Shown: piece by piece, positions 1-32,887 of the stretch
Layout of the letters: every line of letters starts with the position of its first letter
How positions within the stretch are numbered: position 1 is the stretch's first letter
From: a virus
Direction: 5' to 3' (one strand)
IMG/VR virus record: IMGVR_UViG_3300005611_000123
Coordinates: 1-32,887 of that record
DNA: 32,887 nt
Position numbers and translations under genes: made by a program
The notes under the pieces: model-generated
The model's input: the letters and a program-made list of their open reading frames with translations, nothing else
Databases searched by the model: none
Told to the model about the DNA's origin: nothing

Positions 1-77
1 GCTGGTATATCATCTAATGTAACAACAGTAGCTGGATTAAGTACAGAGATTACTGCTCTATCTGGTGTGAGTTCACA
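1..77. repeat. Terminal overlap, copy A (identical to 32811..32887)
   Basis: Base-by-base identity of the first 77 nt with the last 77 nt of the window. Confidence 0.97.
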
Positions 78-420
78 AGACCTTATTGATGTTGCCGCAC
101 TTAGTACAGAATTACAAACACTTGCCCCTATTGCTTCTGATATTACTACAGTTGCTGGAGTAAGTGGTAACGTAACAACAGTTGCAGGGATTAGTTCTGA
201 TGTTTCTACAGTATCTGGAATCTCAGCAAACACTACTACAGTTGCAGGTATCTCTGGTAATGTTACAACAGTAGCTGGTATCAGTTCAGATGTAAGTACA
301 GTTGCTGGTATTAGTGCTAATGTTACAACTGTTGCAGGTGATACAGCTAATATAGCTACAGTTGCTGGTAATACTACAAACATTAATACTGTTGCTACAA
401 ACATTACAGATGTAAATACA
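1..420 (+). repeat. 30-nt (decapeptide) tandem repeat array inside the tail fiber gene, part 2
   Basis: Units continue as IASDITTVAG VSGNVTTVAG ISSDVSTVSG ISANTTTVAG ISGNVTTVAG ISSDVSTVAG ISANVTTVAG DTANIATVAG NTTNINTVAT NITDVNT. One irregular 11-residue unit (VSSQDLIDVAA) sits near nt 67-100. Confidence 0.85.
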
Positions 421-2166
421 TTTGCTAATAGATATAGGATTTCTGCTACTGCACCAACTACATCATTAGATGTTGGTGATTTATACTACGATACAACAGA
501 TGATATAATGAAAGTGTATGGTAGTTCTGGGTGGCAAAATGCTGGTTCATCAGTTAATGGCACATCTGCACGATTCCAATACTCTGTAAGTTCTTCAACA
601 ACAACAATTACTGGAACAGACGACAATGGCAACACTTTATTATATGATGCAGGTTATGTTGACGTATACCTCAATGGTATTAAGATGGTTAATGGAAGTG
701 ATGTTACTGTTACCTCTGGTTCTTCTGTGGTATTCGCTACTGCTATCGGTACATCTGGTACTGACACTGTTGATATTATTGCTTACGGCACTTTCAATGT
801 TGCCGCTATTGATGCAACCTCGATAACAAGTGGCACACTGGGATATGCAAGAGGTGGTACAGGACTAGGTACTTTAGGTAGTGCTGATGAAGTATTACAA
901 GTTAATGCTGGTGGTACTGCACTAGAGTATGGCAAGGTACAAGCTGGTAACTTAGATGTTGCAAGTAATGGTACAGCAGGACAGGTATTAGCTAGTGATG
1001 GAGATGGAACATTTAGTTGGGCAGATGCACCGAGTGCTTTCTCTTACAATGCAGTATCAGGTACAACACCATCACTTGATGTTGGTTCTTATAACTTCTT
1101 CAATCAAGGTTCATTAACAGGTGATACAACAATTTCTTTTGCTAGTGTTCCAACAGAAGCAAAATGGGAATACACATTCCAAACATCAGGTGCGAGTGCA
1201 AACTATGATTTAACGAAAGTTGTTGCTGATGGAGAACAAGTAAGATTAAAAGGTGGGGGTGTTAAGACAAGTACTGATGCTAGTGCTAATACAGCTTATG
1301 GCATAGATTTTAGTTCTGATGGTTTAAATTTCTATATAACTGATGACCAGACAGATGCTGTTAAACAATATAGTTTAAAATCCCCTTACCACCTAAGTTC
1401 AGCAGAATATGTTTCTCAGTATAGTTTAACAGCAACTCTTGGTACTGCACCTGATGGTTTAAGGTTTAGTACTGATGGAACGAAGATGTACGTTTGTGTA
1501 AATGATAATGTAGTACAATATAATTTGTCTACAGCTTGGGCTTTATCAAGTATATCATCTAATACTATAAAAAATATAACAGCTACTACTCAGAATGTAC
1601 AGGCAATAGATTTTAAGAGCGATGGAACAAAAGTATTTCTTTTTCATGCAGATGGGATTATTCGCAGATACAGTCTTAGCACAGCATGGGATATATCTAC
1701 TCTTTCTTATGACACTAATTCTTTTAATGTAAATGCTGCTGTTTCAGCTGGAACTGACGAATGGGGAATGAGATTGAGTAGTGATGGTACAAAAATTATC
1801 GTTTTGCACCAAGATGGTAATTTGGTGAAATTAACTTTATCAACTGCTTATGATTTAAGTACAGCTAGTGTGTCGCAAGAACAAAATTGGAGTTCCTTTG
1901 CTCCACTTTATTATACTGCGGCAGATTTCGTTAGAGCCTTCCATATGCTACCTGATGGTAGTAAAATGTGGCTTCAAGGATATGACGAAGATACAATAAA
2001 TGGATATAACTTCATAGATGCTTATGACTTAACATTACCATCATCTGTTCAAAACGCACCAAAACCATTACTTGCAAATCAAACAGTTAAGTACACATTC
2101 TTTACAGGTGATGGTGGAACTAATGTATATTTGATTGACGAACAACAAACATGGAAGAAAATATAG
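1..2166 (+). CDS. Tail fiber protein, distal part (same gene as 32118..32887, joined across the contig junction)
   Basis: The frame is open from nt 1 (AGISSNVTTVAG...). It is in frame with the ORF starting at 32118 once 32811-32887 is superimposed on 1-77. Content: decapeptide repeats, then NGTAGQVLASDGDGTFSW, then five blades of type S(S/T)DGTK...LSTAWD(I/L)S. Stop at 2164-2166. The joined gene is 2859 nt (952 aa). Confidence 0.85.
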   Translation, partial: AGISSNVTTVAGLSTEITALSGVSSQDLIDVAALSTELQTLAPIASDITTVAGVSGNVTTVAGISSDVSTVSGISANTTTVAGISGNVTTVAGISSDVSTVAGISANVTTVAGDTANIATVAGNTTNINTVATNITDVNTFANRYRISATAPTTSLDVGDLYYDTTDDIMKVYGSSGWQNAGSSVNGTSARFQYSVSSSTTTITGTDDNGNTLLYDAGYVDVYLNGIKMVNGSDVTVTSGSSVVFATAIGTSGTDTVDIIAYGTFNVAAIDATSITSGTLGYARGGTGLGTLGSADEVLQVNAGGTALEYGKVQAGNLDVASNGTAGQVLASDGDGTFSWADAPSAFSYNAVSGTTPSLDVGSYNFFNQGSLTGDTTISFASVPTEAKWEYTFQTSGASANYDLTKVVADGEQVRLKGGGVKTSTDASANTAYGIDFSSDGLNFYITDDQTDAVKQYSLKSPYHLSSAEYVSQYSLTATLGTAPDGLRFSTDGTKMYVCVNDNVVQYNLSTAWALSSISSNTIKNITATTQNVQAIDFKSDGTKVFLFHADGIIRRYSLSTAWDISTLSYDTNSFNVNAAVSAGTDEWGMRLSSDGTKIIVLHQDGNLVKLTLSTAYDLSTASVSQEQNWSSFAPLYYTAADFVRAFHMLPDGSKMWLQGYDEDTINGYNFIDAYDLTLPSSVQNAPKPLLANQTVKYTFFTGDGGTNVYLIDEQQTWKKI

Positions 2167-2175
2167 GAGCAACAC

Positions 2176-3558
2176 ATGACTAAAGCAAGAGATATAGCAG
2201 ATGGTGTAGATACAGCCGATATAGCTGATGGTGCTATTAGTACGGCTAAACTAGCTGATAACTCTATCAATGCTACTAAGCTAGATGTTAGTGGTAATGG
2301 TACTGCTGGTCAGGTATTGAAGTCAGATGGTGATGGTTCATTTACTTGGATAGATACTGCTGATCCATTCACACCTACAACAGTAAGTGGCACTACTCCT
2401 AGCTTAGATTTAGGTAGTTATAATTTCTTTTCTCAAGGTTCTTTGAGTGGTAACACTACTTTATCTTTTGCTAATGTACCAACAAGTAAAAGATTTGCTT
2501 ATGACTTTGTACAAAATGGTTCAATAGATCAGCAAGCTGTTGTAGTAAATAGTCAGGTTGTGCATGATGACCTTACTGTAGATAGTGCGAGTGCTTCTTT
2601 CTTTTACAACTTAGTTAGCCGTTCTAATATGTACAATTTTACAATGAAACCTGATGGAACAAAATTTTATTTTGCTCCTAGTGGTTCACCTTATACTTTG
2701 TATGCTTTGGATTTATCTACTGCTTGGGATTTTAGTACAGCTACATATAATAGTGAAAACGCTACTTTGCAACATAACCCCTACTTAGCTTCTGAGTTCA
2801 GTCCTGATGGAACAAAATATTTCCAACAGAATGGCTCTAACTTATCTTGGGAAACTTATACATTATCCACAGCTTGGGATATTAGTACCATGAGTTATAC
2901 AAGAACAAAAAGTACTGAATGGGCTCTTAATGGTGGTATGTGGACTTGGAGTAGTGATGGTACAAAACTATATAATACCACTTATGCGACAAGTGGTGGT
3001 GGAGTAAAAATGTATACTTGTAGTACAGCATACGACACAAGCACAGCAGGTTCAGCTACCACAAGAAATTATAGTAGTATGGGATTGTATGCTGGTTTTT
3101 CAAGTGGTGATGGATTTAGCCAAATGCAAGTGAGTGAAGATGGTACAAAAATATCTGCACACGTTTTTGGGTATAATAGTAATATTCATTCATACGTTGC
3201 TTTGACAATGTCTACACCTTACGATATTTCAACTGCTACAATGGACACTAATGGCAATGTAAGTGTTGGTGGTAGTAGTACTATAAGTAAGTCCCAATAC
3301 TTTCCAGTTGATGGAGCTGGCTTTGGTTATTGGTTAACACAAGAAACCATTAATAGTCTTGTTCGCCTTTATGATGCAAGGTCTTACACACCTTATACTT
3401 TAACATTACCTGCATCAGTACAAAATTCTGATTATGCTACTGACCAGTCTGCTGGAAATGTTAGTGAAAAAACAGATAGAAGATTATACGAATTTGTAAC
3501 AACAGATGGTGGTACTAACATATGGTTAGTGGGCAATACAAAATATGACAACAACTAA
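2176..3558 (+). CDS. Second receptor-binding / tail fiber-like protein, paralogous to the distal half of the main fiber and lacking the gp17-like anchor
   Basis: RBS AGGAG at 2165-2169. The N-terminus reads DIADGAISTAKLADNSINATKLD, then NGTAGQVLKSDGDGSFTW and TVSGTTPSLDLGSYNFFSQGSL, matching the fiber at about nt 949-1150. Five DGTK...STAWD(F/I)ST blades follow. The C-terminal YEFVTTDGGTNIWLV matches YTFFTGDGGTNVYLI of the fiber. Confidence 0.8.
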   Translation: MTKARDIADGVDTADIADGAISTAKLADNSINATKLDVSGNGTAGQVLKSDGDGSFTWIDTADPFTPTTVSGTTPSLDLGSYNFFSQGSLSGNTTLSFANVPTSKRFAYDFVQNGSIDQQAVVVNSQVVHDDLTVDSASASFFYNLVSRSNMYNFTMKPDGTKFYFAPSGSPYTLYALDLSTAWDFSTATYNSENATLQHNPYLASEFSPDGTKYFQQNGSNLSWETYTLSTAWDISTMSYTRTKSTEWALNGGMWTWSSDGTKLYNTTYATSGGGVKMYTCSTAYDTSTAGSATTRNYSSMGLYAGFSSGDGFSQMQVSEDGTKISAHVFGYNSNIHSYVALTMSTPYDISTATMDTNGNVSVGGSSTISKSQYFPVDGAGFGYWLTQETINSLVRLYDARSYTPYTLTLPASVQNSDYATDQSAGNVSEKTDRRLYEFVTTDGGTNIWLVGNTKYDNN

Positions 3559-3570
3559 ATAGGAGTAACA

Positions 3571-3666
3571 ATGTTCAACATAATTAAAGAAGAAGAAATA
3601 GAAGGATTTAAATACGCAGTGTGGGAAGATTTCCACCCATTTGATATATTTCCAAGTAAAAAATAA
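3571..3666 (+). CDS. Small hypothetical protein (31 aa, MFNIIKEEEIEGFKYAVWEDFHPFDIFPSKK)
   Basis: AGGAG lies 5 nt upstream of the ATG. The stop overlaps the next start (TAATG). The ORF is below the track size cutoff. Confidence 0.5.
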   Translation: MFNIIKEEEIEGFKYAVWEDFHPFDIFPSKK

Positions 3667-3863
3667 TGCCAGATACAGAGATAACATTAGCAGTGATAAG
3701 CAACAAGATAGATACTCTTACAGAGAAAGTCTGCGAAAATCAAAAGCAGATTGATGATCTTAAAGAACAAGTCAACATGGGCAGAGGTGCTGTCAAGGTT
3801 GTGTTCTGGCTTGGTGCTATTGTTAGTGCTGTCTATACTGGCATAAGAATGTTAATGTCATGA
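3666..3863 (+). CDS. Small membrane protein (coiled-coil N-terminus, C-terminal TM helix VVFWLGAIVSAVYTGI)
   Basis: Translationally coupled on both sides (TAATG, ATGA). Single hydrophobic C-terminal segment. Confidence 0.65.
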   Translation: MPDTEITLAVISNKIDTLTEKVCENQKQIDDLKEQVNMGRGAVKVVFWLGAIVSAVYTGIRMLMS

Positions 3864-4270
3864 TACCTTTTCTAAGTTTATTATCCAATCCAATTACTAA
3901 GCTAGTAGCTGACAAGGTTATTGGTGGTGCTAAACATGCACTAGAAAAGAAAGCTATGATAAGAGAAGCAGAGGTGGAAGCTATCAAGCAGACAGACTTT
4001 GCTAAGATAAAGAAAGAAGAAGCTATTGCTAAGGCACAACAAGCTGTAATGAAAGAACAAGTCAAGGCTAGTCAGAAGTCTTGGAAGGATGAATACTTAA
4101 CTGTAGTATTTACTTGCATACTGGTAGCACACTTCATACCACAAACACAAGTACACATGACCAGAGGATGGGAGTTACTAGGCTCTGCACCTACAGAGTT
4201 CTGGTATATTATACTTACCATTGTTGCTGGTTCATTCGGTGTATCAACACTTACTAAGTGGAAAAAGTAA
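3860..4270 (+). CDS. Holin-like membrane protein (architecture resembles the 3-TM GTA-type holin family)
   Basis: N-terminal amphipathic/hydrophobic segment (IPFLSLLSNPITKLV), a charged helical middle, and two C-terminal TM segments (LTVVFTCILVAHFI and FWYIILTIVAGSFGVSTL). Located after the fiber genes. Confidence 0.5.
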   Translation: MIPFLSLLSNPITKLVADKVIGGAKHALEKKAMIREAEVEAIKQTDFAKIKKEEAIAKAQQAVMKEQVKASQKSWKDEYLTVVFTCILVAHFIPQTQVHMTRGWELLGSAPTEFWYIILTIVAGSFGVSTLTKWKK

Positions 4271-4331
4271 ACAATGTCTTGGTTTATATATAATGCAGTG
4301 CTACTCTCATAATAGTTCTTCTCCCAAGGTT

Positions 4332-4370
4332 AGTAAAAGGGATAGTCGTTACCTCGCTATCCCTTTTACT
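4332..4370 (+). terminator. Intrinsic terminator-like stem-loop
   Basis: AGTAAAAGGGATAG (4332-4345) pairs perfectly with CTATCCCTTTTACT (4357-4370). The GC core is GGGATAG/CTATCCC, followed by TTTTACTATT. It lies 60 nt after the stop at 4270. Confidence 0.6.
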
Positions 4371-4388
4371 ATTAAATGGTAAAGTAAG

Positions 4389-4652
4389 ATGAACAATTTT
4401 ATTTTGGTATTATATATATGCAGCATTGCCAATAATAATTGTGTTCCACCATTACAAAACGAACTTATATTTAATGATTGGTATAGTTGCATGGCAACAG
4501 GACATGAAGATGCTTTAGATCTTTATGCTAATCTTAATATAGAAAGTGTAAATGAAGAAAAGGTTGCTATTGGATTTGAATGTTCTGAAATACAAAGTGA
4601 ATACAGAGGGACTAACTATACTATTAAAGCAATTAAAATGATTAAAAATTAA
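4389..4652 (+). CDS. Hypothetical protein with N-terminal hydrophobic signal/anchor (FILVLYICSIA)
   Basis: ORF track; hydrophobic N-terminus. No family recognised. Confidence 0.55.
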   Translation: MNNFILVLYICSIANNNCVPPLQNELIFNDWYSCMATGHEDALDLYANLNIESVNEEKVAIGFECSEIQSEYRGTNYTIKAIKMIKN

Positions 4653-4666
4653 TGAAGGAGAAAGAT

Positions 4667-4831
4667 ATGTTTAAAATTCTTGATGTACTTGCAAAGATAG
4701 GTAAAACAAACCCATTTAAAAGCTCATACAGTAGCCTATTCTTTGAAAAATGTGGCTGTGGTTACAAAAAGCCTAAAGCTTCTGTATGGGCTTCTCTGCT
4801 CGTTCTAGGACTGTTTCTTTATTTCCTTTAA
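4667..4831 (+). CDS. Small tail-anchored membrane protein (54 aa, C-terminal VWASLLVLGLFLYFL)
   Basis: AAGGAG lies 7 nt upstream of the ATG. The ORF overlaps the 3' end of the minus-strand gene 4805..5167 convergently by 27 nt. It is below the track cutoff. Confidence 0.45.
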   Translation: MFKILDVLAKIGKTNPFKSSYSSLFFEKCGCGYKKPKASVWASLLVLGLFLYFL

Positions 4832-5167
4832 CTTTTGCTCATATGGTGGTTCATAGTTTGCATGGCTAACTATTAAATCTACAAACACATCCATAGGCAT
4901 AGCTACTATTGGATCATCATAGTCTTGTTTCATTACTAGTACATCAGCTTTACCCATCCAGTTGAGTATAGTTTTGAAACCAGAGCCAGACTTTCTTGCT
5001 TTGACTTCGACAATTAATCTCGGATTGTTGATGGATATGTCATGAGGAAAGTCTGCCAACGCACCAGAAAGGGGTTGACGTTTTGCATCAATCCCTTTCT
5101 TTTGCAAGTACTTGACCAACTCGTTCTCTACTCTATATCCTTTTCGCTTTGAACTTGATCCACCCAT
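4805..5167 (-). CDS. Holliday junction resolvase-like PD-(D/E)xK endonuclease (archaeal Hjc-like)
   Basis: KGYRVENELVKYLQKKG ... FPHDIS ... LIVEVKARK gives an E / D / E-x-K arrangement. Size is 120 aa. It is the last gene of the early unit. Confidence 0.65.
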   Translation of the reverse strand: MGGSSSKRKGYRVENELVKYLQKKGIDAKRQPLSGALADFPHDISINNPRLIVEVKARKSGSGFKTILNWMGKADVLVMKQDYDDPIVAMPMDVFVDLIVSHANYEPPYEQKLKEIKKQS

Positions 5168-5168
5168 G

Positions 5169-5435
5169 TCAATCTCTTATATGATTGTTATCTATAATTG
5201 GATAGACTTGTCTTGGTTGTTGTGTTCTACCTATCTTATGTATGAGTTTTTTTTCTATTAGATCTCTTACTATTCGATAGGCATTAGCTACAGTACCCAG
5301 GTCGCATCCTTCTCTGATCTCATCATAAGTTGGAGCAATTTTTTTTTGCTCAACGTACTTGACAATCCAATTATAAACATCAGATTGTCTTTCTGTAAGT
5401 ACCTTGAACTTATTTCTTTCACCAATACTAAACAT
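5169..5435 (-). CDS. LexA N-terminal DNA-binding domain-like winged-helix protein without a peptidase domain
   Basis: LTERQSDVYNWIVKYVEQKKIAPTYDEIREGCDLGTVANAYRIVRDLIEKKLI follows the LexA pattern LTxRQxEVxxxIxxxxxxxxxxPTxxEIxxxxxLxSxxxAxxxLxxLxxKGxI. At 88 aa there is no room for an S24 domain. Confidence 0.65.
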   Translation of the reverse strand: MFSIGERNKFKVLTERQSDVYNWIVKYVEQKKIAPTYDEIREGCDLGTVANAYRIVRDLIEKKLIHKIGRTQQPRQVYPIIDNNHIRD

Positions 5436-5445
5436 GATTTACCTA

Positions 5446-5856
5446 TTAAAATGGTATATTGTCAATTTCTTTTTGGGAAGATTGCATACCCTCTGGTGCA
5501 TGTTGGGTAGTAGCTGTTGGCACACTTGTATGATCACCTTTACTATCTAGTAATTCAATAGCACCACCATAACCTATGTGGATTTCGGATGACTTCTGTG
5601 TCACACCATCTCTTTCCCACGAGTTGTACGTAAGATACCCTTGAACTAGTATCTTACTACCAACTCTTGTGTATTGTTTTAACAACTCTACTTTTTTTTC
5701 ATCCCAGAATATAATCTTATGCCAATCTGTTTTCTTCTCGCCACCTGCATATCGGTGCGTGGCGAGAGAACAGATTGCATATGGCTTACCCCCACTTGTT
5801 GTTTCAAATTTAGTTTCTCCACCAATATTTCCTACTAGTGTTATACAATTATACAT
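5446..5856 (-). CDS. ssb: Single-stranded DNA-binding protein
   Basis: OB-fold signature: ITLVGNIGGETKFETTSGGKPYAICSLATHR...TDWHKIIFWDEKKVELLKQYTRVGSKILVQGYL. C-terminal tip is EIDNIPF. AAGGAG RBS. Confidence 0.9.
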   Translation of the reverse strand: MYNCITLVGNIGGETKFETTSGGKPYAICSLATHRYAGGEKKTDWHKIIFWDEKKVELLKQYTRVGSKILVQGYLTYNSWERDGVTQKSSEIHIGYGGAIELLDSKGDHTSVPTATTQHAPEGMQSSQKEIDNIPF

Positions 5857-5859
5857 ATG

Positions 5860-6426
5860 TTACTCCTTATAGTTGATGTATTTGTTTTCTAATCTATCCA
5901 GCCATGTCATGTGTACAGTCCTGGACACTTCCATGTGTCGTATAAAATCTACAGGCAGTGGTAGCTTTCGATAGCTAGTTGTCTGTATTATACTCTCACA
6001 ACATTCCTCAAGCATTAACTTGGGAAATTCTTTTAGTATCTTAAAATATTCTTCTAATCCTGTTTCATCTGGTAGATTGCATTGCAAAACAGAACATATC
6101 CTTGCAATGTATTCTGCAATATCTGTGTATGTAGCACTGCGAACTTCGTGACGTAACACTGGCAGTACCTTTACAATATCTTTATCTATTGGTACTCGAG
6201 GATTAAAGTTTTTGCTAGATCCGTGGAACAATTCGTATATCCTAGCTAGCATGCAATCGTTGAGCAATGGCAGAAAGAGTCTGGGTATTCTCCTCATTGC
6301 TTTTTGTTGTTCCTCTGTTAAATTTGAAAGACCTACGTATCCACATTCGGAACAAGGCATTCCAGTCTGCTGATCTGTCACCTTTAGATTTGTACCAATC
6401 TCTGAAATTACTGATTTCATATTCAT
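5860..6426 (-). CDS. Hypothetical protein (start uncertain; alternatives at 6360, 6297, 6252)
   Basis: ORF track. AGGGGT lies upstream of the ATG at 6426. The first 185 nt overlap ORF 6242..6697 in another frame. Confidence 0.6.
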   Translation of the reverse strand: MNMKSVISEIGTNLKVTDQQTGMPCSECGYVGLSNLTEEQQKAMRRIPRLFLPLLNDCMLARIYELFHGSSKNFNPRVPIDKDIVKVLPVLRHEVRSATYTDIAEYIARICSVLQCNLPDETGLEEYFKILKEFPKLMLEECCESIIQTTSYRKLPLPVDFIRHMEVSRTVHMTWLDRLENKYINYKE

Positions 6427-6697
6427 AATTTACCCCTATAAATTCTTGTTTGATTTCGTTAATAAAGTTTTGATTGGGTTCCCAATCATCTATCTGACTG
6501 CTTGTGGCAGACAAGATTACGTTAAGGTCCAGTGCATTACACCAGGCCTCAAAGTTCTGCATGTTAGGTATGGTTTCTCCACGTTCCCATTTGCCTACCA
6601 TTCTGTCAGCAACTCCAATCACATAAGCTAACTGCTCTAATGTATAATTAAGATACAGTCTGCGATCCTTTAGTTGCTTTAGTCTTTGCTGATACAT
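6242..6697 (-). CDS. XRE-family HTH protein with C-terminal extension (candidate replication organiser or regulator)
   Basis: LEQLAYVIGVADRMVGKWERGETIPNMQNFEAWCNAL is a classical HTH_3 motif. The C-terminal FRDWYKSKGDRSADWNALFRMWIRR resembles tails of phage replication-organiser proteins. The functional assignment is inference. Confidence 0.65.
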   Translation of the reverse strand: MYQQRLKQLKDRRLYLNYTLEQLAYVIGVADRMVGKWERGETIPNMQNFEAWCNALDLNVILSATSSQIDDWEPNQNFINEIKQEFIGVNYEYEISNFRDWYKSKGDRSADWNALFRMWIRRSFKFNRGTTKSNEENTQTLSAIAQRLHAS

Positions 6698-7013
6698 TCT
6701 TCTTCCTTTTGTATATGTTCATTTGAAATAAACTAGTTAGATTTTTCTTATGCCAATACAACATATCATACAACAAATACTCTGACTTACTTGATTTCAT
6801 AAGGTTAATCCAACTCTTATTTATCTCCCATATATCATCAAGTTCTTGTTGAGTTACAGCATTCATCATTCTTTTTTCTATATCAATAAATTGTTTACCA
6901 TATAGATAATTACTTAGCATATGATTATGATTTGTATTGTTTTCTGTATGATACTCTATCATTTCTATTTCCTTTCTTCTCGCTTGTATATCTAATTCCC
7001 ATTCACGATTCAT
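6648..7013 (-). CDS. Hypothetical protein
   Basis: ORF track. Part of the tightly packed minus-strand operon. Overlaps the downstream start by 50 nt. Confidence 0.55.
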   Translation of the reverse strand: MNREWELDIQARRKEIEMIEYHTENNTNHNHMLSNYLYGKQFIDIEKRMMNAVTQQELDDIWEINKSWINLMKSSKSEYLLYDMLYWHKKNLTSLFQMNIYKRKKNVSAKTKATKGSQTVS

Positions 7014-7014
7014 A

Positions 7015-7449
7015 TTATTTCTCCTGTATTACTTGTTCTCGATAGGTTTGCTTTTGTTTTTCTTCTTCTTTAAATTCATCTGCATCACCATCAGTGTATA
7101 AGTATGCATGAGCATTAAGCAGCTTAAGAACACATCTATCAACAGCACGTTTCTCTGCCATTGCATATAAGAAACTTTGCTTGGTTGTTTTTGCACTAGC
7201 TTCACCTAAGCTTTCCATTTTATTACCAGTTGATGGTTGGAATACTGTAGCTTTTACAACAACATCTGGTGCAAAGCTTAACACTTCAAGCTGCCATTGC
7301 ATTTTCTCTGCTAGAGCTACCCTTTCCATTGCATTGTGTTTGATAATCCATTGCTCTCTGCCACCAACTTTAAGTTGCCAAAAATCTTCACCACTTAATT
7401 GGTATTTAGTTTTGAAGTCGTTGATTAATTGATCTGTATATGTACTCAT
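7015..7449 (-). CDS. Putative single-strand annealing protein (short RecT/Red-beta-like core), partner of the exonuclease
   Basis: Lies immediately downstream of the YqaJ-type exonuclease. SLGEASAKTTKQSFLYAMAEKRAVDRCVLKLL resembles the conserved C-terminal helix of annealing proteins. Synteny is exo / SSAP / ... / SSB. At 144 aa it is short for the family. Confidence 0.4.
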   Translation of the reverse strand: MSTYTDQLINDFKTKYQLSGEDFWQLKVGGREQWIIKHNAMERVALAEKMQWQLEVLSFAPDVVVKATVFQPSTGNKMESLGEASAKTTKQSFLYAMAEKRAVDRCVLKLLNAHAYLYTDGDADEFKEEEKQKQTYREQVIQEK

Positions 7450-7499
7450 ATATCTTCTCCTTATTTAAATGTTATGTTAATAATATTACAACAATACCT

Positions 7500-8105
7500 T
7501 TACAAAGTATCGGATGGTCTTGTGTTATTCACAACACATTTCCAAAAGTTCATTTGTAATTTGGTAAGTTCGCTAATGAAACTGTCATCACGTTTGATTT
7601 TCTTGACTGAATGTTTCTGATTACCAAATATAACTGACAGTATACATGACTCCGCATTCTTCAAATGCATGTAGTGTTGGCATTGTGGTTCGTATGTGTG
7701 TATTACCTCACGCAACAGTTTGTTTTCTGATGTGTGTTTGTATTCGACTACACAATTATCTTCTGTAATGAATGCATCCAGGTGAGCATACAATGGCAGA
7801 TCCATATCACTTAATGGTATAACTTTAGCAACATTGCATATGCTTGGATCTCTCGAAGGCAATGGCATGACATCAGTCTTACTGCGTTTAACTAGATATC
7901 TAATCAAACATTCATGATTAAATGTTTCAGTGTATGTTCCAAGCAATACCTTAAAGTTTTCTGACAAATCATCTGGCTCACGTTTACCAGTCTTGATTTC
8001 CCATAGCTTGTCTACATCCTCTGGTGTGCCATGCCATAATGTATAACAATCACTACCACCAATACCTTGCACTCTGTTCCATGTTACATCACTTCTTATT
8101 TCCAT
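7500..8105 (-). CDS. YqaJ / lambda-exonuclease-like recombination exonuclease
   Basis: GIGGSDCYTL, GTYTETFNHE, HLDAFITEDNCVVEYKHT (D...E-x-K) and EPQCQHYMHL match the YqaJ viral recombinase motif order. Confidence 0.8.
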   Translation of the reverse strand: MEIRSDVTWNRVQGIGGSDCYTLWHGTPEDVDKLWEIKTGKREPDDLSENFKVLLGTYTETFNHECLIRYLVKRSKTDVMPLPSRDPSICNVAKVIPLSDMDLPLYAHLDAFITEDNCVVEYKHTSENKLLREVIHTYEPQCQHYMHLKNAESCILSVIFGNQKHSVKKIKRDDSFISELTKLQMNFWKCVVNNTRPSDTL

Positions 8106-8313
8106 TGTCTATCCTTTCAATAAATTGTCCTTCTTGTTTGTCGTACTTGTATACTTCCAGGGCAAGTGTGTCGCAGTTATCTCTAAAGAATGCAGCACGA
8201 CCAGCACCTTTAGCACCAAAATATTTTTTGATTGTGTCTGCGTCTACTACACTTACACTAGGGTAAATGTAGTAGTCATACTTATCATCTTGATTGATTA
8301 TTTTGATTGTCAT
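8089..8313 (-). CDS. Hypothetical protein (74 aa; the track version starts at 8334)
   Basis: The ATG at 8313 is preceded by GAGGA at 5-nt spacing. The earlier in-frame ATGs at 8334 and 8325 lack an RBS. Confidence 0.55.
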   Translation of the reverse strand: MTIKIINQDDKYDYYIYPSVSVVDADTIKKYFGAKGAGRAAFFRDNCDTLALEVYKYDKQEGQFIERIDNGNKK

Positions 8314-8443
8314 TCTTATCCTCATCTTTAGCATTTAATAATCTATTCAGTATCTTTTTTTCGATAGCTTCTTTTAGTTTTGGATCATCACAATCAACTA
8401 TGATGTGTTTATCTGCCCAATCTTTTATTGATTCTTTTGTCAT
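8285..8443 (-). CDS. Small hypothetical protein (52 aa, MTKESIKDWADKHIIVDCDDPKLKEAIEKKILNRLL...)
   Basis: Hand-translated. Its start overlaps the stop of the upstream small ORF (ATGA). Below the track cutoff. Confidence 0.45.
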   Translation of the reverse strand: MTKESIKDWADKHIIVDCDDPKLKEAIEKKILNRLLNAKDEDKNDNQNNQSR

Positions 8444-8601
8444 TTGCTTTCCTCTACTATTTCAATCTCATCATCGTCTAAACATATTCCGTATTCTTCA
8501 TAGAATTGTTCTTTTAAGAACTCAATATACTGTTCTTTATTATCGGCTTCTATATTATTACCACTAAATTTAAGTGTGATATTTGAGCAGTATTCTTTCA
8601 T
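8440..8601 (-). CDS. Small acidic hypothetical protein (53 aa, MKEYCSNITLKFSGNNIEADNKEQYIEFLKEQFYEEYGICLDDDEIEIVEESK)
   Basis: Hand-translated. AAGAGG lies upstream of the ATG at 8601. It is the first ORF after non-coding island A. Confidence 0.45.
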   Translation of the reverse strand: MKEYCSNITLKFSGNNIEADNKEQYIEFLKEQFYEEYGICLDDDEIEIVEESK

Positions 8602-8623
8602 GGAATTGTACCTCTTTAGTTGT

Positions 8624-8664
8624 GAGCCACGGTATCTGCGTAAGAGTATTCTTTACCGTGGCTC
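8624..8664 (-). promoter_or_regulatory. Perfect 11-bp stem-loop in the 5' leader of the 8601 ORF
   Basis: GAGCCACGGTA (8624-8634) pairs with TACCGTGGCTC (8654-8664); the loop is 19 nt. In the minus sense it lies between a T8 run and the RBS. Confidence 0.5.
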
Positions 8665-8668
8665 TGTT

Positions 8669-8721
8669 AAAAAAAACCTAGCACACTATTATGGAACTAG
8701 TGATCCGTAACATTACTAGGC
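8669..8721 (-). terminator. Possible intrinsic terminator for the minus-strand block ending at 8840 (weak branched stem followed by U8)
   Basis: CCTAG (8677-8681) pairs with CTAGG (8716-8720), with an inner CACTA/TAGTG stem. It is followed in the minus sense by T8 (A8 on the plus strand, 8669-8676). Confidence 0.35.
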
Positions 8722-8728
8722 ACGAATG

Positions 8729-8833
8729 CTAGACACTGTAACGAAAGGGAATCTATCATGCTGTTCCTCTTGCAGTCCATTTAAGTCTACGGTTTATCCA
8801 GCTTTTAGGAATGATAGACGATACAGTGTCTAG
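8729..8833 (-). other. 105-nt element closed by a perfect 12-bp inverted repeat (candidate structured RNA or miniature inverted-repeat element)
   Basis: CTAGACACTGTA (8729-8740) pairs with TACAGTGTCTAG (8822-8833). A second inner stem pairs TCTATCAT (8752-8759) with ATGATAGA (8811-8818). No ORF. Confidence 0.4.
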
Positions 8834-8839
8834 CAAACT

Positions 8840-9076
8840 CTAGCTAACGCGATTGTCATTAGCATAATCTTGCATCATCTCAACGTAACCTTGAAATGCC
8901 TCACCGATTGTAAGAGCCAGGTACTCTGGGTCTAAGTGGACAAACTCAAGTGGTATGTTCTTCATCACGTACTCGGTGAACTGATCTTCATCATGCCATT
9001 CACCATCCATACATTCTGCGTCTATCCAGTCGACAAACTTATCTTGAACATCCATGTCATCTCTTGCGTTATACAT
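8840..9076 (-). CDS. Small strongly acidic hypothetical protein
   Basis: ORF track. D/E-rich (DDMDVQDKFVDWIDAECMDGEWHDEDQF). Adjacent to the ArdA-like gene. Confidence 0.6.
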   Translation of the reverse strand: MYNARDDMDVQDKFVDWIDAECMDGEWHDEDQFTEYVMKNIPLEFVHLDPEYLALTIGEAFQGYVEMMQDYANDNRVS

Positions 9077-9088
9077 ATCTTATCCTTT

Positions 9089-9487
9089 CTAGTTATTGTA
9101 ATATATAAATATTCTATTGCCATAGCCTGGCACTTCTATCTCATACACGCAGTAGGTATCATCTTCACCCATAACAAGTGAATCACCTACAGCACACCAG
9201 TCAATGCAAGGTTTCATTATCTCTGGTAAATCAGCATAGTCTTGATTGTATATATCTTCAGCAGCATCTTCAGCACTGTTGTATACACCATGGAAATGGT
9301 CATCAAAATTATCTAACCGATAATCTTCTTCCCATCCTTTGTCTTGTCGGTATGCATGGTACAGATTGTACATATATATATTTATATTATCTTTACCATG
9401 ATGTTCCATCTTGTTTATTATAGAATCATATTCTTCCATTTTTAAACTCCCATAAAAGTTATTATTGAATACATTGCGATCAGCCAT
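9089..9487 (-). CDS. ArdA-like anti-restriction protein (alternative start at 9439 with a GGGAG RBS)
   Basis: The C-terminal half HGVYNSAEDAAEDIYNQDYADLPEIMKPCIDWCAVGDSLVMGEDDTYCVYEIE parallels the ArdA pattern (acidic helix, LP, YIDY/IDW, aromatic/acidic tail). Confidence 0.5.
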   Translation of the reverse strand: MADRNVFNNNFYGSLKMEEYDSIINKMEHHGKDNINIYMYNLYHAYRQDKGWEEDYRLDNFDDHFHGVYNSAEDAAEDIYNQDYADLPEIMKPCIDWCAVGDSLVMGEDDTYCVYEIEVPGYGNRIFIYYNN

Positions 9488-9523
9488 AGTGTAATCATTA
9501 TGACTGATCCGATTATAGCTGCT

Positions 9524-9850
9524 CTACGCATGAGGGTAATACTCATGGTCAGTAGCTATCTCAATGTTTTGCAATGGTACATCCCATAATTTACCATCTA
9601 TTTCTACAATACATCTTTTGATATTGACACGGTTGATAACGCCAGGCTTACGGTAATCTTTACTTAGAACATATACTTTAGTGCCAACTTTAAGCTGCGA
9701 CTTTATACTCTGACGTTTATGTGCCAAGACTTCAGTGAACATCTTTTTTAGTTCGGGTACACTGTAGTTCATAAGAGCAGAGAACACTGTGTCATAGGCT
9801 GTCTGCTCTGGTTGAAGATTATTATCTAGTTGTATAATATTATTAGTCAT
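9524..9850 (-). CDS. Hypothetical protein
   Basis: ORF track, in-operon position. C-terminal beta-rich KVGTKVYVLSKDYRKPGVINRV. Confidence 0.6.
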   Translation of the reverse strand: MTNNIIQLDNNLQPEQTAYDTVFSALMNYSVPELKKMFTEVLAHKRQSIKSQLKVGTKVYVLSKDYRKPGVINRVNIKRCIVEIDGKLWDVPLQNIEIATDHEYYPHA

Positions 9851-9858
9851 TTTTTACC

Positions 9859-10260
9859 TCATATAGTTTGTGTTGCATATGGCTGTTCATCAGCATATGT
9901 AGGATATACATCATCTATAGTTACATCCGTAAGAAACTTAGGTCTGTAATATAGATCACGTTCTAACATCATCTTCTTTTCCCAGTGCGTGTCAAGCAGC
10001 TCAAGCAAGCTGAAGTAACCAAACTCTAGTTCGAATAGATGTGCTTTACCAAAAGCAATGCCAGTATCAGGGTCTAGCTCTGATAGCCACCACGTTCCAA
10101 TACCAGTGGCATTAAATAGTTTGACGTGGGCAATACCATCGGGTACTTTGCCATCACCATCATCAGTGTATCCGTTGGCATACATATGGTTCTCGACAAG
10201 TCTATAGTATTGATTGCCTGTTAGTATATCGTTATTAGTTAGTATGTCATATAAGTCCAT
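9859..10260 (-). CDS. DUF2958-like protein
   Basis: VKLFNATGIGTWWLSELDPDTGIAFGKAHLFELEFGYFSLLELLD...LERDLYYRP matches the DUF2958 signature (KLF.P....TW.l.E.dp....aFG...l...E.GY.sL.EL....veRDl.f.P). AGGAG RBS. Confidence 0.7.
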   Translation of the reverse strand: MDLYDILTNNDILTGNQYYRLVENHMYANGYTDDGDGKVPDGIAHVKLFNATGIGTWWLSELDPDTGIAFGKAHLFELEFGYFSLLELLDTHWEKKMMLERDLYYRPKFLTDVTIDDVYPTYADEQPYATQTI

Positions 10261-10309
10261 TGTTCTTCTCCTATTTTAATGGTATTTATATTATATATTA
10301 ATGGATAAA

Positions 10310-10371
10310 CATTAACACTGAGTTAATACTTTCTTCACAAGGAATGAGGAAGTATTTACTCAGTGTTAATG
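10310..10371. repeat. Long inverted repeat (22-nt arms, 1 mismatch, 18-nt spacer)
   Basis: CATTAACACTGAGTTAATACTT (10310-10331) pairs with AAGTATTTACTCAGTGTTAATG (10350-10371). The only mismatch is 10324/10357. In the minus sense it is followed by TTTAT and an AT-rich stretch containing TATAAT (10290-10295). Confidence 0.7.
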
Positions 10372-10412
10372 CAACCCATTACACCAAGCACTGGCGATTC
10401 AAAAAAATCTGT

Positions 10413-10473
10413 CATAGGAAAACTTTTATGGGGGACAACATAGGGGAGTGCTAGGTCGTCACCACCATAGGAA
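10413..10473. repeat. Three direct CATAGG(A/G)(A/G) repeats at 26-27 nt spacing (iteron-like)
   Basis: CATAGGAA at 10413-10420, CATAGGGG at 10439-10446 and CATAGGAA at 10466-10473. Confidence 0.5.
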
Positions 10474-10561
10474 GTTCCTCACACTGTAACAAGTCTGATA
10501 CTCAAGTTACAGGCCCATCAAGTGTTTGTGTTGCAGATTGAAGCCAGTGGTCACAATCATA

Positions 10562-10591
10562 TCAAACTAGGCTCTAATGAACCTAGTCTGA
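10562..10591 (-). terminator. Weak terminator-like hairpin after gene 10610..11059
   Basis: TCAAACTAGG (10562-10571) pairs with CCTAGTCTGA (10582-10591), 9 of 10 bp. The minus-sense downstream flank is only moderately U-rich. Confidence 0.3.
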
Positions 10592-10609
10592 TATTGTTGA
10601 TTGTACAGA

Positions 10610-11059
10610 TTACTTGTTCAGATGTGCCTGGGCTCGTTTGTAAGCCTCAGTTTGTTGATTCTCTGATACTATTTTGTACTCTGTTTTCCTAGCAGTTGGT
10701 GCTCGATACTCATGACCGAATCTACCTTTGAAGTAATCAGTTGCCGAGGCAATCTGTGTTTGGATTACTTCTTCTTGGACATCCAGTTTATCCAGCATAT
10801 CCGTATCGTTTTCTATCTGAGAGTTCTTGACTTCTGAACCATCAAATTCCTTAAGCCTGTATCTCAATCTTGATCTAATATCAGCACTCAAATTCTGGCA
10901 TGAAAGCAATGCTCTTTCTCTACCATAGATGAAACTTGTTACTAGTGCCTTACTAGGAGTGTAGCTATCGATTGGATTGTCAACACTCTGTTCACCCTCT
11001 ATAGGAGTGAAATCTTCTAAAATTAAGTCTAGTGCTTTATGTAAGTTATCTTTCTTCAT
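10610..11059 (-). CDS. Hypothetical protein, first gene of the leftward unit
   Basis: ORF track. AAGGAG RBS (inside the left arm of the palindrome). No family recognised. Confidence 0.7.
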   Translation of the reverse strand: MKKDNLHKALDLILEDFTPIEGEQSVDNPIDSYTPSKALVTSFIYGRERALLSCQNLSADIRSRLRYRLKEFDGSEVKNSQIENDTDMLDKLDVQEEVIQTQIASATDYFKGRFGHEYRAPTARKTEYKIVSENQQTEAYKRAQAHLNK

Positions 11060-11060
11060 G

Positions 11061-11240
11061 ATAATTCTCCTTTTTGAAGATTAATAATGCATTGTACTCA
11101 CATATGCTTAAGAGGCACTTGTCAAGGCTTAGGTTTCATTAGCATTTACAAATGCTTAGGAAACATTACCATGCCTTTACTGGTGACGAGCATATGTTAG
11201 TCTTAGCATTATCATACTAATCTTCAAGAAGGAGAATTAT
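11061..11240. repeat. Imperfect palindrome of about 180 bp at the divergence point
   Basis: Arms 11061-11108 and 11189-11240 are reverse complements. Segment matches are 23/24, then 7/7 after a 5-nt insertion, then 12/13. The centre is the hairpin AGCATTT(11141-11147)/AAATGCT(11150-11156), flanked by GTTTC/GAAAC. Confidence 0.8.
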
Positions 11241-11332
11241 CTTTAATGAAGAATGATATCTGGAATAACAGGACTAGGCTTAATTTTAGAAGTGTAACGC
11301 ACCCCCTATATCCCTATGTGCAACAGAGTGTC

Positions 11333-11360
11333 TTGACAATCCCAAACGATATGCTACTCT
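11333..11360 (+). promoter_or_regulatory. Candidate sigma70-type promoter for the rightward unit
   Basis: Perfect TTGACA at 11333-11338, a 16-nt spacer, then TGcTACTCT (extended -10 type, -10 hexamer at 11355-11360). It lies about 100 nt upstream of the terS ATG. Confidence 0.35.
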
Positions 11361-11468
11361 CCTATTAAGACTAGTAACTAGTTCTTCTTGTTAGAGAAAA
11401 GCATATGACTTTCACCAGTATTTGTGTACTGTTATTATACAAGATTGAATACCAATTAAGGAGTTTAG

Positions 11469-11840
11469 ATGTTACAGAAAACAAGAGCTATCAGTTCGAA
11501 AGCGAAACGTTTGGTGGATATACTTGTATCCCAAGGGTGTTCCATAACAGATGCCTCGAAACTAGCAGGATACAAAGGAAATTCGGCAAGAGTAACTGCA
11601 CACAAGATGCTACGAAAACCAGAGGTACAAGAGTATATGTATCAAGAGATTCAACGAACGACTGGATTGCATGCGACTAAGGCTCTGAATCGAATAAGTA
11701 CTCTGTCCCAATCAGCAAAATCAGAGTATGTTCAGTTAGAGGCTAGTAAAGATATATTGGATCGTGCTGGTTTCAAGTCGCCTGACAAACACCAACACTT
11801 GGTGGCTGGTAACTTTAGTATCAACATAGATCTAACGTAA
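11469..11840 (+). CDS. terS: Terminase small subunit-like DNA-binding protein
   Basis: AAGGAG RBS. KAKRLVDILVSQGCSITDASKLAGYKGNSARVTAHKMLRKPEVQEYM follows the Terminase_2-type N-terminal HTH pattern (F...Y...g.n.t.Aa..AGY....A...g..lL..p.V..yi). Confidence 0.65.
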   Translation: MLQKTRAISSKAKRLVDILVSQGCSITDASKLAGYKGNSARVTAHKMLRKPEVQEYMYQEIQRTTGLHATKALNRISTLSQSAKSEYVQLEASKDILDRAGFKSPDKHQHLVAGNFSINIDLT

Positions 11841-11872
11841 GTCAGACACCATTCTAAGACTTGTTACAGCAC

Positions 11873-11922
11873 TTTTTTGGGGGATTCAGTAAAGCCTCTT
11901 TGCTTTACCCTACCCCAAAAAA
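11873..11922 (+). other. Nested stem-loop T6G4...C4A6 enclosing GTAAAGC/GCTTTAC
   Basis: TTTTTTGGGG (11873-11882) pairs with CCCCAAAAAA (11913-11922). The inner stem pairs 11889-11895 with 11902-11908. Confidence 0.55.
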
Positions 11923-12003
11923 TCAGGTATAGAACAATAAGAAATGTATCGGTCACAAAATTTTTTTCTTCAAGGTCCGTTCAAATTATGCTATGTATTT
12001 TAA

Positions 12004-12309
12004 ATGGCTTATAAAACACAGGCATGGACAAGGAAAGAAGGTAAGAACCCTAAAGGTGGTTTAAATGCTAAAGGTCGTGCGTCTTATAAGAAAGGTACAT
12101 TAAAGCCCCCAGTTAAGAGTGGTGATAATCCTAGACGTGCATCATTCCTAGCCAGAATGGGTAATATGGCAGGACCAGAATATAAAGATGGTAAACCAAC
12201 GAGATTACTATTATCATTGAGGGTGTGGGGTGCTAGTAGTAAAGCAGATGCTCGAGCAAAAGCAAAGGCTATGTCAAAAAGATTAAAGGCTAAGAAGGAG
12301 AAAAGATAA
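12004..12309 (+). CDS. Small polycationic protein 1 (conserved basic phage/bacterial family of unknown function)
   Basis: 29 K/R versus 6 D/E in 101 aa (counted). Motifs WTRKEGKNPKGGLNAKGR and NPRRASFLARM recur in a DUF-type family I recall from phage genomes; the family number is not certain. Confidence 0.7.
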   Translation: MAYKTQAWTRKEGKNPKGGLNAKGRASYKKGTLKPPVKSGDNPRRASFLARMGNMAGPEYKDGKPTRLLLSLRVWGASSKADARAKAKAMSKRLKAKKEKR

Positions 12310-12773
12310 TGGCCCCGATTGTCCCAGTTGTATTGGCTGCTGCAAGATTGTACAAGTATGGCAAGAAGCCAGGCAAGAAAGTATTGCAATATATTCTAAA
12401 GAAAAGAAAGATATACAAAGGAGAGAAGGCTTCTAAATCTAGGTCAAGTAGAGGAGAAGAACTACCTAGCATTGATTCTAACAGATTGCTTGCTAGAAAG
12501 ATTTATGGACCAAAGCTAAAACCTACCAATACTAAAGATCTAAGAGAATTTAAATTTAAAAGAATGCTGGGGGATGAAAGACGACCTTTTGTCAGTAATT
12601 ATGAAAAACAAGCCGACAGCTTTATCTACCAAGGACTTACAGGCAATCGTAATTGGCAAAGTTTAATGAAGAAAGCGGAGAAAAGAAAGGGTTACAACCC
12701 TAGAAACCCAAAGCGACATTATAATAGAAGGCTCAGAAAAATAGAAATTGCTGACGAGTTTAATGATTTATAG
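12309..12773 (+). CDS. Polycationic low-complexity protein 2
   Basis: TAATG coupling to the previous ORF. Visibly K/R-rich throughout (KYGKKPGKKVLQYILKKRKIYKGEKASKSRSSR...). Confidence 0.65.
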   Translation: MAPIVPVVLAAARLYKYGKKPGKKVLQYILKKRKIYKGEKASKSRSSRGEELPSIDSNRLLARKIYGPKLKPTNTKDLREFKFKRMLGDERRPFVSNYEKQADSFIYQGLTGNRNWQSLMKKAEKRKGYNPRNPKRHYNRRLRKIEIADEFNDL

Positions 12774-12775
12774 CC

Positions 12776-13030
12776 ATGCCTACTAACTTAGATTCATATG
12801 GGACAATCTACCCAAAAAGGAAACCAGGTAAGCTCAGAAGCTTGCTACCACCTATACATACCTATCCAACAAAGAATCCTTTTATCAAAGAGATACCTAA
12901 ACGTCTAAAAGAAAAAAAGAAACAGAAAAAATCTTTGTTGTCAGAAATGAGAAACAAGTATAATGATAGTAATATAAAACCAATTGTTAAATTTAACCCA
13001 CCATTTATTGGTGTTAAAATAAAATTTTAG
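12776..13030 (+). CDS. Polycationic low-complexity protein 3
   Basis: Starts 2 nt after the previous stop. K/R/P-rich (PKRKPGKLRS..., KRLKEKKKQKKS). Confidence 0.6.
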   Translation: MPTNLDSYGTIYPKRKPGKLRSLLPPIHTYPTKNPFIKEIPKRLKEKKKQKKSLLSEMRNKYNDSNIKPIVKFNPPFIGVKIKF

Positions 13031-13039
13031 GAGATCACA

Positions 13040-13147
13040 ATGCCGATTAAAAAAACAGAAAAGAAATACATTGCACTTCAAAGAAAAAAAGAACAAGCTG
13101 GCAAGAAGATGCCAAAAGTAGATACTTATAAAAAGAAAAGTAAATAG
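13040..13147 (+). CDS. Polycationic mini-protein 4 (35 aa, MPIKKTEKKYIALQRKKEQAGKKMPKVDTYKKKSK)
   Basis: AGGAG lies 6 nt upstream. 14 K/R versus 3 D/E (counted). Below the track cutoff. Confidence 0.5.
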   Translation: MPIKKTEKKYIALQRKKEQAGKKMPKVDTYKKKSK

Positions 13148-13156
13148 GAGATTCCC

Positions 13157-13882
13157 ATGGCAATGACCAAAAGGCAAAAAGAAAGACAGGCTGAAAAAAT
13201 AGCAAAAGAAAAAAGAAGGGCAGCCTACGCACCTGGTGGTAAATGGGGTGATAGAGGTTTAGCTGGTGCTATCAATAGAGCCTTCCCTAACTTAAATAAA
13301 AAGAATGCATTACTGTTAGAAAAATACCCAGACATGAGAGGTCCTGGATATAGATCTACTGCTACTATGTCGGAGTCTGCTCCTCGAATAATTGATAGTA
13401 AACCACGTAGTCCTATTGGTAAAAAAGCAAGTGGTGCTAACAGAATGAGCAGAATGATTGATAGTAAACCACGTTCAAGACCTAAACCCAAATATGCTTA
13501 TGATTATGAAGCTGGTATGCTTAAAGCTATCGCTGGTAATGTTGCTAACATTGGTAGACCTAACCCTAATCTAAAAGCAAAATCCACTAAAGTAACTTCT
13601 GGAGATGATATAAATAGGTTGTTCATGACATCTAACGAACCTAAACGTGGACAAACATATGTGTCATCTGCAAAGTACAATGTATTTAACAATCAAAAAC
13701 TTGAAGGTCTTTCCCGTTCTGCTATTGGACACAACTATAAAGATGCTGTTCGAGAAGGAAAAAGAACTTTAAAAAGAGATAGGCATACTGCAAAAATGGT
13801 AGACTATAGTGGCAAAAGTTACTTTGGAACATTCTATGCACAAGGTGGTGGGGGGCCTGTACCTAATAAAAAAGGTAAGTAA
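13157..13882 (+). CDS. Polycationic low-complexity protein 5 (internal repeat I/MIDSKPRS)
   Basis: AGGAG RBS. An 18-nt exact direct repeat ATTGATAGTAAACCACGT occurs at 13391-13408 and 13457-13474. Basic and G/P/S-rich. Confidence 0.65.
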   Translation: MAMTKRQKERQAEKIAKEKRRAAYAPGGKWGDRGLAGAINRAFPNLNKKNALLLEKYPDMRGPGYRSTATMSESAPRIIDSKPRSPIGKKASGANRMSRMIDSKPRSRPKPKYAYDYEAGMLKAIAGNVANIGRPNPNLKAKSTKVTSGDDINRLFMTSNEPKRGQTYVSSAKYNVFNNQKLEGLSRSAIGHNYKDAVREGKRTLKRDRHTAKMVDYSGKSYFGTFYAQGGGGPVPNKKGK

Positions 13883-13884
13883 TT

Positions 13885-14424
13885 GTGCCTCTTAAATTTA
13901 AAAAGATATATGCTAATGATCCCAACAAGCCAGGAAGAAGAATTGTTGTTGGTCAAAAAACTTATGGGCAAGGTAAGGTAACATACAAAAGCTTTGGTCC
14001 TGTTCCAAAAAAATCTAAGTCTAGTGGTCCTAACTTTGTACAAAATTTTTTTAGATCTTTGTTTGGTCCAAAGATAGAGAAAGCGGCAGAAGAAAAACAC
14101 AAAGCTGCTGTTGAAAGAATGGGTGGTACTTATAGTGAGGCTACCAAGACAGGCACATTTCCTTTTGGGGACGCTACTGTTACTACTGGTCCTGTCAAAT
14201 TGTTTGATAATAATAATATATCTACAGAACCTTTTGTTATGAAAGACCTTGGTATGCCAGATCTTTCTAAGTATGATGAAGTATACAATAAAAAAAGATC
14301 TAGCTATAGAAATCAAATGGGTGAACAAGAGCAAATGATACGTGGATTTTATGATCCATATAAACCATCTACTAAACCACCTACACTGCTAGATGCAGTA
14401 GCGGCACTTATGAGTAAGAGATGA
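13885..14424 (+). CDS. Basic low-complexity protein 6 (GTG start)
   Basis: GTG lies 3 nt after the previous stop. No in-frame ATG nearby. K/P/G-rich N-terminal half. Confidence 0.6.
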   Translation: MPLKFKKIYANDPNKPGRRIVVGQKTYGQGKVTYKSFGPVPKKSKSSGPNFVQNFFRSLFGPKIEKAAEEKHKAAVERMGGTYSEATKTGTFPFGDATVTTGPVKLFDNNNISTEPFVMKDLGMPDLSKYDEVYNKKRSSYRNQMGEQEQMIRGFYDPYKPSTKPPTLLDAVAALMSKR

Positions 14425-14819
14425 GTACAGCAACAAAAACGAAGCCAGCATTATGGAAACGTATTGTTGCACGTATAAAATCACAATCATCACACGGAAC
14501 TAAAGCTGGTCAATGGTCAGCACGTAAAGCACAAGCAGCAGTAAAGGCATACAAGTCTGCTGGTGGTGGCTATAGTGGTGCAAAGAAACCATCCAACTCA
14601 TTATCGAAATGGTCAAAACAAAAATGGAGAACCAAGTCTGGTAAGAGGTCCAGTGATACTGGAGAAAGATATTTACCAGAAAAAGCTATCAAAAACTTAT
14701 CAGCGAGTGAATATGCGGCAACGTCAGCAAAAAAAAGAGAGGACAAGTCTAAAGGTAAACAGTTTAGTAAGCAACCGAAAGCTATTGCAAAGAAGGTACG
14801 TAAGTACAGAAAGACTTGA
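14421..14819 (+). CDS. Polycationic protein 7 (DUF5872-like by motif)
   Basis: ATGA coupling. GQWSARKAQAAVKAYKSAGGGYSG...NSLSKWSKQKWRTKSGKRS...ERYLPEKA matches my recollection of the DUF5872 pattern (WSArKaq.av..Yk..GGgY.g......L.kW..e.W.t.......rYLP). Confidence 0.7.
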   Translation: MSTATKTKPALWKRIVARIKSQSSHGTKAGQWSARKAQAAVKAYKSAGGGYSGAKKPSNSLSKWSKQKWRTKSGKRSSDTGERYLPEKAIKNLSASEYAATSAKKREDKSKGKQFSKQPKAIAKKVRKYRKT

Positions 14820-14820
14820 T

Positions 14821-14988
14821 ATGGCAGACATAGAACAACTTGAAAAACAGATTGCAGTTCTTACAAATGCTAATAAACTACTTACTGAAGTAATCGTTGA
14901 AAAAAACGAAATGATCCAATGTCTTGAATTATTATTAGAAGCAAAGGAATATAATGTCTACGAAATCAACAAAGAAAAACTTAACTAG
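14821..14988 (+). CDS. Small coiled-coil protein (55 aa, MADIEQLEKQIAVLTNANKLLTEVIVEKNEMIQCLELLLEAKEY...)
   Basis: The ATG lies 1 nt after the stop at 14819. The track lists a longer version from 14563 whose upstream part overlaps ORF 14421..14819 out of frame. Confidence 0.55.
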   Translation: MADIEQLEKQIAVLTNANKLLTEVIVEKNEMIQCLELLLEAKEYNVYEINKEKLN

Positions 14989-15190
14989 TAAACCAAAGCC
15001 ATTAACTAAAATGGATAAGGCTGAGGCAAGGGCAAAGATAATGGTTGCTAATGAACAAGAGAATGCAAAAGCAGAAAGATCTAGGCAATTGCAACAATAT
15101 ATTGAATATAAGATGCTTAAAGGCTATACAGAAGAAGAAGCAGAAAGAATGGGTAGAGAATTAATTATGGACAAGCATAACTATGACTAA
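14954..15190 (+). CDS. Hypothetical protein (basic N-terminus, helical)
   Basis: ORF track, in-operon. Confidence 0.55.
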   Translation: MSTKSTKKNLTSKPKPLTKMDKAEARAKIMVANEQENAKAERSRQLQQYIEYKMLKGYTEEEAERMGRELIMDKHNYD

Positions 15191-15380
15191 TATTTACAGA
15201 AAGGTAATGATTAAAGATTTAGATAAGTTACGTACTGTTGTAAAAACGCAACACATGAAAAACTATCCTACAGAAAAGATAACGGATTACGAAGCTGACA
15301 AGATCATAGAATCATTATCAGATACAACAAAAGAAAAACTTATTAAGCTAGCAGTAGATTATGGGATCACTGAACTATAA
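15183..15380 (+). CDS. Hypothetical protein
   Basis: ORF track. Overlaps its neighbours by 8 and 20 nt. Confidence 0.55.
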   Translation: MTNIYRKVMIKDLDKLRTVVKTQHMKNYPTEKITDYEADKIIESLSDTTKEKLIKLAVDYGITEL

Positions 15381-16866
15381 GCCAGATGGTGAAGTCCTAA
15401 AACTATTTATGAAAGATAATAGTTTTCTTAGAGGATTAAGAGGCCCAGTAGGTAGTGGCAAATCTGTTGCGTGCTGTATTGAATTATTTCGTAGAGCATT
15501 AATGCAAGAGCCAGGTGAAGATGGTATACGTAAATCTCGCTGGGCAGTGATAAGAAACACCAACCCCCAATTAAAAACTACAACAATAAAGACCTGGCTA
15601 GATTGGTTTCCAGAAGATGAATGGGGTCCATTCCATTGGTCTGTCCCATTTACTCATAGAATAAAAAGAGGTGATATAGATCTCGAAGTTATATTCTTGG
15701 CACTTGATAGACCAGAGGATGTAAAGAAACTACTATCTCTCGAACTAACTGGTGTATGGATTAATGAGGCAAGAGAAATACCAAAGTCTATTGTTGATGC
15801 TTGTTCTATGAGGGTAGGTCGTTTTCCTTCTATGAGAGATGGTGGTCCTACTTGGTATGGTGTGATTGCAGATACCAACCCACCAGATACAGAGCATTGG
15901 TGGTCTATACTATCTGGAGATTCTATATTGCCTGATTATATTTCCAAATCAGAAGCTAAGATGTTAGTTAAACCAGATAACTGGACTTTCTATAATCAAC
16001 CACCAGCTATGTTAGAAATCAAAGATAAGAATATGGAAGTTGCAGATTACGAAGATAATCCAGAAAAAGAAAATGGAAAGAACTTGACTGGAGATTATTA
16101 TAAAAATATTATCCGTGGTAAGACGAAATCATGGATAGATGTATATGTCCTAAATAAACTAGGACAAGTATCTGACGGTAAACCAGTCTACGAATCATTT
16201 GTACATAGTACTCATGTTGCCAAAGGTGATCTAGCTATTGCTGATGGTGTCCCAGTATTTGTAGGAATAGACTTTGGATTAACACCAGCTTGTGTGTTTG
16301 CACAAAGACTGCGTGGTAGATGGATTGTGTTTGATGAATTAGTTGCAGAGGATATGGGTATTGTACGATTCTCTGAGTTAATGAAACAACATATGGCACA
16401 ATATCTACCTCGTGAATTTATTATCTTTGGTGATCCTGCTGGAGATCAAAGAGTACAGACTGACGAATCAACACCATTCCAGATACTACGTGGTCGTGGA
16501 TTGAATGCTAGACCAGCACCATCTAATGATGTCGCTCTTAGATTAGAATCAGTAACTGCTGTATTAAACAGAATGACAGATGGAGAAAGTGGAATGTTAA
16601 TAGATCCGAAATGTACAAACTTAATTAAAGGTTTTGATGGTGGGTATCACTATAAACGTATGCAGGTAAGTGGTGAAAGGTATGATGACAGACCAAATAA
16701 GAATAGATTTTCCCACGTGCATGATGCTTTCCAATATTTGCTATTAGGTGCTGGAGAAGGTCGAGCATTGACAATCGGTCAAAAAGCTAGTAAACCTGTA
16801 ATAGCACGTAGAAATTTTGATGTGTTTAATGTTAAACCTAGATCTGTTTACGAAAGGATAAGATAA
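15361..16866 (+). CDS. terL: Terminase large subunit
   Basis: Walker A is GPVGSGKS. Walker B-like is LTGVWINEA. Nuclease-domain acidic motifs are VGIDFG, FGDPAG and HVHDAFQY. Size is 501 aa. Confidence 0.92.
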   Translation: MGSLNYKPDGEVLKLFMKDNSFLRGLRGPVGSGKSVACCIELFRRALMQEPGEDGIRKSRWAVIRNTNPQLKTTTIKTWLDWFPEDEWGPFHWSVPFTHRIKRGDIDLEVIFLALDRPEDVKKLLSLELTGVWINEAREIPKSIVDACSMRVGRFPSMRDGGPTWYGVIADTNPPDTEHWWSILSGDSILPDYISKSEAKMLVKPDNWTFYNQPPAMLEIKDKNMEVADYEDNPEKENGKNLTGDYYKNIIRGKTKSWIDVYVLNKLGQVSDGKPVYESFVHSTHVAKGDLAIADGVPVFVGIDFGLTPACVFAQRLRGRWIVFDELVAEDMGIVRFSELMKQHMAQYLPREFIIFGDPAGDQRVQTDESTPFQILRGRGLNARPAPSNDVALRLESVTAVLNRMTDGESGMLIDPKCTNLIKGFDGGYHYKRMQVSGERYDDRPNKNRFSHVHDAFQYLLLGAGEGRALTIGQKASKPVIARRNFDVFNVKPRSVYERIR

Positions 16867-17132
16867 TGTGCGTAGGTTCTTTACTATCCAAACCAAAAGC
16901 ACCAGCAGCTCCAGCTCCATTACCAGAAGATAGAACTGTAGCAGAACAAAGAGCAAGAGTACGTTCACAGCAAGAAAGAGATATAGCTGCAGAAAAACAA
17001 AAGCAATTTGAAATGAGAGTTGCTGCTTATACTGGCAAGCAAGGAAGAAAGTCTTTGCTATCTGGCAGAGGTGGTGGACAAGGATTTAATATTCAGGGCA
17101 ACTTGATGACACGTAATACACTGGGTGTATAA
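16866..17132 (+). CDS. Small conserved head-module protein (proline/alanine stretch, then GRKSLLSGRGG motif)
   Basis: TAATG coupling on both sides. Composition and position between terL and portal are as in many podoviruses. Confidence 0.6.
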   Translation: MCVGSLLSKPKAPAAPAPLPEDRTVAEQRARVRSQQERDIAAEKQKQFEMRVAAYTGKQGRKSLLSGRGGGQGFNIQGNLMTRNTLGV

Positions 17133-18709
17133 TGACAATAGACATTAAGCCAGAAAGTCAAGAGAACATCTATGATAGTGATGTTCGTAGATTGCTAGCT
17201 AGATATAGATCTGCACAATCTTTAAAAGATTTATGGCTTCCTACATTTGAAGAATGTTATGAATATACATTACCACAGAGAGAAAGCTTTTATTCAGAGA
17301 GTCCAGGCAGAAGAAGATCGGACAGAATCTTTGATGAAACTGCTGTGGTTGGTGTACAAGAGTTTGCCAGTAGATTACAAGCTGGGATTGTCCCTAACTA
17401 CGCAAGATGGGCAGACCTTGTTGCTGGATCGGAAGTCCCACAAGAACAACAAAAAGAAGTAAACCTGTTACTTGATGAGGTAACAGAGTATGTTTTTGAG
17501 ATACTACAAAATTCTAACTTTGCTCAAGAAGTCCATGAAACATTTTTAGATTGTGCTGTTGGCACTGGTGTATTACTTGTCGAAGAAGGTGATGCAGTAC
17601 AACCTATAAAATTTAGAGCAATACCACTTCCACAAGTAGTATTAGATGCTGGGCATACTGATGACATAGATCACGTATTTAGAAATAGAAAAATTAAAAT
17701 GAAAGATCTGCAACATGCATATCCTAATGGAACATTATCCGACAAGATGATGATGGATACGGAAAAAGGATCTGAAAAAGATTGCGACATTGTAGAAATA
17801 GTTTATAGAAATTATTTTAATACAAAAGAAGAAGAACACAGATATTGTGTAATAGCAAAAGATTATGAACATAAAATTGTTGAAGAAACATTTAAGGGAT
17901 TAGGTTCTAATCCTTATGTCGTATATAGATGGTCAAAAGTAGCTGGAGAAGTATATGGTCGTGGACCAATACAGTTAGCTCTACCAGCAATAAAAACAGC
18001 TAACTTAGTTATTGAATTAATACTTGAGAATGCACAGATGTCTATATCTGGAATGTATCAAGTAGAAGATGATGGTGTGATTAACGTAGATAATATACAA
18101 TTAATTCCTGGGACAATCATTCCTAAAGCGAGTGGTTCTAGTGGGTTACAACCAATAGCACCTGCTGGTAACTTTAATGTTTCTGATCTTGTGTTAAGAG
18201 ATATGAGGACTAACATTAAGAAAGCTTTGTATAATGATATGTTGGGGACACCAAATGAAAAAACACCTATGACTGCTACTGAAATTGCAGAGAGAATGGC
18301 AGATCTATCAAGACAAATAGGTGCGGCTTTCGGTAGATTACAAGCTGAACTTGTTAACCCAGTAATTCAGCGAGTGATATATATACTGAAAAAACAAGGG
18401 AGAATACAAATACCAGTAGTCAATGGTAGAGAGATTAAGATACGTTCATCTTCACCTCTTGCACAAGCACAACATCAGCAAGATGTTGCTACTATTGATA
18501 GATTTTTAGGTATGATGCAAATGAGGGTGGGTCCAGAATTGCTAAACATTCTTGTTAAACAAGATGAGGTTGCTAAGTATATTGCAAACAAACTGGGTGT
18601 TCCAGAGGAACTAATACGTTCTGAGGAAGAAATGCAAGAAGCGGCAATACAATTGCAACAAATGCAACAGCAACAACAAATGCAAGGACCTACAGAGCAG
18701 CCTACCTAA
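17132..18709 (+). CDS. Portal (head-to-tail connector) protein
   Basis: 525 aa immediately after terL. N-terminal region FEECYEYTLPQRESFY...RIFDETAVVGVQEFASRLQAGIVPNYARW is typical of podoviral connector proteins. Q-rich C-terminus. Confidence 0.8.
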   Translation: MTIDIKPESQENIYDSDVRRLLARYRSAQSLKDLWLPTFEECYEYTLPQRESFYSESPGRRRSDRIFDETAVVGVQEFASRLQAGIVPNYARWADLVAGSEVPQEQQKEVNLLLDEVTEYVFEILQNSNFAQEVHETFLDCAVGTGVLLVEEGDAVQPIKFRAIPLPQVVLDAGHTDDIDHVFRNRKIKMKDLQHAYPNGTLSDKMMMDTEKGSEKDCDIVEIVYRNYFNTKEEEHRYCVIAKDYEHKIVEETFKGLGSNPYVVYRWSKVAGEVYGRGPIQLALPAIKTANLVIELILENAQMSISGMYQVEDDGVINVDNIQLIPGTIIPKASGSSGLQPIAPAGNFNVSDLVLRDMRTNIKKALYNDMLGTPNEKTPMTATEIAERMADLSRQIGAAFGRLQAELVNPVIQRVIYILKKQGRIQIPVVNGREIKIRSSSPLAQAQHQQDVATIDRFLGMMQMRVGPELLNILVKQDEVAKYIANKLGVPEELIRSEEEMQEAAIQLQQMQQQQQMQGPTEQPT

Positions 18710-18737
18710 ATTGCAAATGCAATGAGAGGAGATAGTC

Positions 18738-19436
18738 ATGCATAAATGCGTTCTTGTTATAAGTGATCTACACATTCCGTATCATCACAAAGATTCTTTT
18801 GAGTTCTTAAAAGAAATAAAAAAACAATTTAAACCAGATACAATCATTAACATTGGGGACTTGTTGGATTTCCATGCAATATCAATGCATGAACATAATC
18901 CAGATCTCCCATCTGCTGGTGATGAGTTGACTTTAGCAAAGGGATATATTAGAGAATTAGAATCTTTATTCCCAGAAGTTACTGAGGTCCACTCTAATCA
19001 TAGTAGTTTAGTATATCGCAGGGCATTAAAGTATGGAATGTCTGCACAATTCCTAAGACCTTATGGTGATTTTCTTGGAACAAAGAAATGGAAGTGGGTT
19101 GACGATATTACACTAAAGATGAGCAATGGTAAACGTGTACACTTTACTCATGGAAAATCTGCAGATGTATTAAAGGTTTCACAAACTATGGGCATGTCTG
19201 CTGTACAAGGACACTATCATACAAAATTCTGTATAAGTTACTGGGCAAATCCAGATGATTTATACTGGGGTATGAATGTGGGTTGTCTAATCAATCAAAA
19301 GTCTATGGCATTTAGCTATGCTAAAAACTTTAGTACAAGATTTGTATTAGGTTGTGGAATTATAATTAATGGAGTACCAAGGTTATTACCTATGGTGTTA
19401 GATAATAATGGTAATTGGATAAAGGAAATAGTATGA
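18738..19436 (+). CDS. Calcineurin-like metallophosphoesterase
   Basis: Motifs in canonical order: ISDLH, GDLLDFH, SNHS, THG, GHYH. GAGGAG RBS. Confidence 0.75.
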   Translation: MHKCVLVISDLHIPYHHKDSFEFLKEIKKQFKPDTIINIGDLLDFHAISMHEHNPDLPSAGDELTLAKGYIRELESLFPEVTEVHSNHSSLVYRRALKYGMSAQFLRPYGDFLGTKKWKWVDDITLKMSNGKRVHFTHGKSADVLKVSQTMGMSAVQGHYHTKFCISYWANPDDLYWGMNVGCLINQKSMAFSYAKNFSTRFVLGCGIIINGVPRLLPMVLDNNGNWIKEIV

Positions 19437-19669
19437 CAGAAGATAGAATCAATCCATCTTACTACCAAAAGGGTATATGCTCTTGTGGTAAGAAACTGCA
19501 GACATATGACTTTGTACGTGAGATGCCCTACCCAGACGCATCAGCTATAAAGTACATTTGTAGACATAGGGAAAAGAACGGTGCAGAGGATATAAAGAAG
19601 GCAATTTGGTTTTTGCACGCAATATTAATTAAAGAATATGGAGAAATGGATGAGCCAGGAAGTAAATAA
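19433..19669 (+). CDS. DUF3310-like protein
   Basis: ATGA coupling. INPSYYQKG...ASAIKYICRHREKNGAEDIKKAIWFLHAIL matches the DUF3310 pattern (NPsHY......NaiKY..R...K.g.eDL.KA.wYl). Confidence 0.7.
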   Translation: MTEDRINPSYYQKGICSCGKKLQTYDFVREMPYPDASAIKYICRHREKNGAEDIKKAIWFLHAILIKEYGEMDEPGSK

Positions 19670-19934
19670 CTTAATAGGTCTTGACAATATACAGAGGTCT
19701 GCCGAAGAAGAACAATCACTTAATGAATCTTTTTCTATTGCTTTTAGTACACCTACTGGGGTAAAAGTATTAGAATACTTACGTTCAATATCTATTGAAA
19801 CAGTTGGTGGACCACAGATAGGGAAAGATCATCTCATGCATTTAGAAGGTCAACGATATATTGTTGGTCTAATACAACGCAGAGTAAACAAAGGTAAAAG
19901 TCAAAAAATAGTAAAGGATAAATCTAATGAATGA
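19650..19934 (+). CDS. Bbp19-like small head-module protein
   Basis: GGAGA lies 6 nt upstream of the ATG at 19650; the track start at 19638 is also possible. FSTPTGVKVLEYLR...LMHLEGQRYIVGLIQRRV resembles the Bbp19 family as I recall it. Confidence 0.55.
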   Translation: MSQEVNNLIGLDNIQRSAEEEQSLNESFSIAFSTPTGVKVLEYLRSISIETVGGPQIGKDHLMHLEGQRYIVGLIQRRVNKGKSQKIVKDKSNE

Positions 19935-20685
19935 AAATGAAAATATGGAAAATCAGGTAGAAGAATCAGAACAAGATCAAGGTGAGCCTACTACTACAGA
20001 ACCTCTTGAAAGACCAGATTTTATTCCAGAGAAATTTTGGAATACTGAAACTGGTGAAATCAATATAGAAGAATTTGGTAAGTCTTATCTTAATCTTGAG
20101 AAGTATGTTGGTGGTAAAAAAGATGAATTACGAGAAGTAATTATCAATGAACTATCAGAAGAAGCTGATTCAGAAAAACCAGAATCTTATGAACTACCAG
20201 CATTACCAGAAGGTATAACTGAAGAAATGCTTTATGAAAATCCTATGGCACAATGGTGGGCAGAGCATTGTGATGAAAATGCTTACTCACAAGAAGTATT
20301 TGAAGAAGGCATTAATAAGTACATTGATAGCTTTACCTCACAACAGCCAGATCTAAATAGAGAAATGGAAAAGCTAGGTGAGAATGCTAACGCTAGATTA
20401 GATGCAGTCAATTCTTGGGCAAGTAGTTTTTTTAGTCCAGAAGAATATGAAGCTGTAGCTACTACACTAGGTGCAACAGCAGAAGGCATTGAGGCATTAG
20501 AACGTATGATGCAAACAACAGTGCAATCTGTATCAAGAGCAAATACTGTAGCACAACCAGATAGACCATTAACACTTGATGATGTTCGTAACATGATGAA
20601 AGACAAAAGATATTTTGATCCTAAAGAAAGAGATCAATCTTTTGTAAGAAAAGTAGACGAAGCATTTGCGAGGCTATACAGATAA
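19927..20685 (+). CDS. Scaffolding protein (by position and composition)
   Basis: Acidic, helical, 252 aa, between portal and capsid genes. Confidence 0.55.
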   Translation: MNENENMENQVEESEQDQGEPTTTEPLERPDFIPEKFWNTETGEINIEEFGKSYLNLEKYVGGKKDELREVIINELSEEADSEKPESYELPALPEGITEEMLYENPMAQWWAEHCDENAYSQEVFEEGINKYIDSFTSQQPDLNREMEKLGENANARLDAVNSWASSFFSPEEYEAVATTLGATAEGIEALERMMQTTVQSVSRANTVAQPDRPLTLDDVRNMMKDKRYFDPKERDQSFVRKVDEAFARLYR

Positions 20686-20795
20686 GTATATATGTTGAAA
20701 GAACAATCCCAGAGGATTGCTGGAAATTAGCACCAAATATACGACAGATTGATAAGTATGAGATAGCACTTTGGGGGTTTGAACCTTTACAAGCT

Positions 20796-21218
20796 TTGAT
20801 GATTCCTTTCAGAAGTAAGTTAAGCAACATTCATACTTATACTATCTTTAATGAAGATAGAGATATTGTTGGTATATTTGGTGTTATGCCTACATCCAAA
20901 AACACTAACTATGGTAGGATTTGGTTTTTAGCATCAGATCTATTAGATAAACACTATATTAGTTTTATAAGAGGTAATAAAAGATGGTTATCTTACCTAG
21001 AAGAACACTACTCTTTTGTATCAAACTATATAATCGAGGAAAACAAAAGGTCAATTAACTGGCTTAAATGGCAAGGATTTAAGTTCCTAGATCAACCAAC
21101 ACTTGTCAAGGGTGTAAAAATAATGTATTTCTATAAAGAGTTGCCTAGTGCAACTAAAAATGGAGTACAGCCCATATTAGATGAAATAGGCCCATCATGG
21201 ACAACCGAGATAATCTAA
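20796..21218 (+). CDS. DUF2833 / GNAT-fold-like protein; the true N-terminus probably lies upstream (about 20694)
   Basis: GRIWFLASDLL...NKRSINWLKWQGFKF. The same frame is open back to 20625 and reads VERTIPEDCWKLAPNIRQIDKYEIALWGFEPLQAL, which looks like the family N-terminus but has no canonical in-frame start. Confidence 0.6.
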   Translation: MMIPFRSKLSNIHTYTIFNEDRDIVGIFGVMPTSKNTNYGRIWFLASDLLDKHYISFIRGNKRWLSYLEEHYSFVSNYIIEENKRSINWLKWQGFKFLDQPTLVKGVKIMYFYKELPSATKNGVQPILDEIGPSWTTEII

Positions 21219-21269
21219 GTTGGATAACTGTTTGTTTTTTTAATTTAACTTTTAACGAAGGAGTACAAT

Positions 21270-22091
21270 ATGTCTACCTCAATTAGTACAGCCTTTATTA
21301 AGCAGTTTGAAGCAGAAGTTCATATGGCATATCAACGTATGGGTTCTAAACTGCGTAATACTGTGCGATCCACTATGGTAAGTGGAAACCAGGCTCGCTT
21401 CCAAAAAGTTGGAACTGGCACAGCAGTGTCTAAAAGCAGACATGCTCAAGTACCAACAATGGATGTAAGCCACACTAACGTTGATGTAACTCTTGCTGAC
21501 TTCTATGCTGCCGACTATGTTGACAGACTAGACGAGCTTAAGACAAACATTGACGAAAGACAAATCCTAGCAATGTCAGCTTCTGCTGCTTTAGGCAGAA
21601 AGACAGACCAACTTATTATTGATGTTCTTGATGCAGGAACAAACTCAAATAATATTGCTCATGGTTCTGCTGGATTAACTTTAGCAAAAGCACTATCTGT
21701 ATATGAAACATTTGGTGAATCTGACATTCCAGATGATGGACAAAGATTCTTTGTTGTATCACCTGCAGGATGGGCTGATCTACTACAGATCGACCAATTC
21801 TCAAGAATGGAATATGTTGGTGAAGCTGACTTGCCATATGCTGGTGGTATGACTGCTAAAAGATGGCTTGGATTTATGTGGTTCACACATTCTGGTCTAA
21901 CAATATCTTCAACAACTCGTGAATGCCATGCATGGCACAGAACATCTGTGGGTGTTGGTATGGGTTCAGATATTAGAACAGAAATCAACTACATTCCAGA
22001 AAAAGTAAGTAACCTTATTACTTCATACATGTCCATGGGATCTGTTATGATTGATAATATTGGTGCTGTAAAAGTACAAATCACAGAGTAA
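21270..22091 (+). CDS. Major capsid protein (HK97-fold type, small)
   Basis: GAAGGAG RBS. FIKQFEAEVHMAYQRMGSKLRNTV...DVTLADFYAADYVDRLDELKTNIDERQILAMSASAALGRKTDQLIIDVL is a typical capsid N-arm/P-domain pattern. Position is after the scaffold gene. Confidence 0.7.
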   Translation: MSTSISTAFIKQFEAEVHMAYQRMGSKLRNTVRSTMVSGNQARFQKVGTGTAVSKSRHAQVPTMDVSHTNVDVTLADFYAADYVDRLDELKTNIDERQILAMSASAALGRKTDQLIIDVLDAGTNSNNIAHGSAGLTLAKALSVYETFGESDIPDDGQRFFVVSPAGWADLLQIDQFSRMEYVGEADLPYAGGMTAKRWLGFMWFTHSGLTISSTTRECHAWHRTSVGVGMGSDIRTEINYIPEKVSNLITSYMSMGSVMIDNIGAVKVQITE

Positions 22092-22103
22092 AGGAGATAA
22101 CAA

Positions 22104-22349
22104 ATGACTTATTCTGCAAGTAATTTAAAGAAAGTTGCTGGCGGTGCTAATGGAATCTTCTACTATGATTCAGCAGACGCAATTGCGACTGTTATAGCAT
22201 CAGGCTACTTCAATAACGCAACCAATGAATTGAAACAGTTTGACATTATCAATGCTGTTACATCAACTGGTGGCACACCTGCAGTAGACGTTTTAGTTGT
22301 TACATCAGCTACTGGTGCAGCAACTGTTACAGTTACTAACGGTACATAA
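22104..22349 (+). CDS. Small Ala/Thr/Gly-rich protein downstream of the capsid gene (possible decoration or minor head protein)
   Basis: AAGGAG RBS. Followed by a GC-rich hairpin. Confidence 0.65.
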   Translation: MTYSASNLKKVAGGANGIFYYDSADAIATVIASGYFNNATNELKQFDIINAVTSTGGTPAVDVLVVTSATGAATVTVTNGT

Positions 22350-22356
22350 CCAACTA

Positions 22357-22377
22357 GAGGGGGGTTCGCCCCCCCTC
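22357..22377 (+). terminator. GC-rich stem-loop after the capsid module (attenuator or RNA-stabilising hairpin; no U-tract)
   Basis: GAGGGGGG (22357-22364) pairs with CCCCCCTC (22370-22377) around a TTCG(C) loop. Confidence 0.4.
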
Positions 22378-22391
22378 ACCATGAGGACACT

Positions 22392-23000
22392 ATGGCATTA
22401 AGTAAATTTGATATATGTAATCAAGCTTTGGTATTAGTTGGTGCTAATACCATTACTAGTTTTAGCCAGAACACCACAGAATCTATAGTTGCAAACCAAC
22501 TCTACGAAACAACATTAGAAGATCTTCTTACAAAATGTAGATGGAGATTTGCTTCAAAACAAATACAACTAAGCAAGAATACTACAAATCCAGATGCACG
22601 TTATGAATCATCATACGCTTTACCATCTGATGCAATTATTATCCATACAATAACAGTATCTGACCAAGTAATTATTTATGATAGATATGGGCAAAATATA
22701 TTTACTAACACTACAAGCAGTGATACAGTAATAGCTGACTATACCTTTCAACCAAGTGAGAGTATTTTCCCACCCTACTTCGCAAAGGTGCTAGTTTTCG
22801 AGCTAGCATCTTTGTTTGCTGGTGCTATAGCTAGAAATGATCAACTAGCTAATCTATACTCAGCAAGAGCAGTTGCACAATTACAACAAGCGAAAGCAAT
22901 TGATTCTCAAGCACAAACCACTAGACGTGTCCAGGTGGATAGATTTAGAAATGTACGAACTCGATCAGCTTTAAATGATATTACTGCAACTTCTTCATAG
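22392..23000 (+). CDS. Tail tubular protein A / adaptor (T7 gp11-like)
   Basis: ICNQALVLVGANTITSFSQNTTESIVANQLYETTLEDLLTKCRWRFA parallels T7 gp11 VNDILASIGEPPVSTLEG...ILNKINRQIQSRGWTFN. Size 202 aa versus 196 aa. Confidence 0.6.
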   Translation: MALSKFDICNQALVLVGANTITSFSQNTTESIVANQLYETTLEDLLTKCRWRFASKQIQLSKNTTNPDARYESSYALPSDAIIIHTITVSDQVIIYDRYGQNIFTNTTSSDTVIADYTFQPSESIFPPYFAKVLVFELASLFAGAIARNDQLANLYSARAVAQLQQAKAIDSQAQTTRRVQVDRFRNVRTRSALNDITATSS

Positions 23001-23008
23001 GACTATGA

Positions 23009-25465
23009 ATGCCTTTACAAAGAGTACATCAGTCCAGTTTTTTAAGAGGTGAGTTAGACCCCAACATGGTTTCAAGAACGGATCTTGAAGCTTATGGTGG
23101 TTCTTTAAAAAAAGCTAGGAACGTAATCCCTATTAACCAAGGTGGTGTTGAGAGAAGATGTGGATCTGCTTATCGAGCAAACCTTGGTGGTCAATCAAGA
23201 TTAGAATCATTTATATTCTCTCAAGGACAAGAGTACATTGTAGCATTTCAAAACACAGCAGTTAAATTTTATTCTACTAATGGTACACTACTACAAACTA
23301 TAACTAGTTGTCCTTGGACTACATCGCAATTATTTGATTTAGATGTATCACAGACTGGTGATACTATGATTGTAGTACACAAAGATTTTATGCCACAGAT
23401 ATTAAAACGTACTGGTGCTACTACATTTACCCTTACTGCCTTTGCTTTTGAAGAAAGCACAAATGGAGAAGTAACTTATCAACCTTACTACAAGTTTGCT
23501 GATAATGGAGTAACACTTGATATTGATGCAACAGCTAAAGGTACAACTGGTGTAACCTGCACTACATCTTCAGCTTATTGGACATCAGACTATGTAGGAC
23601 AGATTATTAGATATCATGAAACAGAGATAGAGATTACTGGATATACCAGCAGTACAGTTGTTACTGGAACATTAAGAGGTAATGTTGAAATTGCATTAGA
23701 TGACGATCCTTTTAGAACAACCCAAGATTCTGGTGTTGTAGAAGTTACTATGGTACAACATGGATTCTCTACTGGTGCTAGTATTACTATAAGTGGTGCT
23801 GAAGATATTTTAAATGACCAAAGTCAAGGCATTGTATACAATCATTTAAACGGAACATTTACTATTACAGTAACAGATGATAATCATTTTACTTTTACTG
23901 CATCTAACAGTGATGTTGCTTACAACTCTGTAGATGGTGGTGGTGTTAATGTTAAGATTGTAGGACACCCACCTACCAAAACATGGGATGAACAAATCAT
24001 TGGTGCTGTTAATGGCTACCCACAAACAGTTGCGTTTCATGAACAAAGATTATATTTTGCTGGAGTTCCTTCATTCCCAGATGGTATACAAGGCAGTAAG
24101 ATAGGGCAGTTTTTTAACTTTGATGTTGGTGAAGCAGAAGATGATGAATCAATACAGATACAAATTGCATCAGATCAAATAAACGAGATAAGACATCTAG
24201 TATCTGGTAAGAACTTACAGATACTAACAAGTACTGGGGAGTTTTATCTTAGACCACCAGTATCACAACCAGTAACACCAACAGATATTCGTATTGTTAA
24301 TCAGTCTACATTTGGTTCGCAGTTGCAAGCAAAGCCTAGACAGTTTGATAATGCTACTGTATTTGTCCAAAATAATGGGAGAACTGTTAGAGAGTATTTG
24401 TATAGTGAATCAGCAGAAGAATACACATCCAATAGTATTTCTTTATTATCAAGTCATTTAATTAGCAATCCTACTGATTCAGCTAAGCTAACATCCGTAC
24501 CTAATAGAACAGAACAATTTTATTTCCTAGTTAATGATGATGGTACTATTGCAGTATTCTTATCTCAAAGAAATGAAAAGATAGCTGGATGGTTACAATG
24601 GAACACAAATGGTAATTATGAATCAGTTTGCTGTACTACTACAGATATTTATACAGCAGTTAAAAGAACTATTAATGGTAGTGATATTTATGCCTTAGAA
24701 CAATTTAGTGATCATGCATTTGATTTGCCTACTGATTACACTACAACTAAAATTATATCTTCTAGTTATCAGCCACATGGAACACCTCTAGTTAATGGTG
24801 CTATTACATCTACTACTACATTTATTGCAGATGGTTTTACTAATGCACCTACCGTAGGAGAAAAGTTTAAGTTTGGTGGAGCAGGCACAGAGTTTACAAT
24901 CAATAGTGTAACAGCTACTGGTAATTCAAATGAATATATTGTTGTTATAGATGCAGTAACAACACAGTCTGATAATACATCTTTAGAGTTTACCACAAGC
25001 AGAGTATTTAGTGGCTTAACAGATTATATAGGAGAAACAGTATATGCTACTGCTGGTAGTGCAGAGGGCAGTCCTGTATATTACTATGGAAGTGGTATTG
25101 TGGATGCGAGTGGTAATGTTGCTATTGCTACACCAACAAGTGCCTGTGATATTGGTTTAGATTTTACAGTAGAGATTGATACATTTAGCACTGACGCATT
25201 ATTAACTCAGGGACAGATTACTGGATTACCAAGAAAGATAGCTAAAACTGTAGTTGAATTATCTTCTACTTACAATGTACAAGTTAATTCAAGAGATGTT
25301 GTGTTCACTACAACTGCTATTGGATCAACTAGTGGACTTGAGAGTTTTACTGGTAAAAAAGAAGTTTATATATTAGGTTATAGTTTAGAGCCTAATTTAG
25401 AAATTAGACAATCAGCACCATTACCTATGAGGGTATTGGGTATTACTACAGAGGTGTATTACTAA
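23009..25465 (+). CDS. Tail tubular protein B / nozzle-like large tail protein
   Basis: 818 aa directly after the gp11-like gene. N-terminal FLRGELDPNMVSRTDLEAYGGSLKKARNVIPINQGGVERRCGS is typical of podoviral nozzle proteins. Confidence 0.5.
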   Translation: MPLQRVHQSSFLRGELDPNMVSRTDLEAYGGSLKKARNVIPINQGGVERRCGSAYRANLGGQSRLESFIFSQGQEYIVAFQNTAVKFYSTNGTLLQTITSCPWTTSQLFDLDVSQTGDTMIVVHKDFMPQILKRTGATTFTLTAFAFEESTNGEVTYQPYYKFADNGVTLDIDATAKGTTGVTCTTSSAYWTSDYVGQIIRYHETEIEITGYTSSTVVTGTLRGNVEIALDDDPFRTTQDSGVVEVTMVQHGFSTGASITISGAEDILNDQSQGIVYNHLNGTFTITVTDDNHFTFTASNSDVAYNSVDGGGVNVKIVGHPPTKTWDEQIIGAVNGYPQTVAFHEQRLYFAGVPSFPDGIQGSKIGQFFNFDVGEAEDDESIQIQIASDQINEIRHLVSGKNLQILTSTGEFYLRPPVSQPVTPTDIRIVNQSTFGSQLQAKPRQFDNATVFVQNNGRTVREYLYSESAEEYTSNSISLLSSHLISNPTDSAKLTSVPNRTEQFYFLVNDDGTIAVFLSQRNEKIAGWLQWNTNGNYESVCCTTTDIYTAVKRTINGSDIYALEQFSDHAFDLPTDYTTTKIISSSYQPHGTPLVNGAITSTTTFIADGFTNAPTVGEKFKFGGAGTEFTINSVTATGNSNEYIVVIDAVTTQSDNTSLEFTTSRVFSGLTDYIGETVYATAGSAEGSPVYYYGSGIVDASGNVAIATPTSACDIGLDFTVEIDTFSTDALLTQGQITGLPRKIAKTVVELSSTYNVQVNSRDVVFTTTAIGSTSGLESFTGKKEVYILGYSLEPNLEIRQSAPLPMRVLGITTEVYY

Positions 25466-25980
25466 TGTTAAACTTATTAGGATTTGTTAATCCAACATTT
25501 TTAGGTATAGCTAGTTTAATTGGACAGGGTGTTGGCACAATGATGTCGTTGAGAAATCAACGTCAAGCATTAGCTTATGAACAAATGCAATCACGTATTC
25601 TTGAGAAGCAGTACAAAGATGAAGCTGATGCTGTTACATTACAAATGCAATCAGAAGAATTAGAAAGAAAACGTAGGTACTCACAAACAATATCAGAAAA
25701 CAGAGCATTGATGAGTAGTAGTGGTATAGACTTAGATAGTCCTAGCTATAGAGCATTGCTCAAGGCAAATCAAAAAGTATTTAAACAAGATATTAATAAA
25801 ATAAAACTTATGGGTACTGAGGCAAGACTTGCTAAATTAAGAGATGCACAACAAGCAAAACTTACTGGTAGGGCAGCTAAGACAAGTTATCAATCTGGTG
25901 TGTTAGATACATTAGGTAGGAATCTTTTGAATGCCTCAAGTACATTAGGTGAGTTTAATCTTTTAGGTAAGGATAAGTAA
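25465..25980 (+). CDS. Internal virion protein (gp14-like position; N-terminal TM, coiled coil)
   Basis: TAATG coupling. FLGIASLIGQGVGTMMSL is hydrophobic. The rest is helical and charged. Confidence 0.45.
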   Translation: MLNLLGFVNPTFLGIASLIGQGVGTMMSLRNQRQALAYEQMQSRILEKQYKDEADAVTLQMQSEELERKRRYSQTISENRALMSSSGIDLDSPSYRALLKANQKVFKQDINKIKLMGTEARLAKLRDAQQAKLTGRAAKTSYQSGVLDTLGRNLLNASSTLGEFNLLGKDK

Positions 25981-28364
25981 TGGCTTTAAAGAAAGAACAA
26001 TCCCAAGTTAGTTATAGTTCACAGATTGGTGTTAATCGTGGTACTGGCTATCAATCATTAGCAAATGCCTATAAACAACAAGCTAATGTTGTAGACAATC
26101 TTGTTAATGCTTACGCATCTAAAGCATTAGATGAAATGAAAATACGTGGAAAGAAGATAGGGCAAGAGGCTGCTGAAAATGTAAACTTTATGGAAGAAGT
26201 TGTTTCCTGGAAAGATCCTGTAACTGGTAATCAAGAACAGATAACGGTAAGAAAACCTATATCTGAAATAGCAAATGTTTTTTCTACACGTACAGCACAA
26301 GAGGCATATGATGATATACTTGCTAAAAGATATATCCAGGAAGCACAAGTTAGTGCTGAAAATATTATTAATCAAGAAAAAGCTTTAGCACTATCTAATA
26401 ACTTATCTGAGGCACAATATGACGTTTTAGTAAGAAACAAGTTAGATAAATTGTACAAAGTCCTGCCAACAGATGTTGGTAATTATGTAGAAACATATAG
26501 TGAAGAAAGAAGGCAAGAAGGTTTCTACACTGTTATGACAAACTATGATAGACACTTAAAACAGTTAGAAAATGTTAATGTAAAAAACACATACTCTAAA
26601 AACACCACATTGTTAGCAGAAGGTTTGATGACTAAAGAACAATTTGATGAGAGTGTGGCTGATTTAAAGAGTTCAGAGTATTACAAAGAAAATGCTGGAA
26701 TACTTGAAGATGGAATAAATACAGCAATATATACCAATGATACTCTTGGGTCTATACGTGTAGATAACTGGACTACAGCTAGCATGAAAGACCTAAATAC
26801 ACTATCGACTAATTTAGCTGCATTAAATAGTGTTGCTCTTGGGTCTGCTTCTTCTGCAACTATTATGGTAAATGGTTCAGAGCAAATAATTACTAGAGAA
26901 GATTTAGTAAGAAACCTTGGAACACTAGACCAAATTAACACTTGGCAAAATTCTGTTTCAGAACAACTTACAAAAATTAACAGCTACCTATCTTCTCAAT
27001 CTAACAATGGGAATATAGAAAGCATTATTAAAGCTAATATAACAAACTTTCATGAAAGTGGTACTGCACCTATACTCTATGGAGAAACAAGATCTAAAGT
27101 CGAAGATTGGTTTGGGTCATTTAATAGTCAAGAAGATATAGCAGAGCTATACCAAGCAAGGTATGGGATACCTATTCGTAGAGATAGCAATGCAACTGAT
27201 GGGCCTCTTAATTCTTTTGATGTGACAAGACTAGCCATAGATAATGGTGTACTCCCTACCAATGTTAAAAATACCATCCAATCTAATTTTGGTACGTTTA
27301 ATCCTTCTGGAATACAAAACTTATATAGTAGTGGAATTATAGATTATATCACTAACAGTCAAATAAAGATACCTAGAACAGTAAACAAAACTACTGCTGA
27401 TGGTGGTATGTCAGTAGAAATGGAATGGGACACTGTGTACACAAGTCGCATAAATGAATTAGGGTTAAGCAATGATATAGTGCAAAGAATTAAATTTGTA
27501 GATGAACGTTTGGATGCTGGATATTCTATTGATGATATAGCTAGCCAATGGGAAAGAAGAAGTGATGAAAAATTAACTTTAGAAAGAGCATTGGAAGTAT
27601 ATGGTGGTGGTAAATATGATACACGAGCAAAGTTTTATAATGAAATTAGAAAGTCTGTAGACAAAGTATCCAAAGAACTACTTGGGCATGATCCTAATGT
27701 TTTATTATTCAATGCAGAAATAATAGATTTATTTGAAACAGATTATATCAATGATGTTCGCAGTGGTATCTTTACATCAATAAACAAAGACAGTATTACT
27801 AAAGCTGCTAAAAGTTTTATGGGTAAATTAATTGGCACTAACAATAGCGAAACAACTTCCCAGTATGGTTACTCAAGTGCTATGTGGAGCGAAAGACTTG
27901 GTGTGTTTGATACTAACAATAGAGAAGTTAGCTTTGGCGTTGACACAAAACTATTTACAAAATTTCCACCAGAAAACTATTACAACCTTGGTGGTGAAAT
28001 TCAAGACACCTGGATAGATGCTTACGTACACAATATTATTAATGAGCAGTCTAAAGAAGTAAATGATCCAGGCAATATATATAATGGCGTTAGAACAGAT
28101 AATACATGGGGGAAAATTGGGCAAGATGATATGGTTCTTAGACAAAGACTAAGATTAACACCAATAGATGATATGACACCACCTATATATAATGTTGTCT
28201 TTATGGGTGATAATGGAGTGATCCATATGTTGCATGACAAAGATACTGATATACCTTTGGAAATTGATTTACAGCAAGAGTATCTTGACCGAGGGAAAAA
28301 GATGATTGAGGAATCTATAGATAGAAAAAGAAAAATAAATATGGATATTGAAGATGGCTCTTGA
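25980..28364 (+). CDS. Internal virion / ejection protein (gp15-like position)
   Basis: 794 aa, TAATG coupling, between the gp14-like and largest core-like ORFs. No catalytic motif seen. Confidence 0.45.
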   Translation: MALKKEQSQVSYSSQIGVNRGTGYQSLANAYKQQANVVDNLVNAYASKALDEMKIRGKKIGQEAAENVNFMEEVVSWKDPVTGNQEQITVRKPISEIANVFSTRTAQEAYDDILAKRYIQEAQVSAENIINQEKALALSNNLSEAQYDVLVRNKLDKLYKVLPTDVGNYVETYSEERRQEGFYTVMTNYDRHLKQLENVNVKNTYSKNTTLLAEGLMTKEQFDESVADLKSSEYYKENAGILEDGINTAIYTNDTLGSIRVDNWTTASMKDLNTLSTNLAALNSVALGSASSATIMVNGSEQIITREDLVRNLGTLDQINTWQNSVSEQLTKINSYLSSQSNNGNIESIIKANITNFHESGTAPILYGETRSKVEDWFGSFNSQEDIAELYQARYGIPIRRDSNATDGPLNSFDVTRLAIDNGVLPTNVKNTIQSNFGTFNPSGIQNLYSSGIIDYITNSQIKIPRTVNKTTADGGMSVEMEWDTVYTSRINELGLSNDIVQRIKFVDERLDAGYSIDDIASQWERRSDEKLTLERALEVYGGGKYDTRAKFYNEIRKSVDKVSKELLGHDPNVLLFNAEIIDLFETDYINDVRSGIFTSINKDSITKAAKSFMGKLIGTNNSETTSQYGYSSAMWSERLGVFDTNNREVSFGVDTKLFTKFPPENYYNLGGEIQDTWIDAYVHNIINEQSKEVNDPGNIYNGVRTDNTWGKIGQDDMVLRQRLRLTPIDDMTPPIYNVVFMGDNGVIHMLHDKDTDIPLEIDLQQEYLDRGKKMIEESIDRKRKINMDIEDGS

Positions 28365-31300
28365 AATAGGACCAACACCAGAAAGACCTTTGGTTAATAG
28401 GTATGTACCTAATTTAGAATACAAAAGACCAGCAGTAGTAGACCAAGGTTTTATATCAGATGTAAAAGATGAGTTTGCACTAACATGGATTGGGTCATTA
28501 CTACAAAATACATTTGTATTGGATCAAAAGATTTACAAAGAAAAACCAGAAGATCCTAACTATGACCCATTAGATCCAGATAACTTACGTGGTTTTGAAG
28601 AATATGCTGATAAGTTCTTAGACGTACGTAATAAAGAACATCATGATTTTATTAAACAACAGATCTGGAACAACAATGCAAGAAGAACAAGACTAGATGC
28701 TAGTGATAGAGTATGGTCGCCTATCCTTGTTTCTGCTCTTGCAGATCCTATTACTTACGTACCTATACCTCTTGCTCGAGGAGTAGGTTTTGCCACAAGA
28801 TTTGCTAAAGGTGCTGCTATTGGTGGTGGTTTAGTTGCAGCCACAGAACCTATTAGAAGAACACAAGACCCTACATCTACTGGCGAAGAAACAGCTTTCA
28901 TTATTGGTGGTGCTGGATTAATTAGTGGTTTGCTATCTGGTATAGCTGGTAATGTAGTTAGTAGAGGTACTGGAAGAATTACAACAAAAAATCCACCAGG
29001 ACCAGTTACTAAAAAACTTGCTAAAAAAGTTAGTGATAACAATACCTATAATAAATACCATAAGGAAATGGATATTGAAGATGGTTTAATTCAATGGGAA
29101 GATCAAGGATTCAAATCATTAAGAGATAACAAAACAATACAATATAAAGTTGAATACATTGACGCTAAAAAATTCAAAGGTTCACCTCATGCTAAATTTG
29201 ATAGCAAGACAAACACTATGTATCTAAACGATTTACTTATTAGAAAAGATTATGAAACTGGTGGCTTTATGACCAGGGGTAAAACTTTTCCTATGGATAA
29301 AACTTTGTTTAAATCGCCAGATGATGTTGCTTTGTTAGAAATGAAAGCAGCAGAAATAAGAGAAATATACACACCATTTAATTCTTGGAAAAAAACAAAT
29401 CCAAAAGGTACGACAACCCAATATAATAACGAAATATATATGCAAGCTTATGCTGACTTAACTACTGGTGCTGGTGGTATTGATTTAAACAAACACAACC
29501 CATTATTAAAATGGGGAAAAATGACAAGCACTTATCAAAAAATTGTTACAGATATTACAGACCCAGAATGGCAAGACTTTGTGCATAGGCTAGCTTATAA
29601 TGGTTCTATAAGGATGAAAGGTGGAACACCGAATGAATCAGCTTTAATTACTTCTAAGATTGAATTAAATACAAAATTAACAAAAACACAACAACTTATA
29701 ACATCAGCTTATTTAAAAGACAGAGGGTTAGATCCTAAGTCTGTTAGAGGTGATCTAGGGATTAACTGGCAATACTCTTTATCTAATGTTGGTGATAGAG
29801 CAGATGCATTAATGGATAGAATTAATGGATCTACTGATGTTACACAAGTTAGGCAAATGGATGTATACTCAAGAGAAATAACTTATGGTTTAATGGATAA
29901 TGATTATGCTGGAACATTAACTAAGTCACAACAATACGTAATTAAAGCAATAAGAAAAGATACTAATGACTTTGCTCAGTTTGCTGAGAATAATAATTTA
30001 TTTGAAACAACAGGTGCTTATACTAAGAAAGTAAAAGATGGTGAAGAAATTGTTGGCAAACTGAATGATATATTAGAAAACCAAATTCTAACTGTAGAGC
30101 AATCAAAAGTATTTAGAGAAATGTACCAAAGAAAGTTTACTGAACTTAAGGCATTAAGAGCAATTGCTAAAGGAAAAGATCTTAAGAATAAGTATCGCAG
30201 ACAAGAAAACTATTTGCCATTGTTTCCTAAAGTACCATCTATTGTTAAAGAAACAGCAGAGTATAAAAAGAGATGGGAGAATGCCATTAAAGAAACACCA
30301 TGGTATAGCGAACTAACAGAACAAGAAGTATCTGCTTTAGCACAGAAAAGAGTAGATTTTGATTTAGACCTTGGTGAATATGGTGAAGAAGCTATCCTTA
30401 AAGGATTTGTTGGTAATGTAAACAATCCATATCGTTTAGGTGCATCACAGTTTTTAAAAAGAGAGATAGACGTACCTTATCATTTGTTACGTAAACATGG
30501 TGTTATGGATTATATGGAAGATAATGCATTTACTATCTACCATAGATACATGAATGTAGCAACTAAGGTAAGATCAATGACTGAAAAGTTTGGTGATCCG
30601 TTTGCTTCAAAAGAAAAAGATCTACAATTTATTAGGCTAGTGTTAAAAGAAGGTAAAACACCAGCAGGAATGAAAAAGGTTAATGCAGGGTTACAAGGTT
30701 TTGATAATCTTATTGAAAGAATGTATTATACCTTTAATACAGCAGATCCAGCAGGTGTGTCAAGGCAATCGGCTGACATATTAAGAGGTGTTTCTGCTTT
30801 AGGTGGAATGGGTGGTGTTGTCCCATCAAGCTTATCAGAAATGGCTATGCCTTTTATGGTGCATGGATTAAGCAATGCATTTCGTGGATTAAAAACATAT
30901 GTAACTTCCCATGGGCCTATATTTAAAAAACTAGTAGGTGATGTCGTAGAGGAGTTGGGTGAAGATGAAGCTCTATTCTTTGGATCTATGAATAGATTTA
31001 TAGCTGAAAATGGCTTGCATGCTAGCTCTAGTCGTGGTGGTAAGGTATTAGGTGCAATACATAATGGTGTCAATAAAGCACAAATTCCATTCTATTGGGC
31101 AAACCTTTTAACACCTTGGACTAACTGGTGGAAAAGATTTAGTAGAGTAATAGGTTATCAAAGGTTTATTAGAGATGCTTACATTGTAACTGACAGAGTA
31201 GATCCTTTAACAGGGAAGGCTATTAGTCCAGAGCAAGTAGCACAAAAACTAAAAGAATTAAAAAAGTACGGAATTGACCAAAAAACTGCAAGGTTGATTA

Positions 31301-32121
31301 CTACCATGCCTATTGAAAGACAAGGTAAAAACTTTTTACCAAATACTTTAGCCTGGAATGAAGTTAAAGGTGGTGCTGTAGCTAGAAGAAAATTAAAAGT
31401 TGCTGTCTATATGTCTGGTGAAAATACAATTATTACCCCAGATATTACTGATACACCAGATATAGTAGCTGGTGCTACAACATTTACAGGTAAAGAATGG
31501 GATGCAATCTTTGCTAACCCTTTGGTTAATAGAGTATTTAAACCACAAAAAACACAGTATGGGTATAAAGTAAATGCAACATGGGCAAGTTTACCATTTC
31601 AATTTATGCCATGGGCATTTGCAGCTACAAACAGAATGCTAGTAGGTGGTGGACAATCTTTAAGTAATGGGCAAGGTCAAGTAGTGGTTGCTATGGGTAT
31701 GATGTTATTACTTGGATCTTTAGTTACTTATGTTAAGAATCCTACAGCTTTTGAAAATATGACTAATGAAGAACTTGTAGCTGAATCTATAGAAAGATCT
31801 GGTCTACTTACTATTTTTGGAGATCTTAACTTCATGCTCGAAAGTGTAACTGAAGGCTTTACAGACACTCCAATTGGTGTTAGACCTTTATTAGGATTAG
31901 AGCCTAGGTTTGGTAATGTGGATAGTGGCAGTGCATTAGGTGAAATACTTGGACCAGGTCCTAGCATACCAATAGACCTAGTAAGAATTTATGCTGGGGA
32001 CTATGATTATAAAACAGATCATGCTATGTTAAGAAGAATGCTGCCATTACAAAACTTAATATTCTTCAAAAGATTATTAAGACCATTATATGATCAAGGC
32101 ATAGAGGAGATATTGGAATGA
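28354..32121 (+). CDS. Large internal virion / ejection protein (gp16-like position) with glycine-rich hydrophobic segments
   Basis: ATG at 28354 (the track uses TTG at 28348). Hydrophobic segments are GAAIGGGLVAAT, AFIIGGAGLISGLLSGIAGNVV and VVVAMGMMLLLGSLVTYV. It precedes the fiber gene. Confidence 0.5.
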   Translation: MALEIGPTPERPLVNRYVPNLEYKRPAVVDQGFISDVKDEFALTWIGSLLQNTFVLDQKIYKEKPEDPNYDPLDPDNLRGFEEYADKFLDVRNKEHHDFIKQQIWNNNARRTRLDASDRVWSPILVSALADPITYVPIPLARGVGFATRFAKGAAIGGGLVAATEPIRRTQDPTSTGEETAFIIGGAGLISGLLSGIAGNVVSRGTGRITTKNPPGPVTKKLAKKVSDNNTYNKYHKEMDIEDGLIQWEDQGFKSLRDNKTIQYKVEYIDAKKFKGSPHAKFDSKTNTMYLNDLLIRKDYETGGFMTRGKTFPMDKTLFKSPDDVALLEMKAAEIREIYTPFNSWKKTNPKGTTTQYNNEIYMQAYADLTTGAGGIDLNKHNPLLKWGKMTSTYQKIVTDITDPEWQDFVHRLAYNGSIRMKGGTPNESALITSKIELNTKLTKTQQLITSAYLKDRGLDPKSVRGDLGINWQYSLSNVGDRADALMDRINGSTDVTQVRQMDVYSREITYGLMDNDYAGTLTKSQQYVIKAIRKDTNDFAQFAENNNLFETTGAYTKKVKDGEEIVGKLNDILENQILTVEQSKVFREMYQRKFTELKALRAIAKGKDLKNKYRRQENYLPLFPKVPSIVKETAEYKKRWENAIKETPWYSELTEQEVSALAQKRVDFDLDLGEYGEEAILKGFVGNVNNPYRLGASQFLKREIDVPYHLLRKHGVMDYMEDNAFTIYHRYMNVATKVRSMTEKFGDPFASKEKDLQFIRLVLKEGKTPAGMKKVNAGLQGFDNLIERMYYTFNTADPAGVSRQSADILRGVSALGGMGGVVPSSLSEMAMPFMVHGLSNAFRGLKTYVTSHGPIFKKLVGDVVEELGEDEALFFGSMNRFIAENGLHASSSRGGKVLGAIHNGVNKAQIPFYWANLLTPWTNWWKRFSRVIGYQRFIRDAYIVTDRVDPLTGKAISPEQVAQKLKELKKYGIDQKTARLITTMPIERQGKNFLPNTLAWNEVKGGAVARRKLKVAVYMSGENTIITPDITDTPDIVAGATTFTGKEWDAIFANPLVNRVFKPQKTQYGYKVNATWASLPFQFMPWAFAATNRMLVGGGQSLSNGQGQVVVAMGMMLLLGSLVTYVKNPTAFENMTNEELVAESIERSGLLTIFGDLNFMLESVTEGFTDTPIGVRPLLGLEPRFGNVDSGSALGEILGPGPSIPIDLVRIYAGDYDYKTDHAMLRRMLPLQNLIFFKRLLRPLYDQGIEEILE

Positions 32122-32887
32122 CTATACTAAGTGCTAAGAACACACCAAGGAATACCTACACAGCTACTGCTGGTCAAACAGCATTTACTATAGGCTTTGA
32201 GTTCTTTAGTGTTAATGATGTTAAAGTGTACAAGAATGGTACACTAATGACTTATGATGCTAGTCCTAGCACAAACACTACTTATAAGATAACAGGCACA
32301 GCTTCTGCTTCTGATGATGCTTATGAATTTGGTGCTGGTGGTACAGTAACATTTGGATCTGGTGTAGCACTCAATGATAGTATTGTTATCATAAGAGATA
32401 TTACTATCGAAAGAACAACAGACTTTAATCCATCTGGTGCGTTCGATATATCTACACTCAACACACAGCTTGATACTATTATAAGTATCATGGCTGATAC
32501 ACAAGAACAAACTAATCGTAGTGTTAAGCTATCTGATACTGATGTAACTTCTGCTACAGTAACACTACCTACTAATGCTAATCGAGCTTCTAAAGTATTA
32601 TCCTTTGATGCTAGTGGTAATGCTGAAGCAACACTAACAACTACTGGTCTATCTACTTTATCTGGTATTACAAGTGATATAACAACTGTTGCTGGTATTG
32701 CCAGTGATGTAACTACAGTTGCAGGTATATCTGCTAATGTAACTACTGTATCTGGTATATCTGGTAACGTAACTACTGTTGCTGGTATATCATCAGATGT
32801 TACTACTACTGCTGGTATATCATCTAATGTAACAACAGTAGCTGGATTAAGTACAGAGATTACTGCTCTATCTGGTGTGAGTTCACA
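32118..32887 (+). CDS. Tail fiber protein, N-terminal part (T7 gp17-like N-terminal tail-attachment domain plus start of repeat array); runs off window end
   Basis: ATG at 32118 overlaps the TGA of the upstream ORF (ATGA). Translation is MTILSAKNTPRNTYTATAGQTAFTIGFEFFSVNDVKVYKNG...IIRDITIERTTDFNPSGAFDISTLNTQLD, the pattern of T7-type fiber N-termini. There is no stop before the window end. The ORF is absent from the supplied track only because it is open-ended. Confidence 0.85.
   Translation, partial: MTILSAKNTPRNTYTATAGQTAFTIGFEFFSVNDVKVYKNGTLMTYDASPSTNTTYKITGTASASDDAYEFGAGGTVTFGSGVALNDSIVIIRDITIERTTDFNPSGAFDISTLNTQLDTIISIMADTQEQTNRSVKLSDTDVTSATVTLPTNANRASKVLSFDASGNAEATLTTTGLSTLSGITSDITTVAGIASDVTTVAGISANVTTVSGISGNVTTVAGISSDVTTTAGISSNVTTVAGLSTEITALSGVSS
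32649..32887 (+). repeat. 30-nt (decapeptide) tandem repeat array inside the tail fiber gene, part 1
   Basis: Units read LSTLSGITSD ITTVAGIASD VTTVAGISAN VTTVSGISGN VTTVAGISSD VTTTAGISSN VTTVAGLSTE ITALSGVSS. Confidence 0.85.
32811..32887. repeat. Terminal overlap, copy B (identical to 1..77)
   Basis: Same as copy A. An exact 77-nt overlap is typical of a de Bruijn k-mer circularisation signature. Confidence 0.97.

Follow-up and report, generated by a model that had tools for sequence, protein, structure and literature searches.

Strongly cationic genes occupy a hypervariable slot between the terminase genes of Hodr-like pelagiphages: a candidate set of DNA-directed virion proteins

Seven consecutive plus-strand ORFs (A–G, 12004–14819) separate the terminase genes in the window, that is, the whole 32,887-nucleotide stretch of viral DNA analysed here (IMG/VR record IMGVR_UViG_3300005611_000123). 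Comparison with related genomes indicates that this block is one state of a hypervariable, dispensable accessory slot of Hodr-like pelagiphages, in which genes are gained and lost, replaced or diverge to an extreme degree, while the products stay polycationic and largely disordered. The positive charge is extreme and slot-specific, and this composition is kept despite the turnover of the genes. The cassette most likely acts on DNA in or around the virion, and the reading that we tentatively favour, at a probability of roughly one in three (0.35), is that its products are late, virion-associated, DNA-directed polycations analogous to the internal proteins of phage T4.

The cassette and its setting

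The window phage is a SAR11 phage (pelagiphage) related to Pelagibacter phage EXVC031P Hodr. Its early genes lie on the minus strand and the cassette stands within the late packaging and structural operon, on the same strand as terS, terL, the portal and the head genes, with overlapping stops and starts and with no plus-strand terminator inside the slot. The product of terS matched PF03592 (Terminase_2) at 38 bits, above the gathering cutoff of 26.1, as well as three terS PHROGs, phrog_2538 and phrog_51 among them, and is 49–78% identical to the copies of relatives. TerL is 80% identical to its Hodr orthologue and 41–43% identical to annotated terminase large subunits. Ten ORFs rather than seven (A–G, H, I and J) occupy the interval between the two genes:

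11469..11840, plus strand: terS, small terminase subunit, 123 aa; borders the slot upstream
12004..12309, plus strand: ORF A, 101 aa, net charge +23; DUF6321 domain and Lys-rich tail; conserved upstream anchor
12309..12773, plus strand: ORF B, 154 aa, net +26; ORFan; single-gene indel between near-identical genomes
12776..13030, plus strand: ORF C, 84 aa, net +16; lineage-specific
13040..13147, plus strand: ORF D, 35 aa, net +11, 40% K+R; lineage-specific micro-ORF with an AGGAG RBS
13157..13882, plus strand: ORF E, 241 aa, net +33; fast-diverging, length-polymorphic
13885..14424, plus strand: ORF F, 179 aa, net +14; starts with GTG; diverges fast; least cationic member
14421..14819, plus strand: ORF G, 132 aa, net +31; two modules, DUF5872-like; conserved anchor on the downstream side
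14821..14988, plus strand: ORF H, 55 aa, net −5; outside the cationic set; gene-called in three relatives (L082, L088, L096)
14954..15190, plus strand: ORF I, 78 aa, net +4; small slot gene, conserved in 33 of 43 genomes
15183..15380, plus strand: ORF J, 65 aa, net +1; its last 20 nt overlap the start of terL; conserved (42 of 43 genomes)
15361..16866, plus strand: terL, large terminase subunit, 501 aa; borders the slot downstream

The coordinates of the seven ORFs in the first-pass annotation were all reproduced exactly, as were its charge counts (29 K/R versus 6 D/E in the 101-aa ORF, 14 versus 3 in the 35-aa ORF). Together A–G comprise 926 aa with a net charge of +154 (+0.166 per residue) and pI values of 9.8–11.2; the remaining 36 genes of the window sum to 8,965 aa and −183 (−0.020 per residue). 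The description of the set as strongly basic holds overall, but F, at +0.078 per residue, falls in the range of ordinary genes. H, I and J, downstream of G and before terL, are acidic (H, 46–79% identical in close relatives) or near-neutral (I and J).

Coding density across A–G is 99.4%. A and B share 1 nt (TAATG), F and G share 4 nt (ATGA), and the other intergenic gaps measure 2–9 nt; an AGGAG-type RBS stands before each of B, D and E, and F has a weaker one, AAGG. Comparators were available for every member but B. Measured against near-identical metagenomic contigs, dN/dS was low in F (0.04), G (0.06), E (0.08–0.12) and A (0.10–0.12), at values comparable to those of terS and terL; the 0.30 of C rests on 9 substitutions, and the 0.11 of D on 12 substitutions relative to the more distant contig L084, the two closest contigs giving too few sites. 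An identical cassette, B included, is present in two independent metagenomes. The low plus-frame dN/dS, the overlaps, the RBSs and this second occurrence bear out the proposal that these are genuine, tightly coupled genes, and the antisense ORFs are indeed shadows, the purifying-selection signal falling in the plus frames.

These data bear directly on whether the ORFs could be chance frames or decaying or selfish filler, with the charge a by-product of AAA/AAG codons. AT skew does peak here (0.24–0.28 versus ∼0.13–0.16 downstream), mononucleotide shuffles give stop-free runs averaging 76 codons with a maximum of 199, and the slot of some relatives includes a gene for an HNH_3 endonuclease. However, the dN/dS of 0.04–0.12 in the plus frames, the 99.4% tiling with RBSs, the high conservation of A and G over thousands of sequences, the slot ORFs of up to 588 aa in relatives and the fact that small ORFs elsewhere in those genomes show no such charge excess largely refute such an origin, which we regard as extremely improbable.

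All seven products fall on the disordered side of the charge–hydropathy boundary, and by hydropathy none has a TM-grade hydrophobic segment. As had been suggested, family-profile, fold and hydropathy searches of A–G revealed no catalytic, TM or known structural motif; a DNA-binding fold did not emerge from the structure and fold searches, nor a known anti-defence or DNA-binding domain from the family profiles, and no shared N-terminal motif was evident among A–G beyond MA/MP.

Conserved anchors and a variable interior

Recognisable families are confined to the first and last members, in agreement with the first-pass annotation. A matched Pfam DUF6321 (PF19846) at 65.7 bits (cutoff 28.5; E = 5.9e-18), with residues 13–75 aligned to profile positions 1–72 of 72, and also matched phrog_4689. 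It has at least 8,000 homologues, PF19846 being carried by all of those listed, and is 82–90% identical across relatives. Its AF2 model has a folded core (residues ∼40–100, pLDDT 85–92) and a disordered N-terminus, and its Foldseek neighbours are DUF6321 proteins only. In G, the N half corresponds to phrog_17747 (E = 5e-12) and the C half to phrog_14910 (E = 5e-33). G of the window gave no match to PF19197 (DUF5872) at E ≤ 10, and homologues 83% identical to it reach 23.2–23.3 bits, below the cutoff of 27.5; because these close homologues score under the threshold, G counts as a sub-threshold relative of DUF5872 rather than a formal member. It has at least 8,000 homologues, a mean column identity of 87% and an AF2 mean pLDDT of 65.5; HTVC103P, HTVC035P, HTVC033P and MEP402 encode it as two separate genes. 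With many invariant W/Y/G/P residues in these two conserved families, the label ‘low-complexity’, previously applied to the whole block, does not suit A and G.

The five genes between the anchors are near-ORFans. B matched no family, and neither 50,697 phage records nor IMG/VR yielded a relative; it is missing from the near-identical genomes L082 and L083, where A abuts C and the junction shares just ATG. C likewise matched no family, and its homologues are confined to near-identical contigs; D is gene-called in sibling contigs. E has three homologues (88–95% identical) among 5.8 billion proteins, with indels of 6 and 3 aa separating close relatives, and F has three cluster representatives among 1.84 billion. 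In relatives whose TerL is 91% identical, the positional orthologue of E (L096/L097) retains 28% identity (E = 5e-9; net +40) and that of F, immediately upstream of G in L096, 34% identity (E = 2e-23; net +19).

Across 42 related genomes the terS–terL interval varies from 0.7 to 3.9 kb and, with the window phage counted as the forty-third genome, its ORFs fall into 88 families, 61 of them singletons. When the conserved H, I and J are set aside, 77% of the slot ORFs of the relatives exceed +0.10 per residue (median +0.20), compared with 11% of same-size ORFs elsewhere in those genomes (median +0.014; p ∼5e-50), and among singleton families the proportion is still 67%. Cationic ORFs are absent from the slot in 5 of the 42 relatives. 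The idea of a fixed seven-gene unit must therefore be abandoned, given the variable length of the slot, the absence of the block from these five genomes and the indel that is B. In more distant relatives the gap contains, beside basic ORFs, a PF00959 lysozyme, a PF06904 peptidase-like protein and a C-terminal TM protein. In marine phages, regions next to terminase genes turn up repeatedly as ‘metaviromic islands’ of unexplained nature (PMC3909814).

This pattern of gain, loss and replacement, with alleles only 28–34% identical at 91% TerL identity and purifying selection within alleles, is what a host-interaction locus would be expected to show; dispensability in some relatives and the recurrence of terminase-adjacent islands are in keeping with it. 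The products could accordingly be intracellular, non-packaged nucleic-acid-binding effectors that coat the DNA or RNA of host or phage and so compact the nucleoid, cause shut-off or protect from nucleases or defence systems, in an arms race with SAR11 strains. We judge this rather unlikely: the cassette belongs to the late operon, not to the early minus-strand genes, and the family-profile searches brought no anti-defence or DNA-binding domain to light. SAR11 genomes are, moreover, generally poor in known defence systems.

Possible roles of the polycations

Modules of the A and G types form cationic runs adjoining terL or an endolysin gene in other marine phage lineages. The order is A, G, terL in MEP402 (Zobellviridae), and in HMO-2011 a G-type gene lies ∼1.8 kb upstream of terL, amid TM proteins and a lysozyme. 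Seven polycationic ORFs in a row abut an amidase gene in HTVC033P, and the basic ORFs of HTVC035P and Greip come after a peptidase M15 and TM proteins. Like the cassette, the runs of HTVC033P (gp36–gp42), MEP402 (gp48–gp51) and HTVC035P/Greip combine A- and G-type modules with unrelated small ORFs, each carrying +12 to +24, and are consecutive on the late strand; they differ in their lineages, in their neighbours (amidase in HTVC033P, terL in MEP402) and in the splitting of G. Every protein in these runs is annotated as hypothetical.

The cyanomyoviruses Syn9, S-P4 and S-SM1 encode a DUF6321 protein (T4-GC119) two genes after terS, among virion and packaging genes. The view that terminase genes are normally adjacent needs qualifying, since these T4-like cyanophages place other genes, including this one, after terS. 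In T7, too, 18.5/18.7 lie between genes 18 and 19. The T4-GC119 proteins (S-SM1 SSM1_115, Syn9 gp114, S-P4 gp060) resemble A in DUF6321, with 45–49% identity at the C-terminus (E ∼1e-16), and the cassette as a whole in being polycationic (net +54 to +63, ∼25% K+R), encoded shortly downstream of terS and highly variable in length between relatives, with genes of 276–2,985 nt among 15 cyanophages (PMC3037559). They differ in being one long protein of T4-like myoviruses with DUF6321 at its C-terminus, and homology to the cassette was demonstrable solely within this shared domain of ∼70 residues. SSM1_115 (495 aa, net +54, DUF6321 at E = 2.8e-22) yielded 13 peptide counts by mass spectrometry of purified S-SM1 particles (Sullivan et al. 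2010, PMC3037559, Suppl. Table 8); the Syn9 homologue is encoded in the genome but was not detected in virions (PMC3037559). T4-GC119 is thus virion-associated by experiment in S-SM1, whereas the cassette is known from its genes.

On the reading that we favour, the cassette genes would be co-expressed with the terminase and head genes, a timing that we infer from position only. Their products would act mainly via bulk positive charge on a polyanion, most probably phage DNA, and might become internal virion proteins, either as counter-ions that condense the DNA or as proteins that travel with it into the next host, or both; DNA binding, packaging of A–G and any post-ejection role are here all conditional on this reading. 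Charge is kept while the sequences turn over, which points to function by bulk electrostatics rather than by fold. The occurrence of A/G modules near terL or terS across unrelated terminase types also favours the virion reading. Of the roles suggested in the first-pass annotation (co-packaged DNA-condensing proteins, ejected effectors or packaging cofactors), co-packaging is indirectly favoured by the presence in S-SM1 virions of a DUF6321-bearing polycation, whose length plasticity is like that of the slot.

The T4 internal proteins IPI, IPII and IPIII are small, basic, late and dispensable, come from a highly polymorphic locus, and enter the capsid together with the DNA to be injected with it, IPI* acting against a restriction system of the host. 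The cassette is like them in its basicity (pI 9.8–11.2, net +11 to +33), its late-operon position and its dispensable, hypervariable locus, but it has no sequence similarity to them and lies between terS and terL. The head module of the window phage is T7-like (portal, metallophosphoesterase, acidic scaffold-like protein and major head protein), and neither a prohead protease family nor a T4-type capsid-targeting sequence was found in it. The absence of these two features counts against the virion reading, and so does the presence of T7-type internal virion proteins (gp14/15/16-like) already encoded by the window phage. Furthermore, the virion detection comes from one distant myovirus proteome and one domain of ∼70 residues, sticky polycations could co-purify with particles, the fold searches returned no DNA-binding fold, several lineages place the modules beside lysis rather than terminase genes, and 5 of the 42 relatives do without cationic slot ORFs.

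Transient packaging cofactors, polyamine-substitute proteins that condense the concatemer or aid TerS/TerL and are not kept in the capsid, would suit a cassette lying between the two terminase genes and translationally linked with them, and modules that recur near terL across terminase lineages with no relationship to one another and, in cyanomyoviruses, near terS. Yet the cassette function cannot be essential for packaging, because 5 of the 42 relatives package their DNA without cationic slot ORFs; the modules are located elsewhere in the genome in HTVC033P, HTVC035P and HTVC103P, and the S-SM1 homologue is retained in virions. Such a role thus seems improbable to us.

Protamine, polylysine and disruptin weaken the outer membrane, from whose LPS they displace divalent cations, and some or all of the cassette polycations, released at the end of infection, might do the same, replacing or assisting spanins. 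No holin, spanin or stand-alone endolysin was recognisable anywhere in the near-complete genome of the window phage, and the lysozyme, amidase and peptidase genes and TM proteins described above, in the gap of distant relatives, in HTVC033P, in HTVC035P/Greip and in HMO-2011, point towards lysis, as does T7, whose spanin genes lie between genes 18 and 19. A precedent is the ‘disruptin’ gp28 of phiKT, a cationic lysis protein (56 aa, net +7) of a spanin-less podovirus (bioRxiv 10.1101/515445). Disruptin shares with the cassette its cationic character, and in several lineages of marine phages genes for lysis stand next to cassette modules; but disruptin is a single amphipathic helix encoded between endolysin and holin, whereas the cassette comprises seven ORFs of up to 241 aa, and of far higher charge. 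D alone is shorter than 80 aa, the others, apart from the 84-aa C, being 101–241 aa and members in relatives reaching 588 aa. The smallest members, C and D, have low helical amphipathicity (muH 0.37 and 0.38, versus 0.89 for LL-37) and a low hydrophobic content, A and G are conserved domains rather than generic peptides, no lysis gene adjoins the cassette in the window, and the cyanomyovirus DUF6321 protein stands among virion and packaging genes and was found in virions. A part in lysis is thus possible but doubtful.

Significance for marine phages

In the literature searched we found no described function for such a contiguous cassette, as the first reading of the DNA had also held. Few viruses on Earth are more abundant than pelagiphages and cyanophages, and the A and G families each comprise at least 8,000 protein clusters. 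Extending the virion reading, it is conceivable, though we hold it to be unlikely, that many abundant phages of SAR11, OM43, SAR116, roseobacters and picocyanobacteria carry a modular, fast-exchanging set of protamine-like, disordered polycations based on DUF6321/DUF5872-type modules that are loaded with the genome into the capsid as counter-ions or ‘phage chromatin’ and injected with it. The slot proteins might condense DNA or neutralise charge inside the capsid, give protection after co-injection or attack the outer membrane, and any of these, if true, would bring a new component into models of how phages of the oligotrophic ocean package DNA, eject it or lyse the host. Cultured carriers exist in Hodr, HTVC033P, MEP402 and S-SM1. 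The slot would then also be a concrete candidate cause of the repeated, unexplained under-recruitment around terminase genes in marine viromes (PMC3909814). If capsid-loaded polycations prove real, they would form a previously unrecognised class of virion component, and the hypervariability of the slot would help to explain the terminase-associated metaviromic islands.

Seven cationic genes between terS and terL

Listing of the ORFs in the window reproduced exactly the seven consecutive plus-strand ORFs (A to G) that the first-pass annotation had described between the two terminase genes, and recomputation returned the same residue counts for A (29 K/R versus 6 D/E) and D (14 versus 3). The small terminase gene is bona fide (PF03592) and does lie apart from terL as claimed, but the two are separated by ten ORFs and not seven, with H, I and J following G.

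ORFs of the terS-terL interval, with dN/dS from codon-level comparison of the window with the sibling contigs L082-L084
terS, 11469-11840, plus strand: small terminase
A, 12004-12309, plus strand: 101 aa, net charge +23; dN/dS 0.10-0.12
B, 12309-12773, plus strand: 154 aa, net charge +26
C, 12776-13030, plus strand: 84 aa, net charge +16; dN/dS 0.30, from 9 substitutions only
D, 13040-13147, plus strand: 35 aa, net charge +11; dN/dS 0.11, against L084 only and at few sites
E, 13157-13882, plus strand: 241 aa, net charge +33; dN/dS 0.08-0.12
F, 13885-14424, plus strand: 179 aa, net charge +14; dN/dS 0.04
G, 14421-14819, plus strand: 132 aa, net charge +31; dN/dS 0.06
H, 14821-14988, plus strand: 55 aa, net charge -5, acidic, coiled-coil-like; starts 1 nt past the G stop and overlaps I
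I, 14954-15190, plus strand: 78 aa, near-neutral; in 33 of 43 genomes
J, 15183-15380, plus strand: 65 aa, near-neutral; in 42 of 43 genomes; shares 20 nt with the terL start
terL, 15361-16866, plus strand: large terminase

ORF H, missing from the earlier list, was gene-called in the sibling contigs and is kept in close relatives. No family was assigned to I and J, which may be packaging accessory proteins.

Together, A-G comprise 926 aa with a net charge of +154; the remaining 36 window genes amount to 8,965 aa and -183. Except for F (+0.078), each of the seven has a higher net charge per residue than any gene of the window outside the block. Their computed pI is 9.8-11.2, all seven plot with disordered proteins relative to the charge-hydropathy boundary, and a membrane-grade hydrophobic stretch was absent from each. 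The block is almost as gapless as had been stated, with 99.4% of the interval tiled by ORFs and overlaps of 1 nt between A and B and of 4 nt between F and G; likewise, the good ribosome-binding sites noted for several ORFs were found as AGGAG-type sites 5' of B, D and E. An Rfam scan of the window yielded no RNA family, no plus-strand terminators were detected inside the block, and promoter-like sites showed no excess over chance.

The dN/dS values of the cassette lie in about the same range as those of terS, terL and one upstream early gene, and an identical cassette, including B, was present in two independent metagenomes (one ENA, one JGI). On this evidence the plus-strand ORFs are genuine and subject to purifying selection, and the antisense ORFs are their shadows, as the first-pass annotation had stated; an explanation of the block as non-functional ORFs is essentially excluded. 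Homologues of E numbered only 3 among 5.8 billion proteins (88-95% identical), all on the near-identical sibling contigs L082-L084. Comparison of the window E with the alleles P0001-P0003 (88-96% identical) revealed an in-frame length polymorphism, with an insertion of 6 aa (RSSSTN) and a deletion of 3 aa, both around the 'R(I/M)IDSKPRS' motif, which is duplicated.

The anchor genes A and G in other marine phages

That only the first and last members resemble conserved families was borne out: Pfam and NCBIfam searches with all ten ORFs revealed DUF6321 (PF19846) alone, in A (65.7 bits, cutoff 28.5), and G matched two PHROGs and, below threshold, is a relative of DUF5872 (PF19197). Each of these anchors gave at least 8,000 matches in the big-database search, many of them of marine origin (Tara and other samples), and numerous aromatic, glycine and proline residues are invariant in the alignments, so that the description of the ORFs as low-complexity does not apply to A and G. 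AlphaFold2 predicted for A a confident helix-hairpin-helix-helix core (residues ~40-100, pLDDT 85-92) with a disordered basic N-terminus, and for G a moderate model (mean pLDDT 65.5). Solved-structure relatives of A and G were found neither by sequence profile nor by fold, and the BFVD viral structure library returned only other DUF6321 proteins for A.

The phage records with DUF6321 number 488 and are almost without exception aquatic, with carriers among Synechococcus/Prochlorococcus myoviruses, pelagiphages, Methylophilales phages, and Microcystis and Planktothrix phages. The two halves of G (G-N and G-C) are separate genes in HTVC103P, HTVC035P, HTVC033P and MEP402. HTVC033P carries a run of seven cationic ORFs (+15 to +22 each), with a G-N-type gene at one end and an A-type gene at the other, adjoining an amidase; MEP402 (Zobellviridae) has four, of +15, +24 (A-type), +17 (G-N) and +23 (G-C), directly upstream of terL and portal; and in HMO-2011 a G-C-type gene lies ~1.8 kb upstream of terL amid membrane proteins and lysozyme. 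Across unrelated terminase lineages, the anchor modules repeatedly have terL or terS as a neighbour. In HTVC103P (gp54-gp58, L085:3675-6060) the split G-type genes lie amid large structural genes, flanked by a 416-aa Lys-rich protein (net +24, amphipathic N-terminus) and a very acidic 184-aa protein (net -32), a charge pairing that may be meaningful. Pelagibacter phage Greip gp45 (L087:2996-3247), labelled 'Gp114 RecA-like recombination protein', is an 83-aa DUF6321 protein; the name is probably a mis-annotation and appears to have been propagated from Syn9 'gp114'.

In the cyanomyoviruses Syn9 (gp114), S-P4 (gp060) and S-SM1 (SSM1_115), DUF6321 forms the C-terminus of a 443-529 aa protein of net charge +54 to +63, whose gene lies two positions downstream of that for gp16, the T4-type small terminase, and A is 45-49% identical to these C-termini (E ~1e-16). 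This protein corresponds to gene cluster T4-GC119 (276-2,985 nt in 15 cyanophages), whose product is listed with 13 peptide counts from purified particles of S-SM1 (Sullivan et al. 2010, PMC3037559, Suppl. Table 8); in the same study the gene was lacking from the S-PM2 genome and present in Syn9 with its protein undetected, and the main text treats T4-GC119 as a hypothetical protein in a possibly mobile cassette. For the cassette ORFs besides A, homology to the rest of the cyanophage protein could not be demonstrated (hhalign, BLAST). The idea that this protein consists of several pelagiphage cassette modules strung together was rejected, DUF6321 being the only match, as was a visual likeness between the N-half of G ('WSARKAQAAVKAYKSAGGGY') and an internal 'WPSAYASGALVKCRKKG' segment of Syn9 gp114 (hhalign probability 0.1%, BLAST not significant).

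A hypervariable slot with conserved composition

TerL of the window is 80% identical to that of Pelagibacter phage EXVC031P 'Hodr' and 41-43% identical to annotated large terminases of Methylophilales phage MEP301, Cronobacter phage vB_CsaP_Ss1, Burkholderia phage BcepC6B and other podoviruses. Through TerL, 80 IMG/VR loci were gathered, 42 of which hold both terS and terL, 721-3,866 bp apart. A and G are about as conserved as TerL in the closer relatives (77-90% identity where TerL has 76-92%) and 45-66% identical in more distant ones, and I and J are almost universal. B-F found no match by tblastn at 1e-3 in the relatives' loci or among 50,697 phage genomes; B had none in IMG/VR, and F had three cluster representatives among 1.84 billion proteins. 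B is precisely missing in siblings L082 (L082:5925) and L083 (L083:2139), where the stop of A overlaps the start of C, and represents a clean single-gene insertion/deletion whose junctions have only the ATG start codon in common (TAATG/GCC...GCCATG/CCT). For E and F the lack of homologues in relatives is not complete: at the corresponding positions L096 and L097 (TerL 91%, G 82% and J 79% identical to the window) encode diverged orthologues of both, that of E being 28% identical (E = 5e-9, net +40) and that of F 34% (E = 2e-23, net +19). The middle of the cassette thus undergoes gain and loss, replacement and deep allelic divergence, with each allele itself constrained.

The seven-gene block is one of the forms taken by a hypervariable slot. 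In five of the 42 relatives the slot is without a strongly cationic ORF, and others hold long polycations (e.g. 588 aa at +92, 422 aa at +78). Further cargo includes lysozyme (PF00959), a protein with an extensin-like peptidase domain, a membrane protein anchored by its C-terminus and an HNH_3 endonuclease, and in the more distant relatives L060-L078 PF00959 lysozyme or PF06904 proteins occupy the gap. The HNH_3 protein (PF13392, 28.1 bits, cutoff 24.8), basic and of 73-75 aa, is encoded just upstream of G (L027:3928-4149, L029:7207-7434 and six other loci) and could be a homing or packaging-associated nuclease promoting cassette exchange. In 24 loci (e.g. L004:2352-2537, L009:5798-5983) A is followed by a member of a His-rich family of 45-87 aa in which 'G-K/T-x-H ... 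MPDGSLHTGAKH' motifs recur; a similar ORF is present in HTVC103P. The family had no Pfam match and may bind metal.

Clustering of 302 gap ORFs from 43 genomes gave 88 families, 61 of them singletons. Outside the I, J and H families, 77% of gap ORFs exceeded +0.10 net charge per residue (67% of singletons), with a median of about +0.19 and 8% net negative, whereas same-size ORFs elsewhere in the same loci had a median of +0.014 and 11% above +0.10. The effect is very large, although the Mann-Whitney p of ~5e-50 overstates independence because the sequences are related. The search for a conserved terS/basic block/terL arrangement, proposed at first pass, found the cationic excess kept across most relatives and the gene content variable: composition is the conserved feature of the slot, maintained during sequence turnover.

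Possible roles of the cationic proteins

A-G are genuine, selected and, by position, late genes; their extreme charge is specific to the slot, and the block is dispensable. The most economical reading, to which we give a probability of roughly 0.35, is that they are late DNA-directed polycations which would end up associated with the packaged genome, where they might act as counter-ions or condensing agents on the DNA and/or be co-injected, in functional analogy to the internal proteins of T4.

The main competing explanation, a lysis-associated role in which the polycations destabilise the outer membrane, has a precedent in disruptin, and lysis genes recurrently neighbour the modules in other lineages. 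Furthermore, no holin, spanin or stand-alone endolysin is among the PHROG matches of the near-complete (~33.3 kb) genome, whose sole lysozyme-like domain lies within a 1,257-aa internal virion protein (28348-32121). However, the small members have low amphipathicity, some members are large, conserved domains are present and the cyanophage homologue was found in virions, all of which weaken this role; we consider it unlikely. Intracellular nucleic-acid-binding or anti-defence effectors, to which the arms-race-like variability would be suited but the late position is not, seem improbable to a similar degree, and transient packaging cofactors more improbable still.

The head-tail module is T7-like, with portal, acidic scaffold-like protein (19927-20685, net -33), major head protein and tubular tail A and B; of its three homologues of internal virion proteins, one carries an endolysin domain. 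Between terL and portal, 16866-17132 (plus strand) encodes an 88-aa protein with an 'MC' start and a Gly-rich C-terminus and no PHROG match, which we take to resemble T7 gp6.7 in size and position. A metallophosphoesterase (18738-19436, plus strand; phrog_221, E = 1e-62) lies between the portal and scaffold-like genes, an unusual site for an enzyme gene.

In agreement with the first-pass annotation, which knew of no described function for such a cassette, no account of such cassettes was found in the literature searched; there, DUF6321 and EXVC031P were not mentioned, DUF5872 appeared only in the gene list of an algal virus, and a pelagiphage virion proteome was not found. We group A-G with basic proteins that are either virion-associated or late accessory products, encoded at a hypervariable locus. 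Mizuno et al. (2014, PMC3909814) reported that the 'metaviromic islands' of marine phages, which under-recruit, prominently feature small and large terminase genes, the reasons being obscure; a hypervariable cassette between or beside the terminase genes could plausibly contribute to these islands. The cassette pattern itself, as distinct from the inferred mechanism, is robust; it is widespread among viruses of great abundance and lends itself to experiment.
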